38,711 nt of DNA from an uncultured Gammaproteobacteria bacterium (lineage in GTDB: Bacteria; Patescibacteriota; Patescibacteriia; Patescibacteriales; GWC2-42-12). Both the position numbers and the translations under genes were made by a program. The DNA is taken from positions 1 through 38,711 of the forward strand of contig CAZLKB010000003.1 of the NCBI GenBank assembly GCA_964560005.1. Reading direction: 5' to 3'. The notes under the pieces were generated by a model, which made no database searches, was not told the DNA's origin, and was given only the letters and a program-made list of their open reading frames with translations. This document shows positions 1 to 38,711 of the stretch, piece by piece; positions within the stretch are counted from its first letter, which is position 1; every line of letters starts with the position of its first letter.

Positions 1-17
1 CTGTATTTTAAGGTCAT
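1..17 (-). CDS. Possible 5' end of a minus-strand gene running off the left edge (MTLKI...)
   Basis: ATG at 17-15 on the minus strand, 8 nt downstream of an extended -10 (TG-G-TATAAT, 34-26). Only 5 full codons are visible. Confidence 0.3.
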
Positions 18-160
18 ATCTAGATATTATACCAAAATCTTCTAGACAAGACCCATTTTGTATTATCTATAAATATTTGTTATAATTAAAATGTTAAACA
101 CATTGTTCTGGTTAATTGGTTTAATTTTGGCTTAATTTAAAACTAATAAAAAATATATTT

Positions 161-238
161 ATGAATTACTTTATTTTTTTATTAATCATCGCGGTCGGAG
201 TTTTGGCGGTAATTATTCTAGAACAGAAAGGCAAATAA
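161..238 (+). CDS. Small single-pass membrane peptide, 25 aa (MNYFIFLLIIAVGVLAVIILEQKGK)
   Basis: Translated by hand, below the ORF-track cutoff. One hydrophobic helix plus a basic tail, followed by a terminator hairpin. Confidence 0.5.
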   Translation: MNYFIFLLIIAVGVLAVIILEQKGK

Positions 239-260
239 TCAGATAATATTCTTCACTATA

Positions 261-289
261 ATAAAACCTCGCATAAGGCGGGGTTTTAT
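261..289. terminator. Intrinsic terminator hairpin, possibly bidirectional
   Basis: ATAAAACCTCGC pairs with GCGGGGTTTTAT (one G-U) around a short loop. Confidence 0.65.
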
Positions 290-303
290 TATTTTACCGC
301 TTG

Positions 304-312
304 TGTTAAAAT
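304..312 (+). promoter_or_regulatory. Extended -10 promoter (TG-T-TAAAAT), predicted leaderless start of the flippase
   Basis: The hexamer ends 6 nt before ATG 319. Confidence 0.55.
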
Positions 313-318
313 TAAAAC

Positions 319-1803
319 ATGACTGAAAAAATTACTAATATTGCTAAAAATACATCTTATTTTACCTTAGCCCTGATTCTGCAAAAAGTGATCTCTTTTT
401 CTTATTTTATTTTAATTGCCAGAGCCCTGGGTCCGGCCGATCTGGGAAAATATTACTTCGCCATATCCTTTGCCTCAATTTTTTCAATCTTAATGGACAT
501 CGGCCTGACTAATGTCTTAACCCGGGAAATCGCCAAAGAAAAAAGCCAAGCCAATAAATTTCTGGGATCGGTCATAGCCGTAAAATTGCCTTTAACCGTG
601 CTAACCGGATTAATTATTATCATATCCGCCAATATTCTGGGCTACGGCGAATTGACTAAAATATTAATTTATTTTTCCACCGCTTGCGTAATTCTGGATT
701 CATTCACCGCCGCTTTTTTTTCCGTATCGCGCGGCTTTCATAATCTGTCTTTTGAAAGCGTCGCCTCGATTTTATTCCAAATTATCGTGCTTATTACCGG
801 AGTGATCATTTTAAAATTAAACCTGGGCTTAAAGTGGCTTATGGGCGCGATGTTGTTAGCCAGTATTTTTAATTTTGTTTATTCTTTATTCATAACCGTT
901 AAGATCTTTAAAGTCAGTTTAAAGCCGATTTACGATCTGAAGCTGATAAAATTAGTTCTAAAAATTTCCATTTCTTTCGGGCTCTTCGCCGTTTTTCAAA
1001 AAATTTATACATATTTTGATACGGTGCTGCTGCAGGCTTTGGCCGGCGACTATTATGTCGGCCTGTACCAGGTGGCTTTTAAAATTATCAACGCCATTCA
1101 ATTTTTGCCCCTGGCTTTTACCGCTTCGCTCTATCCGGCCATGAGCGCTTACTGGGCATCCAACCGGGAACAGCTGGCCGTTACCTTTGAACGAGCCATG
1201 AATTATTTGATTATCATTGCCTTGCCCATTTCGGTCGGTATCGCCGTTTTAGCCGATAAAATCGTCTTGATCTTTAAAGCCGGCTACGCCGACGCCATTT
1301 TGCCTTTACAGTTAAATATCACCGCCTTGCTGTTTCTCTTTACCGCTTACCCGATCGGCTCGCTGTTAAACGCTTGCGACAAGCAAAAAATAAATACCAT
1401 CAATATGGGCATAACGGTAGTCGCCAGCGTTATTTTAAACATAATTTTAATACCGAGATTTCAGGCGGTCGGCGCCAGTATTACGGTTTTAATTTCCAGT
1501 CTATTAATGCTTATTTTGGGATTAATCCAGGTGCCTAAAATTATTTCTTACCGGCCGGGCAGAATTCTCAAGGTTTTCGGTAAATCCGCCATGGCTTCTT
1601 TAGTAATGATGGTTTTAATAATTTTCTTAAAAAACCACCTGAACATTTTTCTTATTATCCCGATCACCGGTATAGTTTATTTTATTTTATTATTTTACCT
1701 AAGAGCATTTAAAAAAGAAGATCTGGCGAGTATTATGCAATCATTTTTGAAAAAGACCGGAAATTCCGGTATTGAGATCGCTGAAATAAAAAATGTAGAT
1801 TAA
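319..1803 (+). CDS. Polysaccharide flippase (Wzx/MOP superfamily)
   Basis: 494 aa with many TM helices. Typical 'ARALGPADLGKY', 'DIGL..VLTREIA' and 'D..LL..L.G...VGLY' motifs. Confidence 0.9.
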   Translation: MTEKITNIAKNTSYFTLALILQKVISFSYFILIARALGPADLGKYYFAISFASIFSILMDIGLTNVLTREIAKEKSQANKFLGSVIAVKLPLTVLTGLIIIISANILGYGELTKILIYFSTACVILDSFTAAFFSVSRGFHNLSFESVASILFQIIVLITGVIILKLNLGLKWLMGAMLLASIFNFVYSLFITVKIFKVSLKPIYDLKLIKLVLKISISFGLFAVFQKIYTYFDTVLLQALAGDYYVGLYQVAFKIINAIQFLPLAFTASLYPAMSAYWASNREQLAVTFERAMNYLIIIALPISVGIAVLADKIVLIFKAGYADAILPLQLNITALLFLFTAYPIGSLLNACDKQKINTINMGITVVASVILNIILIPRFQAVGASITVLISSLLMLILGLIQVPKIISYRPGRILKVFGKSAMASLVMMVLIIFLKNHLNIFLIIPITGIVYFILLFYLRAFKKEDLASIMQSFLKKTGNSGIEIAEIKNVD

Positions 1804-1839
1804 TTATATATGAGTTGTATTAGTTTCGGTCGTAGAGTT

Positions 1840-1956
1840 TTGGCTAAATTTATTTATTTTTGAAGCGAGGCTTCGTCGTGAGCTCAGCCGAACGGACTGA
1901 CCGGCAGGCACATAATGAATTTGATCCGCAGCGAAAAAATAAATAAATTTAGCCAA
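1840..1956. repeat. 117-bp MITE-like element with perfect 22-bp terminal inverted repeats
   Basis: TTGGCTAAATTTATTTATTTTT (1840-1861) and AAAAATAAATAAATTTAGCCAA (1935-1956) enclose a GC-richer core. Confidence 0.75.
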
Positions 1957-1981
1957 GACTTAAGTAACTTACATATTATAT

Positions 1982-3094
1982 ATGAAGGTGCTGTTATTTA
2001 CGCTTGAATATCCGCCCTTTAAAGGAGGCGTGGCCAACTATTACGGAAATTTAGTAAAATACTGGCCTGAATCAGGGAATGTTTTTGTGCTGAATAATAA
2101 TGACGGCGGACTAATAAAAAAGTCTTGGCCGATTTTGCGCTGGCTGCCGGCCTTCCGCGGATTAAACAAGGCGGTCAAAAAAAATAACATAACGCATGTC
2201 GTTGTCGGCCAGATATTACCCTTGGGGCTGGTTGGATTAATTTACTGTCGGTTTCATAAAATAAAGTACACGGTTATTTTACACGGCCTGGATTTTAGCT
2301 ATGCCACTAAAGTTTGGCGTAAAAAAATAATTTCCAGGATAATTTTAAAAGGCGCGCAAACAATAATTTGCGCCAACAGCTACACTGCCAATCTGGTTAA
2401 AAAATTTCTACCCGCAACTGATGAAAATAAGATAATTACTGTCAACCCCGGAATTGAAGCGGAGCCTCCCGCCGCTTTAGAGAACACCCGGCTAATAAAA
2501 AAATACCATCTGGAAAATAAAATTATTTTATTATCAGTCGGCCGTCTGGTTAAACGCAAAGGCTTTGATAAGGTGATTGAGGCCTTGCCGGAAATATTGA
2601 AGCGGGCGCCGAATCTAATCTATGTTATTTTAGGCGCCGGAGATGAGCTAAATAATTATCAATTACGAATTACCCGTCTCGCCAAGGCGAAACCGAGGCG
2701 GCCGAATTACGAATTAAATAATAATGTTATTATCATAAATAACGCGACGGATGAAGAACGCAACGGCTGGTATAATGCTTGCGATATTTTCATTATGCCG
2801 GCGAGAAATATCAACGGCGACTATGAAGGTTTCGGCATAGTTTATCTGGAGGCCAACCTGGCCGGAAAACCGGTGATAGCGTCTAAGAGCGGGGGGGTGG
2901 GAGACGCGGTGGTAGACGGTTTAAACGGTATTATGGTTGATCCGGAGAATATTAATGACATCTGCCAGGCGGTAATAAAGCTGGCTCAGAATGCGGGCTT
3001 AAGATATAAACTGGGCGAACAGGGGAAAAAAAGGGCAATAGATGAATTTAATTGGAAAAAGCAAATTCAAAAGATATATAAGGTTTTAACATAA
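1982..3094 (+). CDS. Glycosyltransferase family 4 (GT-B)
   Basis: 'SVGRLVKRKGFD' and 'EGFGIVYLEANLAGKPVIA' (EX7E) motifs. Confidence 0.93.
   Translation: MKVLLFTLEYPPFKGGVANYYGNLVKYWPESGNVFVLNNNDGGLIKKSWPILRWLPAFRGLNKAVKKNNITHVVVGQILPLGLVGLIYCRFHKIKYTVILHGLDFSYATKVWRKKIISRIILKGAQTIICANSYTANLVKKFLPATDENKIITVNPGIEAEPPAALENTRLIKKYHLENKIILLSVGRLVKRKGFDKVIEALPEILKRAPNLIYVILGAGDELNNYQLRITRLAKAKPRRPNYELNNNVIIINNATDEERNGWYNACDIFIMPARNINGDYEGFGIVYLEANLAGKPVIASKSGGVGDAVVDGLNGIMVDPENINDICQAVIKLAQNAGLRYKLGEQGKKRAIDEFNWKKQIQKIYKVLT
2654..2716. repeat. In-frame AATTACG heptamer run carrying a nested 30-bp GC-rich palindrome (2674-2703)
   Basis: Removing 2674-2703 restores a clean (AATTACG)n run. The insert closely matches 37142-37173. 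Confidence 0.75.
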
Positions 3095-3184
3095 AATATA
3101 AATCTTAAATTAATTCTCAAAATCCAATTATCAATTTTTAATGAAATTCCAATGAATCAATTTACAATAAGAGGAAAATTTTTA

Positions 3185-3236
3185 GTTTGAAAATTATATC
3201 ATTGAAAATTGTTTGAAAATTATATCATTGAAAATT
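3185..3236 (+). repeat. Perfect 2 x 26-bp tandem repeat in an AT-rich intergenic quasi-palindrome
   Basis: GTTTGAAAATTATATCATTGAAAATT at 3185-3210 and 3211-3236. Confidence 0.9.
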
Positions 3237-3250
3237 AAAAATTTACTTAT

Positions 3251-3943
3251 ATGATCAGCATAATTATACCCGTCTATAATCAAGCCGAGCACTTAGACAG
3301 ATGCCTGGCTGGTATAAAAAATCAAACCTATAATAATTATGAAATTATCATTATTGACGACGGCTCAATAGATAATATCAAGCCGGTGATAGAAAAATAT
3401 AAACAAATATTTAACCTGAAATTATCTTATTTTGAGCAGGAAAACCGAGGCGCCAGCGCGGCCAGAAATCGAGGCGCTAAAATAGCCAGAGGAGAATATC
3501 TGATTTTTTGCGACGCGGACATTGTCATGGAGCCGAATATGCTCCGAGCCATGCTGGATACGCTTAAGCAAAACCCGGCCGCCAGCCTTTGCTATTCATC
3601 TTTTATCTGGGGCAAAAAAAAGTTTATACTTTGGCCGTATAACGCGGAAAGATTAAAAAAGATGCCCTATATCAACACTTCTTCGCTAATGAGAAAAGAG
3701 CATTTCCCCGGCTTTGATGAAAACTTAAAACGGTTTCAAGACTGGGATCTTTGGCTGACAATGCTGGAGCGGGGCCATACCGGAGTTTGGATTAATCAAA
3801 TATTATATAGGGTTAATTTGGGCGGCGTTCAAACCATGAGCCGCTGGCTGCCGGCGCTAACTTATAAATTACTGCCGTTTTTATCAATGGTAAAAAGATA
3901 TAACCAAGCTAAGGAAATAATCAGGAAAAAACATAATTTATAA
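3251..3943 (+). CDS. Glycosyltransferase family 2 (GT-A)
   Basis: 'SIIIPVYN', 'IDDGS', 'DAD' and 'QDWDLWL' motifs. Confidence 0.93.
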   Translation: MISIIIPVYNQAEHLDRCLAGIKNQTYNNYEIIIIDDGSIDNIKPVIEKYKQIFNLKLSYFEQENRGASAARNRGAKIARGEYLIFCDADIVMEPNMLRAMLDTLKQNPAASLCYSSFIWGKKKFILWPYNAERLKKMPYINTSSLMRKEHFPGFDENLKRFQDWDLWLTMLERGHTGVWINQILYRVNLGGVQTMSRWLPALTYKLLPFLSMVKRYNQAKEIIRKKHNL

Positions 3944-3944
3944 T

Positions 3945-3973
3945 AAAAAAAGAGCAGGTTTATTAAGCCTGCT
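3945..3973. terminator. Bidirectional intrinsic terminator
   Basis: AGCAGGTTT/AAGCCTGCT stem. The A7 run on plus is a U7 tract on minus. Confidence 0.7.
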
Positions 3974-3986
3974 TATATTGATCGTG

Positions 3987-4109
3987 TTAATAGCGATCCC
4001 AAAATCTGCGAAATCGTTTTTCACTTTCAACGCACCTGCCCCAAAGGAAGACTGCGGTTAACAGGCAAATAACGACTGCGCAGACAACAATAATTGAAAG
4101 AACTTTCAT
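3987..4109 (-). CDS. Small membrane protein, 40 aa (MKVLSIIVVCAVVICLLTAVFLWGRCVESEKRFRRFWDRY)
   Basis: Translated by hand. TM helix plus charged tail, followed by a U7 terminator. TTGACA-17-TAAAAA lies just upstream. Confidence 0.55.
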   Translation of the reverse strand: MKVLSIIVVCAVVICLLTAVFLWGRCVESEKRFRRFWDRY

Positions 4110-4137
4110 AGATGTTTTTTACATTATTTTTACACAA

Positions 4138-5808
4138 ATGTCAAGTTCACAAAAAAACAAAATTTTTAGAAATACATTTTTTTTAATAATTTTAGCCGAA
4201 TTATTATCGTTTTTGGGTTACTATTATCCCGAGGCTAATGGACTGGCTTTTTTTCTGATAGTAATTTTAACAATTTCAGTTTCCTTGTATCGGCTTGAAT
4301 ATGGGTTATATATATTATTTACGGAATTATTTATCGGTTCATTCGGCTATCTATTTTATTTCGCGGCCGAAGGCTTCACTATTTCAGTTCGGCTCGCGCT
4401 TTGGCTGATTGTTATGTCTGTTTGTCTGGCGAAAATAATTATTCAACCGCTTAAAACCAAGAGGTTGAATCTTGATTTTATTAAATTCCGTGAGTTTTCT
4501 CCTTTTATGGTTTTATTTATTTTTATTGGCTGGGGCGCGCTGAACGGCTGGCTAAACAGTAATTCATTAAGCAATATCTTCTTTGACTTTAATAACTGGT
4601 TTTATTTTTTATTAATTTTTCCGGTTTTTGCTGTTTTTAAAAATAGCCGCGACTTAAATATTATCAAACAAATATTCTTCGCGGCCATAACCTGGCTCAG
4701 CCTTAAAACCATTATCCTGGCTTATTTCTTTTCCCATAATTTTAACGGCTTTATTATTGATCTTTACCGCTGGGTAAGAAATAGCGGGGTGGGGGAGATC
4801 ACGACCGTACAGGCGGGTTTTAGCCGGATTTTTATGCAATCCCATATTTTTATTCTAATCGGATTTTTTATAGCACTGTTTTATCTTCTAAAAATTGTCA
4901 TTGCGAGGAGCGATGGCGAAACCTGTCATTCCGGCCTAAGCCTGCCCCGTACCACGATACGGGGAGCCGGAATCCAGGGGCAAACAGTAGAACCATTATT
5001 ATCACCGACACATAGATCCCGGGTCGAGCCCGGGATGGCAGAAGACGAATTTAATTTGTTACCTTCAAGTTTAACCAATGACAAAAAAAAGATGTTCATT
5101 ATTTTCTTCCTTTTTTCCGCTTTATTTTTATCCGCAATTATAATAAGTTTTTCCCGAAGCTTCTGGCTGGGCTTATCGGCCGGAGCGGTTTTCGTCTGGC
5201 TGATTGCTTTATTCAAGCTAAAAATTAAATTTAAAAAATTTGTCATTTATAATTCTTTAATCTTGCTTAGCATATTCTTAAGCTTGCTCTTAACCGTCGC
5301 GGTAATAAAAATCCCTTACCCCTCGCTTACCGGCGGTTTTGACCCGGCCTCAGCTCTTAGCCAGAGAGCGACTCAAATTACCAATGAAGCCGGCGCCTCG
5401 TCTAGATGGCAGCTCTTACCCGTCTTATGGCAAGAAATTAAAACCGCTCCGATTATGGGGCGAGGGTTCGGCGCCACGGTGACATATAAAACCAATGACC
5501 CTCGTATTTTAGCAGCTAACCCGGACGGCCTTTACACCACCTATGCTTTTGAATGGGGCTGGCTTGATGTCTGGCTTAAGCTCGGCCTATTGGGTTTATT
5601 GGCATATCTGGGTCTATTCATTAAAATAATCATTGACGGCCTTAAAACTCATTCATATTTGGCCTTATCATTAACCGCCGGCTTAATTGTGTTAATGGTG
5701 GTGAATATTTTTAGCCCCTACATCAACCATCCGCTGGGCATCGGCTACTTGATAATTACGGCCTGTCTTATAAATTTTATAAAAGAAACCGGTACAGCGA
5801 AAGCCTAG
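4138..5808 (+). CDS. O-antigen ligase / Wzy_C-family membrane protein with an in-frame palindromic insertion
   Basis: Polytopic membrane protein with 'SFSRSFWLG', 'R..LW.......PI.GRGFG' motifs. A hydrophilic 4896-5040 segment interrupts the TM region. Confidence 0.85.
   Translation: MSSSQKNKIFRNTFFLIILAELLSFLGYYYPEANGLAFFLIVILTISVSLYRLEYGLYILFTELFIGSFGYLFYFAAEGFTISVRLALWLIVMSVCLAKIIIQPLKTKRLNLDFIKFREFSPFMVLFIFIGWGALNGWLNSNSLSNIFFDFNNWFYFLLIFPVFAVFKNSRDLNIIKQIFFAAITWLSLKTIILAYFFSHNFNGFIIDLYRWVRNSGVGEITTVQAGFSRIFMQSHIFILIGFFIALFYLLKIVIARSDGETCHSGLSLPRTTIRGAGIQGQTVEPLLSPTHRSRVEPGMAEDEFNLLPSSLTNDKKKMFIIFFLFSALFLSAIIISFSRSFWLGLSAGAVFVWLIALFKLKIKFKKFVIYNSLILLSIFLSLLLTVAVIKIPYPSLTGGFDPASALSQRATQITNEAGASSRWQLLPVLWQEIKTAPIMGRGFGATVTYKTNDPRILAANPDGLYTTYAFEWGWLDVWLKLGLLGLLAYLGLFIKIIIDGLKTHSYLALSLTAGLIVLMVVNIFSPYINHPLGIGYLIITACLINFIKETGTAKA
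4896..5040. repeat. Composite GTCATT...GGATG palindromic element inserted in frame
   Basis: GTCATTCCGGC...GCCGGAATC, nested CCCCGT-ACCACGAT-ACGGGG, and GATCCCGGG-TCGAG-CCCGGGATG. Same architecture as 9450-9509. Confidence 0.85.
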
Positions 5809-5831
5809 CAAAAATATATAAACAAAATCGC

Positions 5832-5860
5832 TTGCCTTATTTTTATTTATAATGTATATT
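5832..5860 (+). promoter_or_regulatory. Sigma70-type promoter for greA
   Basis: TTGCCT-17 nt-TATATT. Confidence 0.5.
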
Positions 5861-5896
5861 ATTAACTATACAAATTTAATTAAAACAATATAAATT

Positions 5897-6355
5897 ATGC
5901 CTGATCAAATTATTTCCAAAGAAGGTTATGATAAACTAAAAAAAGAGCTGGACGACAGAATGAATGTTAAAAGATTGGAAATCGCCAACCGCATTGAGGC
6001 GGCTAAAGAACTGGGCGATTTAAGCGAGAACGCCGAATATGCCGAAGCTAAAGACGAACAAGCCTTTAACGATGGACGAATTGGCGAATTAATGGCTCTA
6101 TTAAAAAATGTTACCGTGGTGCAAAATAATGGCGATAAAAATAAGGTCAGCATGGGTTCCTGTATTACCGCCGAAGTAGAAGGCAAGACCAAAGAATTTA
6201 CCGTAGTCAGCTTTAATGAAGCCAACCCGGCCGAAGGCAAGATTTCCAACGAATCGCCTTTGGGCGTCGCCTGCTTAAATAGAAAAAAGGGCGACAAAAT
6301 AACGGTCAATACGCCTCGCGGTAAGGTGGTCTACGAAATTATTGAGATTAAATAA
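5897..6355 (+). CDS. greA: Transcription elongation factor GreA
   Basis: 'GDLSENAEY..AKDEQ' and 'ISNESPLG' motifs. Confidence 0.97.
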   Translation: MPDQIISKEGYDKLKKELDDRMNVKRLEIANRIEAAKELGDLSENAEYAEAKDEQAFNDGRIGELMALLKNVTVVQNNGDKNKVSMGSCITAEVEGKTKEFTVVSFNEANPAEGKISNESPLGVACLNRKKGDKITVNTPRGKVVYEIIEIK

Positions 6356-6375
6356 AAATCTTTAAACTTATTGAT

Positions 6376-6408
6376 AAAAAAACGATCGTAGTAAACGATT
6401 CGTTTTTT
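6376..6408 (+). terminator. Intrinsic terminator after greA
   Basis: AAAAAACGATCGT / ACGATTCGTTTTTTT hairpin with T tract. Confidence 0.7.
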
Positions 6409-6412
6409 TATT

Positions 6413-6441
6413 TTGACTTTTCATCAAAAATAAGGTAAAAT
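6413..6441 (+). promoter_or_regulatory. Sigma70-type promoter for lysS
   Basis: TTGACT-17 nt-TAAAAT. Confidence 0.65.
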
Positions 6442-6523
6442 ATTAACACCAGTTTGAATTGGCTAATTTTATTAATAGGATAATCTTGAAATTTAATTCA
6501 ACTTTTTTTATTACATTTTTCAT

Positions 6524-6619
6524 CTACAAATCAACAAATCTTATTACAAATATACAAATACTGCAAAACGCGGCTATTTAATAATTTGTATATTTGTGAA
6601 TTAATTTGTTGATTTGTAG
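6524..6619. repeat. AT-rich long hairpin in the lysS leader
   Basis: Perfect 16-bp inverted repeat (6524-6539/6604-6619) plus an inner perfect 14-bp inverted repeat (6546-6559/6584-6597). Confidence 0.85.
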
Positions 6620-6630
6620 GAGTAATTTTT

Positions 6631-8091
6631 ATGATAAAAATAAACGAGCGCGCCGATCGCCTAAAAAAACTGGCTGAACTTAAAAAACTGGGCATTAATC
6701 CATTTCCGGCAAAAGCTAAAAAAACTTATTCAATCAATCAAGTCTTGACTGATTTTGAAGTTTTGCAAAAAAATAATACTGAAATTTTTCTGGCCGGACG
6801 GCTTAGGAGCTTGCGGGCGCACGGCAATTTAACCTTTACCAGCTTAGACGACGGCAGCGGCAAAATCCAACTGGCTTTTTCTAAAAAAGAAATCGGCGCT
6901 GACAGCTATAAAACTTTTTCAAAATATTTAGATATCGGCGACTTCGTGGAAGCCGGCGGCGTCTGCTTTTTAACCCATAACGGCGAAAAAAGCCTTATGG
7001 TAAAAAATTGGAAACTACTGACTAAGACTCTTAGGCCTTTGCCGGATAAATGGCACGGCATCGCGGACGAGGAAGAAAAATTCAGAAAACGATATCTGGA
7101 TATATTATTTAATCCGGAGGTTAAAGAAATATTTATTAAGCGCGCCAGGTTCTGGCAGGCCATGCGTGAATTCATGGTTAGCCAGGGCTTTTTAGAAGTT
7201 GAGACTCCGGTTTTGGAAAACACAGCCGGCGGCGCCGACGCCAGGCCGTTTGTTACTCACCATAACGCGCTGGACTTGGATGTTTATTTAAGAATTTCCA
7301 TGGGCGAGCTTTGGCAAAAACGCCTGATGGTGGCCGGCTACGAGAAAACTTTTGAAATCGGGCGCATGTTCAGAAACGAAGGCATGGACGCCGAGCATCT
7401 TCAAGATTACACGCAGATGGAATTTTACTGGGGCTACGCGGATTATGAGATGGGAATGAAATTGGTTGAGAAATTATTCAAGCATATCGCTAAGCAAACT
7501 TTCGGCACCCTAAAGTTTAAAATTAAAAACTTTGACATTGACTTGGATAAAGCTTGGGAAAAATATGATTATCAAAAAACGATTCTAGAAAAAACCGGAG
7601 TGGATATTTTAAAAACAACTGAAAAAGAAATTATCAAAAAATTAGACGAGCTAAAAGTCAAATACGATAAAAAGGGCTTTAATATTACGCGCGGCATTGA
7701 TAATCTTTGGAAATATTGCCGCAAATCAATCGCCGGCCCGGGATTTTTGATTAACACTCCGGTAACGATTTCTCCCTTAGCTAAAAGGAGTGACGATAAC
7801 CCGGAAACGACTCAACGCTTTCAGGTAATCTTGGCCGGATCGGAATTAGGCAACGGCTATAGCGAACTAAACGACCCGATTGATCAGGCCGAAAGATTTA
7901 AGGCACAGCAAGACCTGCGCGACGCCGGCGACGAGGAAGCGCAGATGTTTGACCATGAATTCGTAGAAGCGCTAGAATACGGCATGCCGCCGACCTGCGG
8001 CTTCGGCTTGAGCGAACGGCTGTTTTCCTTTTTAATTAACCGGCCGATGCGCGAATGCCAGATTTTTCCGTTAATGAAACCAAGAAACTAA
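6631..8091 (+). CDS. lysS: Lysine--tRNA ligase (class II)
   Basis: OB-fold N-terminus, 'FLEVETPVL', 'GGADARPF', 'FRNEG' and 'YGMPPT.G.G' motifs. Confidence 0.98.
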   Translation: MIKINERADRLKKLAELKKLGINPFPAKAKKTYSINQVLTDFEVLQKNNTEIFLAGRLRSLRAHGNLTFTSLDDGSGKIQLAFSKKEIGADSYKTFSKYLDIGDFVEAGGVCFLTHNGEKSLMVKNWKLLTKTLRPLPDKWHGIADEEEKFRKRYLDILFNPEVKEIFIKRARFWQAMREFMVSQGFLEVETPVLENTAGGADARPFVTHHNALDLDVYLRISMGELWQKRLMVAGYEKTFEIGRMFRNEGMDAEHLQDYTQMEFYWGYADYEMGMKLVEKLFKHIAKQTFGTLKFKIKNFDIDLDKAWEKYDYQKTILEKTGVDILKTTEKEIIKKLDELKVKYDKKGFNITRGIDNLWKYCRKSIAGPGFLINTPVTISPLAKRSDDNPETTQRFQVILAGSELGNGYSELNDPIDQAERFKAQQDLRDAGDEEAQMFDHEFVEALEYGMPPTCGFGLSERLFSFLINRPMRECQIFPLMKPRN

Positions 8092-8194
8092 ATGTCATTC
8101 TGGAGGGAGCGTTAGCGACCGATAGAATCTTCAGATGCTATCCCCCATGTCAAGCACGGGGCTAAAGGCACTTCGTTACGCTCCAGCATGACAT
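8092..8194. repeat. GTCATT...ATGAC palindromic element with nested hairpins
   Basis: ATGTCATTCTGGAG / CTCCAGCATGACAT termini (1 mismatch). Inner GATAGAATCT/AGATGCTATC and CCCC...GGGG hairpins. Confidence 0.85.
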
Positions 8195-8201
8195 AATAAA
8201 T

Positions 8202-8621
8202 ATGACTACCGTCATGGCTTTCGGCACCTTTGATCTTCTTCATCCCGGGCATAAATATTTCTTGCGCCAGGCGAAAAAACTTGGGAGTTATTTAATTGTT
8301 GTCATAGCGCGCGATTCAACGGTAAAAAAGCTAAAAGGCAACTTACCCCGCCAGAATGAAAACGAGCGCCTAGAGGCCATTTTGAGCCTAAATTTAGCCG
8401 ATAAGGCGGTAATGGGAGATAAGGGATTAAATAAATATCGGGTTATAGAAAAATACCGTCCGGACATTATTGCGCTAGGTTATGACCAGACATCCTTCGT
8501 TCAAGGACTAAAAAATAAAATAGAAAAATTCAAATTAAAAACTAAAATTATCCGCTTAAAACCATACCAAGCGCATAAATATAAAACTTCAATTATTAAA
8601 ATGAAACGCGATAAGATTTAA
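8202..8621 (+). CDS. Cytidylyltransferase-family nucleotidyltransferase (FAD synthetase RibL-like)
   Basis: 'FGTFDLLHPGH' HxGH motif, 'VIARD' and 'PDIIALGYDQ'. Confidence 0.85.
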   Translation: MTTVMAFGTFDLLHPGHKYFLRQAKKLGSYLIVVIARDSTVKKLKGNLPRQNENERLEAILSLNLADKAVMGDKGLNKYRVIEKYRPDIIALGYDQTSFVQGLKNKIEKFKLKTKIIRLKPYQAHKYKTSIIKMKRDKI

Positions 8622-8624
8622 TTT

Positions 8625-9017
8625 ATGCATTTATCCGTGGGCGCAATAATTAAGAAGGATGATAAGTACTTACTGGTAGATAGAAAAAAATTTCCTCCGG
8701 GTTGGGCCTGCCCAGCCGGCCATGTTGATGAGGGCGAAACTCCGGAGCAGGCTATGATTAGAGAAGTCGAAGAAGAAACGGGTTTGACGGTAAAAAAATA
8801 TAAATTGATTTTACATGAATATAGCGCTGAAAATATTTGCTCCAGAGGCGTAAAAGGGCATGACTTTTTTGTTTATGAAATTACGGCTTGGCAGGGCGGC
8901 GTCAGATTGAATAAAGAAGAGCACCTAAACATTAGCTGGTTTACGGCCGAAGAAATGAAAAAACTTAAATTGGAGCCGGTCTGGCATGATTGGTTATTGA
9001 AATTGCATATTATATGA
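8625..9017 (+). CDS. Nudix hydrolase
   Basis: Nudix box 'GHVDEGETPEQAMIREVEEETGL'. Confidence 0.93.
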   Translation: MHLSVGAIIKKDDKYLLVDRKKFPPGWACPAGHVDEGETPEQAMIREVEEETGLTVKKYKLILHEYSAENICSRGVKGHDFFVYEITAWQGGVRLNKEEHLNISWFTAEEMKKLKLEPVWHDWLLKLHII

Positions 9018-9442
9018 AAATCACTATCTGCGGCAGCGTTAAATTCGCCGATAAAATTGTCGCCATACATAAACAATTAACCGCCTTGGGTCATGAACCG
9101 CAAATTCATCAAGAAATGTTTGCTATTGCGGACGGAACCGCCAAAGAATTGATTGACGCAAAAAACGGCCACGAACATTATAAAGTCAAAATTAAATATG
9201 ATTTTATTAGAGCTTGGTACGATTTAATCATTAAAGGCGATGCCATCTTAGTCTGTAATTTTGATAAAAACGGCATTAAAAATTATATCGGCGGCAACAC
9301 TTTAATGGAAATCGGTTTCGCTCATGTGAATAATAAAAAGGTTTTTTTGCTCAATCCGATTTCCGATGAAGCTTCTTATAAAGACGAAATTAAAGCCATG
9401 GCCGATGTTATTTTAAACGGCGACTTATCAAAAATTAAATAA
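9014..9442 (+). CDS. Nucleoside 2-deoxyribosyltransferase-like protein (start re-called at 9014)
   Basis: ATGA overlap with the Nudix stop. 'DAILVCN...GGNTLMEIGFA...KKVFLL' resembles the NDT/Rossmann core with catalytic Glu. Confidence 0.6.
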   Translation: MKITICGSVKFADKIVAIHKQLTALGHEPQIHQEMFAIADGTAKELIDAKNGHEHYKVKIKYDFIRAWYDLIIKGDAILVCNFDKNGIKNYIGGNTLMEIGFAHVNNKKVFLLNPISDEASYKDEIKAMADVILNGDLSKIK

Positions 9443-9449
9443 TATCATT

Positions 9450-9509
9450 TTGTCATTCCGGCCAACGAGCCGGAATCTAATAGATCCTGAATCAAGTTCA
9501 GGATGACAA
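9450..9509. repeat. Minimal GTCATTCCGGC palindromic element
   Basis: TTGTCAT/ATGACAA termini. ATTCCGGC/GCCGGAAT and ATCCTGAA/TTCAGGAT hairpins. Confidence 0.9.
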
Positions 9510-9518
9510 CAACAGTCT

Positions 9519-10835
9519 ATGTTAGACATTAAATTTATCAAGGAAAATAAAAGCAAGGTTATAGAGGCGGCCAAAAATAAAAAAGTGGAAATTAATTTGG
9601 AAAGATTATTTGAGCTTGATGACGAAAGAAAAAAAGTTCTGGCCAGAATAGAAGATTTGCGCAACGAAAAAAATCGGCAGGCGGATTCATTTAAAAGCGC
9701 TAAACCGTCCGGCGAGCAGCTGGCGCAAGGCAAAAAAATAAAAACCGACATTGTCAGTTTTGAAAAGCAGCTGGATGAGGTTAGTAAAGAATATCTAAAA
9801 TTACTCTACCAAGTTCCCAATATCGTTTCCGACGATACGCCGGCCGGTCCGGACGAATCATGCAATAAAATTTTGAGAAAAGTCGGAGAAATTCCAAAGT
9901 TTGATTTTCCGGCCAAAGACCATATGAAGCTGGGCCATCTTCATAAAATGATTGACACGGAAAAATCCGCCGCCGTCTCCGGCTTAAGGTTTAATTATCT
10001 TTTCGGCCAAGCCGTTTTTCTGCAAATGGCGATTATTCAATTCGTTTTTGAAACCCTGACTGACCCGAAAATTATAGCTAAGATTGCGAAAAAAACCGGA
10101 AATCCTTCCACTAAAACTTTTACTCCGGTAATTCCTCCGGTAATTGCCAAGGCGGAAATAATGAAAAAAATGGACCGGTTTGACCCGATTGACGACCGTT
10201 ATTATTTAAATTTGGACGACGCGCTCTTAATCGGCAGCGCCGAGCATACCATGGGCCCGCTTCACCTTAACGAATTGCTCAAGGAAGAAGATCTGCCCAT
10301 AAGATACATTGGCTATTCCACTTCTTTCAGGCGGGAAGCCGGCTCTTACGGAAAAGATACTACCGGCATTATGCGGCGGCACCAATTTGACAAGCTGGAA
10401 ATGGAAAGCTTTACTCTGCCGGAAAACGGCCTCAAGGAACAGGAATTTATCGTGGCCATACAGGAATATCTGGTTGAACAATTGGAAATTCCTTTCCAGG
10501 TGGTTTTAAAATGCACCGGGGACATCGGCGGCAAAGCCGACTTCCGCGCCATTGATATTGAGTGTTATCTGCCAGGGCAGGGGAGATACCGCGAAACCCA
10601 CACCTCGGATTACATGACCGATTTCCAGGCGCGGCGCCTAAACACCAGATTTAAAGGTAAAACCGGCGCCAAAGGCTTCGTCCACATGAACGACGCTACC
10701 GCTTTCGCCATCGGCCGGACTTTAATCGCCATCATGGAAAATCACCAGCAAGCCGACGGCTCAATCAAAATTCCCAAAGCTTTGCAGAAATATATACCTG
10801 GAGGAATGAAAATAATTGAGAATAAAGATAAATAA
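9519..10835 (+). CDS. serS: Serine--tRNA ligase
   Basis: N-terminal coiled coil, 'SFRREAGSYGKDT.G..R.HQF.K.E', 'H..NxTA.AIGR..IAIMENHQ'. Confidence 0.98.
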   Translation: MLDIKFIKENKSKVIEAAKNKKVEINLERLFELDDERKKVLARIEDLRNEKNRQADSFKSAKPSGEQLAQGKKIKTDIVSFEKQLDEVSKEYLKLLYQVPNIVSDDTPAGPDESCNKILRKVGEIPKFDFPAKDHMKLGHLHKMIDTEKSAAVSGLRFNYLFGQAVFLQMAIIQFVFETLTDPKIIAKIAKKTGNPSTKTFTPVIPPVIAKAEIMKKMDRFDPIDDRYYLNLDDALLIGSAEHTMGPLHLNELLKEEDLPIRYIGYSTSFRREAGSYGKDTTGIMRRHQFDKLEMESFTLPENGLKEQEFIVAIQEYLVEQLEIPFQVVLKCTGDIGGKADFRAIDIECYLPGQGRYRETHTSDYMTDFQARRLNTRFKGKTGAKGFVHMNDATAFAIGRTLIAIMENHQQADGSIKIPKALQKYIPGGMKIIENKDK

Positions 10836-10850
10836 TAAACCGAAAAAATT

Positions 10851-11927
10851 ATGCCAAAAAAAATAAATTTAGCGGTTATTTTCGGCGGTGAATCCAGAGA
10901 GCATGAAATTTCCTTAAAAAGCGCCAGCGCCGTAATTAACGCCTTAGATAAAAATAAATACAATGTCCTGCCTATCGCCATAACTAAAAAAGGCCAGTGG
11001 CTAATTGGCAAGAGGGGAGAGGCATACTTAAAAACTAACCTGGCTTTCGCTAACAAAGAAAACGGTGTTACGATTTCCCGGTCGCAAAAGCTCTTAGTAA
11101 AAAAATATCAAGAACAAACTATTACTAATTTCATGGAAGGGGAAGGAAATAATGAAAAAATTGACTTGGTGATTCCTCTGGGGCATGGCACTTTTATGGA
11201 AGACGGGCGCCTGCAAGGCATTTTAGACAGCCTGCATTTGCCTTATGTATTTTCCGGCTGCCTGGCCAGCGCCTTGGCAATGGACAAAAATTTGACCAAA
11301 ATTATCGCTAAAAATAGCGGTTTAACCCTTGCCTCCGATCTTATAATTAAGCGAGGAGAAAAATTCAGCTTAACTAAAATTATTAAAAAATTAGGCTGGC
11401 CGGTTGTAATAAAGCCCAATCAAGCCGGCTCTTCGGTCGGCGTTTCCATCGCCCGAAATATTAAAGAATTAAATAGCGGCATAAAGACCGCTTTAAGCTT
11501 GGGCCGAGAAGTCCTGCTGGAGCAATTCATTAGCGGTCGAGAACTAACCTGCGCGGTCTTCGGCAATAAGCCGCCGCGCGCTTTGCCGGTGGCGGAAATC
11601 ATACCGAAAGTTTCCGGCTGGTTTGATTATAAAGCTAAATATCTGCCTGACGGCAGCGCGGAAATCTGCCCGGCCGATATCCCGAAAACCATCAGTGAAA
11701 AAATTAAACGAGGAGCTTTAATCGTTTTTCAAGCTCTGGGCTGCAAGGACTTAGCCAGAGCGGATTTTATTTGGAATGAAAAAGACAATAAAATCTACTT
11801 TCTGGAAATTAACACCATACCCGGCATGACGGCGCAAAGCTTGGCGCCGAAGATAGCCAAAGCCTCCGGCCTGAATTTTAAGCAATTTATTGATAGTTTA
11901 ATCAGGCAAAGTTTAAAAAATATATAA
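10851..11927 (+). CDS. ddl: D-alanine--D-alanine ligase
   Basis: 'FGGESREHEISL', 'HG..MEDG..QG', 'GSSVG', 'FDYKAKY' and 'LEINTIPGMT' motifs. Confidence 0.97.
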   Translation: MPKKINLAVIFGGESREHEISLKSASAVINALDKNKYNVLPIAITKKGQWLIGKRGEAYLKTNLAFANKENGVTISRSQKLLVKKYQEQTITNFMEGEGNNEKIDLVIPLGHGTFMEDGRLQGILDSLHLPYVFSGCLASALAMDKNLTKIIAKNSGLTLASDLIIKRGEKFSLTKIIKKLGWPVVIKPNQAGSSVGVSIARNIKELNSGIKTALSLGREVLLEQFISGRELTCAVFGNKPPRALPVAEIIPKVSGWFDYKAKYLPDGSAEICPADIPKTISEKIKRGALIVFQALGCKDLARADFIWNEKDNKIYFLEINTIPGMTAQSLAPKIAKASGLNFKQFIDSLIRQSLKNI

Positions 11928-11951
11928 TTAACTAATTATCAAAGAAACATT

Positions 11952-12413
11952 ATGAAAGAAAAATTCGGTTCTGCACCAAACCCAGATCCTGAGCAATTTC
12001 CTGTCTCAGCCAGGGATCAAAAAATAAAACCTGAATTGGTTGCTAAACTGCGAGAATTATTATCTCCTTTAGATCAACCGCCGGAGGAAAAATTTGAGTG
12101 GACAGAAGATGAATTAAACCAAATAGTTGACGCTTTCACAAAATTTAATCTTGCCATTCGTCAAGGAATCCCCAAAGCACTATTTAACATGCTCGCTAAG
12201 CGGGCTGATGTAGGATTAGCGGAGGAAACATATAAAAATCATGCAATCTGGTATGCTCATGAAGGAATTGAATTTGCAACAGAAAGTGTGCGAGATTTTT
12301 CACATAAAGTAATAAAAGAAATAAAAAAAACAAAAAATTGGCAGCCACAGCAATATCATGATTGGTATGATGACAAAGAATCCTCAGGTGATGATCAAAT
12401 TACCAATAATTAA
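11952..12413 (+). CDS. Hypothetical protein between ddl and ftsQ
   Basis: 153-aa open frame with no family motif recognised. Confidence 0.6.
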   Translation: MKEKFGSAPNPDPEQFPVSARDQKIKPELVAKLRELLSPLDQPPEEKFEWTEDELNQIVDAFTKFNLAIRQGIPKALFNMLAKRADVGLAEETYKNHAIWYAHEGIEFATESVRDFSHKVIKEIKKTKNWQPQQYHDWYDDKESSGDDQITNN

Positions 12414-12428
12414 ATCTTGGCAAAACTT

Positions 12429-13307
12429 ATGAGATTTACCGGCCATAGTATTAATAAAAGCAGGCGACCGGGATTAAAAAGGGGGAAATTTATTTATTCA
12501 AAAAAGTCTTACTCCAATCCTTTTTTTAGAAATAAACGAGCTTCCATTTCCCGATCAAACGGTTTTATATCCAATAAAATCAAACTGGCTGTCTTTGCTT
12601 CTATTGTCGCCGTCTTAATTTTAGTTTGGCTGTTATTTTTTTCCAATCTCTTTAAAATTACTAAAATTGAAATAAGCGGAGTGGGGGATAATTTAGCCGC
12701 GGAGATAGAATTATTGGCTTACGACATAGCCGAAAACAAATTGGTGGGTAAAAATAATCTACTATTATACGATAAAAGCGAATTAGACCAAGCTCTAAAC
12801 AATAATTACTATTTGGAAGATTTAAAAATACAAAAAAAACTTTTTCATACCCTTAAAATATCTTTGGCAGAGAAGCGGCAAACCGCGGTTTGGCATGAAG
12901 ATGATAAATATTATTATCTTGATAACGATGGCCTGGCGATTAATCAGATAGATCCTTTGAATATCAACCGCCTAAACTATCCCGTAATAGAGAATTTAAC
13001 CGGCCTTAAGATAAAAGATCGGGAAGTTAACATCAATAAACCGACAATTGAATATATTTTGAGCCTTTTTAACGAGTTTAAAGACAAAAAACACGGTTTT
13101 GAAATAGAAAAATTTATTTTGGATAAGGACATCAATACGGTTAAGCTGGCGATTTTGGCTGGGCCTAAAATTTATTTTAATACCGAGGCATCCGCGGCCG
13201 AGCAAACATTATCGCTTAATCTGATTATTAAAGAAAAATTGAAAGATAGTTTTATGAGCAAGGAATATATTGACCTAAGATACGGCGAAAATATATATAT
13301 AAAATAA
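12429..13307 (+). CDS. ftsQ: Cell division protein FtsQ/DivIB-like (ATG start preferred over TTG 12417)
   Basis: Single TM, 'F.I..IEISG' POTRA start, 'P.TL.I...E' equivalent and C-terminal 'EYIDLRYG...Y'. Lies near ddl. Confidence 0.8.
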   Translation: MRFTGHSINKSRRPGLKRGKFIYSKKSYSNPFFRNKRASISRSNGFISNKIKLAVFASIVAVLILVWLLFFSNLFKITKIEISGVGDNLAAEIELLAYDIAENKLVGKNNLLLYDKSELDQALNNNYYLEDLKIQKKLFHTLKISLAEKRQTAVWHEDDKYYYLDNDGLAINQIDPLNINRLNYPVIENLTGLKIKDREVNINKPTIEYILSLFNEFKDKKHGFEIEKFILDKDINTVKLAILAGPKIYFNTEASAAEQTLSLNLIIKEKLKDSFMSKEYIDLRYGENIYIK

Positions 13308-13520
13308 ATATATTTTGCGACGCATAACCGATTCTGATTATTATTTATCTTTTTTAGACCGGATAGATCGTAGTATCAACGGCATTTAATTTAAAATATA
13401 GCAGCAGGGGAATTACCAAGTAATTTTTATTATTATCTATTAAAACCCATTAAAATTTAAGTCCATAATGGTATGAACATACCATCAGGCCTGATAAATT
13501 TTAATGATAAAAAATGATTT

Positions 13521-13661
13521 ATGGAAAAATATTTTAAAATGTTATTCGCAGTGGGGATTATGGTTTTTTGTTTATTAATCAGCGGTTTAACTTTACTATT
13601 ATTAAAAGTTATACTTCTATTTACCCCTCAAATCAATTTTTTCGGCCTGACCATAACCTAA
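13521..13661 (+). CDS. Small hydrophobic protein, 46 aa (MEKYFKMLFAVGIMVFCLLISGLTLLLLKVILLFTPQINFFGLTIT)
   Basis: Translated by hand. Fills the intergenic gap, co-oriented, long TM segment. Confidence 0.55.
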   Translation: MEKYFKMLFAVGIMVFCLLISGLTLLLLKVILLFTPQINFFGLTIT

Positions 13662-13704
13662 ACTTAGCCTTAGAGACAAAACCAACCATAATGATTATAA
13701 TCAA

Positions 13705-13732
13705 GCGTCGCATAAGTTATATTGTGCGACGC
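13705..13732. other. Symmetric dif-like tyrosine-recombinase site (11+6+11)
   Basis: GCGTCGCATAA-GTTATA-TTGTGCGACGC. The left arm ends CGCATAA like the XerC arm of canonical dif. Confidence 0.5.
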
Positions 13733-13839
13733 TATTATATCTAAAAATATTAGTTTTCGCCTCTCCTCCGCCTTGCTTCTAAGTGTGATACAAAATTTAT
13801 TTTCATTGCCGCCTCCGGGAAAGAAGCCGTCCCATATAT

Positions 13840-13899
13840 CTGTCATCCCGGACTTCTTGCCTGCCTGCAGGCAGGCGGCTCAAAATTCAGGAGCGACAG
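13840..13899. repeat. GTCATCCCGG-type element with a nested perfect 18-bp palindrome
   Basis: CTGTC/GACAG termini and GCCTGCCTGCAGGCAGGC at 13859-13876. Confidence 0.8.
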
Positions 13900-13975
13900 T
13901 ATAAACGCTTTTCCGGATTGACAGATTGCCAGTCTCCCCTATTATAGGCGCTTCATTACCTTTCTATCGTCCTGG

Positions 13976-14368
13976 CTATACAAAATATCGGCTTAATTCT
14001 TTATCTTTCTTTAATTTTTTAATATTTCTCGCTACTTGCCGATAAAATACCGGGTAATGGCATCTGTTTATCAAATGGCCTTTATAACGCGACCTGTAAG
14101 GTCGTTTTTGATGATGCGCCGCCTCGTGAGCCAAGGTGCGGAGTATGGAGGCGATGGCTTTGGGCTTTCTGAATTTCGGCGTAAAAATATCAATCGTAAT
14201 CAAACCAGTCTTTAAGTTAGTCCTGCCTATTACATAGCCACGTTTGGTGTTTATCTGATCGTTCTGCTTCCTCATGGGCAAGAAATGCAATTGAGGCAAA
14301 TCAAAAACCGCCAAAGCGCGGCGGCAAACTTCAATGGTTAGCAAATAGTGGTTTACAGTTGGCATCAT
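13976..14368 (-). CDS. Small HExxH putative zinc metalloprotein (start re-called at 14368)
   Basis: 'RTLAHEAAHH...H...FY' SprT/WLM-like pattern. The track start at 14428 overlaps the upstream gene. Confidence 0.65.
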   Translation of the reverse strand: MMPTVNHYLLTIEVCRRALAVFDLPQLHFLPMRKQNDQINTKRGYVIGRTNLKTGLITIDIFTPKFRKPKAIASILRTLAHEAAHHQKRPYRSRYKGHLINRCHYPVFYRQVARNIKKLKKDKELSRYFV

Positions 14369-14402
14369 TATCTTATAAAAAACAATAATAATTATCTCTT
14401 GA

Positions 14403-15626
14403 TTACGGCAGATATTCCAACGGGTCAACCGGTACGCCGTTTAAGCGCACTTCAAAATGAAGATGAGGCCCGGTCGTCATCCTGCCGGCTCCGCTCGTGC
14501 CCGGGGTGCCGCCGGAAAGTCCGACGGCTTGGCCTTGCACCACATACTCATCGGTCTGAACATAAATTTTAGAAACATGGCCGTAGACCGTAGCCAAACC
14601 GTTGCCATGGATGATCATGATATAGCTGTAACCCTTGCCCGCGTCTTTAGCGATCGCCACATAGCCGGAGGCCGAGGCTCTGATGGTCGTACCCTGGCCA
14701 GCCCTTATATCAACCGCCGGATGCTCAAAAACATAGCGGAAAGGATAATCAGGGTCGTGAAAAGTGGCCACCACCGTGTGATTAACCGTCGGCCAAATAA
14801 AACCGGCATCGTTAAATTCCAATTGCTTGCCGGAAACTTTGGCGATCCTGGCTCTGACGACTTTTTCCAAATTTACGATATCGGCTTCAGCCTGCTGCTG
14901 CTCTTGCTTAACTAATTTTAACAATCTTTGATATTCTTTTTCTGAAGACTTGGTCTGATCTAAAATATAAACCTTATTCTGCTGTTCGGAAGCCAATTTT
15001 AATTTTTTTTCTTCAAGCTGCAATCTGAATTTTGCCAAGGCTTTCTTGGTTTCATTTAAATCGCTTTGTTTTTTTTCCAAATCTTTTTTATATTGCTCAA
15101 TCGTGTCAAGGCTGCGGTTGATTTCTTTGCTGATATCCGCCAAATACTTGGCTTGGCTGATAAATTCATTTAAAGTCCCGTTGAGCAGCAATATTTCCAG
15201 GGTGGATTTACCGTCTTGCCTTTGTATTAATCTCAAAACCAAGGCCAGATGCTCCTTTTGCTTTAAAATCTGCCGATCTTTGCCCTGTATTTCAATATTT
15301 ATTTTGTCAATTTCCAGGTTAGTTCGATCAATCTCGGTTTGGGCGCTATCTATATCCAAAGCGGCTTTAGCCAAGCGATTGTCTAAAATAGCCAACTGAT
15401 TATTCAAGGTCGCTTTTTCTTTTTGCTTCTGCGCCAGCGCCCGGTTATATATTTCCTGCTGCTCCTGCATTTTCTTTATCCGGTCTTGCTTGGCCTGAAT
15501 TTCTTTATTGATTTCCCTTACCGCTTCATTCTCCGCTTCAACATCTTGCCCGATAGTCGCTACCGGATTAAATAAAAAAAGACCAATAACTAAAATTGGA
15601 ATAATTTTATTGATTATTCTATTCAT
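14403..15626 (-). CDS. Coiled-coil + M23 peptidase (EnvC/murein hydrolase activator family)
   Basis: Signal peptide, long coiled coil, 'HPAVD', 'YGHVS' and 'TGPHLHFEVR' motifs. Confidence 0.92.
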   Translation of the reverse strand: MNRIINKIIPILVIGLFLFNPVATIGQDVEAENEAVREINKEIQAKQDRIKKMQEQQEIYNRALAQKQKEKATLNNQLAILDNRLAKAALDIDSAQTEIDRTNLEIDKINIEIQGKDRQILKQKEHLALVLRLIQRQDGKSTLEILLLNGTLNEFISQAKYLADISKEINRSLDTIEQYKKDLEKKQSDLNETKKALAKFRLQLEEKKLKLASEQQNKVYILDQTKSSEKEYQRLLKLVKQEQQQAEADIVNLEKVVRARIAKVSGKQLEFNDAGFIWPTVNHTVVATFHDPDYPFRYVFEHPAVDIRAGQGTTIRASASGYVAIAKDAGKGYSYIMIIHGNGLATVYGHVSKIYVQTDEYVVQGQAVGLSGGTPGTSGAGRMTTGPHLHFEVRLNGVPVDPLEYLP

Positions 15627-15632
15627 ATTTCT

Positions 15633-15641
15633 ATTATAACA
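15633..15641 (-). promoter_or_regulatory. Extended -10 promoter (TG-T-TATAAT), predicted leaderless start
   Basis: The hexamer ends 6 nt before ATG 15626. Confidence 0.6.
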
Positions 15642-15704
15642 CGAAATCTATAAGTTTATGAATTTTTCTAGTTAATTGTAGCAGTCTTGGCTTACCTTCA
15701 CATG

Positions 15705-17195
15705 CTATATCCTTTTAATCGCTTGATTGATTCTTTTAAGGCTTTCCTCTTTGCCTAAGGCGGCCGCTACCTCAAACGGCCCCGGGCTAGCCTGAAGTCC
15801 GGTTAAGGCGACTCTGAGCGGCCAAAGGTAATCCCCGACTTTAAATTCTTTGGCTTTTAAATAATCTATCATCGCCTTTTCAAGGCTTCCGGAATTCCAA
15901 TCGGTTTCCGAGATTTTTTCCAATAGTTCAAAATCTGTTTGTAAATTGGCTTTGATTTGCTCGGGAGTATTTTTTTTCCAAATAAGCAGTTTAGGCTCAA
16001 ATTTAAGTTCATCCATGAACATAAATTTAGTCAGCTCCCCTATTTCCGAGAGCCTCCTAAGCCGTTCTTGCTCTAAGGCAACGGCTTTCTTTATATAATC
16101 TTCAGTTTGTTTTTTCGGATCTTTAGTTAATTTCAAGTTTTCCCCCAAAAACGGCAGGCATAGCTTGGTCAACTTTTCTATAGACTCCCGCCTGATGTAA
16201 TAGCCGTTAAAATAATCTAATTTTTCCGTGTCAAAAATCGCCGGACTCACGCCCATGTCTTTATAATCAAAATAAGCAACCATCTGGTCTAAACTTAAAA
16301 TTTCATCGGTCTTATCCTTCGGAGCTTTAGCTGAAGCTGACGGGTGCCAGCCTTGTAAAACACAAAAATTCAGTAAAGCCTGGCTTAAATAGCCTTTATT
16401 CTTAAAATCCTCCACCGCCACATCCCCCTGGCGCTTGCTTAATTTGCCGCCGTCTTTATTTAAGGTTAAAGTTAAATGGATAAATTTAGGCGGCTCCCAA
16501 TTGAAAGCTTTGTATAGCAAGATATTCTTAGGAAATGAAGAAATCCATTCATCGCCTCTTAACACATGGCTGATTTCCATTAAGTGGTCGTCCACTATGC
16601 TGGCGAACTGATAAGTGGGCATGCCGTCCGACTTAATTAAGACATGATCTTCTAAGTCGGCCGCTTGGAATTTTATATCGCCGCGCAGCTCGTCGTGGGC
16701 TAAAACTTCGCCGGTCAAGGGCAACTTTTGCCGAATTACGAAAGTTTCATGATTGGCAATTTTTTCAGCCGATTCTTTTTCGCTTAAATCTCGGCAAGCC
16801 CGATCATAGCGAGGCGGCATTTTTTTCGCCTGCTGGCCTTCCCGCATCTGTTTTAACCTGTCTTCACTGCAAAAACAAGGGTAGGCGCCGCCCTTTTTTA
16901 TAAGAGCCGTGGCGTGTTGTTTATAAATCTCCCTTCTTTGCGATTGAATATACGGCCCATAATCTCCGCCAAGATGCGGCCCTTCATCAAATTTTATGCC
17001 GGCCCAATCTAAAATATTTACTATACCTTCAACCGCGCCTTGCACCTCTCTTTTTTCGTCCGTATCTTCAATTCTCAAAATTAATTTGCCGTTTAGGGTT
17101 TTAGCGATTAAATAATTAAACAACACGGCGCGCAAACTGCCGATATGCAAAAATCCGGTCGGTGATGGAGCAAAACGCACCCTAATTTTAGACAT
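15705..17195 (-). CDS. gltX: Glutamate--tRNA ligase
   Basis: 'RFAPSPTGFLHIG', 'LRIEDTD', 'HVLRGDEW' and 'KLSKRQG' motifs. Confidence 0.98.
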   Translation of the reverse strand: MSKIRVRFAPSPTGFLHIGSLRAVLFNYLIAKTLNGKLILRIEDTDEKREVQGAVEGIVNILDWAGIKFDEGPHLGGDYGPYIQSQRREIYKQHATALIKKGGAYPCFCSEDRLKQMREGQQAKKMPPRYDRACRDLSEKESAEKIANHETFVIRQKLPLTGEVLAHDELRGDIKFQAADLEDHVLIKSDGMPTYQFASIVDDHLMEISHVLRGDEWISSFPKNILLYKAFNWEPPKFIHLTLTLNKDGGKLSKRQGDVAVEDFKNKGYLSQALLNFCVLQGWHPSASAKAPKDKTDEILSLDQMVAYFDYKDMGVSPAIFDTEKLDYFNGYYIRRESIEKLTKLCLPFLGENLKLTKDPKKQTEDYIKKAVALEQERLRRLSEIGELTKFMFMDELKFEPKLLIWKKNTPEQIKANLQTDFELLEKISETDWNSGSLEKAMIDYLKAKEFKVGDYLWPLRVALTGLQASPGPFEVAAALGKEESLKRINQAIKRI

Positions 17196-17221
17196 ATGTT
17201 TATTTATGAATTAACCTCCCC

Positions 17222-17284
17222 ACGAATCAACAAATCGGCTACAAATACTACGAATTTTATTTGTGATATTCGTAGCTGATTCGT
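17222..17284. repeat. AT-rich quasi-palindrome upstream of gltX, related to the lysS leader hairpin
   Basis: ACGAATCA/TGATTCGT and GCTACAAATA/TATTCGTAGC arms. Shares ATCAACAAATC and TACAAATA with 6524-6619. Confidence 0.7.
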
Positions 17285-17295
17285 AGATATGTGGG

Positions 17296-18066
17296 TTATT
17301 TTATCATTTCCGCGAATATCCTTTTAATTTTTTGGTCATATGACCAGCCGATAACTCTTTTTAAAAGCATTTCACGGCCGTTGCGGTAATCCTTATTAAT
17401 TTCTTTGCCGATTCTGATTATGGCCTTTTCTAAAACCTTATCCTTATTCTCGGCTTGATTATATAAGTTTGACAAAAAATAACAGCGGTTAGCGCTGATT
17501 AACGGCCTGCCCTTAGCTTTTACTCTATAGCCTACCCAAGCTTTAACGGTTGAATTACCATTAATTAAAGCCAACAAAGACCTTCTTAAACCATCAAAAA
17601 CACGATAATTTTCTCCGAGCTTATAGACTAAAATCGGAAAATGATCTCTTTCTTTATGCGCGGAAAAACCCGTATTCAATATCTCCTGCCTCATGATTTT
17701 ATCGGTTTTCCAGGCCTTGGCAAAAGCCAGCGGATTATGATTAAATTTTTTAACAATATATTTATCCAGAGTTGGCGACAGGCCGGTTAAATAAATTTTT
17801 CTTAACGGGATATTCACTAATTTCCACTGGTATTTATCATCCGATAAAACCGCGAAGACCTGCTTTAATTTCCAGCCTTCGGCAACAGCGGACAAAAGAT
17901 TCCAAAAAGATGCTTCGCCGTCTCTTTTGTCAAAGCTATCAATTGATCTATCAATTCTTTTAAAAAACTTATCGTCTTTAACATCGGCAAAAATTTTCCT
18001 AAATTCGTTTTTAAGATATTGCTTGGCGATGATTAGTGAATTTTTTGACGGAGTGTATTTCGTCAT
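17296..18066 (-). CDS. Hypothetical protein with a ParB/sulfiredoxin-like motif
   Basis: 'FPILVYKLGENYRVFDGLRRSLLALING' matches the PIxV...DGxxR..A pattern. Confidence 0.6.
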   Translation of the reverse strand: MTKYTPSKNSLIIAKQYLKNEFRKIFADVKDDKFFKRIDRSIDSFDKRDGEASFWNLLSAVAEGWKLKQVFAVLSDDKYQWKLVNIPLRKIYLTGLSPTLDKYIVKKFNHNPLAFAKAWKTDKIMRQEILNTGFSAHKERDHFPILVYKLGENYRVFDGLRRSLLALINGNSTVKAWVGYRVKAKGRPLISANRCYFLSNLYNQAENKDKVLEKAIIRIGKEINKDYRNGREMLLKRVIGWSYDQKIKRIFAEMIK

Positions 18067-18070
18067 ATGA

Positions 18071-19267
18071 TTATTTATTTACCGCCTGCCTAAACTTTTC
18101 CATAAATATTTTAGCCGCTTCCCGGCGAACCGGATGCACCGATTCAACTAATTTCTCCGCCTCTACCCAGCGCCAACCCGCGTGCTCCCAGTCATTAACT
18201 TTTATCTCGCTATCCTGGCCCATAAACTCGGCGATGAACAGGCTTTGCTTCTGCCCCTTATAACCGCGGGGATTTTTAGTTGAAAATCCATATTTATCAA
18301 GGCGCTTGTCAAATTTATATTTAAATAAATTTTTATAAGCCGCGATTGGTTGGAAATTTATGGTATTTATTTCTTCCTTCAATTCTCTGGCGCCGGCAAT
18401 CGCTAAGCTTTCACCGTCGGTTCCGCCCTGCGGCAGCTGCCAATGCCCTCTATTCCCCACTCGCTCCACAATTAATATTTTATATTTGCCAATCTCCCGC
18501 TTATAAAGCAGGCAAGCTATGTTCGGGCGATAGAACCAGCGTAAAATAAAGAAAAAATACAAAAAACGAAACGGAAACACGATTGTTGCTCGGAAAATTC
18601 TTCCGGCTCGCTTAGGCTGCTTAATTAATCGCCAAAGCCATTCCAATCCGATAAATCTTAAAATCTTTGGCGCCCGCCTGGCTCTACCGGTTAAAAAATC
18701 AAAACTGCCGCCGACCGATAACCCTAATCTGGCAGTTGGAATTTTCGCCAAATTATAATAAATAAATTTTTCTTGATAAGGCGCGCCCAGCGTACAAAAT
18801 ACAATATCCGGTTTAAACTGGTTTATCTTATAAACATCAACCGAGGCTTCGCGCTCAATCGCTTCAACATAAAACTCCAATTCGGGAAATTTTTCTGCTA
18901 CCGCTAATTTTATTTCTTCCGCGCCGGACAGTCCCCTCTTCCAGCTAAACACCGCCACTCTATATTTATTTTCTTCGGCTAATTTCAAGATGTCCAAAGT
19001 AATATCCGCTCCGGTAATCCGTCTAATATTTTTCCGAAAAAACCAACCGGCTAGTTTTAGCGCGATGCCGTCGGCCAGAGCCAGGTCGGCGTGGTTCAGG
19101 ATATACCATAATTCTTCGTGGTGGCGAGTGGCATGTAAAATTATTTCCGGATTTGGCGTAACCATTATATGCTGTTTCCGACCAAGTAAAAATTCCCTGA
19201 TTTTATCTAAAACTTCACACTTATTAATATTAGTAATATTTACGCCTAAAATATTGATTTTTTCCAT
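18071..19267 (-). CDS. WecB/TagA/CpsF glycosyltransferase fused to a C-terminal Nudix domain
   Basis: 'TPNPE', 'ADG', 'LGAPYQEKF', 'VGGSFDFL.G...RAP' and 'GLEWLWRL..QP.R', then 'HWQLPQGGTDGE.......RELKEE'. Confidence 0.88.
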   Translation of the reverse strand: MEKINILGVNITNINKCEVLDKIREFLLGRKQHIMVTPNPEIILHATRHHEELWYILNHADLALADGIALKLAGWFFRKNIRRITGADITLDILKLAEENKYRVAVFSWKRGLSGAEEIKLAVAEKFPELEFYVEAIEREASVDVYKINQFKPDIVFCTLGAPYQEKFIYYNLAKIPTARLGLSVGGSFDFLTGRARRAPKILRFIGLEWLWRLIKQPKRAGRIFRATIVFPFRFLYFFFILRWFYRPNIACLLYKREIGKYKILIVERVGNRGHWQLPQGGTDGESLAIAGARELKEEINTINFQPIAAYKNLFKYKFDKRLDKYGFSTKNPRGYKGQKQSLFIAEFMGQDSEIKVNDWEHAGWRWVEAEKLVESVHPVRREAAKIFMEKFRQAVNK

Positions 19268-19273
19268 GATCTA

Positions 19274-19302
19274 ATTATACCTAAATAATACTTTTTATGC
19301 AA
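19274..19302 (-). promoter_or_regulatory. Sigma70 promoter, predicted leaderless start of the TagA-Nudix gene
   Basis: TTGCAT-17 nt-TATAAT, ending 6 nt before ATG 19267. Confidence 0.7.
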
Positions 19303-19384
19303 TTTATTCATAAAAACTTGCAATTTTTATTAAATTATGTCAATATATATATCAAGAAAACAAAATCAACAAACAAACAAAAAA

Positions 19385-19618
19385 ATGAGCAGAAACATTG
19401 ATCGAGGTCAGGTTGCTTTCGAAAACTATCTGAAAAAAACAGTCGTTGAGCATCCGCTACCATGGAGGGCATGCTACCAGTTCCAGAAAAAGGAATGGGT
19501 TGTAGTGGCATCAGACCGTCAGACCGTGGTGGTAGGTTGCGCCGATTGGGCAGAGGCGCAGGCTACTGCTAATTATGTGAACGGAACCCTCATACTAGAT
19601 GTCTTACCGCCGCATTAA
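19385..19618 (+). CDS. Small hypothetical protein, 77 aa (start re-called at 19385)
   Basis: A CAA-rich leader precedes ATG 19385 and the ORF has its own terminator. Confidence 0.6.
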   Translation: MSRNIDRGQVAFENYLKKTVVEHPLPWRACYQFQKKEWVVVASDRQTVVVGCADWAEAQATANYVNGTLILDVLPPH

Positions 19619-19638
19619 ATCGCGGCCTAAACAACAAC

Positions 19639-19667
19639 ACCGCTGACCTAAGGTTGGCGGTTTTTTT
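19639..19667 (+). terminator. Intrinsic terminator
   Basis: ACCGCTGACC-TAA-GGTTGGCGGT followed by a T run. Confidence 0.8.
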
Positions 19668-19710
19668 ATTTTTCAAACTAATTTTTTACATTTTATTATC
19701 CGGTTAATTA

Positions 19711-19719
19711 TGATATAAT
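19711..19719 (+). promoter_or_regulatory. Extended -10 promoter (TG-A-TATAAT), predicted leaderless start
   Basis: The hexamer ends 6 nt before ATG 19726. Confidence 0.65.
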
Positions 19720-19725
19720 AGCCTC

Positions 19726-20799
19726 ATGCAAGAAGCTAAATTTTATAAAAAATTACCCGATAAAACCGCGGCCTGCGAACTGTGTTGCCATTATTGCATT
19801 ATCAAGGAGGGAGCGGCTGGCATTTGCGGCGCCAGAAAAAATTTAAACGGAACGCTATACTCCTTGGTTTATGGCTATCCGGCGGCTATAAATATTGATC
19901 CGATTGAAAAAAAACCTTTGTTTCATTTTTTACCCGGCAGTTCAACTTTTTCTTTGGGCACATTAGGCTGTAATTTTAAATGCTCTAACTGCCAAAATTG
20001 GGAGATCAGCCAAATCCCCCCTAGTCCCCTCCGCCAGAGGCGGATAAATTTATCAAGGGAGAAAATTCAACCCTCTCTCACCCCACTTTTCAAGAAGGGC
20101 AATGCAATCGTTGAACCGCAAAAAATTGTTCAACAAGCCGTTGAATCAGGCTGCCGATCCATCGCTTATACTTACAACGAGCCTACCATTTTCGCCGAAT
20201 ACGCCCTGGACATCATGAAGCCGGCCAAACAAAATAATTTAAAAAATGTCTGGGTGTCTAACGGTTATATGAGCGATTCATGCTTAGAAGCCCTTATCCC
20301 TTATCTTGACGCGATCAATGTTGATGTAAAATCAATGGACGAAAAATTTTATAAAAAAACTTGCGGCGCCAAGCTTGAACCGGTGCTACAAAATTTATTA
20401 AACATAAAAAAAGCCGGTATTCACCTGGAAATAACCACCTTGATTATTCCAAAATTATCAGATGATCCGGCCATGCTTAAAGAATTGGCTGAATTTATCG
20501 CTCAAAAATTAGGCCCTGAAACCCCCTGGCATTTATCAAAATTCTCGCCCGAGGTGTCGTGGAAATTAAAACGGTCTTCCGCTACCGCGGAAAAAGTTGT
20601 GCTGGCGGGATGCGAAATCGGCAAACGAGCCGGCTTAAAATATGTCTACGCGGGCAATCTTTATAATTCTGACAAGGAAAATACTTATTGCCCTAAATGC
20701 GGACAATTAGCCATAAAAAGGCTGGGATATGACATAACCGAATATGATAATGATGGAAAGTGTCAAAAATGCCATCTGGATTTAAATATAATTACTTGA
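19726..20799 (+). CDS. amrS: AmmeMemoRadiSam system radical SAM enzyme
   Basis: N-terminal CxxCxxxC, 'DPIEKKPLFHF.PG', CNFKCSNC radical SAM motif, 'YTYNEP' and C-terminal CPxC. Confidence 0.92.
   Translation: MQEAKFYKKLPDKTAACELCCHYCIIKEGAAGICGARKNLNGTLYSLVYGYPAAINIDPIEKKPLFHFLPGSSTFSLGTLGCNFKCSNCQNWEISQIPPSPLRQRRINLSREKIQPSLTPLFKKGNAIVEPQKIVQQAVESGCRSIAYTYNEPTIFAEYALDIMKPAKQNNLKNVWVSNGYMSDSCLEALIPYLDAINVDVKSMDEKFYKKTCGAKLEPVLQNLLNIKKAGIHLEITTLIIPKLSDDPAMLKELAEFIAQKLGPETPWHLSKFSPEVSWKLKRSSATAEKVVLAGCEIGKRAGLKYVYAGNLYNSDKENTYCPKCGQLAIKRLGYDITEYDNDGKCQKCHLDLNIIT
20014..20100. repeat. In-frame palindromic insertion after the radical SAM cluster motif
   Basis: CCCCCCTAGTCCCCT...TTATCAAGGGAG-type element with nested TCCGCC-AGA-GGCGGA (20030-20044), and a second CCCTCTCTCACCCC...AAGAAGGG unit. 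Confidence 0.65.
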
Positions 20800-20824
20800 C
20801 AATTAAACTTAGGTGAATTATATT
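20796..20824 (+). promoter_or_regulatory. Sigma70 promoter for clpB
   Basis: TTGACA-17 nt-TATATT. Confidence 0.8.
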
Positions 20825-20828
20825 GAAT

Positions 20829-20855
20829 TTAGCACTCCGAGCTTGAGAGTGCTAA
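20829..20855. promoter_or_regulatory. CIRCE element (HrcA operator)
   Basis: Exact TTAGCACTC-N9-GAGTGCTAA just downstream of the -10, upstream of a chaperone gene. Confidence 0.96.
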
Positions 20856-20884
20856 TATAAATGTAAAGTGTAAAAATCAAAGTG

Positions 20885-20941
20885 AAAAATGCTAGCTCCG
20901 CTAGCACCCCGCAGATGCGGGGTCATTGCAGAGCAATGACA
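20885..20941 (+). repeat. 57-bp triple-hairpin repeat, copy 1, within an AT-rich quasi-palindrome
   Basis: Identical to 34280-34336. Confidence 0.92.
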
Positions 20942-21031
20942 ATGCAAAATTAAAAATTAGAACAATTAAAAATTTTACATTTTTAAACTGTCATTTTACA
21001 TTTTGATATTTAAATTTTAAACTTTAAACAT

Positions 21032-23665
21032 ATGTTTGACAAATTTACTCATAAATCCCAGGAAGCCATTATCAACGCCCAGATAATCGCCCAAGATAAC
21101 GGCCAGCAGCAAATTGAGGCTCTGCATGTCTTGGCTTCGCTATTAACCCAAAGCGAAAGCTTGATCAAGCCTATTCTGGAACGGTTAAATATTAATTTTA
21201 AAACCATACAACAAAATACCATCGGCTTCATAAACAAGTTGCCTAAGACTTCTATCTCCGCCAATGTCGGTACGGTTCAAGGCACGGCTGAAGTAGCCAT
21301 GATTCTTGAACGATCAAAAAAAGAAGCTGATAAAATCGGCGATGAATATATTTCCACCGAGCATTTATTCTTGGCCCTGATCGGTATTAAGTCAAAGGCT
21401 CAAGAGATTTTAATTAACGCCGGCGTAGCTTACGAAGAAGTTCTAAAAATCTTAGCCAAACTAAGGGGCTCCTCGACCATTACCGACCCGGAGCCGGAAT
21501 CAAAATTCCGAGTCTTGGAAAAATACGCGATTAATTTAACCGAGCAGGCGCGCCAGGAAAAATTGGATCCGGTCATCGGCCGGGACGATGAAATCAGGCG
21601 CATTATGCAGGTTCTCTCCAGGCGCACTAAGAATAATCCGGTTTTAATCGGCGAAGCCGGAACCGGCAAAACCGCCATTGTTGAAGGCCTGGCGCAAAGG
21701 ATAATCTCCGGAGATGTGCCGGAAACCCTAAAAGGCAAAGAACTGATTAGCTTGGATCTGGGCGCCTTGGTGGCCGGTTCAAAATTCAGAGGTGAATTTG
21801 AAGACAGATTAAAAGCGGTTTTAAAAGAAATTAAAGCCCAAGGCGGCAATATTATCTTGTTTATTGACGAATTACACACCTTGGTGGGCGCCGGCGCGTC
21901 CGAAGGCTCTATGGACGCCTCTAATATGCTTAAACCGGCCTTAGCGCGCGGCGAGCTTAGGGCTGTGGGCGCGACTACCACCAAGGAGTTTCAAAAATAT
22001 ATTGAAAAAGACACGGCTTTAGAAAGACGCTTCCAGCCGATTTATGTTTCCGAACCGACGATTGAAGATACTATTACCATGCTAAGAGGCATAAAAGAAA
22101 AATATGAAGTCCATCACGGCGTGCGCATTACCGATAATGCCCTGGAAGCCGCCGCCAAGCTGTCGTCTCGCTATATTACCGATAGATTCCTGCCCGATAA
22201 AGCCGTGGATCTGGTTGACGAAGCTTCTTCGGCTTTGCGCATGGAAATAGATTCCTCTCCTTATGAGCTGGATGTTTTAAAGCGTGAAGTTAAAAAATTA
22301 GAAATTGAAAAAGCCGGCCTTTTAAAAGAAAACCGCCCCTCCGGCAAACTTAAAGAAATCAACAAAAGATTGGCTCAGATCAAAGAGCAGGCCAACCAGT
22401 TGGAACTCCACTGGCACAACGAAAAAAACGCTATTGCTAAGATCAGACAGTCTAAAAAGCAAATTGACGAGCTTAAAGCTAAAGCGGAAATCATTGAACG
22501 CCGCGGCGACGATCTCACCCAAGTGGCTGAAATTCTGTATTCAAAAATTCCGACCCTGAAGCAGGAAATCAAGCATCAAGAAACCGAGCTGGTTAAAATT
22601 CAAAGCGCCGGCCAGAGAATTTTAAAAGAAGAAGTCTCCGAGGAAGACATCGCTAAAGTTGTCTCGCGCTGGACCGGCATACCGGTAGCAAAAATGCTGG
22701 AATCGGAAATAAAAAAACTGGCCAAAGCCGAAGAAGTTTTAGCTAAAAGGGTGATCGGCCAGGATAGCGCGATTAAATCGGTAGCCAACGCCATCAGGCG
22801 CTCTCGCGCCGGCATCAGCGAGGAAAAAAAACCGATTGGCTCCTTTATGTTCGTCGGACCGACCGGAGTCGGCAAAACCGAACTGGCAAAAGCCTTGGCC
22901 GAATTTATGTTTAACGACGAAAGCGCTTTAATCAGGCTTGATATGAGCGAATTTATGGAAAAGCATTCGGTGGCGAAAATAATCGGCTCCCCTCCCGGCT
23001 ATGTCGGCCACGACGAAGGCGGACAGCTAACCGACAAAATCAGGCGCCGGCCTTATAGCGTGGTGCTATTTGATGAAATTGAAAAAGCCCATCCGGAATT
23101 TTTTAATATTTTGCTCCAAATTTTAGACGATGGCAGGCTGACTGATTCAAAAGGCAGAATAGTGAACTTTAAAAACGCCATCATTATCATGACCTCTAAT
23201 TTAGGCAACGAAATTATTAAAGAATATTCCATCGGTTTTACCGATACCACCGACGAGAAAAAAACCGCTGATTTACGGACCGATGAAATGAAAGAAAAAA
23301 TCGATCACATACTTAAAGACCATTTTAAGCTGGAATTTTTAAACCGCGTTGATGAAATCGTAATATTTAAGAGCTTAAACAAGGAAGTATTATCTAAAAT
23401 CGTTGATCTGGAGCTGGGCAAGGTTGAAAGAAGATTAGAAAATAAAATAATTAACCTGAAAATAGCGGCTAAAGTCAAAAAGATGCTCTTGGAAAAAGGC
23501 TATGATTTGACTTATGGCGCCCGACCGCTGAAACGGGTGATCCAAAATATGATACTGGACGAGCTGGCGCTGGAAATCATTGAGGGCAAAATTAAGGCCG
23601 GCGATAAGGTTGAAATTGATTTGGGGTTTAAAGATAAAATCACTTTAGCGGTAATGAAAAAATAA
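21032..23665 (+). CDS. clpB: ATP-dependent chaperone ClpB
   Basis: Clp N-domain, two AAA+ modules (GEAGTGKT, GPTGVGKT), coiled-coil middle domain and upstream CIRCE. Confidence 0.96.
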   Translation: MFDKFTHKSQEAIINAQIIAQDNGQQQIEALHVLASLLTQSESLIKPILERLNINFKTIQQNTIGFINKLPKTSISANVGTVQGTAEVAMILERSKKEADKIGDEYISTEHLFLALIGIKSKAQEILINAGVAYEEVLKILAKLRGSSTITDPEPESKFRVLEKYAINLTEQARQEKLDPVIGRDDEIRRIMQVLSRRTKNNPVLIGEAGTGKTAIVEGLAQRIISGDVPETLKGKELISLDLGALVAGSKFRGEFEDRLKAVLKEIKAQGGNIILFIDELHTLVGAGASEGSMDASNMLKPALARGELRAVGATTTKEFQKYIEKDTALERRFQPIYVSEPTIEDTITMLRGIKEKYEVHHGVRITDNALEAAAKLSSRYITDRFLPDKAVDLVDEASSALRMEIDSSPYELDVLKREVKKLEIEKAGLLKENRPSGKLKEINKRLAQIKEQANQLELHWHNEKNAIAKIRQSKKQIDELKAKAEIIERRGDDLTQVAEILYSKIPTLKQEIKHQETELVKIQSAGQRILKEEVSEEDIAKVVSRWTGIPVAKMLESEIKKLAKAEEVLAKRVIGQDSAIKSVANAIRRSRAGISEEKKPIGSFMFVGPTGVGKTELAKALAEFMFNDESALIRLDMSEFMEKHSVAKIIGSPPGYVGHDEGGQLTDKIRRRPYSVVLFDEIEKAHPEFFNILLQILDDGRLTDSKGRIVNFKNAIIIMTSNLGNEIIKEYSIGFTDTTDEKKTADLRTDEMKEKIDHILKDHFKLEFLNRVDEIVIFKSLNKEVLSKIVDLELGKVERRLENKIINLKIAAKVKKMLLEKGYDLTYGARPLKRVIQNMILDELALEIIEGKIKAGDKVEIDLGFKDKITLAVMKK

Positions 23666-23687
23666 TTAATGAAAGGTTGCCATCAAT

Positions 23688-23718
23688 AATATAGCCGCCG
23701 AATATCGGCGGCTATATT
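23688..23718. terminator. Bidirectional terminator between convergent genes
   Basis: Perfect 14-bp stem AATATAGCCGCCGA / TCGGCGGCTATATT. Confidence 0.85.
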
Positions 23719-23752
23719 TATATTTTACTATTTTACCGAAAGACTAAAGGTT

Positions 23753-26700
23753 TTACCGTTTCGCGCCCGAATAAGCGATTGCGCGCACGATGTCCCAATC
23801 AACGGCTGATACCGGAGCGCGCCGAAAGAAATGCTTATAGGCTAAAATCGCGGCTTTTTCCGAGTTTAAATTGCGCTGGCTCGGCCTTAAGCCGTAAGCG
23901 ATCACCGTCACGGCCGCGTTCTCATTGGCGTTGGCCATATTGGCGCCGCGGCCATAGACTTGCTTAAAGAAAATATTGGCTTGATTTTGCGCCTTGTCGC
24001 TGCGCTGGTTGGGCCATCTGCCATTAGCGATTTTTATCGCGTCTTGCCAGGTTTCCGGGCTATTTGGCAATTTGCCAAAAGCCGAGAGATAGGAATTTAA
24101 GACGCCGGCTCTTTCACCCGCGCCCAGCTTAACGGTTGACGGCGTGCCAAAATGAAGAAAATAAGCAATGGCATATTTATCCTGATTGGATAATGGGTTA
24201 GGACTTTTTTTACTGATTAAATCATAGAGAGCTTTAGTCGTCGCCGACAAGTCAACCGGCCGGTTATATTCAAAAACCGCGGCCGCGTCGGAAAAAATTT
24301 GTTCTAACTGCGTAAGCGCCGGGGCGGCAGCCGGCTCGGGATTATCAATTTTTTCCCCAAGGACTATAATGTCGCAGACTTTTGAACTGTCCAGCTGCTG
24401 CGCCGTAGTCAGAGTGCAGCCGGCCGGCAGGCTGGTTGAAGCCGTACGATATTGACGGCCGCCAACGCATAAACCCCAATCTCCGTATGTAACATTGGTA
24501 CAGTAAGTGGTCTGCGAACCTCCTCCACCACCACCACCACCACCACCTCCGCCACCACCACCACCACCTCCGCCACCACCGCCGCCTGATTGGGTGGTAG
24601 CGGAAACCTGGCTGGATTTAGCTGATATGTTATTAGATGCGTCATAAGCAGACACGGAATAAGTGTAAGCTGTGCCGGCAGCTAAACCGGTATCAGAGTA
24701 GCTATTGGCTGTTGAAGTGGCGACTTGAATGTTGTTTCTAAAAAATTTGTAGCCGGTTACGCCAATATTATCAGTTGACGCGCTCCAGCTCAAATTAATC
24801 TGAGAAGTTGAAATCACCGTTGCGGTTAGGTTGGCCGGTACGGACGGAGCGGTGCTGTCAAAACTGACTGTTACTATATAAGCTTGAGTTGAGTTATCAG
24901 CCGCCGTGACTGTATAGGTAACCGGATCAGTGAAATCCTGCAATGCTCCGGAGGCCGGACTAACTGAAGCCCCGCTAGAAGTCGCGATGGTCGGTGCTAG
25001 GGCTGTAACATCCGTTCCTAAAGGTACAGTTACAGCGATAGTGTGGGCAGTTTCATCAATTACGCCGGTTGCGGCCGGAGAAGCGAAGCTGAAGGCGGTA
25101 ATGGCCTTGGCCGGATTAGCCGCTACTGTTACCGTAACGACATAAGCTTGAGTTGAACTGTCAGCCGCAGTAACTGTATAGGTGACCGGATTGGTAAAAT
25201 TTGTGGCTGCGCCTGAAGCCGGGCTGACCGAGGCGCCGGTAATTGTAATAGTAGGTGTCAGCGAAGTCACGGCCGTGCCGAAAGGCACGCTAACCGCGAT
25301 GGTTTTCGCGCCTTCGTTGATTACGCCGGTTGCGGCCGGAGAAGCGAAGCTGAAGGCGGTAATGGCCTTGGCCGGATTAGCCGCTACTGTTACCGTAACG
25401 ACATAAGCTTGAGTTGAACTGTCAGCCGCAGTAACTGTATAGGTGACCGGATTGGTAAAATTTGTGGCTGCGCCTGAAGCCGGGCTGACCGAGGCGCCGG
25501 TAATTGTAATAGTAGGTGTCAGCGAAGTCACGGCCGTGCCGAAAGGCACGCTAACCGCGATGGTTTTCGCGCCTTCGTTGATTACGCCGGTTGCGGCCGG
25601 AGAAGCGAAGCTGAAGGCGGTAATGGCCTTGGCCGAGCTTTGCGGAGCGGTATAAGTAACTGTGATTGAATCAGTCGCCGTATTGCCGGCCGCGTCGCGC
25701 GCGGTAAAAGTAATTATGTTATCGCCGCTGATTAAACCCACGCTGGCCGTCCAGTCGGTCGTGCCGCTGGAGGAACCGCTCAGGCCGCGGTTGCTTACCC
25801 AGGTAACTGAAGTAACGCCAACGTTATCTGCAGCCGTGCCGCCGATGGCCAGAGGCGTAACCGCGGTACTATAGGTTGAATTGCTGGTTGGCGAAGTAAT
25901 GGAAATTCCCGGATTAACATTATCAACAATCGTTACTGTGGCAGATTCCCAGGTAGCGGGTATTAAATCATAAGACGGCCAGGAGACATATAAAGCGCTA
26001 AAAACCTCATCAAATGTAAAATTATTACTGCCGATTGAGTCGGCGGTAAAATTTAAAACAATTATATCGGCTGAACCATTAACTGCTTGCGGTGAATCAA
26101 TATTTGAATTGGCTAATACATTCACGCAACTTGGAGTTATATTAAAATCTATATCATAGCAATCACCGAGATAAACATCCCAGCCGCTATCAATCATGTC
26201 TTGCGGTATATTAAAATCAATGTAACTTAATTTTGTATTATCGTAATTAATGTTTACATACAGGTTATCTAAATCAGTAACATTGCCGACCCTTAAAGTA
26301 ACGGTAAGACTATCTCCTAAATTTACATTTTGGCTGGCCGGATTCAATGAAACAACCGCCAGAGCTGGCGCGTAAGTTATGGTTACTGTTTCGGCCGCGG
26401 TATTGCCGGCCGTATCGGTAGCGGTTACCGTAATGACATTATCGCCAACCGACAAAGGCGCGTCAAAAGTCCAGTCGCCGGAACTTAAAGTGGCTGTTCC
26501 GCTGCCGCCCTGGTCGTTGGACCAGGCGACTTGATCGACCTCAACATTATCCGCGGCCGTGCCGGTGATAGTAACCGGCGAGGCATCGGTTGAACCCGCC
26601 GCCGTGCTGATGGCTAAAATCGGATCAATCGCGTCGGCGGCCGCCACCGTGATTGCCTGGCTTAGGCTGGCGTTAAGGGAAGCTTCTTCGGATGTGGAAG

Positions 26701-27145
26701 TATCATAATATTCAATATCTACAAAAGTTAATAAAGTGGCGCCGGCGCCGGCTGCGGTAAAATTCAGCCTGGCTAAAATTGTGGGCGTGCTTACCTCCAA
26801 AGGCCCGCAGCCTTGACGAAAGACCTGGACAAAAATAGTACCGGTTTCCGCGTTATACGGATCCGACCAGGCTACGGCGCCTCCGGTACAGCCTCCGGAA
26901 AGCGATCCGGCCGATACTTCCACGCTGGTTAAATCAATTAATGAGCTATCAAAGCTGATTTCAAAGTTTCCGTTATAAAAAGTAGTGTCAGCGGATTGCG
27001 CCACGATATCAGCCGTAAAGTTCTGGCCAACCACCAAGTTTTGATGGTTTAAATTAAAACTTAAATCAGTTGCCGCTGAAACTGATTTAGGCAGAATAAA
27101 AAATAAAGATAACAGAAAAAATGAGATTACTATTGATTTTTTCAT
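23753..27145 (-). CDS. Large secreted modular surface protein (two cohesin-like, Ig-like, three beta-repeat and FN3 domains, poly-Gly linker, Cys module, C-terminal domain)
   Basis: Signal peptide, 'V..G..FT..I......I.FD...L...V' cohesin-like pattern twice, 'ITGTAADNV.V..V.W' Ig repeats, 'AKAITAFSF' repeats and 'PSVPANLTA...INLSW.ASTDN.GV.GY' FN3. Confidence 0.85.
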   Translation of the reverse strand: MKKSIVISFFLLSLFFILPKSVSAATDLSFNLNHQNLVVGQNFTADIVAQSADTTFYNGNFEISFDSSLIDLTSVEVSAGSLSGGCTGGAVAWSDPYNAETGTIFVQVFRQGCGPLEVSTPTILARLNFTAAGAGATLLTFVDIEYYDTSTSEEASLNASLSQAITVAAADAIDPILAISTAAGSTDASPVTITGTAADNVEVDQVAWSNDQGGSGTATLSSGDWTFDAPLSVGDNVITVTATDTAGNTAAETVTITYAPALAVVSLNPASQNVNLGDSLTVTLRVGNVTDLDNLYVNINYDNTKLSYIDFNIPQDMIDSGWDVYLGDCYDIDFNITPSCVNVLANSNIDSPQAVNGSADIIVLNFTADSIGSNNFTFDEVFSALYVSWPSYDLIPATWESATVTIVDNVNPGISITSPTSNSTYSTAVTPLAIGGTAADNVGVTSVTWVSNRGLSGSSSGTTDWTASVGLISGDNIITFTARDAAGNTATDSITVTYTAPQSSAKAITAFSFASPAATGVINEGAKTIAVSVPFGTAVTSLTPTITITGASVSPASGAATNFTNPVTYTVTAADSSTQAYVVTVTVAANPAKAITAFSFASPAATGVINEGAKTIAVSVPFGTAVTSLTPTITITGASVSPASGAATNFTNPVTYTVTAADSSTQAYVVTVTVAANPAKAITAFSFASPAATGVIDETAHTIAVTVPLGTDVTALAPTIATSSGASVSPASGALQDFTDPVTYTVTAADNSTQAYIVTVSFDSTAPSVPANLTATVISTSQINLSWSASTDNIGVTGYKFFRNNIQVATSTANSYSDTGLAAGTAYTYSVSAYDASNNISAKSSQVSATTQSGGGGGGGGGGGGGGGGGGGGGGGSQTTYCTNVTYGDWGLCVGGRQYRTASTSLPAGCTLTTAQQLDSSKVCDIIVLGEKIDNPEPAAAPALTQLEQIFSDAAAVFEYNRPVDLSATTKALYDLISKKSPNPLSNQDKYAIAYFLHFGTPSTVKLGAGERAGVLNSYLSAFGKLPNSPETWQDAIKIANGRWPNQRSDKAQNQANIFFKQVYGRGANMANANENAAVTVIAYGLRPSQRNLNSEKAAILAYKHFFRRAPVSAVDWDIVRAIAYSGAKR
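24518..24586 (-). repeat. Microsatellite encoding 23 consecutive Gly
   Basis: 69 nt of (CCA/CCT/CCG)n on plus. Confidence 0.95.
25059..25635. repeat. Apparently perfect 261-bp tandem repeat (about 2.2 copies) within the surface protein gene
   Basis: ATTACGCCGGTTGCGG recurs at 25059, 25320 and 25581. No differences found by eye. Confidence 0.9.
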
Positions 27146-27228
27146 ATTTTTTTATTATAATCTTAGTTAAATTTGATAATTAGGCTAACTTTAAATAAAA
27201 ATTTAATATAAATAATTATTATCTAGAT

Positions 27229-27257
27229 ATATTAACATACATTAATTATCTTGTCAA
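27229..27257 (-). promoter_or_regulatory. Sigma70 promoter for the surface protein
   Basis: TTGACA-17 nt-TAATAT with an extended TG. Confidence 0.7.
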
Positions 27258-27360
27258 GGGTAGGTGATTTATCCAGGAACTTCAGGAATAATCTGCGGTA
27301 AATGCACTAAATTTATTAAAAACTGTTTAATTTAAGCTATTTTTTAAATTATTATTATAT

Positions 27361-27395
27361 AAAAAAGCCGTGGATGATTATCAATCTTCCACGGC
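27361..27395 (-). terminator. Intrinsic terminator
   Basis: GCCGTGGA/TCCACGGC stem with a minus-strand U tract. Confidence 0.75.
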
Positions 27396-27402
27396 GCGAT
27401 GA

Positions 27403-28497
27403 TTACTCCGGTTCCTTAATTAAAGGGTCTTCGGCCAGATAGTTTTGAACCATTCTAGCCATGGACGCGCAATTTTTAGCGCAACCGGAGAGATGGCCGG
27501 CCAAACGTCTTGCATCGGCGTCTTCATACGCCTTAAGCATGGCCTTGAAGCGAAACTGGCTTACCTTTGCCCAGGCGTAAAACCATTCATCCGCGATTTT
27601 AGCCTTGCCGATTAAAGACTCAAACTCCTTTTCCAAAAGCCTGATGTCCGTGGCTAAGAGGACCTGAGCCTTATCTGCTCCTTCCTTAATTAAACGGCGC
27701 GCCCGGGCAACGCTAAGCTGGCGGCGACAGATTTCCCGCGCCAGCTTAATCTGAAGTTCGGCTTGGCCAATTAACGCGGTTAATTCTATGGCGTTGGAGG
27801 TTGAGAGTTTTGTCCCCGAAGATGCCGACATCAGCTTTAGAGTTTCTGGCTCCAAATCAGGAATCGCTAGGCGCTTGCTCACCCACCAATAACCGAAACC
27901 GAAGGCTCTGGCAATTGTGGTCTGGCTAATTCCCATGGATACGGCTTGCTTAAGGGCTCGCGCCAGCTCAAGCTCCGTAATCGTCTTAGCCCGATAGCTT
28001 GTTACCGCGGAATTCAGGAAGGCTTGGGCTTGCTGGGCTTTTTCAATCAGCTCGTTGACTATTTCCTGGCCGGAAAGTTGATTAGCCGACTTATCGGCTT
28101 GCTTATCCCGGGTTTTTTGCCAGATTAAGCGGCGCGCTTGTTTTGAGTTTAGATTTTGCCGGCAAATTTCTTTCGCAGTCTCTATTTGCAGCTTAGGCGT
28201 ACCGATGAGGTTGGTTAAGCTTACCGCATTGTCAAGAGTCAGTCTTTTGCCTGACGGCGCTTTCATCAGGGCCAATGTCTCTTGCTCTAACCCTAAAATA
28301 ACCAGATGACAATTGACCCAAAGTTTAGATCTATCAAAGGCGGCCGCGATCGCCCTTGTGCTCATGCCCATATCATGAAGATCCTTAATTCTATAGGATA
28401 AATCAAGGTCAGAGATTGTGTTTCCAAAGTATGCCGTAACGGCGGATGAAAGCAGCCGCTTTACTTTAGCGGCTAACATAGCTTCACGTTTTTTCAT
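27403..28497 (-). CDS. ParB-derived protein with two tandem HTH DNA-binding domains and no CTPase domain (start re-called at 28497)
   Basis: AGGAG 4 nt before ATG 28497. Internal duplication 'ISDLDLSYRIK..MGMSTRAIAAAF.....WVNCHL' / 'ITELELARALK..MGISQTTIARAF.....WVSKRL', which aligns by eye with the HTH region of 29740-30657. Confidence 0.75.
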   Translation of the reverse strand: MKKREAMLAAKVKRLLSSAVTAYFGNTISDLDLSYRIKDLHDMGMSTRAIAAAFDRSKLWVNCHLVILGLEQETLALMKAPSGKRLTLDNAVSLTNLIGTPKLQIETAKEICRQNLNSKQARRLIWQKTRDKQADKSANQLSGQEIVNELIEKAQQAQAFLNSAVTSYRAKTITELELARALKQAVSMGISQTTIARAFGFGYWWVSKRLAIPDLEPETLKLMSASSGTKLSTSNAIELTALIGQAELQIKLAREICRRQLSVARARRLIKEGADKAQVLLATDIRLLEKEFESLIGKAKIADEWFYAWAKVSQFRFKAMLKAYEDADARRLAGHLSGCAKNCASMARMVQNYLAEDPLIKEPE

Positions 28498-28607
28498 AAT
28501 TCTCCTATTAGCTAAATTTTTCAAAGATCATGGTTTATTTCGTAACTTTATATCTATAACACATTATTCACTCTATGTCAACTATATGTCAATATGAAGT
28601 TTCTTTA

Positions 28608-28642
28608 AATAAAAAAACCTCGCGTTTTGCCGCGCGAGGTTT
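28608..28642 (-). terminator. Intrinsic terminator after the AAA+ activator
   Basis: AAACCTCGCG/CGCGAGGTTT stem with a minus-strand U tract. Confidence 0.8.
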
Positions 28643-28678
28643 GTGGTTTATTTGTTTTTAAAGGATTGCTCTCCCCCT

Positions 28679-29743
28679 TTAGAGTTTAATCCCGAACGCT
28701 TCAATTTTTCTATAAAGCGTTTGCCGGCTGATGCCGAGTCTTTTGGCGGTTTGAAATTTATTACCTCCGGTCACCCTTAGCATTTTCACAATCGCCCCTC
28801 TTTGTTCTCGTTCAAGAATATTCACCCCCTCTGCCTCTGCCTCCTGCTCCGAGACTTTTTCTTGCTCGGTTACTTCAGGAGTGATGCGTAAGTGGCAAAC
28901 ATCTATCAGATGATTATTAGCCAGAAGCACGCCTCGGCGAACCGTGTTTTCCAGCTCGCGGACATTGCCGGGCCAGCTGTACCTCATTAGCGCGTCCAGC
29001 GCCTGTTCGGTGAAACCATTCGGCTCCTTATTTTCCTCCGCCGCCCAGAAACGCATATAGCCTTCGGCCAGCGGTAGAATATCGTCCGGCCTATCTCTAA
29101 GCGGAGGAATTTTAACGATCATGCCGTTTAGGCGGTGCATTAAATCCGGCCGCAGCTTTCCTGTTCGTATCGCCTCGTCTAACGGGCGATTGGTTGAGGA
29201 GATTACCCGGCAGTTAACCTTGTATTCAACCGTGCCGCCCACCGGACGGACTCGGCCTTCCTGCAGGACTCGCAAGAGTTTAGCCTGCGCGGCCAGATGC
29301 ATTTCCGAAACCTCGTCCAGATACAGCGTGCCGTTTTCGGCTTCCCGAAACAACCCTCTGCGTTCTGCGGTGGAACCGGTGTATGCACCCTTGAGCGAAC
29401 CGAATAGCTCGCTTTCAATCAATTGCTCCGGCAATGCCGCGCAGTTGACGCCGATGAACATTCTATTGGCTCGGATACTGTATTGATGGATAGCGCGGGC
29501 AATAACTTCTTTGCCCGTGCCTGATTCCCCGATGACTAAAACCGGGATGTCGCTACACCTTAGCTTTAGCGCTGTCTGAACGATTTCCCGCATCAACTCG
29601 CTCTCCAGCACTACCGGTTTATCGCGGTGCAGCTTGAGCCCTGGCTCTGCCGGCTGATCGCCCTGGCCGTTGCCGTTGCCGCCGTTGTTGTTGCCGCCGT
29701 TGCCGTTGCAGCGATTTCTGGAAATTTCTACGATTCCATTCAT
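28679..29743 (-). CDS. Sigma54-interacting (bEBP/NtrC-family) AAA+ regulator with Fis HTH and no sensor domain
   Basis: GESGTGKE, ESELFG, GAYTGS loop, LYLDEV, 'RPDLMHRLN', WPGNVRELEN and 'GNKFQTAKRLGISRQTLYRKI'. Confidence 0.93.
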   Translation of the reverse strand: MNGIVEISRNRCNGNGGNNNGGNGNGQGDQPAEPGLKLHRDKPVVLESELMREIVQTALKLRCSDIPVLVIGESGTGKEVIARAIHQYSIRANRMFIGVNCAALPEQLIESELFGSLKGAYTGSTAERRGLFREAENGTLYLDEVSEMHLAAQAKLLRVLQEGRVRPVGGTVEYKVNCRVISSTNRPLDEAIRTGKLRPDLMHRLNGMIVKIPPLRDRPDDILPLAEGYMRFWAAEENKEPNGFTEQALDALMRYSWPGNVRELENTVRRGVLLANNHLIDVCHLRITPEVTEQEKVSEQEAEAEGVNILEREQRGAIVKMLRVTGGNKFQTAKRLGISRQTLYRKIEAFGIKL

Positions 29744-30657
29744 ATTATTTCCTTTCGGCCAGCAGACCCGTTTGAGGCGACCGGCTGATTAATCCATTCC
29801 ATGACGGCGGTTAAGTTTTTTACCGCCGCCTTGAGCTTAGAGGCGACTTCTCTTACTTGTTCAGCCTGGCCGGCCGCGATAATCTCTTTGAATTCCGCCT
29901 CCGGCATGCTGGCCAGCTTATCCAGCCTTGCCACCACGCTTCCAATCGTCAGCGCGAATTCCCTAAACAAGGCCGTCGGCTTTTTCTGCCGCTTGGAAAG
30001 GCAGGTTTGCCTGCCCGTGGCTTGAGTTGCCAAGCGGCGGACATTTCCAACTGACAACCGCCTTTCAAGAGTCGCCTTAGCCAAGGCGACTTTATCGCGA
30101 TCAGGCGCTTTCATTAACTCCAAGAATTGGGATAAAGCCAGCCTATGATCCTTGGGTGTTTCCGGACCAATGAGCTTTTGCAGTTCCAGAGGCGCTTTGA
30201 GTATTTGCAGTCTTTTCCAAACCCAGCCTTGGGTTTGCCCGACCCTCTTCGCCGCTTGGCTCTGGGACAGGTCGCGTTCGTCCATCAGCCTTTTCAGGCC
30301 ATGCGCCACATCCCAGTCCGTAAGCGAATCCCTGGCGATATCTCCAACAAAGGCGATTTCAAACTGCTCCATATCGTCAGCCACTCTAACTACCAAGCAC
30401 AGGACTTCGGTTAATCCAAGTATCTGGGCCGCGTGCCAGCGATTTTCTCCGTTGACCAGCTTATACTTAACGCCGTCAACTTCCTTTTCCAATTCCTTTA
30501 CCATGAGCGGTTCGTTGATCCCGCCCGTCTCCCGGATAGAATCAACCAGGCCTTGACGAAATTCCGGGTCAACAATCGTCCTGGGCTGGTTTTTGTTGGG
30601 CCTGATAAAGCTGACTTTAATCATCTGCATCCGTACTTCTCTATTTATGTCTTTCAT
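29740..30657 (-). CDS. ParB/RepB/Spo0J-family protein (CTPase fold + HTH)
   Basis: 'IRPNKNQPR', 'L..SI...G...P..V', 'GENRWHAA' and HTH 'LSQSQAAKRVGQTQGWVWKRL'. Stop overlaps the next start (ATGA). Confidence 0.9.
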   Translation of the reverse strand: MKDINREVRMQMIKVSFIRPNKNQPRTIVDPEFRQGLVDSIRETGGINEPLMVKELEKEVDGVKYKLVNGENRWHAAQILGLTEVLCLVVRVADDMEQFEIAFVGDIARDSLTDWDVAHGLKRLMDERDLSQSQAAKRVGQTQGWVWKRLQILKAPLELQKLIGPETPKDHRLALSQFLELMKAPDRDKVALAKATLERRLSVGNVRRLATQATGRQTCLSKRQKKPTALFREFALTIGSVVARLDKLASMPEAEFKEIIAAGQAEQVREVASKLKAAVKNLTAVMEWINQPVASNGSAGRKEII

Positions 30658-30736
30658 TCCTTGCCTTGCCTTTCTTTTATTTTGTTTTTTTGGTTGTTGT
30701 TATTTGTTTTTGTTTGTTTGATTTGTTCGATAAATT

Positions 30737-30788
30737 ATTACCGCAGCTTTTAAACTCTCTTTTTAGCGAATCTAAAAGCTGCGGTAAT
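30737..30788. repeat. Perfect 16-bp inverted repeat in the leader of the ParB operon
   Basis: ATTACCGCAGCTTTTA (30737-30752) and TAAAAGCTGCGGTAAT (30773-30788), 20-nt spacer. Confidence 0.85.
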
Positions 30789-30938
30789 TAGCCTAATTTT
30801 TAAGGTACTAGCTTTAACTTTCTTTATGTCGTAAAAAATTTTTTCATGACTATATCATTCCGCTCTTACTGCGAATTCTATCATGAAACATAAAATAACA
30901 CCAAAATACTCCGAAAAAGGCACAAATTCTGACTTTTC

Positions 30939-30967
30939 TTTATACCATAAGATTTAATCTGCGTCAA
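30939..30967 (-). promoter_or_regulatory. Sigma70-type promoter for the ParB-bEBP operon
   Basis: TTGACG-17 nt-TATAAA with an extended TG. Confidence 0.5.
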
Positions 30968-30989
30968 GCCGGAGGTAAAAATACCCCCC

Positions 30990-31058
30990 TTGACTAATTT
31001 TAATTTTTATATTAAGATATAAAGTTAATTTTTGGTGAACTTTTATTTGTGGTATAAT
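30990..31058 (+). promoter_or_regulatory. Two candidate sigma70 promoters for the structured leader and FN3 gene
   Basis: TTGACT-17-TAAGAT (30990-31018) and TG-G-TATAAT (31050-31058). Confidence 0.55.
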
Positions 31059-31091
31059 AAGTCTGCCAAAAACGCACATTAAAATAAATCC

Positions 31092-31260
31092 AGGCGCCTT
31101 CTCCGAGGGTATTTACCCTCCGGGAAGATAAAAACTTCCATTCATCCAGCGCCAAACCGGTGCTGGGTTCAGTCCCGCGGCAGAGTCCGCGGGGCATTCC
31201 GGAAGGTGCTAAATACAATTTTGGGTATGATGCCGAAAATAAACTAGCGGCATCGCGCCT
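31092..31260 (+). ncRNA. Candidate multi-branched structured RNA (unassigned motif)
   Basis: Closing helix AGGCGC/GCGCCT encloses five hairpins, with a possible 6-bp loop pseudoknot. Folded by eye only. Confidence 0.45.
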
Positions 31261-31309
31261 AAACAGCAACAAAAAAACAAACAACAAAAGAAAGAAAGAA
31301 AGGCAATCA

Positions 31310-32575
31310 ATGAAAAAAATAATAATTCCCTTGGTCATGGTTATCCTGGCGTTCTGCACCCTAACCAGGGTGACGGCCGCGGAAAGATCCGTCACTTTGG
31401 CTTGGGATCCAAGCCCGTCAACAAATTTAGCTGGCTACAATGTTTACTACGGCGCAGGTTGCGGGCAATATACTAATATAGTCAACGCCGGAAACACCAC
31501 TACGGTAACAATCCCCGGCCTAGTTCAAGGTGTGACTTATTTCTTCGCCGCCACGGCGTACGACACAAGCGAGCTGGAAAGCGATTTTTCCAACGAAATA
31601 GTCTACACCGTTCCCGAAGAGAACTCTTTGGACGAATCATACTTGGCTTCGGCCGAGTATTCAATTGACCATGCCAACGGCTCGATCGTCGGCCTGATAG
31701 AGGCTTTGCCGGCCGACCCTAGAGAGGTGGGCTGGGCTAAAGACCTGGGTCCAGTGGCGGGTGGACAGACGGTAGGCGTCAGCGCGCGCATGTTTTACAG
31801 CGATAGCGTCAGCGCGCCGATTTCGCTCTATGTCGCGGATAGTCTGACCGGCAACTGGCTTAGCCCGGAGAGAGTGGTTTTTATTGACTACACCTACGGG
31901 AGTAATGCCGTAGAAATGATCGTCAACAACTCCTGCGAGGCTCCGAGACTCTATGTGTCAACCGGACACAGAACAGGAGTCTATGAGTTTCAGCGGATTC
32001 AGGTGTCGGTCAACACACCGGCAATTAATCCGACCACGGATCTGTACCTGCGCCAGCTCTTGGTTAAACAGCTGACCGGCCTTTATTCGGCTGAATGGGT
32101 CTGGGTGCCGGCGGCCGGCTCGCAAGGGTATGTGGTAAGGCTAGCTCTTACCAGGAGTGAAATTGAAAAAGGAGCGGCCGGCAATCTGCTTTACCAGCAA
32201 ACTTTGTCCGCCGGCCAAACAAGCTACCGGCGCAACATAGACGCCACCCTTTACAACGGCGTCTACCTGTCCGTCGCTTCATTAAGCGGCGGCGTAGAAA
32301 GCGCTCCCTGGATCACCTGGTATCTGCCGGGAGATATATATAACACGGCGGATGAGGATATTCCGCCGTTATGCTTCCAGGCGCTGGTTGACGCGACGGA
32401 TGTCAATTACGCTTACACCGGCTACACCTCGCTCCGACGGGTGCCGGCCTTAACGCCGGGCCTACCCGCGGGACGCGAGGAACGGACCGATATTGACAAC
32501 AACACTTACGCCGGACGCGTAAGCGACTATAGCTTTATCAGAAGCCAAAATCTGAATGCCAGGAGAATGAGATAA
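31310..32575 (+). CDS. Secreted fibronectin type III protein with a possible C-terminal dockerin-like region (start re-called at 31310)
   Basis: GAAAGG before ATG 31310, signal peptide MKKIIIPLVMVILAFC, FN3 'SVTLAWD.....LAGY.VYYG...TYFFAATAYD..ES.FSNE', and paired Asp-rich 'PGDI...VDATD' / 'DIDNN...D' segments. Confidence 0.8.
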   Translation: MKKIIIPLVMVILAFCTLTRVTAAERSVTLAWDPSPSTNLAGYNVYYGAGCGQYTNIVNAGNTTTVTIPGLVQGVTYFFAATAYDTSELESDFSNEIVYTVPEENSLDESYLASAEYSIDHANGSIVGLIEALPADPREVGWAKDLGPVAGGQTVGVSARMFYSDSVSAPISLYVADSLTGNWLSPERVVFIDYTYGSNAVEMIVNNSCEAPRLYVSTGHRTGVYEFQRIQVSVNTPAINPTTDLYLRQLLVKQLTGLYSAEWVWVPAAGSQGYVVRLALTRSEIEKGAAGNLLYQQTLSAGQTSYRRNIDATLYNGVYLSVASLSGGVESAPWITWYLPGDIYNTADEDIPPLCFQALVDATDVNYAYTGYTSLRRVPALTPGLPAGREERTDIDNNTYAGRVSDYSFIRSQNLNARRMR

Positions 32576-32590
32576 ATCAAACTCCTGCCC

Positions 32591-32624
32591 AGCCACAAAC
32601 AAGAATGTTTGTGGCTCTTTTTTT
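32591..32624 (+). terminator. Intrinsic terminator
   Basis: AGCCACAAAC/GTTTGTGGCT perfect stem plus T tract. Confidence 0.88.
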
Positions 32625-32639
32625 AGCCGAACTAGCGGT

Positions 32640-32648
32640 TGTGGATAA
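32640..32648 (-). promoter_or_regulatory. Single perfect DnaA box
   Basis: TGTGGATAA on plus equals TTATCCACA on minus. Intergenic and isolated. Confidence 0.4.
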
Positions 32649-32785
32649 ACTTATAATATTGTATAATAAAATCATATCATCTAAAATTATTAACATGTAT
32701 CAGGACTTGAGCTTTTGGCATGTTTCGCTATTTCAGTTTGATCTTGAAATAGCCGTAGAGCTAAGCCATGATATAATCTATTACT

Positions 32786-34249
32786 ATGAAGTTAGCGCGA
32801 CCGGCCATAATTATTTTCCTTTGCTTGATCGTCTTCTTAAGCTTTGAGATAAGCTCCGCCCGCGCCGAAGGGTTTGATCCTAATAATATCATCAGCGATT
32901 TGGAAATCCTTGATTATAGCGCCATGGATTTAAATGATATTCAAAAATTTTTGGAAAACAAGGGCAGTTACCTGGCTGATTATTCCTGCTCTGACGCCAG
33001 CGGCGTTACCAGGAAGGCGTCGGAAATAATTTATAATGCGGCGGTAAAAAGCTATGATTGCGATGGAGCTGGTTTAAGCGATAACCCAACCGATGAAGAA
33101 AGAGCTCTAAAATGCCGAAAAGTCACCATCAACCCGAAATTCCTCTTGGTGCTTCTGCAAAAAGAGCAAAGTTTAATTGAAGAGTCCTCGCCCAGCCAAA
33201 AAAACTTGGATTGGGCGACCGGCTACGGCTGCCCGGATTCGGGCGGCTGCAATCCCCGCTGGCAGGGCTTTGGCAAGCAAATTAATTCCGCAGCTTTGCA
33301 ATTCAGAGATTATTTGGATCGGCCGCAACTTTATACCTACCGAGCGGGTGAGACTTATACGGTTAAAAATACCAATCAGCCTGATTCTACCGTAACGCCG
33401 GCGAACCAGGCTACGGCCGCGCTTTACAACTATACGCCGCATGTTTATAACGGCAATTATAACTTTTATAAAATTTGGCGCAGATACTTCGCTAAAGCCT
33501 ACCCGGACGGCTCGCTTTTGCAGGTTGACGGCGAAGCCGGGGTTTGGCTTCTGCAGAACGGGCTGAAGAGGCCATTCCTATCTAAGAGCGCTCTAGCCTC
33601 CCGTTTTGATATTAACAAGATCATTAAAATAAATAAATCTGATTTAGATAAATACGAGACCGGTGTGCCGATTAAATTCCCCCAATACTCTTTAATTAAA
33701 TCGCCGCGCGGAACTATTTTCCTGTTAGTCGATGATAAAAAACGCGGTTTTACTTCCATGGAAGCGTTTCGCAGAATGGGCTTTAACCCCAGCGAGGTCA
33801 TAAACGCCAGCTGGGATGATATTAATTATTACGCTGACGGCACTCCGATTACGGCCACCTCCACCTATCCGACCGGCGCTTTACTGCAAAATAACAAAAC
33901 CGGCGGTATTTATTATGTAATTGAAGGAATAAAATCCCCGCTAGTTGACAGAATATTTTTAACCACCGCCTTTAAAAATAAAAAAATTATAAAAGTATCG
34001 CCGGCCGAACTTGAGCAATATCCGGCTATAAAACCGTATTTATTCGCCGACGGAGAACTGCTGAAAACTAAAGATTCTCCTTACACCTATGTAATTTCCG
34101 GCGGCAAGAAACTGCTTATATCATCGGATAAAATATTCAATAGCCTTGGCTTTAAAACGGAAAATATCATAATCGTGCCTTCAAGTCTATTGTATTTATA
34201 CGAAGCCGGCGCGCCGATAACGGAAGCCGTGGTCAATGACGAGCCATAG
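32786..34249 (+). CDS. Secreted protein with a conserved N-terminal domain (possibly lysozyme-like) and C-terminal surface repeats
   Basis: Signal peptide, 'INPKFLLVLLQKEQSLI...ATGYGCPD...GFGKQINSAA', then repeated 'DGSLL...V.L...G.KR.F' units. Preceded by TG-A-TATAAT 8 nt upstream. Confidence 0.75.
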   Translation: MKLARPAIIIFLCLIVFLSFEISSARAEGFDPNNIISDLEILDYSAMDLNDIQKFLENKGSYLADYSCSDASGVTRKASEIIYNAAVKSYDCDGAGLSDNPTDEERALKCRKVTINPKFLLVLLQKEQSLIEESSPSQKNLDWATGYGCPDSGGCNPRWQGFGKQINSAALQFRDYLDRPQLYTYRAGETYTVKNTNQPDSTVTPANQATAALYNYTPHVYNGNYNFYKIWRRYFAKAYPDGSLLQVDGEAGVWLLQNGLKRPFLSKSALASRFDINKIIKINKSDLDKYETGVPIKFPQYSLIKSPRGTIFLLVDDKKRGFTSMEAFRRMGFNPSEVINASWDDINYYADGTPITATSTYPTGALLQNNKTGGIYYVIEGIKSPLVDRIFLTTAFKNKKIIKVSPAELEQYPAIKPYLFADGELLKTKDSPYTYVISGGKKLLISSDKIFNSLGFKTENIIIVPSSLLYLYEAGAPITEAVVNDEP

Positions 34250-34279
34250 ATAAGGATGCAAAATGTAAATCTCAAAGTT

Positions 34280-34336
34280 AAAAATGCTAGCTCCGCTAGC
34301 ACCCCGCAGATGCGGGGTCATTGCAGAGCAATGACA
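34280..34336 (+). repeat. 57-bp triple-hairpin repeat, copy 2, within an AT-rich quasi-palindrome
   Basis: Identical to 20885-20941. Confidence 0.92.
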
Positions 34337-34495
34337 GTTTAAAATACAAAATGTCTAACTACTCTCATTTCAATATTTTTTGGTGGTTAGAAACTGGATA
34401 TTAGTTAAAAATTGGGTTAATTAGATATTATAAATTTCATTTTTAACTTTACATTGTCATTTTTCATTTTGATATTTAAACTTTAAACTAACCAT

Positions 34496-35284
34496 ATGTC
34501 TATCGTTTTCTCCGCCATTGTCCCCCACCCGCCTCTGCTTATTCCGACAATCGGCAAAGAAAATTTAAAACGGCTCCAGGCCACGGCTGATGCTTATTTG
34601 CGTCTGGAAGAAGATTTATACGCTTCGCAAGCTGAAACTATACTGGTAATTTCGCCCCACGGCCCCTTGCAGGAAAAAGCCTTTACCCTTAACTTAAGCC
34701 CTGAATTTCAGGGTGATTTTGAAGATTTCGGCGACTTAGCTACGAAATTCAACCTAAGGGGTAATATCGGACTGGCTCATAAAATCAGGGAAAAAATGGA
34801 ATCCATCGCGCCCTTGGTGCTGATAAGCGAAAGCCGGCTTGATCACGGAACATCAATCCCGCTCTACCGGCTAAGCAGGCATTTGCCTAAAATAAAAATC
34901 ATTCCGCTTTATTATTCGGGGCTGGACTTGGCGGCTCATTATAATATGGGGCAAATTATAAAAAACGAGCTATTAAGCTCTAAAGATAAAATCGCCGTGA
35001 TTGCTTCGGGCGATCTTTCTCACCGCTTGACGAAAAACGCGCCGGCCGGATACAGCCCCAAGGGAAGCAAATTTGATAAGAAGCTGATTGATAATTTAAT
35101 AAAAAAACAAACCGGTGAAATAATAAAATTCAGCCGCGGCTTCGTGGCTGACGCCGGAGAATGCGGCTTGAAATCTATTGTTATTTTGCTGGGCATTTTA
35201 GAGGGCATCAAATACGAACCCGAGCTTCTTTCTTATGAATCGCCTTTCGGAGTCGGATACTTAGCGATGAATTTCCGATTATGA
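34496..35284 (+). CDS. amrB: AmmeMemoRadiSam protein B / MEMO-like class III extradiol dioxygenase fold
   Basis: 'IVPHPPLLIP', 'ISPHG', 'LDHG..IPL', 'IASGDLSHRL', 'AGECG' and 'YE.PFGVGY' motifs. Confidence 0.85.
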   Translation: MSIVFSAIVPHPPLLIPTIGKENLKRLQATADAYLRLEEDLYASQAETILVISPHGPLQEKAFTLNLSPEFQGDFEDFGDLATKFNLRGNIGLAHKIREKMESIAPLVLISESRLDHGTSIPLYRLSRHLPKIKIIPLYYSGLDLAAHYNMGQIIKNELLSSKDKIAVIASGDLSHRLTKNAPAGYSPKGSKFDKKLIDNLIKKQTGEIIKFSRGFVADAGECGLKSIVILLGILEGIKYEPELLSYESPFGVGYLAMNFRL

Positions 35285-35553
35285 TTCTGTTGCGCGCCGC
35301 CTTCTACAATTTTAAAAAAATACCTCCAAGGTTCGCCGCTACGACACAATTCCTTAGTATCGTTCAGGCATTTTTCTATGAAGGTTCTAGGCTTTTGCTT
35401 GCAAACCTTAAAAACCGCGCTTCTTTTAAAATCCGGAACGGTTAATTGCTGGATCACCCGCAAAGCCAGGTCTTGCCAGGCATAGGCCGGTAATTTTTTC
35501 GGTTTTCTTATAAGCAAGTCGCCTATTTTTTCCAGGCCTTTATCTATTTGCAT
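35233..35553 (-). CDS. Small basic hypothetical protein (start re-called at 35553)
   Basis: TG-T-TATAAT ends 6 nt before ATG 35553. The 3' end overlaps the amrB 3' end by 52 nt. Confidence 0.7.
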   Translation of the reverse strand: MQIDKGLEKIGDLLIRKPKKLPAYAWQDLALRVIQQLTVPDFKRSAVFKVCKQKPRTFIEKCLNDTKELCRSGEPWRYFFKIVEGGAQQNHNRKFIAKYPTPKGDS

Positions 35554-35646
35554 AATTATATTATAACACACAAATCAACTTGATTTAAATCTGTATTTTG
35601 CTATAGTTAATAACCGTTTAATTAAAAAATAAATATTTATAATAAC

Positions 35647-36141
35647 ATGCCAATTTTAAAGATAATTACCCAGCCTAACCCTACTTTAAGAAAAAAATCC
35701 AAAGACATAAACCTTAAAGAAATCGACTCCCGAGAATTCAGGGGGTTGATTTCATCAATGGCGAAAACCATGATTGAAACCGACGGCGTCGGCTTGGCGG
35801 CTCCGCAAATAGGTAAAAATATAAAATTAGCCGTTATAAATTCCAAAGACGGGCCTTTCTGCTTGATCAACCCGAAGATTATAAGAAAATCCTGGGCAAA
35901 AGAACTAGACCAAGAAGGCTGTCTTTCTATCCCGGGAGTTTTTGGCAAGGTGAAAAGGTCAAAAAATATTACCTTGGTTTATTATGACCGGCTGGGAAAA
36001 AAGATCAAGCAAAGCGTTAAAGGACTGATGGCCAGGGTAATGCAGCATGAAATTGATCACTTGGATGGAATCTTGTTTATTGATAAAGCGGTGGAGATTG
36101 AAAATGCAAAGTCTAAATCTCAAAATGAAAAAGTTGCCTAA
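35647..36141 (+). CDS. def: Peptide deformylase
   Basis: GVGLAAPQ, EGCLS and HEIDH motifs. Confidence 0.98.
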   Translation: MPILKIITQPNPTLRKKSKDINLKEIDSREFRGLISSMAKTMIETDGVGLAAPQIGKNIKLAVINSKDGPFCLINPKIIRKSWAKELDQEGCLSIPGVFGKVKRSKNITLVYYDRLGKKIKQSVKGLMARVMQHEIDHLDGILFIDKAVEIENAKSKSQNEKVA

Positions 36142-36142
36142 T

Positions 36143-37078
36143 ATGGATAAAACAAAAATCATCTTTATCGGCACTTCCGCTTTCGGTTTGCCGGTTTTTA
36201 ATGCCCTGGCTGAAAATGAAGATTTCAACATAGTCTTAGCTATCACCCAGCCCGATAAGCCGTCCGGCCGAAAACAAATTATTATTTCCCCGCCGATTAA
36301 AACAGCGGCTGAAAAAAATAATATTACCGTCTTGCAGCCGGAGCATATTATTGACATTAAAGAAAAGATTGCCATGCTAAAGCCTGGCCTGATAGTAGTC
36401 GTCGCCTATGCCCAGCTGATTCCGGAGGAAATCCTGAATATTCCCGAATTCGGCTGCCTTAATCTGCACGCTTCACTGTTGCCGAAATATCGCGGCGCCG
36501 CCATTATTCAGGCCGCGATTTTAAACGGGGATGAAAAAACCGGACTTACCATAATTAAAATGGACAAAGGTTTTGATACCGGTCCGATTTTAGCGCAAAC
36601 ATCAATTAATATCGGCCAAAACGACACCGCCGGCAGCCTTTACGCCAAATTATCGGAAATCAGCGCCGATTTTTTCCTTGATGCCGCTAAACAATATTTA
36701 AACGGTAAAATCACTCCTCAACCGCAAGACCATTTAAAAGCCGGCTATGTGAAAACTTTGGCGAAAAGCGACGGTCTGATAGATTGGCAAAAACCGGCCG
36801 AAGCCTTAGAAAGATTTATCAGAGCGATGTCGCCCTGGCCGGTTGGCTGGACCTGGTGGCAAGGCAAGCAATTAAAAATAATTTCCGTGCAAAGCCAGCC
36901 GATTGAAATTAACTCATATAAACCCGGTAAAACTTTTAAATATAACAGCGGCTTAGCCGTGCAATGCGGTAAAAACGCACTTATTATAAAAAAACTTCAG
37001 CTTGAAGGCAGAACGGAATTGGAGAGCGAAGCCTTTTTAAGAGGGCAAAAAGATTTCATCGGCGGCATCTTGGGTTGA
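36143..37078 (+). CDS. fmt: Methionyl-tRNA formyltransferase (start re-called at 36143)
   Basis: 'IIFIGTSAF', 'TQPDKPSGR', 'NLHASLLPKYRGAA' and 'FDTGPI'. Starts right after the def stop. Confidence 0.97.
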   Translation: MDKTKIIFIGTSAFGLPVFNALAENEDFNIVLAITQPDKPSGRKQIIISPPIKTAAEKNNITVLQPEHIIDIKEKIAMLKPGLIVVVAYAQLIPEEILNIPEFGCLNLHASLLPKYRGAAIIQAAILNGDEKTGLTIIKMDKGFDTGPILAQTSINIGQNDTAGSLYAKLSEISADFFLDAAKQYLNGKITPQPQDHLKAGYVKTLAKSDGLIDWQKPAEALERFIRAMSPWPVGWTWWQGKQLKIISVQSQPIEINSYKPGKTFKYNSGLAVQCGKNALIIKKLQLEGRTELESEAFLRGQKDFIGGILG

Positions 37079-37112
37079 TGCGCTTTAATGATATTCATAT
37101 TCGCGTGTCCGG

Positions 37113-37173
37113 CCCCGCATTTGCGGGGTAGCGCCGGCCGCCCGTCTCGCCTGAAGGCGAAGCCGAGGTGGAC
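37113..37173. repeat. Cluster of GC-rich palindromes after fmt
   Basis: CCCCGC-ATTT-GCGGGG (37113-37128) and CCGTCTCGCCTGAAGGCGAAGCCGAGGTGGAC (37142-37173). Confidence 0.7.
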
Positions 37174-37358
37174 GAAGCGAAAATTAAACAAAGCGCCCGC
37201 ACATTATTCATATGCGGACGCTCCAATCCCCATGCATTGCTATTATTCGTATTCAATACTTATAACAGCAGACATTCGTTGAGACACAGACTAATCCATA
37301 TCTCAACTCTAATTTCAGTCTAGAGCCAGCGTCGTAAATCAGTCAAGAGGAGAAACTA

Positions 37359-37388
37359 TTGATAAGTAGCGATATTTATGTGTATAAT
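37359..37388 (+). promoter_or_regulatory. Sigma70 promoter for the tRNA
   Basis: TTGATA-18 nt-TATAAT. Confidence 0.5.
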
Positions 37389-37410
37389 ATGTTAATAAAG
37401 AGTTAATGAT

Positions 37411-37482
37411 GCCGAATTCGTCTAGTGGCTAGGACACATGGTTCTCATCCATGAAACACGGGTCCGATTCCCGTATTCGGTA
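37411..37482 (+). tRNA. tRNA-Glu, anticodon CUC, no encoded CCA
   Basis: Acceptor GCCGAAT/ATTCGGT, D arm GTC..GAC, anticodon arm CATGG-TTCTCAT-CCATG, T arm ACGGG-TCCGATT-CCCGT. Confidence 0.95.
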
Positions 37483-37493
37483 CAAAATCAAAC

Positions 37494-37522
37494 TTGACAA
37501 AAAAATTTATTTAATCTAGTCT
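37494..37522 (+). promoter_or_regulatory. Sigma70 promoter for a leaderless leader peptide
   Basis: TTGACA-17 nt-TAGTCT, ending 6 nt before ATG 37529. Confidence 0.65.
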
Positions 37523-37528
37523 AAAAAC

Positions 37529-37603
37529 ATGAACAACCAATCGATAAAAACGATAAAGAGCGATTTTAGCATGATGAAAAGCCTGAAGATGTCCTGCGGC
37601 TAG
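37529..37603 (+). CDS. Putative leader peptide, 24 aa (MNNQSIKTIKSDFSMMKSLKMSCG)
   Basis: Translated by hand. The stop codon overlaps the 5' arm of an antiterminator-like helix. Confidence 0.55.
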   Translation: MNNQSIKTIKSDFSMMKSLKMSCG

Positions 37604-37664
37604 GGTTGTCTTAAATTATTTGCCAATTTAAAACAGCCCTATGCCAAAGGACTGTTTTTTGTTT
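37601..37664 (+). terminator. Overlapping antiterminator/terminator (attenuator-like)
   Basis: 37601-37617 pairs with 37625-37641. Alternatively 37630-37640 pairs with 37648-37659, followed by a T tract. Confidence 0.7.
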
Positions 37665-37761
37665 ATCGTCTGACTAATTTGATTTTTGACTGGTATTCGC
37701 AATGGTTTTGCGCCGCTTGGCGCTGATTGCGAGTAGCAATAAAAATCAAACCACAAGAGCT

Positions 37762-37944
37762 ATGACAACGAATCCGGAAAATCTGACGCACGCGGCAAAG
37801 GTGACCTGCAGCAATATTGATTGCTCAATTCGCCTGCCGGCTGAAAAAATGATCCACGATGGACACGGCACCTACTTTTGCTCTACGGACTGCCGAAAAA
37901 GGCAAATCAGAGTGGCCAGGCGGGAAAGTTCCGCCCGCAACTAA
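37762..37944 (+). CDS. Small Cys/His metal-binding protein, TRASH/YHS-like (start re-called at 37762)
   Basis: 'CSNIDC...YFCSTDCR' pattern, an A/C-rich leader and its own terminator. Confidence 0.65.
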   Translation: MTTNPENLTHAAKVTCSNIDCSIRLPAEKMIHDGHGTYFCSTDCRKRQIRVARRESSARN

Positions 37945-37953
37945 TTGCCTCCA

Positions 37954-38005
37954 GGGGAGTGAAGACGCGAAAAGTGACATTCTCGACTTTACTCCCCCTT
38001 TTTTT
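37954..38005. terminator. Terminator between convergent genes
   Basis: GGGGAGTGAAG/CTTTACTCCCC stem plus T tract. Confidence 0.75.
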
Positions 38006-38019
38006 ATTTAATATAAAAT

Positions 38020-38358
38020 TTATAAAAATCGAGCGAGAATTATTAAAGAAATAATTGCCAGGCTTATCCCGATGATTTCAATAAAAGATATTTTTTCTTT
38101 AAAATAAAAAACACTTACTAAAGTCAATAATACAACACAACTGACTGCATACAAAACGCCAAGAGTAGAAAGTTTTACTTTTCTCATTAAAAAAAACCAA
38201 CCGAATGCCGTGAGTCCGTAAATAATTGCCCCGCAAATTAAGGCTTGCCAACCAGAAAAACCGTTTTGTAGCGAGGCATGCTTAATGAAAACATCGGCAA
38301 GAACGGTTATGGCGCTTAATCCTATTCCAATTAGGAAAACAATTAATATTGTATTCAT
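38020..38358 (-). CDS. Small DMT/SMR-superfamily membrane transporter
   Basis: 112 aa, four TM helices, 'S.YFKEKIS....IGI.L' ending. Confidence 0.8.
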   Translation of the reverse strand: MNTILIVFLIGIGLSAITVLADVFIKHASLQNGFSGWQALICGAIIYGLTAFGWFFLMRKVKLSTLGVLYAVSCVVLLTLVSVFYFKEKISFIEIIGISLAIISLIILARFL

Positions 38359-38392
38359 GTTTATTGATCAAGAATATATTATTTTATTCTTA

Positions 38393-38711
38393 TTACTTCC
38401 CTTTCCATTCCCTGCCCTGCCTGACTAATAATTCTTCGGCGCGAAGCGGCTCGGCCATAATTTTTTTAACCACTTTTTCCATTCTGGCGGCTTGCGACCC
38501 TTTAACCAAAATTATATCTCCGGTTTTAATTCTTTCTTCAATGAATTTGCCGGCTTCTTCGGGCGCGGCAAAATGAAAAACATCATCGGCCTTCATGCCG
38601 GCCGCTTTAGCTCCGCGAGCGATATCGCGGGATCTTTCACCGACCACGATCAATTTATGAATTTTATTTTTTACTACCGCTTGGCCAACCTGCTCATGGC
38701 CGGCCTGGCTA
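38393..38711 (-). CDS. murF: 3' part of UDP-N-acetylmuramoyl-tripeptide--D-Ala-D-Ala ligase (runs off the right edge)
   Basis: 'H.QVG......KLIVVGE.S..IA.GA...G' and 'GDIILVKGSQAARME.VV' C-terminal MurF motifs. The frame is open to the window end. Confidence 0.88.
   Translation of the reverse strand, partial: SQAGHEQVGQAVVKNKIHKLIVVGERSRDIARGAKAAGMKADDVFHFAAPEEAGKFIEERIKTGDIILVKGSQAARMEKVVKKIMAEPLRAEELLVRQGREWKGK

Follow-up and report, generated by a model that had tools for sequence, protein, structure and literature searches.

ParB is the model for CTP-driven DNA clamps, and its fold has also been put to use in gene regulation. KorB of plasmid RK2, which works with KorA or TrbA, and BisD of ICEclc are ParB-fold DNA binders that regulate genes together with an accessory DNA-binding partner. 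Both keep the CTPase domain, and their partners are unrelated small helix-turn-helix (HTH) proteins, not ParB domains. In the MarA/AraC family and in the two-winged-helix iteron Rep proteins, two heads in each chain read an asymmetric bipartite site, so that a single chain acts as a "pseudo-dimer." ParT (SCP2.04c), from the Streptomyces coelicolor plasmid SCP2, showed that the ParB fold works without CTP: it has no CTPase fold, loads at parS, and needs no CTP to diffuse along DNA (PMC12260392).

In this study, we analyzed a 38.7-kb stretch of DNA, referred to below as the window, and in it a gene whose product, P0001, combines two predicted ParB-type DNA-binding domains (DBDs) in one chain. 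We asked how this tandem-DBD protein is built, how old its duplication is, which proteins it is related to, and what its surroundings say about its role. The features of the locus are collected in Table 1.

Results

The frame of the tandem-DBD gene is intact and opens with ATG. When the first 143 residues of P0001 were compared with the remainder in a BLASTP self-comparison, a single ungapped match was obtained, in which 55 of 117 residues are identical (47%; E 7e-32) at a period of 145 aa. Pfam HTH_ParB (PF17762) matches P0001 in two stretches (E 9.3e-12); in the genome-level scan R2 scores 31.5 bits and R1 20.4 bits, slightly below the cut-off of 22.6. Pfam ParB_N (PF02195), the CTPase domain, has zero matches in P0001 at E<=1, and the QPR and GERR motifs, sought in its sequence, are absent. 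In an alignment, the ENxxR-box helix of ParB is present in each repeat, with the catalytic residues replaced. Both DBDs are basic, with a pI of ~10, and the recognition helix of R1 is the less basic one. The N terminus is very short, with 8 residues ahead of the first helix, and PADLOC left the protein unmatched. An earlier note on this DNA, made by eye, had described an internal duplication and the lack of a CTPase domain with its NQPR and GxxR boxes, and both descriptions are borne out by these comparisons.

Table 1. Coordinates of the features discussed in the text (positions in the window unless another locus is named)
Feature	Position	Strand	Basis
Tandem-DBD gene P0001 (364 aa), stop codon included	27403..28497	-	ORF and Pfam
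Repeat 1 (R1, aa 9-125): pre-helix and predicted complete ParB-type DBD	28123..28473	-	BLASTP, AF2, Foldseek, HTH_ParB
Repeat 2 (R2, aa 154-270): pre-helix and predicted complete ParB-type DBD	27688..28038	-	BLASTP, AF2, Foldseek, HTH_ParB
R1 HTH, aa 46-68, STRAIAAAFDRSKLWVNCHLVIL	28294..28362	-	Model helices H47-53, H58-67; segment identities
R2 HTH, aa 191-213, SQTTIARAFGFGYWWVSKRLAIP	27859..27927	-	Model helices H192-199, H203-210; segment identities
C-terminal three-helix domain, aa 276-357, presumed oligomerization	27427..27672	-	AF2 pLDDT 96-98, hhalign
Full-length orphan ParB-like protein P0002: ParB_N, HTH_ParB, helical tail, GENRWHA box	29740..30657	-	Pfam, tree
Receiver-less sigma54-activator-type AAA+ protein (bEBP) P0003: GAYTGS loop, Fis-type HTH	28679..29743	-	Pfam
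P0080, 343 aa, between the ParB-like/bEBP pair of L039	L039:9000-10031	-	JGI 3300049489 contig Ga0499958_0001117
Shine-Dalgarno AGGAGA, 3 nt ahead of ATG of P0001	28501..28506	-	Read directly from sequence
Predicted sigma70-type promoter of P0001: two TTGACA, -10 TATAGA	28553..28592	-	Sequence
Intrinsic terminator closing the ParB-like/bEBP operon, upstream of the P0001 gene	28615..28642	-	-15.7 kcal/mol, z -4.0, U7
Intrinsic terminator of the tandem-DBD gene, downstream	27361..27395	-	-17.8 kcal/mol, z -4.1, U6
13-mer AGATATAAAGTTA, P0001 promoter at -10/+1, candidate operator	28543..28555	-	Genome word search
13-mer AGATATAAAGTTA, second copy, fn3 surface-protein promoter	31015..31027	+	TTGACT 30990-30995, N17, TAAGAT 31013-31018
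Near-perfect palindrome of 52 nt ahead of the ParB-like operon, candidate operator of the island or loading site	30737..30788	.	-32.2 kcal/mol, z -8

In the full-length AF2 model, R2 and the tail reach a pLDDT of 96-98, and R1 is placed poorly because all homologues in the alignment covered R2 only. Residues 1-143, which contain R1, were modelled separately and reached a pLDDT of 95.7 and a pTM of 0.85. Foldseek searches against the PDB, a check that the earlier note had proposed for each half, returned an identical list for the R1 and R2 models, consisting of 1vz0 (T. thermophilus Spo0J), 6t1f (Caulobacter ParB-parS), 6y93 (the isolated Noc DBD), 6s6h (a ParB DBD), and 1r71 (the KorB DBD). 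The rmsd to 6t1f is 1.8-2.2 Å, the TMt to 6y93 is 0.81-0.86, and across the ParB/Spo0J/Noc structures overall the TM is 0.6-0.86 at an rmsd of 1.8-2.8 Å over ~110 residues. Both halves are of the ParB type by the HTH_ParB profile as well as by fold, and since both models match the DBDs of ParB, Noc, and KorB, each repeat is by these criteria a whole ParB M domain, or complete ParB/Noc/KorB-type DBD. A long, confidently modelled helix precedes each of the two.

The last 90 residues of P0001 form three helices, for which no match to the canonical ParB C domain was seen. A joint profile of the tails of P0001 and its relative P0004 (described below), which are 44% identical, was aligned by hhalign with a profile of 38 ParB-like tails that includes that of the neighboring P0002. 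The result (93% probability, E 3.5e-7, 75 columns) agrees with the resemblance to the tail of the neighboring ParB that had been seen by eye; the tails of P0001 and P0002 are ~15% identical.

At the DNA level, R1 and R2 are only 50% identical, and the same codon is used at 19 of their 55 identical residues. The locus was found in DNA runs only, two of them, which are identical there; in an independent public sludge-metagenome run, a contig of 8.7 kb spans it with zero differences. The low DNA identity and the independent contig together argue that the duplication is real and old and not an artifact of assembly. Between the repeats, the method of Nei and Gojobori gives a saturated pS of 0.85 and a pN of 0.39. 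This limited pN against a saturated pS points to an old duplication whose two repeats have both long been held by purifying selection; the earlier note had made its reading depend on such selection among the homologues, of which there is essentially one.

The divergence of the repeats is uneven. Identity is 23% in helix a1 and 29% in the turn and recognition helix (DRSKLWVNCHLVIL vs GFGYWWVSKRLAIP), against 55-67% in helices a4-a7. The pattern suits two heads that differ in their DNA specificity, as the earlier note had supposed when it described differing recognition helices in a single-chain pseudo-dimer for a nonsymmetric site. It could also reflect the relaxation of one head; given that the Pfam score of R1 is below the cut-off and its recognition helix less basic, one head could be degenerate.

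The family to which P0001 belongs has effectively two members. Among 5.8 G protein clusters, a word-indexed search with the P0001 sequence and profile returned P0001 and P0004 alone, and an exhaustive phmmer search of 1.84 G representatives (E<=1e-3) gave 52 matches, all of them single-domain, with P0004 as the sole close one. P0004 is an apparent 218-aa form that has one DBD and the same tail, has no ParB_N, and is 45% identical to residues 154-355 of P0001; it lies on a 944-bp contig of JGI sample 3300075153, where it shares 14 nt with the gene upstream. The other phmmer matches are orphan ParB-like proteins of full length, in which QPR and GERRWRA motifs accompany one DBD and a helical tail of a similar kind. 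The 1.8-5.8 billion proteins searched yielded no second tandem form, the reach of the search being this ParB-like subfamily.

Profile scans of metagenome and genome contigs yielded no further relative of P0001, tblastn with P0001 gave no match in plasmids, and the gene is absent from 60 related genomes, where full-length ParB-like proteins only were found, in G003 and G024; the one in G003, a genome of the same genus, is the orphan ParB-like protein P0008. In a screen of 401 genomes of the phylum for tandem PF17762 matches, four genomes with 2-4 matches each (G260, G391, G459, and G334) were rechecked, and in these four, two matches were never found in one ORF. P0010 (233 aa, "HTH_ParB only") was considered as a second HTH-only relative and rejected as a truncated gene call: at its locus (L138:4800-5702; ENA ERZ28563774 scaffold_86), the ParB_N motifs QPR and GERRWRA lie just upstream, beside an N-run. 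ParB entries that appear to lack the N domain in such collections need checking, as this example shows.

In a maximum-likelihood tree of the DBDs (IQ-TREE, 121 columns, 53 rows), R1, R2, and P0004 form one clade (100/98) nested among the orphan ParB-like family (P0005-P0054), and R1 and R2 are sisters inside it (100/48). The neighbor P0002 pairs with P0025 in another clade (99/95). P0001 and P0002 are recognizably related, at 23% identity over 218 aa (E 1e-6) in a match that extends into the tail, so the likeness that the earlier note had seen between them is real. Its further claim, that the gene is a paralog of the neighboring ParB, did not survive the phylogeny it had called for: the separate, well-supported clades indicate that the P0001 gene is no copy of P0002, and a local duplication of the neighbor is not supported. 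The topology implies instead that the N domain was lost in, or before, the common ancestor with P0004 and that the duplication arose in the P0001 lineage.

The genome comprises 1.14 Mb in 12 contigs and is 97.6% complete. The window is chromosomal and carries housekeeping genes (aminoacyl-tRNA synthetases, GreA, ClpB, Ddl, Def, and Fmt). The tandem-DBD gene is part of an island in which the ParB-like gene, the bEBP gene, a terminator, the tandem-DBD gene, another terminator, and a gene for an 1130-aa surface protein follow one another, all on the minus strand, and a gene for an fn3 surface protein diverges on the other side. GC in this block is 0.49-0.53, versus 0.42 in the genome and 0.42-0.44 in the housekeeping genes compared. 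The P0002 and P0003 genes overlap by 4 nt. Sigma54 (rpoN; Sigma54_DBD, Sigma54_CBD) was sought in the 97.6%-complete genome and ParA (ParA/CbiA/AAA_31) among the ORFs of the window, and neither was found; a canonical ParB is encoded elsewhere on the same contig as P0001.

The bEBP P0003 has no receiver or sensor domain, its Gly/Asn-rich N terminus is encoded by 15-nt tandem repeats (29666-29712), and its AAA+/HTH part matches the PADLOC model RtcR_PspF2 at 1.5e-100. In the 1130-aa secreted protein (23753-27145, minus strand), three DUF5018-type repeats that are nearly identical occur together with Ig/fn3 domains and an unbroken row of ~23 glycines.

The pairing of a ParB-like gene with a bEBP gene is rare. 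The survey of co-occurrence that the earlier note had suggested found one other instance, L039, whose ParB-like protein and bEBP share 38% and 50% identity with P0002 and P0003, respectively, and this locus has no ParB-type third gene. The protein encoded between the two, P0080, consists of three tandem DnaA-domain-IV-like HTH repeats that share 34-35% identity (E 5e-15 and 7e-10; Pfam Bac_DnaA_C 7e-7). It is a nonhomologous counterpart of P0001, with repeated HTHs in a single chain and unrelated HTH domains, and the two cases hint that a repeated-HTH protein is functionally linked to the ParB-like/bEBP pair. Among 401 genomes of the phylum, 12 have bEBPs, and none of these 12 has a ParB-like gene beside the bEBP gene; the best 80 bEBP loci in GTDB genomes likewise have no ParB-like or tandem-HTH neighbor. 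The word-search matches of P0002 are ordinary Spo0J, and a metagenome scan with P0002 and P0025 recovered generic ParBs only. Members of the orphan ParB-like family tend to adjoin transcription factors, not ParA. One of them, P0044 (L043:5308-6880; Logan SRR32573209), is encoded beside lexA and follows a sigma70-family (r2/r4) gene at a distance of 10 nt.

Upstream of the tandem-DBD gene, the promoter comprises TTGACA (28581-28576), a 17-nt spacer, and TATAGA (28558-28553), and a second TTGACA (28592-28587) lies 11 nt from the first. The hairpin of the downstream terminator spans 27395-27367. The AGGAG, the promoter, and the terminator listed in the earlier note were thus all recovered, together with this second TTGACA and the terminator upstream, and the gene is predicted from these signals to be monocistronic. 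The architecture that the note had drawn, of two tandem ParB-type DBDs without a CTPase domain, a ParB-family tail, and a transcription unit of its own, held.

The 13-mer AGATATAAAGTTA occurs exactly 2 times in the 1.14-Mb genome, once in the tandem-DBD promoter and once in the fn3 surface-protein promoter. Both copies begin inside the -10 hexamer and run along the direction of transcription, which suggests an operator common to the two genes or a promoter that was duplicated. The sharing is a single coincidence, for which ~0.1 chance matches were estimated over all of the intergenic DNA of the island, and fewer given the matching position. Of the 11 genomic copies of CTGCGGTAA, the core word of the palindrome that precedes the ParB-like operon, 4 fall within 26752-30788, and words related to the palindrome occur at 27293-27301 and 26752-26760. 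One CTGCGGTAA copy lies upstream of the promoter of the 1130-aa surface-protein gene, and TAATTAG[GC]CTAA is common to the palindrome region and the region upstream of that promoter.

Discussion

The account that we favor, and consider moderately probable, is that P0001 is a selected, static, two-headed binder of the ParB superfamily that reads a bipartite site and probably regulates the local island. The protein would have lost the N-terminal CTPase/clamp domain and doubled the whole DNA-binding (M) domain, giving a predicted layout of an N-helix, a first DBD, a long helical connector, a second DBD, and a three-helix C-terminal domain of the type seen in the family. Because it has no nucleotide switch, P0001 should be unable to act as a CTP-gated sliding clamp, and it is most likely a static, nucleotide-independent, sequence-specific DNA binder. 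Because the two HTH heads of each chain are not identical, the site that they read would be bipartite and nonpalindromic. The homology of the tail to ParB-family tails suggests that it may join two chains. The most probable job of such a protein would be the transcriptional control of the island, with its genes for a ParB-like CTPase, a sigma54-activator-type ATPase, and surface proteins. Judging by the DNA sequence, both its own promoter and the fn3 promoter, which share AGATATAAAGTTA at -10/+1, may be among its targets.

A more elaborate version of this account, which we regard as rather improbable, has the pseudo-dimer read an asymmetric site in the island, engage both the ParB-like clamp and the AAA+ activator through its tail or pre-DBD helices, and fix the loading or stopping of the clamp. 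If this were true, the island would give this CPR bacterium a ParB-based transcription switch made of three parts, and the nonhomologous triple-HTH protein would fill the corresponding role in L039.

KorB of plasmid RK2 is locked by a small partner, and P0001 could similarly be a partner or an antagonist of P0002, one that forms hetero-oligomers with it through the C-terminal domain or competes for its sites and thereby anchors, loads, caps, or poisons the clamp. We think this role, which the earlier note had raised as that of a dominant-negative or loading partner, unlikely, if still worth weighing. The P0001 gene lies ~1.2 kb downstream of the P0002 gene on the same strand, but a terminator stands between them and the P0001 gene forms its own transcription unit. 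Homologous tails would provide a means of association, although their low identity is less than would be expected for specific heterodimerization, and the two proteins belong to different clades. In their recognition helices, R2 (WWVSKRLAI) and P0002 (GWVWKRLQI) share WV-x-KRL-x-I, with a K at a position occupied by Q, M, or V in the rest of the family members shown. The L039 cassette, too, contains a multi-HTH protein, yet that third gene is not of the ParB type.

It is very unlikely that the tandem-DBD gene is what remains, decaying or without function, of a ParB-like gene that came with a horizontally acquired island. The gene is a near-orphan, with one relative in billions of proteins and none in the 60 related genomes, and the GC of its block is raised, as such an origin would have it. 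However, its 364-codon frame is intact and has good expression signals, both repeats are predicted to fold with confidence, and a pN far below the saturated pS argues that the ORF has stayed open and been conserved ever since the duplication, itself very old.

Also very unlikely is that P0001 is a ParT-like CTP-independent centromere binder of a DNA partition or organization system, for although ParT itself loads on parS and diffuses without a CTPase fold (PMC12260392) and the long helix before each P0001 DBD recalls its helix alpha2, the window has no ParA gene, the setting is one of chromosomal housekeeping genes and not a plasmid, P0001 has no sequence similarity to ParT, the genome already has a canonical ParB, and an N terminus of 8 residues leaves no room for a ParA-activating peptide.

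As a probable static regulator with two heads, P0001 would offer a natural test of how ParB heads read half-sites once they are free of twofold symmetry, and of how ParB modules get recycled into regulators. It is the third DNA-binding component beside a rare cassette of a ParB-like protein and a sigma54-type activator, in a genome without sigma54. Its weight is limited by its rarity, with one genome and one relative on a short contig.

The repeats of P0001 resemble canonical ParB, Spo0J, and Noc (1vz0, 6t1f, and 6y93) in their fold and in Pfam HTH_ParB. Unlike these proteins, P0001 has no N-terminal CTPase domain with its arginine patch, carries the DBD twice per chain, and ends in a family-specific helical tail. 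With the orphan ParB-like family (P0005-P0054, including P0002 and P0008) it shares DBDs that cluster inside that family and a homologous C-terminal domain, whereas the full-length members have ParB_N and a single DBD. In being put to regulation rather than segregation, P0001 may be likened to KorB and BisD, from which it differs in having no CTPase domain. The folds of the MarA/AraC and iteron Rep proteins are unrelated to that of P0001, and the analogy is one of principle only; by that analogy, the site read by P0001, like those of MarA-type and iteron-Rep proteins, should be bipartite and asymmetric.

Like ParT, P0001 has a long helix, a ParB-type M domain, and a C domain and has no CTPase fold. 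Unlike the repeats of P0001, ParT has no Pfam HTH_ParB match, and BLASTP against SCP2.04c detected no sequence similarity between the two proteins (best E 4.1). ParT has one DBD, is encoded adjacent to parA on a plasmid, and serves partition, whereas P0001 has two DBDs, no ParA nearby, and a place in a different ParB-like clade. By these comparisons, P0001 is an independent loss of the CTP switch and not a member of the ParT family. ParB-like proteins without a CTPase domain were already known; what is new in P0001 is the in-chain duplication of a whole ParB DNA-binding domain.

Follow-up and report, generated by a model that had tools for sequence, protein, structure and literature searches.

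ParB-fold proteins are now seen as nucleotide-controlled switches that serve gene regulation as well as DNA partition, as KorB, VirB and BisD illustrate, and precedents exist for ParB-type regulators acting alongside partner proteins (PMC11790492, PMC13584720, PMC12409273). KorB of plasmid RK2 uses a ParB fold and an HTH for transcription control rather than partition and works with a small partner regulator, KorA or TrbA (PMC11790492, PMC13584720); it is proven to act as a CTPase clamp and has a compact palindrome as its site, it is a repressor whose partners are themselves small repressors, and it lies on a plasmid beside IncC, a ParA. BisD, from ICEclc of Pseudomonas putida, has an extra domain that is absent from ParB and activates promoters together with a dedicated partner, BisC (PMC12409273); it binds and hydrolyses CTP and spreads over ~50 kb of the ICE. 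VirB of Shigella is a ParB-type CTP-binding protein repurposed to regulate horizontally acquired surface and virulence genes (PMC10770331), and it acts alone against H-NS with no activator partner known. Known partners of ParB-fold regulators are limited to small repressors and an ICE-specific factor. A PNAS 2025 survey (PMC12704722) describes fusions of the ParB-CTPase fold with Sigma70, which bind ATP and link the ParB fold to RNA-polymerase initiation factors, but these are single chains; the survey covers domain fusions, not gene neighbourhoods, and a term search of it returned no mention of a pairing with sigma54 or an enhancer-binding protein. Gifsy-1/RtcR was considered as a further precedent and dropped, since it concerns a ParA-like protein, not ParB.

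On the activator side, PspF and HrpR/S are built from an AAA+ domain plus an HTH and carry no sensor domain. The pairs PspF-PspA and HrpR/S-HrpV act through partner proteins, and receiver-less (truncated) bEBPs can also be controlled through expression level alone. For activators of this build, which have no sensor domain, control must therefore come from the expression level or from a partner protein.

Here we describe an operon in which a ParB-like gene is joined to a gene for such an activator, within a 38,711-nt stretch of DNA from an uncultured bacterium that was analysed as a whole and is called the window below (Table 1). The earlier note on this DNA knew of no described ParB-bEBP pairing, and our search of the accessible literature likewise found none. 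We place the operon among ParB-type regulators that work with a partner protein, comparable to KorB-KorA and BisD-BisC, of which the ParB-bEBP variant would be new.

Table 1. Features of the ParB-like/activator locus and its surroundings, in window coordinates.
Feature	Position	Strand	Description
Island between clpB and orf487	23666..32785	none	~9.1 kb; missing from syntenic genomes, higher GC
Surface protein	23753..27145	minus	1,130 aa; DUF5018 repeats, Ig-like and fn3 domains
Extra TTACCGCAG half-site	27293..27301	minus	~40 nt 5' of the -35 element in the sigma70-type promoter serving the surface-protein gene
Terminator-like hairpin and T-run 3' of gene 3	27361..27394	minus	read directly; absent from the terminator scan listing
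Gene 3, 'headless' ParB paralog	27403..28497	minus	364 aa; two HTH_ParB domains (Pfam)
Sigma70-type promoter-like site of gene 3	28563..28592	minus	TTGACA-18-AATAAT, 11/12 matches
Intrinsic terminator 3' of activator gene	28615..28642	minus	direct reading and terminator scan
Receiver-less NtrC-type bEBP	28679..29743	minus	354 aa; AAA+ sigma54-interaction domain, lid, Fis-type HTH_8
ATGA stop/start overlap, ParB-like/activator	29740..29743	minus	translational coupling; direct sequence reading
ParB-like gene	29740..30657	minus	305 aa; N-terminal ParB fold followed by HTH_ParB; residues 227-290 form a family-specific C-terminal region of three helices
CA-rich leader	30658..30735	minus	precedes the ParB-like start codon
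Inverted repeat	30737..30788	minus	pair of GCTAAYTAYCGYAGC-type half-sites, ATTACCGCAGCTTTTA and TAAAAGCTGCGGTAAT, within the ParB-like operon leader
Conserved block GTACCTTAAAAAT	30796..30808	minus	immediately 5' of the inverted repeat
Sigma70-type promoter of ParB-like operon	30939..30967	minus	TTGACG-17-TATAAA; conserved, near-identical in L086
Divergent fn3-domain secreted protein	31310..32575	plus	421 aa counted from ATG

The ParB-like and activator genes form a genuine coupled operon. Both reading frames, and the overlap of the stop codon of one with the start codon of the other, were confirmed where they had been proposed; an AAGGA Shine-Dalgarno lies 6 nt 5' of the activator ATG, and the DNA upstream of the activator is ParB-like coding region read in a different frame. 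The same 8,696 bp (window 25606-34301) recur at 100% identity in a separately produced Logan assembly, SRR12133404, with which reads are possibly shared, so the junctions are probably not chimeric. It had also been stated that one terminator follows the pair. That terminator is present, but the unit runs on into a third gene, part of the cassette, which has a promoter of its own. Gene 3, overlooked in the earlier note, encodes a protein whose C-terminal region resembles that of the ParB-like protein and which is missing the N-terminal nucleotide-binding domain (23% identity to ParB-like residues 84-296).

Pfam assigns to the activator Sigma54_activat (PF00158; 2.6e-61, 206.6 bits, residues 46-209), AAA_lid_14 and HTH_8 (PF02954; 1.6e-11, residues 311-350), and finds in residues 1-45, where a Gly/Asn run is located, no domain and no receiver (PF00072). 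Alignment to NtrC1 identified the motifs, sensor I included, with Walker A (GESGTGKE), Walker B (LDEV), the R-finger region (RPDLMHRL) and sensor II (GNVRELEN) intact, which agrees with the earlier description of a sensor-less activator with its ATPase motifs preserved. The sigma54-contact loop (L1) reads GAYTGS against the canonical GAFTGA and retains the aromatic-Thr-Gly core; among the best 120 relatives of the activator there are 18 instances of GAYTGA and 11 of -TGS variants, one of these 11 being the window's own protein. The activator scores 250 bits in comparison with the PspF NCBIfam, but it differs from PspF and HrpS in that its nearest relatives are NtrC-type response regulators and its adjacent candidate partner, in contrast to PspA or HrpV, is a ParB-fold protein. 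Outside the cassette, the closest relatives, at 53-54% identity, are receiver-bearing NtrC response regulators of Verrucomicrobiota type, and PF00072 is present in nearly all of the closest non-cassette relatives.

Because all ATPase motifs and a near-canonical sigma54-contact loop are kept, the activator probably still acts on sigma54-RNA polymerase. A search for TGGCAC-N5-TTGC with at most one mismatch gave no match in the window, GG-N10-GC -24/-12 sites at 11 or 12 of 12 occur in none of the cassette loci, and the best -24/-12 matches in the window and in L174 (10/12) fall within coding regions. With no such promoter at the cassette loci and no RpoN box in the 2.1 Mb of DNA examined, the targets of the activator may therefore lie elsewhere; the window itself makes up 38,711 nt of its 266-kb contig. 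Should the host genomes lack rpoN, this would be a case of a near-canonical bEBP operating without sigma54.

The ParB-like protein matches ParB_N (1.4e-16) and HTH_ParB (5.8e-09) in Pfam and gave a confident AF2 model (pLDDT 90.5), with which Foldseek matched ParB, Noc and KorB structures over ~200 residues at probability 1.00. Among the matches listed, KorB (8qa9) has the best TM-score (0.55 by query, 0.77 by target). The C-terminal helices lie beyond the reach of these matches, which extend to at most ~220 aligned columns, and Pfam finds no PF23552-type C-terminal dimerisation domain in the protein. Compared with KorB, to which its identity is 17-19%, the window protein has an AAA+ sigma54-type activator as candidate partner, degenerate boxes II and III and a different C-terminal domain. 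BisC, the partner of BisD, is likewise not an AAA+ bEBP, and no H-NS-like gene of the kind opposed by VirB was seen in the window.

The nucleotide motifs of the protein are kept in part. Across 24 family members the GxxR core (G70, R73) is invariant, as are P25 and R26 of the QPR in box I (NQPRT, residues 23-27), with Q24 nearly so. In an alignment with solved ParB and Noc structures, box II reads GENRWH in the window protein versus GERRxR, with two of three arginines lost, and box III reads VGDIAR opposite VENLQR of Myxococcus xanthus ParB, so that Gly/Asp stand in place of the catalytic Glu/Asn; box III of the relatives reads SDVLR, SDVLK or DNVQR, the closest ones having Ser/Asp. In the ParB proteins of Bacillus subtilis and Caulobacter crescentus, the box III Glu/Asn are required for CTP hydrolysis and gate closure. 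The protein had been called a CTPase, a label that is not supported because boxes II and III are degenerate and only the phosphate-binding residues of GxxR and QPR are left. This partial degeneracy had been overlooked in the earlier note. The GxxR arginine, conserved here, is needed for nucleotide binding in BisD (PMC12409273) and in the survey's test proteins (PMC12704722), and the survey concludes that the nucleotide specificity of ParB-fold proteins can be read neither from sequence nor by AF3.

Word-indexed homolog searches gave each of the three cassette proteins the appearance of a singleton, and a scan of metagenome contigs with a five-sequence alignment keyed on generic ParB motifs and returned canonical ParBs. 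The unique adjacency that these searches implied was overturned by an exhaustive HMMER search, which revealed a ParB-like subfamily whose members align end to end, C-terminal helices included. At three more loci (L082, L083 and L174) a receiver-less activator accompanies a relative of the ParB-like protein, with ParB-like identities to the window of 41-42%, 31-38% and 29%, respectively. L082 keeps the same three-gene order, its activator being 52% identical and carrying the same Gly/Asn N-terminal run, followed by a gene fragment 44% identical to gene 3; apart from this fragment, no homolog of gene 3 was found, and the headless paralog belongs to the cassette in these two loci. L083 carries the ParB-like gene together with genes for a tandem-HTH protein and a receiver-less activator of 416 aa, and in L174 the ParB-like gene is convergent with a 485-aa activator (AAA+ from residue 25) and adjoins fn3 and giant proteins. 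Walker A and B, sensors I and II, the R-finger and G-x-[FY]-T-G-x are kept in all four activators (contact loops GSYTGS in L082, GSFTGS in L083, GSFTGA in L174), and sensor domains are absent from every one of them. A ParB-like protein is thus paired with a sensor-less activator in at least four uncultured groundwater-type bacteria, each represented by a metagenomic contig.

A neighbour-joining tree of 43 NtrC-type sequences, in which the L082 and L083 activators were included and that of L174 was not placed, recovered the window, L082 and L083 activators as monophyletic (bootstrap 92%; 98% for window plus L082); long-branch attraction could contribute in part to this grouping of three long branches. 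The branching order agrees with the order of the ParB-like identities. Four more distant members of the subfamily adjoin sigma70-family genes, and at 8 of the 10 informative loci an activator or sigma70-family gene is adjacent to the ParB-like gene or one gene away, while L176 and L084 have no visible partner gene beside theirs. The earlier note had named two findings that would speak against its proposal, an adjacency confined to this genome between proteins that neither interact nor share targets, and a ParB that proved to be the ordinary chromosomal Spo0J; the pairing is not unique and, as set out below, the protein is not the ordinary Spo0J, so neither objection holds.

The cassette has its own conserved sigma70-type promoter, divergent from the fn3 secreted-protein gene. 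The window, L082 and L086 all have this promoter, a GTACYTTAAAAAT block, the inverted repeat and a CA-rich leader. In L082 and L086-L088 the inverted repeat occupies the equivalent position and shows two compensatory pairs. A+C reaches 0.85 in the last 60 nt of the ParB-like leader, against 0.30-0.62 for the other genes of the window. Exact copies of the TTACCGCAG 9-mer number four in the window, all inside 26752-30787, and L083 has a single exact copy of the 15-nt GCTAAYTAYCGYAGC upstream of its activator gene, where chance matches are estimated at ~2e-4. The spacing of the arms, centre to centre, is ~36 nt in the window and ~30 nt in L082, and in a hairpin strand test at three loci the sense RNA was more stable in two, via G-U pairs, and the antisense in the third, a split that favours neither an RNA element nor a DNA site. 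The inverted repeat could be an RNA element instead of a protein site. No Rfam family fits the repeat or the fn3 leader, where the search returned only sub-threshold miRNA and CrcZ noise.

Two of the alternatives turn on where the ParB-like gene came from. In two syntenic contigs (L002 and L006), obtained via a ClpB search of genome contigs, an orf487 homolog directly follows clpB, and the intervening island of the window has a GC of 0.484 versus 0.403 and a GC3 of ~0.60 versus 0.49. The best explanation is that the cassette reached this genome on this 9-kb island along with large surface-protein genes. The ParB-like protein might then be a remnant partition or maintenance protein of an integrated plasmid, ICE or phage, with the activator as hitch-hiking cargo. 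Its location on compositionally distinct DNA is in keeping with this, as is the L086 cassette, which, counted from its promoter, begins ~250-300 nt past a tRNA-Arg gene; a search of viral contigs in IMG/VR moreover returned relatives of the ParB-like protein, full-length but all distant (23-27% identity), one of which, in an unmistakable phage, is flanked by the portal and Mu F genes. A phage module for the close subfamily was rejected, the viral relatives being distant and having no activator or sigma gene nearby. We consider the remnant reading very improbable: no direct repeats flank the island, Pfam scans of the window's larger ORFs (eight of them matching no family) found no ParA, replication, integrase or conjugation domain, in agreement with the earlier observation that no parA, replicase or integrase is nearby, and the L083 cassette is flanked on its visible side by the housekeeping genes TruB, LeuRS and YceG. 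The ParA-binding motif LG-R/K-GL, as defined in PMC12704722, is also missing from the N-terminus of the protein (MKDINREVRMQM). That the protein is simply the organism's ordinary chromosomal Spo0J/ParB draws on its score above the cut-off of TIGR00180 (parB_part) and on a word-indexed search in which Spo0J-type ParBs lead the matches outside its own subfamily, with 38-41% identity across the N-terminal two-thirds. This reading is effectively refuted, since the gene lies on an island that has no counterpart in syntenic relatives, with no parA domain in the window, boxes II and III are degenerate, the C-terminal region differs, and the protein falls in a separate subfamily tied to activators or sigma factors. 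Its assignment as a ParB-fold HTH member of a distinct subfamily, not a partition protein, is supported by these features.

We favour, with moderate confidence, the explanation that the locus is one copy of a conserved transcription-control cassette inherited as a unit and made up of the ParB-like protein, the activator and, here and in L082, the headless paralog. The ParB-like protein, possibly with its headless paralog, would recognise the conserved GCTAAYTAYCGYAGC sites, the inverted pair in its own leader serving as an auto-control or loading site, with a further half-site upstream of the surface-protein promoter. Together with the activator it would set the expression of the neighbouring surface and secreted-protein genes, and it would substitute for the control normally exerted by the missing sensor domain, in parallel with KorB-KorA/TrbA and BisD-BisC. 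It is possible, if somewhat unlikely, that the two proteins are co-transcribed yet functionally independent, the ParB-like protein being a local autorepressor or anti-silencer of the island and the activator a constitutively active sigma54 activator, controlled by its expression, of genes elsewhere in the genome. A sigma70-type promoter with a repeat downstream is the usual geometry of an autorepressor, expression level alone can suffice to control a receiver-less activator, no local sigma54 promoter was found, and the distant ParB-like relatives adjoin other regulators, namely sigma70-family genes. Such independence is at odds with the finding that the two genes have co-diverged through 40-50% sequence divergence and stayed tightly linked in four loci, and the recurrent link to RNA-polymerase-directed factors is hard to reconcile with mere co-location. 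Closer to the earlier proposal, the protein could slide or bridge as a CTP-dependent clamp which, once loaded at the inverted repeat, physically gates the activator or carries it to sigma54 promoters at a distance. In fold and domain order it matches the clamp-forming ParB, Noc and KorB, the GxxR and QPR residues are preserved, including the arginine on which nucleotide binding depends in BisD and the survey proteins, sensor domains are absent from the activators at all four loci, and a candidate loading site exists. We nevertheless find this mechanism doubtful, given the altered boxes II and III, the absence of a detectable canonical PF23552 dimerisation domain, a candidate site that is an inverted pair of variable spacing and not a compact parS palindrome, and distant sigma54 promoters that are not known. 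A wider proposal concerns the subfamily as a whole, and we advance it tentatively, judging it unlikely: a ParB-fold nucleotide-switch subfamily of CPR-type bacteria would act as a dedicated control subunit for RNA-polymerase initiation factors, replacing the NtrC-type receiver, with an alternative sigma partner in sister lineages, and would load at the parS-like repeat to gate the activator or deliver it to surface-protein promoters. If true, sigma54-type activators would be regulated in a way that is new, and the ParB fold would have gained a further use.

A conserved, co-diverging pair of this kind would connect two large, well-studied regulator families that were previously unlinked, and it offers a concrete candidate for the control of receiver-less activators. 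The module is small, with two to three genes and a defined 15-nt site, and is therefore directly testable in vitro or in E. coli. To our knowledge, almost nothing is known of gene regulation in ultra-small host-dependent bacteria, and the cassette points to a dedicated control circuit for their surface and secreted fn3 proteins. The gene for the 1,130-aa surface protein is likely cargo of the cassette and is a possible target of it. The fn3 domain of the divergent secreted protein is 52% and 47% identical to the fn3 proteins that neighbour the ParB-like genes in L174 and L176, respectively.

The locus is best read as a conserved control cassette whose genes are inherited together: a ParB-fold HTH protein, a receiver-less NtrC-type activator and, often, an accessory protein with tandem HTH domains, all tied to fn3 and surface-protein genes nearby. 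ORF reading and Pfam analysis bore out the arrangement described in the earlier note: the ParB-like gene overlaps the sigma54-type activator (bEBP) gene by ATGA, with an AAGGA ribosome-binding site 6 nt 5' of the activator start codon and a clean intrinsic terminator behind it. A sigma70-type promoter separates this terminator from gene 3, which the earlier note does not mention and which, over its second half, is paralogous to the DNA-binding and C-terminal portion of the ParB-like protein. Activator residues 1-45 gave no Pfam match and hold an Asn/Gly run; the underlying 15-nt tandem repeat is present in three copies and could be slippage-prone. The sequence of 25606-34301 is 100% identical in a separately produced Logan assembly, whose contig stops inside the surface-protein gene, probably because of repeats; the DUF5018 repeats within this protein are nearly identical to one another, and it also has a stretch of 24 consecutive glycines.

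Features of the cassette, its surroundings and the compared loci (L-numbers)
Feature	Locus	Position	Strand	Details
ParB-like gene	window	30657..29740	minus	305 aa; Pfam ParB_N, HTH_ParB
Activator gene	window	29743..28679	minus	354 aa; Sigma54_activat (46-209), AAA_lid_14, HTH_8 (311-350)
15-nt tandem repeat	window	29666-29712	minus	within activator gene
Intrinsic terminator	window	28642-28615		after activator gene
Gene 3	window	28497..27403	minus	364 aa; two HTH_ParB domains, without N-terminal domain
Surface protein	window	23753-27145	minus	1,130 aa
fn3 secreted protein	window	31310-32575	plus	divergent
CA-rich leader	window	30658-30735	minus	ParB-like gene
CA-rich leader	window	31262-31309	plus	fn3 gene
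Structured fn3 leader	window	31065-31312	plus	GC-rich
Glycosyltransferase-NUDIX	window	18071-19267	minus	WecG/TagA-type
Similar CA-rich leader	L082	272-304
Similar CA-rich leader	L086	646-680
Similar CA-rich leader	L174	about 5775-5812
DnaA_C-like HTH protein	L083	9000-10031	minus	343 aa
Activator	L174	3120-4577	minus	485 aa
ParB-like relative with J-domain-like extension	L176	2385-3686		example among P0152, P0155, P0158
tRNA features	L086	172-244		P0149 contig
Archaeal-looking stretch	L172	1-12903		GCA_016198585.1, JACQII010000016.1

For all three genes, word-indexed searches gave no close match beyond the window's own proteins, and an exhaustive HMMER search of 1.84 billion representatives revealed closer ParB-like relatives (P-numbers) whose alignments span the whole protein, C-terminal helices included. 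In L082 (P0148, 42% identical to the window protein), a 364-aa activator begins 18 nt after the ParB-like gene; it is 52% identical to that of the window, has the loop GSYTGS and carries the same Gly/Asn N-terminal run, so this low-complexity linker appears from the sequences to be retained. Next comes a fragment with 44% identity to gene 3, which gives the three-gene order of the window. In L083 (P0150, 38%), the ParB-like gene is followed by an opposite-strand protein with three DnaA_C-like HTH repeats, below the Pfam cut-off, and then by a 416-aa receiver-less activator (50% identical, loop GSFTGS). L174 (P0165, 29%) holds a convergent activator with its AAA+ domain from residue 25, beside secreted, fn3 and giant proteins; by eye the end of this activator looks like a DnaA C-terminal module instead of HTH_8, and Pfam reported neither. 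The adjacency is therefore not confined to the window genome. In four more distant members (L085, L090/L091, L172/L173 and L258; 27-30% identity), the ParB-like gene has a sigma70-family (r2+r4) gene as its immediate neighbour, with one overlap of 4 nt, paralleling the reported fusions of ParB folds to Sigma70 domains (PMC12704722). Overall, 8/10 informative loci have an RNA-polymerase-directed regulator either adjoining the ParB-like gene or separated from it by a single gene; L084 and L176 show no visible partner, and the contigs of P0149 and P0153 are too short to judge.

Alignment to NtrC1 upheld the claim of an intact activator core, with Walker A, Walker B, sensor I/II and arginine finger all present and an L1 loop reading GAYTGS. 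The sequences nearest to this activator, at 53-54% identity, are NtrC response regulators of the Verrucomicrobiota type, and almost all of them possess a receiver domain. Among the 120 best-scoring sequences, 18 have GAYTGA and 11 (the window's own included) have -TGS variants, so the sigma54-contact loop appears essentially intact in sequence. The activators of the window, L082, L083 and L174 (35-52% identity) all keep the ATPase motifs and the aromatic-Thr-Gly loop, which suggests that they still engage sigma54. No -24/-12 promoter matching at 11 or 12 of 12 positions was found in any cassette locus; the best, at 10 of 12, fall inside coding regions (window, L174). The 2.1 Mb of DNA examined held no RpoN box, and the searchable literature yielded nothing on sigma54 in CPR.

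Four elements 5' of the ParB-like gene are common to the window, L082 and L086-L088: a sigma70-type promoter (TTGAC[AG]-17-TATAAA, near-identical between window and L086), the conserved block GTACYTTAAAAAT, an inverted repeat made of GCTAAYTAYCGYAGC and a CA-rich leader. Repeat pairing is kept through two double-sided changes among three distinct sequences, arm spacing varies, and G-U pairs favour a sense-strand hairpin in two of three loci; the repeat could be a protein-binding site, an RNA hairpin or both. A single exact 15-mer copy just upstream of the L083 activator gene (about 2e-4 chance matches estimated in that locus) argues for sequence recognition. All four exact copies of the half-site TTACCGCAG in the window lie within 26752-30787, one of them about 40 nt ahead of the -35 element in the sigma70-type promoter of the surface-protein gene. 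CA-rich leaders in the window precede only the ParB-like and fn3 genes (A+C 0.80-0.85 over the 60 nt before the start, versus 0.30-0.62 for the other 22 genes), and their recurrence in related loci suggests shared translational or post-transcriptional control. The window fn3 domain shares 52% identity with the fn3 protein next to the L174 ParB-like gene and 47% with the one next to that of L176. The fn3 leader is also predicted to fold into a four-way junction (MFE -88.9 kcal/mol, z = -6.7 versus shuffles); it matched no Rfam family and may be an unknown cis-regulatory RNA.

The three cassette genes, the surface protein and the fn3 protein form a 9.1-kb block between clpB and orf487. Because the syntenic contigs L002 and L006 have the orf487 homolog directly after clpB, with flanking order kept (M23 peptidase, GluRS, WecG, ClpB, LigB, def, fmt), and because the block differs in GC (0.484 versus 0.403 for the remaining window) and GC3 (about 0.60 versus 0.49), the cassette lies on an island that is lineage-specific and was probably acquired horizontally; the earlier note does not mention it. 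The remainder of the window carries housekeeping functions: aminoacyl-tRNA synthetases, ClpB, Ddl, GreA, def/fmt and glycosyltransferases. ClpB relatives include many CPR/Patescibacteria MAGs, and the related loci are of groundwater origin with a CPR-like set of genes, so the host is probably of this type. The syntenic contigs carry contradictory organism names: L002, L004 and L006 (about 31-60% amino-acid identity, same gene order) are recorded as Udaeobacter, Binatia and Gammaproteobacteria, of which at least two must be wrong.

By analogy with KorB-KorA/TrbA and BisD-BisC, already known ParB-type regulators with partner proteins (PMC11790492, PMC13584720, PMC12409273), the ParB-like protein would probably bind the conserved sites and supply the control otherwise given by the activator's missing sensor domain. 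Searchable literature held no description of a ParB-bEBP pairing, in keeping with the earlier note; the pairing is represented here by four loci, all metagenomic. The clamp-gating model of that note, in which a CTP-dependent ParB clamp would gate the activator or deliver it from distant sites, is a more specific rival. Alignment to solved ParB and Noc structures does not support its "CTPase": box I QPR and the box II GxxR core are kept (G70 and R73 invariant in 24 family members), but GERRxR has become GENRWH and box III ENLQR has become GDIAR (SDVLR or SDVLK in the closest relatives). Nucleotide binding is plausible and CTP hydrolysis doubtful; a 2025 survey finds nucleotide specificity not predictable from sequence (PMC12704722). 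In the AF2 model (pLDDT 90.5), about 200 residues superpose on ParB, Noc and KorB, and the chain ends in three helices (227-290), which no listed PDB match is long enough to cover.

The two genes could instead be co-located but independent regulators. A neighbour-joining tree of 43 NtrC-type cores, however, groups the activators of the window, L082 and L083 to the exclusion of all others (bootstrap 92%; window with L082, 98%), and because this grouping mirrors the ParB-like identities, the genes appear to have diverged together. A remnant of a mobile-element partition system would suit the compositionally distinct island; no ParA, replicase or integrase domain came up when the window's larger ORFs were scanned against Pfam, in agreement with the earlier note (eight ORFs matched no family), and neither flanking direct repeats nor mobility genes were found at the block. 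An ordinary Spo0J is effectively excluded, as the island is absent from L002/L006 and the protein lacks the ParA-binding motif, as well as the PF23552 dimerisation domain.

Several further features were observed among the compared loci. The ParB-like proteins P0152, P0155 and P0158 are extended at the C-terminus by about 130 residues that include an HPD motif and resemble a J-domain; in L176/L177, the P0152 gene has homologs of the L174 secreted, fn3 and giant proteins as neighbours, and no activator is visible. L086 holds a tRNA-Arg(CCG) gene and a second tRNA-like 3' half, uncalled by ARAGORN, about 250-300 nt upstream of the cassette promoter, which could be an integration site. In L172, the sigma70-family and ParB-like genes sit among archaeal-type neighbours (exosome Rrp4/41/42, ribosomal L37ae, RPAB4, prefoldin), which could reflect insertion of bacterial-type DNA into a DPANN-like genome, or else faulty assembly or binning. 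Finally, two unusual NUDIX fusions were seen, one to a glycosyltransferase in the window and one within the LeuRS gene of L083.

Follow-up and report, generated by a model that had tools for sequence, protein, structure and literature searches.

Among riboswitch aptamers, a junction closed by a P1 helix is found in the lysine family (RF00168), where it is five-way, and in the SAM-I family (RF00162), where it is four-way. Hairpin-rich units of another kind, namely the Rickettsia palindromic elements, MITEs, REP/BIME and the yeast mitochondrial GC clusters, form families that are defined by many copies per genome. For the CPR/Patescibacteria, whose genomes are tiny, few regulatory RNAs are known and no genetics is available; their variable surface proteins are believed to attach them to host cells. 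GC-rich islands in AT-rich intergenic regions serve as the signal by which structured ncRNAs are found (PMC6429828, PMC8632094, PMC11109978).

The present work concerns a 38.7-kb stretch of DNA (the window), in which a 120-nt, lineage-specific, GC-rich insertion (31090-31209, + strand) holds a whole multi-hairpin domain in the leader of a gene for a secreted protein with an FN3 domain. The insert resembles each of these systems in part. Like the lysine and SAM-I aptamers, it is a sense-strand element of a 5′ UTR, is predicted to form a compact junction in which the 3′ strand of P1 has an alternative partner, and is much GC-richer and more structured than its surroundings. Unlike them, it has no match to any Rfam covariance model at E ≤ 10 and no cross-species conservation was found for it, it has no terminator or SD-sequestering platform, and the downstream gene encodes a surface protein rather than an enzyme or transporter. 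With the palindromic repeats it shares a size of ~100-150 nt, a GC-rich composition in an AT-rich setting, a clean insertion with a short direct repeat, stable hairpins and open frames; it differs from them in that one copy was found, in its poor terminal inverted repeat at the DNA level, and in the strand bias of its mismatches to G.U. It also looks like the candidates of the GC-IGR pipelines, being a GC-rich structured island upstream of a gene; those candidates, however, are named motifs only when several representatives allow covariation analysis, and the insert is a singleton (PMC6429828, PMC8632094, PMC11109978).

The host belongs to Candidatus Falkowbacteria (Patescibacteria/CPR). Its ClpB shares 90% identity with the protein from Falkowbacteria RIFCSPLOWO2_02_FULL_45_21, and the top ClpB matches that carry names are nearly all Patescibacteria or Falkowbacteria, with a few labelled only ‘bacterium’. 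Upstream of clpB (21032-23665), we note a perfect CIRCE/HrcA operator (20829-20855, TTAGCACTC-N9-GAGTGCTAA) and, at ~20895-20945, a second GC-rich hairpin cluster. The GC-rich block itself sits within a 652-nt intergenic region flanked by two divergent genes, a ParB-like gene (29740-30657, - strand) and the FN3 gene (31310-32575, + strand; ATG at 31310, stop at 32575). The latter encodes a secreted protein of 421 aa with one FN3 domain and a signal-peptide-like N-terminus. Directly after it, an intrinsic terminator can be read from the sequence (32591-32625, + strand; AGCCACAAACA...TGTTTGTGGCT followed by a T run), and the gene is therefore taken to be monocistronic. Farther upstream, the - strand encodes a sigma-54-type activator, a second ParB-HTH protein and a DUF5018/Ig-like surface protein of 1130 aa.

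The closest relative (L121, ClpB 90% identical) has, immediately after clpB, an orthologue (76% identity) of the window gene at 32786-34249, and ~9 kb of the window (23.7-32.7 kb) is missing at this place (L121 12628-12792). This segment is a variable surface-protein island, GC-richer than the rest of the window, whose cargo comprises the DUF5018/Ig-like surface protein, the two ParB-like proteins, the activator, which is without a receiver domain, and the FN3 gene. Between the divergent genes there is also a 13-bp inverted repeat (30740-30752/30773-30785, ACCGCAGCTTTTA...TAAAAGCTGCGGT, followed by TAATTAGCCTAATTTTTAAGGTACT). It is kept in a homologous locus, L004 (~3693-3745), beside a sigma-54-type activator gene, and may serve the activator or the ParB-like protein as an operator or an upstream activating site. 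The neighboring activator gene also prompted a search for a sigma-54 promoter; the intergenic region has no match, and over the whole window there are fewer matches than expected by chance.

The leader of the FN3 gene can be divided into parts, most of which are older than the insert. A promoter scan located an upstream promoter-like site, TTGACT-17-TAAGAT (30990-31018, + strand), in a block kept in homologous loci, where it reads TTGACT/TTGACA...TAAGGT/TAAAGT (L001, L004, L012). Downstream, an extended -10 promoter, TGgTATAAT (31050-31058, + strand), was read from the sequence; it is kept as TGGTATAAT/CGGTATAAT/TGATATAAT in L003, L004 and L005, and we infer that transcription would start from it at ~31064-31067. 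Alignments further define a 5′ leader box, GCCAAAAACGCACATTAAAA (31065-31084, + strand), with the homologue version ACCAAAACYGYTCTTTAAA. This ~19-nt box, at the extreme 5′ end of the predicted mRNA, is kept among FN3 loci even though the identity of their proteins is only 50-60%. Also kept is the sequence that separates the two promoter-like elements (AAAGTTNATTTTTGG); it and the box are unexplained conserved leader or promoter signals.

On the 3′ side, and outside the insertion, lies an ancestral hairpin (UUUGGGUAUGAUGCCG...CGGCAUCGCGCCUAA, 31220-31263, + strand) that is kept in L001, L004 and L012; its folding z-score is -4.05, and its consensus has 14 pairs with one-sided changes only. The hairpin is followed by an unstructured, G-poor, A/C-rich tract (31261-31303, + strand), which is kept in L004 and others, is unpaired in every predicted fold, and ends in a purine-rich SD-like GAAAGG (31298-31303). 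The tract could be a translational enhancer or a Rho-loading site. A CrcZ-like Rfam match in it was weak and reflects A-rich composition only. No intrinsic terminator-like site was found within 30600-31400, and both the SD-like GAAAGG and the AUG are unpaired in the two folds of the insert described below.

For comparison, the DNA around seven FN3-protein homologues was collected and the leaders were aligned with that of the window. The FN3 protein has full-length homologues at 47-59% identity, and identities among the FN3 proteins (46-65%) place them all at roughly equal distances. Five leaders (L001, L003, L004, L005 and L012) have in common the extended -10, weaker in L012, and the leader box, and three of these five (L001, L004, L012) also have the 3′ hairpin, GGGUAUGAUGCC...GGCAUYGUACCC. 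In the syntenic L119, only part of the box is kept. The GC-rich block 31090-31209 is missing from all six homologous leaders (those five and L119); its sole other carrier, L013, is an identical contig from the same organism in another assembly. When 31090-31209 and one copy of TAAAT are excised, the distance from the -10 element to the hairpin becomes 60 nt, as compared with 54-62 nt in the homologues. Given the near-equal distances among the FN3 proteins, a single gain is more parsimonious than many losses, and the alignments thus favor an insertion gained once, in the window’s lineage. The leaders of this gene family do turn over fast: L003 and L005 are without the ancestral hairpin, and L119 has a different one.

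These observations bring up the possibility of a passenger insertion, that is, the footprint of a mobile or foreign element (MITE-, REP- or Rickettsia-palindromic-element-like, or a retro-inserted structured RNA) that is co-transcribed and has no regulatory role. A clean, lineage-specific insertion whose excision gives back the ancestral spacing is what this explanation predicts, and so are the GC content of 0.61, against 0.20 and 0.35 in the flanks, the location in a variable island missing from the closest relative, and the AT-rich leader as a tolerant landing site. The insert is moreover flanked by TAAAT on the left (31085-31089) and on the right (31210-31214), both on the + strand. These direct repeats are possibly a target-site duplication, with the weight of the match reduced by the frequency of TAAAT in the 38.7-kb window (3.2 per kb).

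Other origins for the insert were considered and rejected. Local duplication of the leader found no support in Smith-Waterman comparisons with the window’s own and the homologous leaders; the lowest single p was ~0.02, against L012, which is non-significant after allowing for six comparisons. The upstream region of L006 was aligned with the insert by MAFFT, but it is a small minus-strand ORF with a z-score of -1.8 and no homologue of the insert. Two further observations concern the family’s leaders. At the place of the window’s ancestral hairpin, L119 (1075-1160), from another Patescibacterium, has a different small hairpin (AAGCGCGAAAGGCGUGCUU), the faint resemblance of which to hairpin H3 of the insert (see below) is non-significant (p ~0.27). 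The FN3 homologue P0006 (JGI 3300075153, a 2951-bp contig) has an upstream intergenic region of 495 nt, the longest of the family, which might hold another leader insertion.

Thermodynamic folding strongly supports a structured element on the gene’s strand, as an earlier note on this region had suggested for a stretch of ~170 nt (31092-31260). The folding energy of this 169-nt stretch is -82.3 kcal/mol, as opposed to -53.1 ± 4.1 kcal/mol for dinucleotide shuffles (z -7.1), with 0 of 200 shuffles as good; the comparison with shuffled controls had been named beforehand as a test. For the insert by itself z is -6.7, and for the whole leader it is -7.9. When stability was scanned in sliding windows over the entire 38.7 kb, the region came out among the most stable on the + strand given its G+C, with a residual z of -3.2 to -3.6, and three other sites are equal or lower. 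The lowest value given its G+C belongs to 6511-6630, an intergenic stretch ahead of the gene at 6631-8091 (GC 0.23, -37.9 kcal/mol), where the residual z is -4.7 for the + strand and -4.1 for the - strand. Because the two strands are symmetric, this suggests a long AT-rich palindrome.

In the minimum-free-energy structure, the insert is closed by P1, a 10-bp helix of seven Watson-Crick and three G.U pairs formed by GGCGCCUUCU (31093-31102) and GGAAGGUGCU (31201-31210), both on the + strand, with pair probabilities of 0.81-0.99 in the leader context and at least 0.96 in the core. P1 encloses four hairpins on the + strand: H1 (GAGGGU-AUUU-ACCCUC, 31105-31120), which is extendable to 31098-31127 in an alternative fold; H2 (GGAAG-AUAAAAA-CUUCC, 31123-31139), with 5 bp (31123-27/31135-39), a 7-nt loop and p 0.89-0.97; H3 (31144-31168), with 10 bp, the loop AAACC and p 0.83-1.0; and H4 (31172-31195), with 9 bp, the loop CAGAGU and p 0.98-1.0. 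The insert is thus modeled as a self-contained five-way junction in which P1 closes H1-H4 with p 0.8-1.0 in the leader context. A closing helix with four hairpins in a row is also the plan of a class II tRNA cloverleaf, and H2 is tRNA-like in having a 5-bp stem and a loop of 7 nt whose second nucleotide is U and whose sixth is A. The likeness ends there: neither ARAGORN nor Rfam calls a tRNA, P1 has 10 bp, the stem and loop sizes of H1, H3 and H4 are wrong, and there are no D- or T-loop signatures.

Several discrepancies were found between this structure and the earlier model, which held that a single multi-branched, riboswitch-like RNA of ~170 nt is closed by 31092-97/31255-60, forms a pseudoknot between a loop and the 3′ tail, and switches to 31094-101/31202-09. 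The complementarities it named are all exact: 6 of 6 pairs for 31092-97/31255-60, 11 of 12 for 31098-109/31116-127, 8 of 8 for 31146-53/31159-66, and 7 of 7 each for 31174-80/31187-93 and 31229-35/31248-54. The GC-rich character of the segment amid AT-rich sequence likewise stands. The single ~170-nt unit does not, however, because its 3′ part is the 31220-31263 hairpin that is kept in leaders without the rest, and the GC-rich part is a separate 120-nt insertion. Only in the trimmed 169-nt frame does the proposed closing helix compete (-82.1 versus -82.3 kcal/mol, p 0.6); once the natural flanks are included, forming it costs 2.7-5.5 kcal/mol and p drops to ≤ 0.006. The 3′ strand of this helix is part of the ancestral hairpin, which is found in leaders free of the insert. 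In its favor, the three positions at which GCGCCU of the window differs from GUACCC of L001 and L012 create a perfect 6-bp match with 31092-97; against this, L004 varies at the same place (GCCUCU) without having the insert.

The remaining elements of that model met with mixed success. The helix it presented as an alternative, GCGCCUUC with GAAGGUGC (31094-101/31202-09, exactly complementary), exists; yet it is not merely alternative, being part of the 10-bp helix 31093-102/31201-210 with p ≥ 0.96. Its five helices in the junction are real as pairings, and the set is incomplete, as hairpin 31123-27/31135-39 was missed. The GGAA-capped helix at 31194-209 is worth only -2.2 kcal/mol and excludes P1. 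For the pseudoknot, UAUUUA (31110-15) and UAAAUA (31210-15) are exact complements; the second of them, TAAATA, is made of A and U only and, at 1.1 occurrences per kb of the window, is at chance level. It overlaps the 3′ end of P1 and the TAAAT repeat. The pseudoknot is neither supported nor excluded. The resemblance to SAM-I that had been seen in sequence fragments found no echo in the covariance models, with no SAM family match at E ≤ 10, nor did any other riboswitch model match. Taken together, we consider the ~170-nt architecture improbable.

The pairing itself bears on the level at which the structure has been maintained. The five helices contain 40 pairs, 34 of them Watson-Crick and six G.U, with no A.C or transversion mismatch. 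In a DNA palindrome undergoing neutral decay, A.C would be expected about as often as G.T, in addition to transversion mismatches, and the probability that all six are G.U is ~1/64. Furthermore, the - strand of the 169-nt stretch folds with -70.5 kcal/mol and z -3.8, a difference of 12 kcal/mol from the + strand. The G.U-only imperfections and the strand difference therefore point to selection of the pairing at the RNA level, on the sense strand; such selection may act here or may have acted in the donor of the segment. For the passenger explanation, these numbers cut both ways. The ends of the insert do form an imperfect inverted repeat (P1), and the otherwise perfect helices are as expected for a young insertion, but the terminal repeat is only 7/10 at the DNA level, and mismatches confined to G.U on the sense strand, none of them a transversion, are not what it predicts.

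The same data weigh on a function at the DNA level, whereby the four palindromes would be operators for the two ParB-like proteins and the sigma-54-type activator of the island. The genes for a ParB-like protein and the activator do lie directly upstream in divergent orientation, and each hairpin is a dyad. Nevertheless, the four dyads have neither sequence nor spacing in common, and all of them sit within a fifth, an arrangement characteristic of folded RNA; as DNA, the dyads are weakened by their G.T positions; there is no sigma-54 promoter nearby; and L004, which has the same activator gene beside its FN3 gene, is without the block. An operator array is, for these reasons, a very remote prospect.

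The insert also encodes a second fold. Four segments, a (CCUUCUC, 31097-103), a′ (GGGAAG, 31122-27), b (CUUCC, 31135-39) and b′ (GGAAGG, 31201-06), make up complementary CUUC/GAAG pairs, and the 5′ half of the P1 3′ strand may accordingly pair with CUUCC (31135-39) instead. Within the insert, a-b′ with a′-b gives the five-way junction (-65.9 kcal/mol), and a-a′ with b-b′ gives nested three-way junctions that are ~3 kcal/mol less stable (-63.1 kcal/mol). In growing-chain folding, the a-a′ and b-b′ pairings are predicted to form until nucleotide 31207 and the five-way junction once 31210 has been made. The two modeled folds are compatible with a switch and are no demonstration of one. A two-state strand exchange, such as the earlier note had suggested, is thermodynamically conceivable.

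Relatives of the insert were sought at several levels. Over the whole window, Rfam 15 (4227 models) at the gathering threshold detected only tRNA-Glu, and at E ≤ 10 on 501 nt and 191 nt around the element it returned only noise, the best of which in the region were Guanidine-I on the wrong strand (18.9 bits versus a gathering threshold of 63) and a toxic sRNA (15.1 versus 50). SAM-I (RF00162) was matched neither at the gathering threshold nor at E ≤ 10 on either length. Identities as SAM-I, c-di-GMP-I/II, lysine, self-cleaving ribozyme, tRNA, SRP or EAR were rejected, no Rfam 15 score being at or near gathering. The expectation that the element belongs to no known family was thereby borne out, with no Rfam family at threshold and no relevant one at E ≤ 10. 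ARAGORN found only tRNA-Glu (37411-37483), the one site that the Rfam tRNA model matches as well, and made no tRNA or tmRNA call on the insert. GC-rich hairpins (GGCCCCGCATTTGCGGGGT and others) lie between fmt and this tRNA-Glu(CTC), and the strong hairpin and T run after the tRNA are probably a terminator (37100-37230 and 37560-37660); none of these hairpins resembles the insert. A retron origin was also looked into: the neighbors (FN3, ParB-like, sigma-54-type activator and DUF5018 protein) include no reverse transcriptase, and the retron families of Rfam 15 gave no match.

At the sequence level, blastn-short against the window and all fetched loci recovered only the element itself and the identical L013, and blastn against phage and plasmid records gave no match. 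The copy number is one in the 38.7-kb window, zero in 126 kb of related loci, and zero in 43 kb of the closest relative. Larger collections were scanned with exact seeds of 15-21 specified bases, the source genome being absent from them. Four seeds gave 0, 29, 6 and 2 matches in viral contigs, none extending past the seed; GGYGCYGGGTTCAGTCCCG gave 58 matches in GTDB species genomes, all high-GC chance matches; and ATAAAAANNNNNATTCATCCAGCG gave nine chance matches in JGI metagenomes. A single-sequence covariance model (R1) was run over ~0.95 Mb: FN3 loci (126 kb), loci from the seed scans (751 kb), L119, the closest relative and, with filters off, the window itself. Nothing but the element itself scored above 14 bits. 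Three reading frames are open across the insert. When these translations, along with fragments of two other frames, were compared with 5.8 billion proteins, nothing was found at E ≤ 10. Against 1.84 billion representatives, the three open-frame translations gave three matches; the best, a tandem-repeat protein, was discarded as spurious because the alignment spans the artificial junction between two frames.

These searches are sensitive to near-identical copies and not to distant structural homologues. Covariation is accordingly not assessable, rather than negative, because no relative of the insert was found. The earlier note had held that a lack of homologues or of covariation should count against its proposal; no homologue was found, and given that the scans needed exact seeds in collections without the source genome, we read the proposal of a structured RNA as unrefuted. 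The want of a further copy in the window, the related loci or the closest relative, in phage and plasmid records, in the seed scans of three collections, or among 5.8 + 1.8 billion predicted proteins also speaks against the passenger explanation, as does the ordinariness of TAAAT at 3.2 per kb.

A separate, trans-acting small RNA, processed out of the leader or ending before the ancestral hairpin, would account for a self-contained, closed and very stable domain just past a strong promoter-like element. Against it are the missing terminator after the domain, the missing second copy or homologue, and the lack of a tRNA/tmRNA call or an Rfam gene family. We hold this to be somewhat more improbable even than the ~170-nt architecture.

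What can be stated securely is descriptive: the window carries an RNA fold on the sense strand that is self-contained, specific to one lineage, set into a conserved leader and without a known family. As to its role, we tentatively favor, at rather less than even confidence, a cis-acting leader RNA module that modulates the FN3 mRNA, because the pairing is strand-biased, the modeled junction is closed, the insert is placed behind a promoter, and an alternative fold is encoded. Thus, the AT-rich 5′ leader of the secreted FN3 gene would have acquired the 120-nt GC-rich insertion ~25 nt past the inferred transcription start, between the conserved leader box and the conserved hairpin. The insert would be transcribed within the mRNA and fold alone into the compact five-way junction, the second fold via the CUUC/GAAG segments forming first during transcription. 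The module might then be a ligand- or protein-binding domain, or a stability or processing element, acting on FN3 mRNA expression; the likely routes would be mRNA fate or the neighboring conserved hairpin, and not the ribosome-binding site.

Having favored the cis-acting module, we would note what stands against it. The searches run returned no second example, and hence there is no conservation or covariation support. No expression platform is recognizable: there is no terminator within 30600-31400, and GAAAGG and the start codon are unpaired. With its start ~25 nt from the inferred 5′ end, the domain is not ideally placed for a stem that protects this end. The perfect helices could equally mean a very recent, undecayed insertion, and six orthologous leaders do without the insert. 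The missing platform and the three frames open across the insert favor a passenger insertion, which we consider nearly as likely as the cis-acting module. A more far-reaching idea is that the junction is the first member of a new class of functional RNA in CPR, namely a ligand-sensing aptamer, a ribozyme or a portable RNA cassette. In the last form, transposition or retro-insertion could carry it into the 5′ UTRs of surface-protein genes that evolve fast, where it would rewire their control. We regard this as unlikely, if a shade less so than the ~170-nt architecture. The insert is real and well folded, but as a singleton it is a lead that falls short of a discovery and does not yet attest to a new RNA class.

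The gain of the insert in the leader of a CPR surface-protein gene would nonetheless be one of the rare cases in which nature shows a leader before and after it acquired a structured module, with the six insert-free orthologous leaders as built-in controls. If the domain binds a ligand or a protein, an episymbiont would be controlling the expression of a surface protein by a signal to which the domain points; if it is instead a mobile palindromic element, it would be a new type of repeat in CPR genomes.

Follow-up and report, generated by a model that had tools for sequence, protein, structure and literature searches.

Between a tRNA-Glu gene and a small cysteine-rich gene, the window (the whole stretch of 38,711 nucleotides analysed here) carries a short open reading frame followed by two overlapping RNA hairpins. 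The question raised by this locus is whether the arrangement acts as a leader-peptide attenuator and, if so, which amino acid it would sense and which gene it would serve. On the basis of its geometry and of comparison with related loci, we consider it likely that positions 37494-37664 belong to a conserved family of leaderless, Met-codon leader-peptide transcription attenuators in CPR/Patescibacteria. All coordinates given below refer to the forward strand, on which every feature lies.

Promoter and leader reading frame

The tRNA-Glu(CUC) gene (37411-37483) was identified by ARAGORN, by an Rfam tRNA score of 59.4 bits and by synteny. It is preceded by a promoter-like site, TTGATA-18-TATAAT (37359-37388), with 11 of 12 matches in the promoter scan, and the same promoter-like sequence block was found upstream of the tRNA in L168, a near-identical metagenome copy of the locus of genome G004. 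Where the flank was read, namely in the window, in the same-genus genomes G001 to G004, in the sister-genus genome G009 and in metagenome contig L170, this tRNA was the conserved upstream neighbour of the leader. The terminator scan detected no terminator between the tRNA promoter and the attenuator on transcripts starting there.

The leader has a predicted promoter of its own (37494-37522), in which a -35 hexamer TTGACA (37494-37499) is separated by a 17-nt spacer from a -10 hexamer TAGTCT (37517-37522). As the latter matches TATAAT at only three of six positions, the promoter scan missed this site. The -10 hexamer ends 6 nt (AAAAAC) before the ATG at 37529, which implies a leaderless mRNA; the transcript appears to be leaderless, with no SD sequence before the ATG. 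Such a layout is plausible in this organism, where 2.8% of long ORFs versus 0.22% of random ATGs have a -10/-35 pair whose end lies 5-8 nt upstream of the ATG, and where leaderless-type arrangements with a good -35 are about 13-fold enriched at gene starts.

The leader ORF (37529-37603) comprises 24 codons and a TAG stop and encodes MNNQSIKTIKSDFSMMKSLKMSCG. Its regulatory Met codons are a tandem pair (37571-37576) and a single codon (37589-37591), in a stretch that reads ATG ATG AAA AGC CTG AAG ATG where the consensus of the relatives is MMMSMMM, three Met codons having been lost. With Met at 3 of its 23 non-start codons, against a genome frequency of 1.7% (p ~0.01, binomial estimate), Met content alone does not set this ORF apart within its own genome, and its significance comes from the relatives. 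A search of the same genome for further Met-rich leader ORFs followed by a terminator yielded none that stood out, and there is therefore no sign of a Met regulon there. The sequence of this locus was identical in contigs from two sludge metagenome runs, so it is not an assembly artefact; all runs found to contain it were of metagenomic DNA. Promoter, 6-nt distance and 24-codon frame were all as described in a first-pass annotation made from the letters of the DNA.

Two mutually exclusive helices

Segment A (37601-37617), the 5' arm of the putative antiterminator, is nearly invariant in relatives, and its first three bases are the TAG stop of the leader. It pairs with segment B (37625-37641) through 15 Watson-Crick pairs, one G-U pair (37606/37636) and one C/A mismatch (37610/37632), so that the 17-nt helix of the first-pass annotation was recovered base for base. 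The helix is extended by three further pairs, GGC (37598-37600) with GCC (37643-37645), and the extended hairpin has a folding energy of -21.1 kcal/mol (z -5.1). Segment B is common to this antiterminator and to a terminator-like hairpin with segment C, which together with a T6-G-T3 tract spans 37630-37664 (arms 37630-37640 and 37648-37658, with a C/A mismatch at 37637/37651). As A:B overlaps the 5' arm of the terminator, the two helices are mutually exclusive. The B:C hairpin and its T tract are thus present as annotated, although weak: the energy was -8.1 to -8.5 kcal/mol (z = -2.5), 4 of 200 shuffles were as good, and it went unflagged in the simple terminator scan. For the 287-nt region as a whole, z was -6.2 and none of 200 shuffles folded as well.

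A possible segment 1, AACAACC (37532-37538), is complementary to GGUUGUU of stem A. The energy of this duplex was -8.2 kcal/mol for the window and reached -13.6 kcal/mol among the relatives; the controls did not decide the matter, 11 to 723 of 1000 shuffles being as good. Analogous complements were observed in other lineages, where the shuffle controls were not significant either, and a segment 1:2 pairing is proposed tentatively. Searching the window and nine related loci with Rfam 15 returned the tRNA only, with no SAM riboswitch or T-box, and a permissive Rfam scan of 37480-37780 gave matches at chance level only.

The end of the leader ORF has been rebuilt in the window. The ancestral in-frame TAA disappeared through a deletion of 1 nt in A, and a CAG to TAG change restores a stop at A. 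T37601 of this new stop pairs with A37641, itself a compensating G-to-A change, giving a U-A pair in the window at a position where six relatives have C-G. The relocated stop and its compensating base suggest that the window copy is still under selection.

Conservation of the design

The close set comprised the window and eight further loci: G001 to G004, G009 and three metagenome contigs. The attenuation geometry and leaderless start of the first-pass annotation proved to be a design conserved in all eight, each of which kept the promoter, the leaderless ATG, segments A, B and C and a run of 5-8 Met codons. In the alignment, the last Met codon lay exactly 9 nt before stem A in 9/9 close loci, and the leader stop codon fell within A or at its first base. 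The metagenome contigs had been found with a three-block pattern that specified the hairpin segments only, and their Met runs are therefore independent of ascertainment; this pattern was specific on the metagenomes, whereas among the matches listed for a loose two-block pattern on genome contigs most were due to chance.

In a wider set, the distance from the Met run to stem A was 7-14 nt in 20 of 21 leaders. TTGA(C/T)N-17-TAnnnT was present in all ten leaders tabulated, seven of which place it exactly 6 nt before the ATG. The same promoter layout was read by eye in the flanks of G066 and G067 (TTGCAA-17-TAAAGT-6-ATG) and of G030 and G070 (TTGACT-17-TATTAT-6-ATG).

In seven of the eight close relatives, A:B and B:C were nearly equal in stability (-15 to -19 kcal/mol), and the terminator scan flagged their B:C hairpin, a perfect GC-rich stem of 8 bp. 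The terminator of G004 is also weak (-8.3 kcal/mol), yet its leader holds five Met codons. In 12 of the 21 leaders, no more than 1 in 1000 shuffles equalled the A:B duplex, and 93.5% of the A:B paired cells across the close loci could pair. Compensatory changes were found, one pair per helix, but formal covariation on A:B and B:C was not significant versus shuffles, because stems A, B and C show almost no variation across the close set.

Within the genus, the MNNQ and QGCF of the leader peptide were also conserved. QGCF is encoded by stem A (GGTTGT in relatives) and has been lost in the window while the pairing was kept. Across lineages, the leaders had only the Met run and the architecture in common, and outside the genus the N- and C-termini of the peptides were unrelated.

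Leaders preceding SAM hydroxide adenosyltransferase-like genes

SAM hydroxide adenosyltransferase converts SAM and water into adenosine and L-methionine. In many other families of the order and class, leaders of the same design precede a gene resembling this enzyme. A Met-run ORF with a terminator was found upstream of seven or eight of the nine full-length homologues in the order, and of five of the eight closest homologues elsewhere in the class. The gene that follows the G046 leader forms, with its homologues, a group in which the Pfam domain SAM_HAT_C was detected in 6/6 members (best E 4.6e-8); the SAM hydrolase-like profile had no sequence match in the PDB. At several of these loci the ATG of the gene follows the T tract by 8-17 nt, which leaves no room for a promoter of its own. 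In the SAM hydrolase-linked loci, the ORF and switch occur with no upstream tRNA.

The occurrence of these leaders before a Met-releasing enzyme argues for the sensing of Met-tRNA. The first-pass annotation had proposed Met- or Cys-tRNA supply as the signal: the Met part is borne out by the conserved run and by this link, and the Cys part is not, the window leader having a single Cys codon and the relatives' GGTTGT being part of stem A. From the same device before a SAM hydrolase-like gene, we infer an ancestral logic in which Met would be released from SAM when charged Met-tRNA is scarce. The ancestral target is thus predicted to be this salvage enzyme and not the 60-aa gene of the window. 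In the window's family, the SAM hydroxide adenosyltransferase-like enzyme is absent, and tblastn detected no remnant of it downstream of any leader.

The unit downstream of the putative attenuator

A 73-nt rod-like stem-loop, hairpin 2 (37678-37750; -32.5 kcal/mol, z -5.8), lies between the attenuator and the gene. It was aligned in eight loci and, in G009, made out by eye; in every case it lies immediately 5' of the following gene, whatever that gene is, and compensatory changes affected 6 of its 17 pairs. It had no Rfam match. A repeat or MITE made up of hairpin 2 and the leader was ruled out, as the genome holds no second copy.

The gene itself (37762-37944) encodes a 60-aa protein with four cysteines (C-x4-C-x18-C-x3-C), a TRASH/YHS/FCS-like zinc-ribbon candidate, and is the sole gene reachable by read-through in the window. 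An SD-like AAGAG lies only 2 nt from its ATG; the SD region (37755-37759) is outside hairpin 2 and is not sequestered. No independent promoter was predicted on the sense strand between terminator and gene when the window, G002 and G009 were scanned. G002 and metagenome contig L167 hold orthologues, likewise placed behind this leader, and the four Cys were conserved in three orthologues. The gene had been described as small, Cys-rich and metal-binding; the four-Cys ORF is there, and metal binding rests on sub-threshold TRASH/YHS/FCS similarity only. The best scores were 17.9 bits for zf-FLZ (cut-off 23.4) and 20.8 bits for the PP0621 family (cut-off 45), with further sub-threshold similarity to zf-FCS and L24e. 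A profile search of 1.8 billion proteins gave five matches, including a YHS-repeat protein, with three small homologues only, and a word-index search with the protein gave no match. The AF2 model (pLDDT 58.6) was too poor for structural comparison.

The unit is closed by a strong terminator (37954-38005; arms 37954-71 and 37980-97, then T7; -22.6 kcal/mol, z -4.4). Where the 3' flank was available (G002, G003, G004 and L167), the same closing hairpin sequence stood behind unrelated cargo genes. The coding sequence of the slot differs between species, being the Cys4 protein, an unrelated family of 115-176 aa (G001, G003, G004, L169 and L170) or a 54-aa Lys/Glu-rich protein. The 115-176 aa cargo was considered as a truncated SAM hydrolase domain and rejected (BLASTP E 0.28, hhalign probability 0.08%), and no cargo protein had a match in PHROGs. 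By this comparison, the 60-aa gene is a lineage-specific, swappable cargo, framed by a conserved tRNA-Glu, Met leader, hairpin 2 and terminator. It has no known link to methionine and would not supply the amino acid that is sensed.

Proposed mechanism and state of the window copy

The following mechanism can be drawn from the geometry and the comparison. Transcription would start at or beside the AUG, and a ribosome would translate the 24-codon frame. When Met-tRNA(Met) is plentiful, the ribosome would reach the stop, cover A and leave B to pair with C, so that the terminator would end the transcript. When Met-tRNA(Met) is scarce, the ribosome would stall on the Met codons, the last of which places its leading edge at about the start of A, 9 nt on. 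Segment A would then be free, A:B would form and prevent termination, and RNA polymerase would read through hairpin 2 into the downstream gene. On transcripts coming from the tRNA promoter, the leader would be untranslated and the antiterminator would be the default, a point that we count against this reading, together with the 2-nt gap between the SD-like AAGAG and the ATG of the 60-aa gene and with the change of cargo from one species to another.

The window copy is the weakest of the family, with three Met codons, a mismatched terminator and an antiterminator longer by three pairs, and is not the complete, textbook attenuator that had been annotated. Its termination is probably weak, with a bias in favour of read-through. 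Given its poor terminator (-8.5 vs -21.1 kcal/mol for the antiterminator), its few Met codons and its 3/6 -10 hexamer, this copy may no longer switch.

In the window's family, the attenuator has probably been kept downstream of the tRNA-Glu as the only recognisable promoter-plus-switch of the small slot. A further proposal, which we hold to be speculative, is that this Falkowbacteria-like lineage co-opted the Met attenuator to sense starvation on behalf of a slot with variable genes, so that fast-turnover small proteins would be made only when Met-tRNA is low, with hairpin 2 acting as a second regulatory RNA on the read-through transcript. If this is true, low Met-tRNA may signal to an obligate auxotroph or episymbiont the loss of its host or community supply.

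Alternative explanations

The most serious alternative is that the window holds a relic, descended from a working Met attenuator and no longer regulating, with near-constitutive read-through and a drifting ORF. Such a relic would account for the fewest Met codons among the nine close loci (3 vs 5-8), for a terminator weaker than in most relatives beside a lengthened antiterminator, for the absence of the ancestral target gene from the family and for the loss of the ancestral stop. Drift fits poorly, however, with a new stop that begins precisely on the first base of stem A and came with a compensating change in B, and with the intact 9-nt spacing, tandem Met pair, -35 hexamer, 17-nt spacer and 6-nt distance to the ATG. 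A low number of codons is no obstacle in itself, since two Trp codons suffice for attenuation at trpL, and G004 combines a weak terminator with five Met codons. We therefore regard a relic as rather unlikely, though it is the rival to which we give most weight. More doubtful is a stand-alone micropeptide gene with its own terminator, in which a Met-rich functional peptide would, for example, bind soft metals together with the TRASH/YHS-like protein, and A:B would be incidental. Copper handling is linked both to Met-rich motifs and to YHS/TRASH domains, the profile search reached a YHS-repeat protein, and conservation within the genus extends to MNNQ and QGCF. Yet only the Met run persists outside the genus, QGCF belongs to the coding of stem A, and the partner gene is SAM hydrolase-like in other lineages and an unrelated 115-176 aa protein in other species of the same genus; we judge this explanation improbable.

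Two further readings deserve hardly any credence. The hairpins could belong to the tRNA-Glu gene as its terminator region, with the 24-codon ORF a frame that arose by chance, as no other terminator lies between the tRNA and 37630-37664, as the tRNA is the conserved neighbour in the family and as the Met content of the ORF alone reached only p ~0.01. Against this stand the loci with the same ORF and switch and no upstream tRNA, the separate TTGAC-17-TAnnnT promoter conserved between tRNA and ATG, and the conservation, in all relatives, of frame, start codon and Met run. The stalling ligand that the first-pass annotation had offered beside tRNA supply, in the style of the erm or msr leaders where an antibiotic or other ligand arrests the nascent peptide, fares equally badly. 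In the accounts available to us, resistance genes too are placed under short leader ORFs with terminator/antiterminator pairs. The downstream genes here are not resistance genes, no arrest motif beyond the Met run is shared across lineages, and the link to a Met-releasing enzyme points to Met itself.

Significance and comparison with known systems

Leader-peptide attenuation is the textbook mechanism for Trp, His, Leu, Thr, Phe and Ile/Val, and methionine control is usually ascribed to SAM riboswitches, T-boxes and MetJ/MtaR-type proteins. No description of a Met-codon leader-peptide attenuator was found in Rfam or in the literature searched. The putative Met-sensing device sits in ultra-small CPR genomes unable to make methionine, and its coupling to a SAM-cleaving enzyme suggests that charged Met-tRNA is what these cells track directly, and that SAM serves them as a source from which Met is salvaged. 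Attenuation over a non-biosynthetic gene in a presumed auxotroph had been called unusual; in an auxotroph, attenuation is understandable if salvage and not biosynthesis is what it controls. The mechanism would provide something concrete and testable about the physiology of organisms in which hardly any regulators can be recognised, and the layout supports leaderless translation as routine in this lineage. As a case of regulatory module reuse, the switch would have outlived its target gene and would now stand before a slot in which different species carry different coding sequences.

The known RNA switches of methionine and SAM genes, namely the SAM riboswitches (S-box and others) and the Met-specific T-boxes, likewise choose between terminator and antiterminator and serve the same functional need. 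Unlike the Met leader, they sense SAM or uncharged tRNA directly, through large conserved aptamers and with no translation. As to the product of the window gene, it shares with the TRASH/YHS/FCS zinc-ribbons the spacing C-x4-C ... (Y/F)(F/Y)CS-x2-C, while scoring below all curated family cut-offs.

A parallel in layout is the mycobacterial 'Cys ribulon' of leaderless polycysteine short ORFs (Canestrari et al., bioRxiv 10.1101/834739). As far as the accessible part of that report describes it, leaderless mRNAs open with the sensory short ORF, as is predicted for the Met leader, and pausing on the codons of one sulfur amino acid controls the downstream genes. According to the same part, ribosomes that have stalled open up a structure masking the ribosome-binding site that belongs to the next gene, so that control is translational, whereas an intrinsic terminator would be used here; Cys is sensed there versus Met here, and the phyla are unrelated.

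The nearest counterparts in mechanism are the trpL, hisL, leuL, thrL, pheL and ilv leaders of E. coli and Salmonella. These likewise consist of a short ORF with a run of codons for the sensed residue, and the 5' arm of their terminator is alternatively held in an antiterminator. In them also, a ribosome that has not stalled masks the 5' arm of the antiterminator from the stop codon, and the spacing between codons and arm is fixed. The family described here would differ from them in sensing Met, in its apparently leaderless mRNA and in a segment 1:2 pairing that is only tentative. Its predicted ancestral target is a SAM hydrolase-like salvage enzyme in an auxotroph instead of a biosynthetic operon, and its candidate target in the window is a small TRASH-like protein.

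Layout of the leader in the window

The genome that holds the window (1.14 Mb, 97.6% complete; the window opens a 266-kb contig) carries a tRNA-Glu(CUC) gene at 37411-37483, directly 5' of the leader stretch. The promoter, ORF, A:B helix and terminator-like hairpin proposed there by the first-pass annotation were all found in place. The promoter-like site, as read from the sequence, consists of TTGACA at 37494, 17 nt and TAGTCT; 6 nt further, the ATG at 37529 opens a leader ORF of 24 codons, MNNQSIKTIKSDFSMMKSLKMSCG, which ends at a TAG stop (37601-37603). This stop is the start of segment A (37601-37617), which pairs with segment B (37625-37641) by 15 Watson-Crick pairs and one G-U, with one C/A mismatch. 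The 5' arm of the terminator-like hairpin (37630-37640/37648-37658, then T6-G-T3) overlaps B.

The whole leader folded much better than shuffled sequences (z -6.2), and the A:B hairpin, including three extra G-C pairs, reached -21.1 kcal/mol (z -5.1). Because of a C/A mismatch, the terminator hairpin attained just -8.5 kcal/mol (z -2.5); neither this hairpin nor the weak -10 hexamer was flagged by consensus scans. The leader sequence was found unchanged in contigs from two sludge metagenome runs, and no RNA run figured among the sequencing runs containing a match.

The tRNA and the Met leader are directly preceded by def and fmt (peptide deformylase and Met-tRNA formyltransferase; 35647-37078); fmt (36047-37078) holds this place in those relatives for which the flank was read. 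This neighbourhood is suggestive of a leaderless sensor dependent on initiator Met. The 330-nt gap between fmt and the tRNA promoter contains a GC-rich inverted repeat of 16 bp that runs into a T-rich tail (37189-37225, minus strand), terminator-like on the minus strand, yet no minus-strand gene ends there.

Conservation of the leader in relatives

A DNA search of 60 relatives gave homologous leaders in each of the four remaining species of the genus, and also in one sister genus. When a covariance model built from these leaders was run on 316 genomes of the order, one weak but genuine extra match was obtained, in G046, a genome of another family, and no further strong match. Three new leader loci came from a metagenome scan whose pattern consisted of segments A, B and C only.

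All nine close loci share TTGAC(A/T/G)-17-TAnnnT, and in six of them the distance from the -10 hexamer to the ATG is exactly 6 nt; the 6-nt spacing also occurs in G046, there behind TTGATT. Their leader ORFs comprise 23-32 codons and begin with MNN, MNS or MNK in 7/9. The Met run (consensus MMMSMMM) is conserved, with 5-8 Met codons per relative, and its last Met codon stands exactly three codons before the first base of A in 9/9 close loci. In all eight relatives the stop codon falls 11-13 nt inside A, and A:B and B:C are near-equal in stability in 7/8 (-15 to -19 kcal/mol). Since the A, B and C stems are almost invariant across the close set, formal covariation is weak, and the compensatory change described below for the window is a single pair. 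Support for a putative attenuator comes from conservation and architecture, not from covariation statistics.

Probable leaderless initiation

No Shine-Dalgarno (SD) sequence precedes the leader ATG, and in most members only 6 nt separate this ATG from the end of the -10 hexamer. In a crude census of the long ORFs of the window's genome, with crude start calls, 22% had a TAnnnT hexamer ending 5-8 nt upstream of the first ATG, versus 9% of random ATGs. When a -35 box with at least 5 of 6 matches was also required, the values were 2.8% and 0.22%, about a 13-fold excess. An SD-like motif preceded the first ATG of only about 8% of long ORFs. These figures suggest that leaderless initiation is ordinary for this organism and that leaderless mRNAs may be widespread in this CPR genome.

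A probable methionine-sensing switch linked to a SAM hydrolase-like gene

A ribosome stalled on the Met codons would leave A free, and the antiterminator would form; a ribosome at the stop codon would cover A, and the terminator would form instead. The layout of the close loci is that expected of such a ribosome-controlled switch, all of whose steps we infer, at present, from sequence.

In G046, the gene that follows the leader scores over the cut-off for Pfam SAM_HAT_C, as do all six aligned homologues (best E 4.6e-8), and proteins of this type show weak NCBIfam matches to (R)-S-adenosyl-L-methionine hydrolase. As is established for the DUF62 family, such an enzyme turns SAM and water into adenosine and L-methionine. 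Across the order, the SAM hydrolase-like protein was present in ten genomes of five families. A clear Met-run ORF followed by a terminator lies directly upstream of seven of the nine full-length homologues (leader peptides such as MTKTLLTNPGLMMMRP, MDIIQQKTMMLMMMCRGGRGCVLSC, MNITQQKMMMPMMMMTSTGGGCVFSA and MSFVFNFQKSSLTMMAMMMKLPGKAGFKFI), and an eighth has a two-Met version. Similarly, in a class sample of 401 genomes, leaders of this kind were found at 5/8 closest homologues. These peptides have only the Met run in common; the stem sequences differ and the arrangement is kept. Between the end of the Met run and arm A there are 7-14 nt in 20/21 leaders, and for 12/21 no more than 1 of 1000 shuffles equalled the A:B duplex. 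In several loci the enzyme ATG lies 8-17 nt past the T tract, so that the enzyme would be expressible only by read-through.

We read these comparisons as strong evidence for an attenuator that senses methionine and whose original role would be to switch on methionine salvage from SAM. Of the Met/Cys sensing initially proposed, the methionine part is supported by the Met runs and the SAM hydrolase-like link; the cysteine part is not.

At L178, another SAM hydrolase-linked locus (G314:C15), the upstream ORF reads AAT AAT AAT ACT AAT AAT ACT (NNNTNNT), with no Met run, and a clear terminator is missing; either the leader has decayed or its codon specificity is different. Three further such loci (L175/L176 in G066 and G067, L177 in G058) carry very long near-perfect hairpins, of about 30 bp or more, between terminator and gene. 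A second hairpin past the attenuator may therefore be part of the design in more than one lineage.

State of the window's copy

Within the family, the window's leader is the weakest. Other codons stand at three of the six core Met positions (ATG ATG AAA AGC CTG AAG ATG), and a 1-nt deletion in A moved the frame off the ancestral TAA. A CAG-to-TAG change supplied another stop, placed precisely on the first base of A; the partner of its T (T37601) is a base in B that changed from G to A, giving U-A in the window where six relatives have C-G.

That the copy has simply decayed into a relic would account for the lost Met codons, the mismatched terminator and the lengthened antiterminator. We regard this as unlikely, because the stop was re-created exactly at A with a compensating change in B, and because the tandem Met pair, the spacing and the promoter geometry are intact. 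Rather than a relic, we estimate that the copy would still be responsive, with a high basal level.

A swappable gene behind the leader

In the window, the leader is followed by a rod-like hairpin 2 of 73 nt (37678-37750; -32.5 kcal/mol, z -5.8), a 60-aa Cys4 gene (37762-37944) and a strong terminator (37954-38005), beyond which the genes are on the opposite strand. The first of these (38020-38358, minus strand), convergent with the 60-aa gene, encodes a membrane protein of 112 aa and four helices, whose matches to the SMR/Qac family are weak (E about 3e-5, far under cut-offs); a MurF-like gene lies beyond it.

SAM_HAT_C was over the cut-off in none of the 25 genomes of the window's family, and no remnant of the SAM hydrolase-like gene was found behind its leaders. 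The frame of tRNA-Glu, leader, hairpin 2, one small gene and conserved terminator is kept, and the coding sequence inside varies by species. In the window, G002 (same genus) and metagenome contig L167, this cargo is a 57-62-aa Cys4 protein; in the sister genus (G009) it is a Lys/Glu-rich ORF of 54 aa; and, in G001, G003, G004 and metagenome contigs L169 and L170, a protein of 115-176 aa from a family of mutually related, otherwise unknown members. The latter was considered as a SAM hydrolase relative and ruled out, being unrelated in comparison.

From the attenuator terminator to the gene, no sense-strand promoter-like site was found in the window, G002 or G009, in line with a downstream gene devoid of its own promoter; the cargo therefore appears to rely on read-through. 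Comparison of 37762-38005 with L030, L031, L032 and L167 showed unrelated small genes swapped in between conserved flanks, the terminator reading GGGGAGTGAA.ACGCG...TCACTCCCC-T7. The stretch from hairpin 2 to this terminator looks like a gene-swap slot. In L030 (G002:C35), the tRNA 3' end (GTTCCCCGTGGGGCTAC) is repeated three times at ~108-nt spacing between tRNA and leader promoter (about 560-800); these repeats look like att-site scars of integration/excision at the tRNA. Between attenuator terminator and hairpin 2, this locus also carries, in G002 only, a palindromic MITE-like insertion (about 1020-1180) that is about 150 nt long and has a core hairpin perfect over 18 bp.

Whatever the small gene behind the attenuator, hairpin 2 stands directly 5' of it. 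The hairpin could be aligned in eight loci (window, L029, L030, L031, L032, L167, L169, L170), with compensatory changes at 6/17 pairs, lengths of 73-90 nt and the pattern TTTGATTT..TCGTAAT..[GC hairpin]..ATTGCGxGC..AAATCAA; a resembling element was recognised by eye in G009. It had no Rfam match.

The small Cys-rich metal-binding gene of the first-pass annotation does encode 60 aa with four Cys that are conserved in the three orthologues and spaced C-x4-C-x18-C-x3-C in the window; metal binding is reduced to a candidate zinc ribbon. Matches to zf-FLZ, zf-FCS, the PP0621 family and L24e were below threshold, and a word-index search gave no match. Of the five hits from a profile search of 1.8 billion representatives, three were small proteins and another was a YHS-repeat protein. 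The quality of the AF2 model was too low for use. The protein is best called a TRASH/YHS-like zinc-ribbon candidate.

The window's element is an orphaned, weakened copy before a swappable small gene.

Comparison with known attenuators

No Met-codon leader attenuator was found described in the literature searched, and Rfam holds no such family. The mycobacterial polycysteine ORFs (bioRxiv 10.1101/834739) are described as leaderless sensory ORFs, the layout predicted here too; they sense Cys and act on translation.

The proposed working principle is that of the classical trp/his leader-peptide attenuators, whose codon run, terminator, competing antiterminator and placing of the stop are present in the Met leader and conserved in its relatives, in agreement with the ribosome-mediated geometry recognised at the outset. 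The comparison supports a variant of known leader-peptide attenuation with methionine as the probable sensed residue. It differs from the trp/his systems in this amino acid, in its probable leaderless start, in its ancestral target, a salvage enzyme in an auxotroph, and, in the window, in a cargo without known tie to the amino acid sensed.
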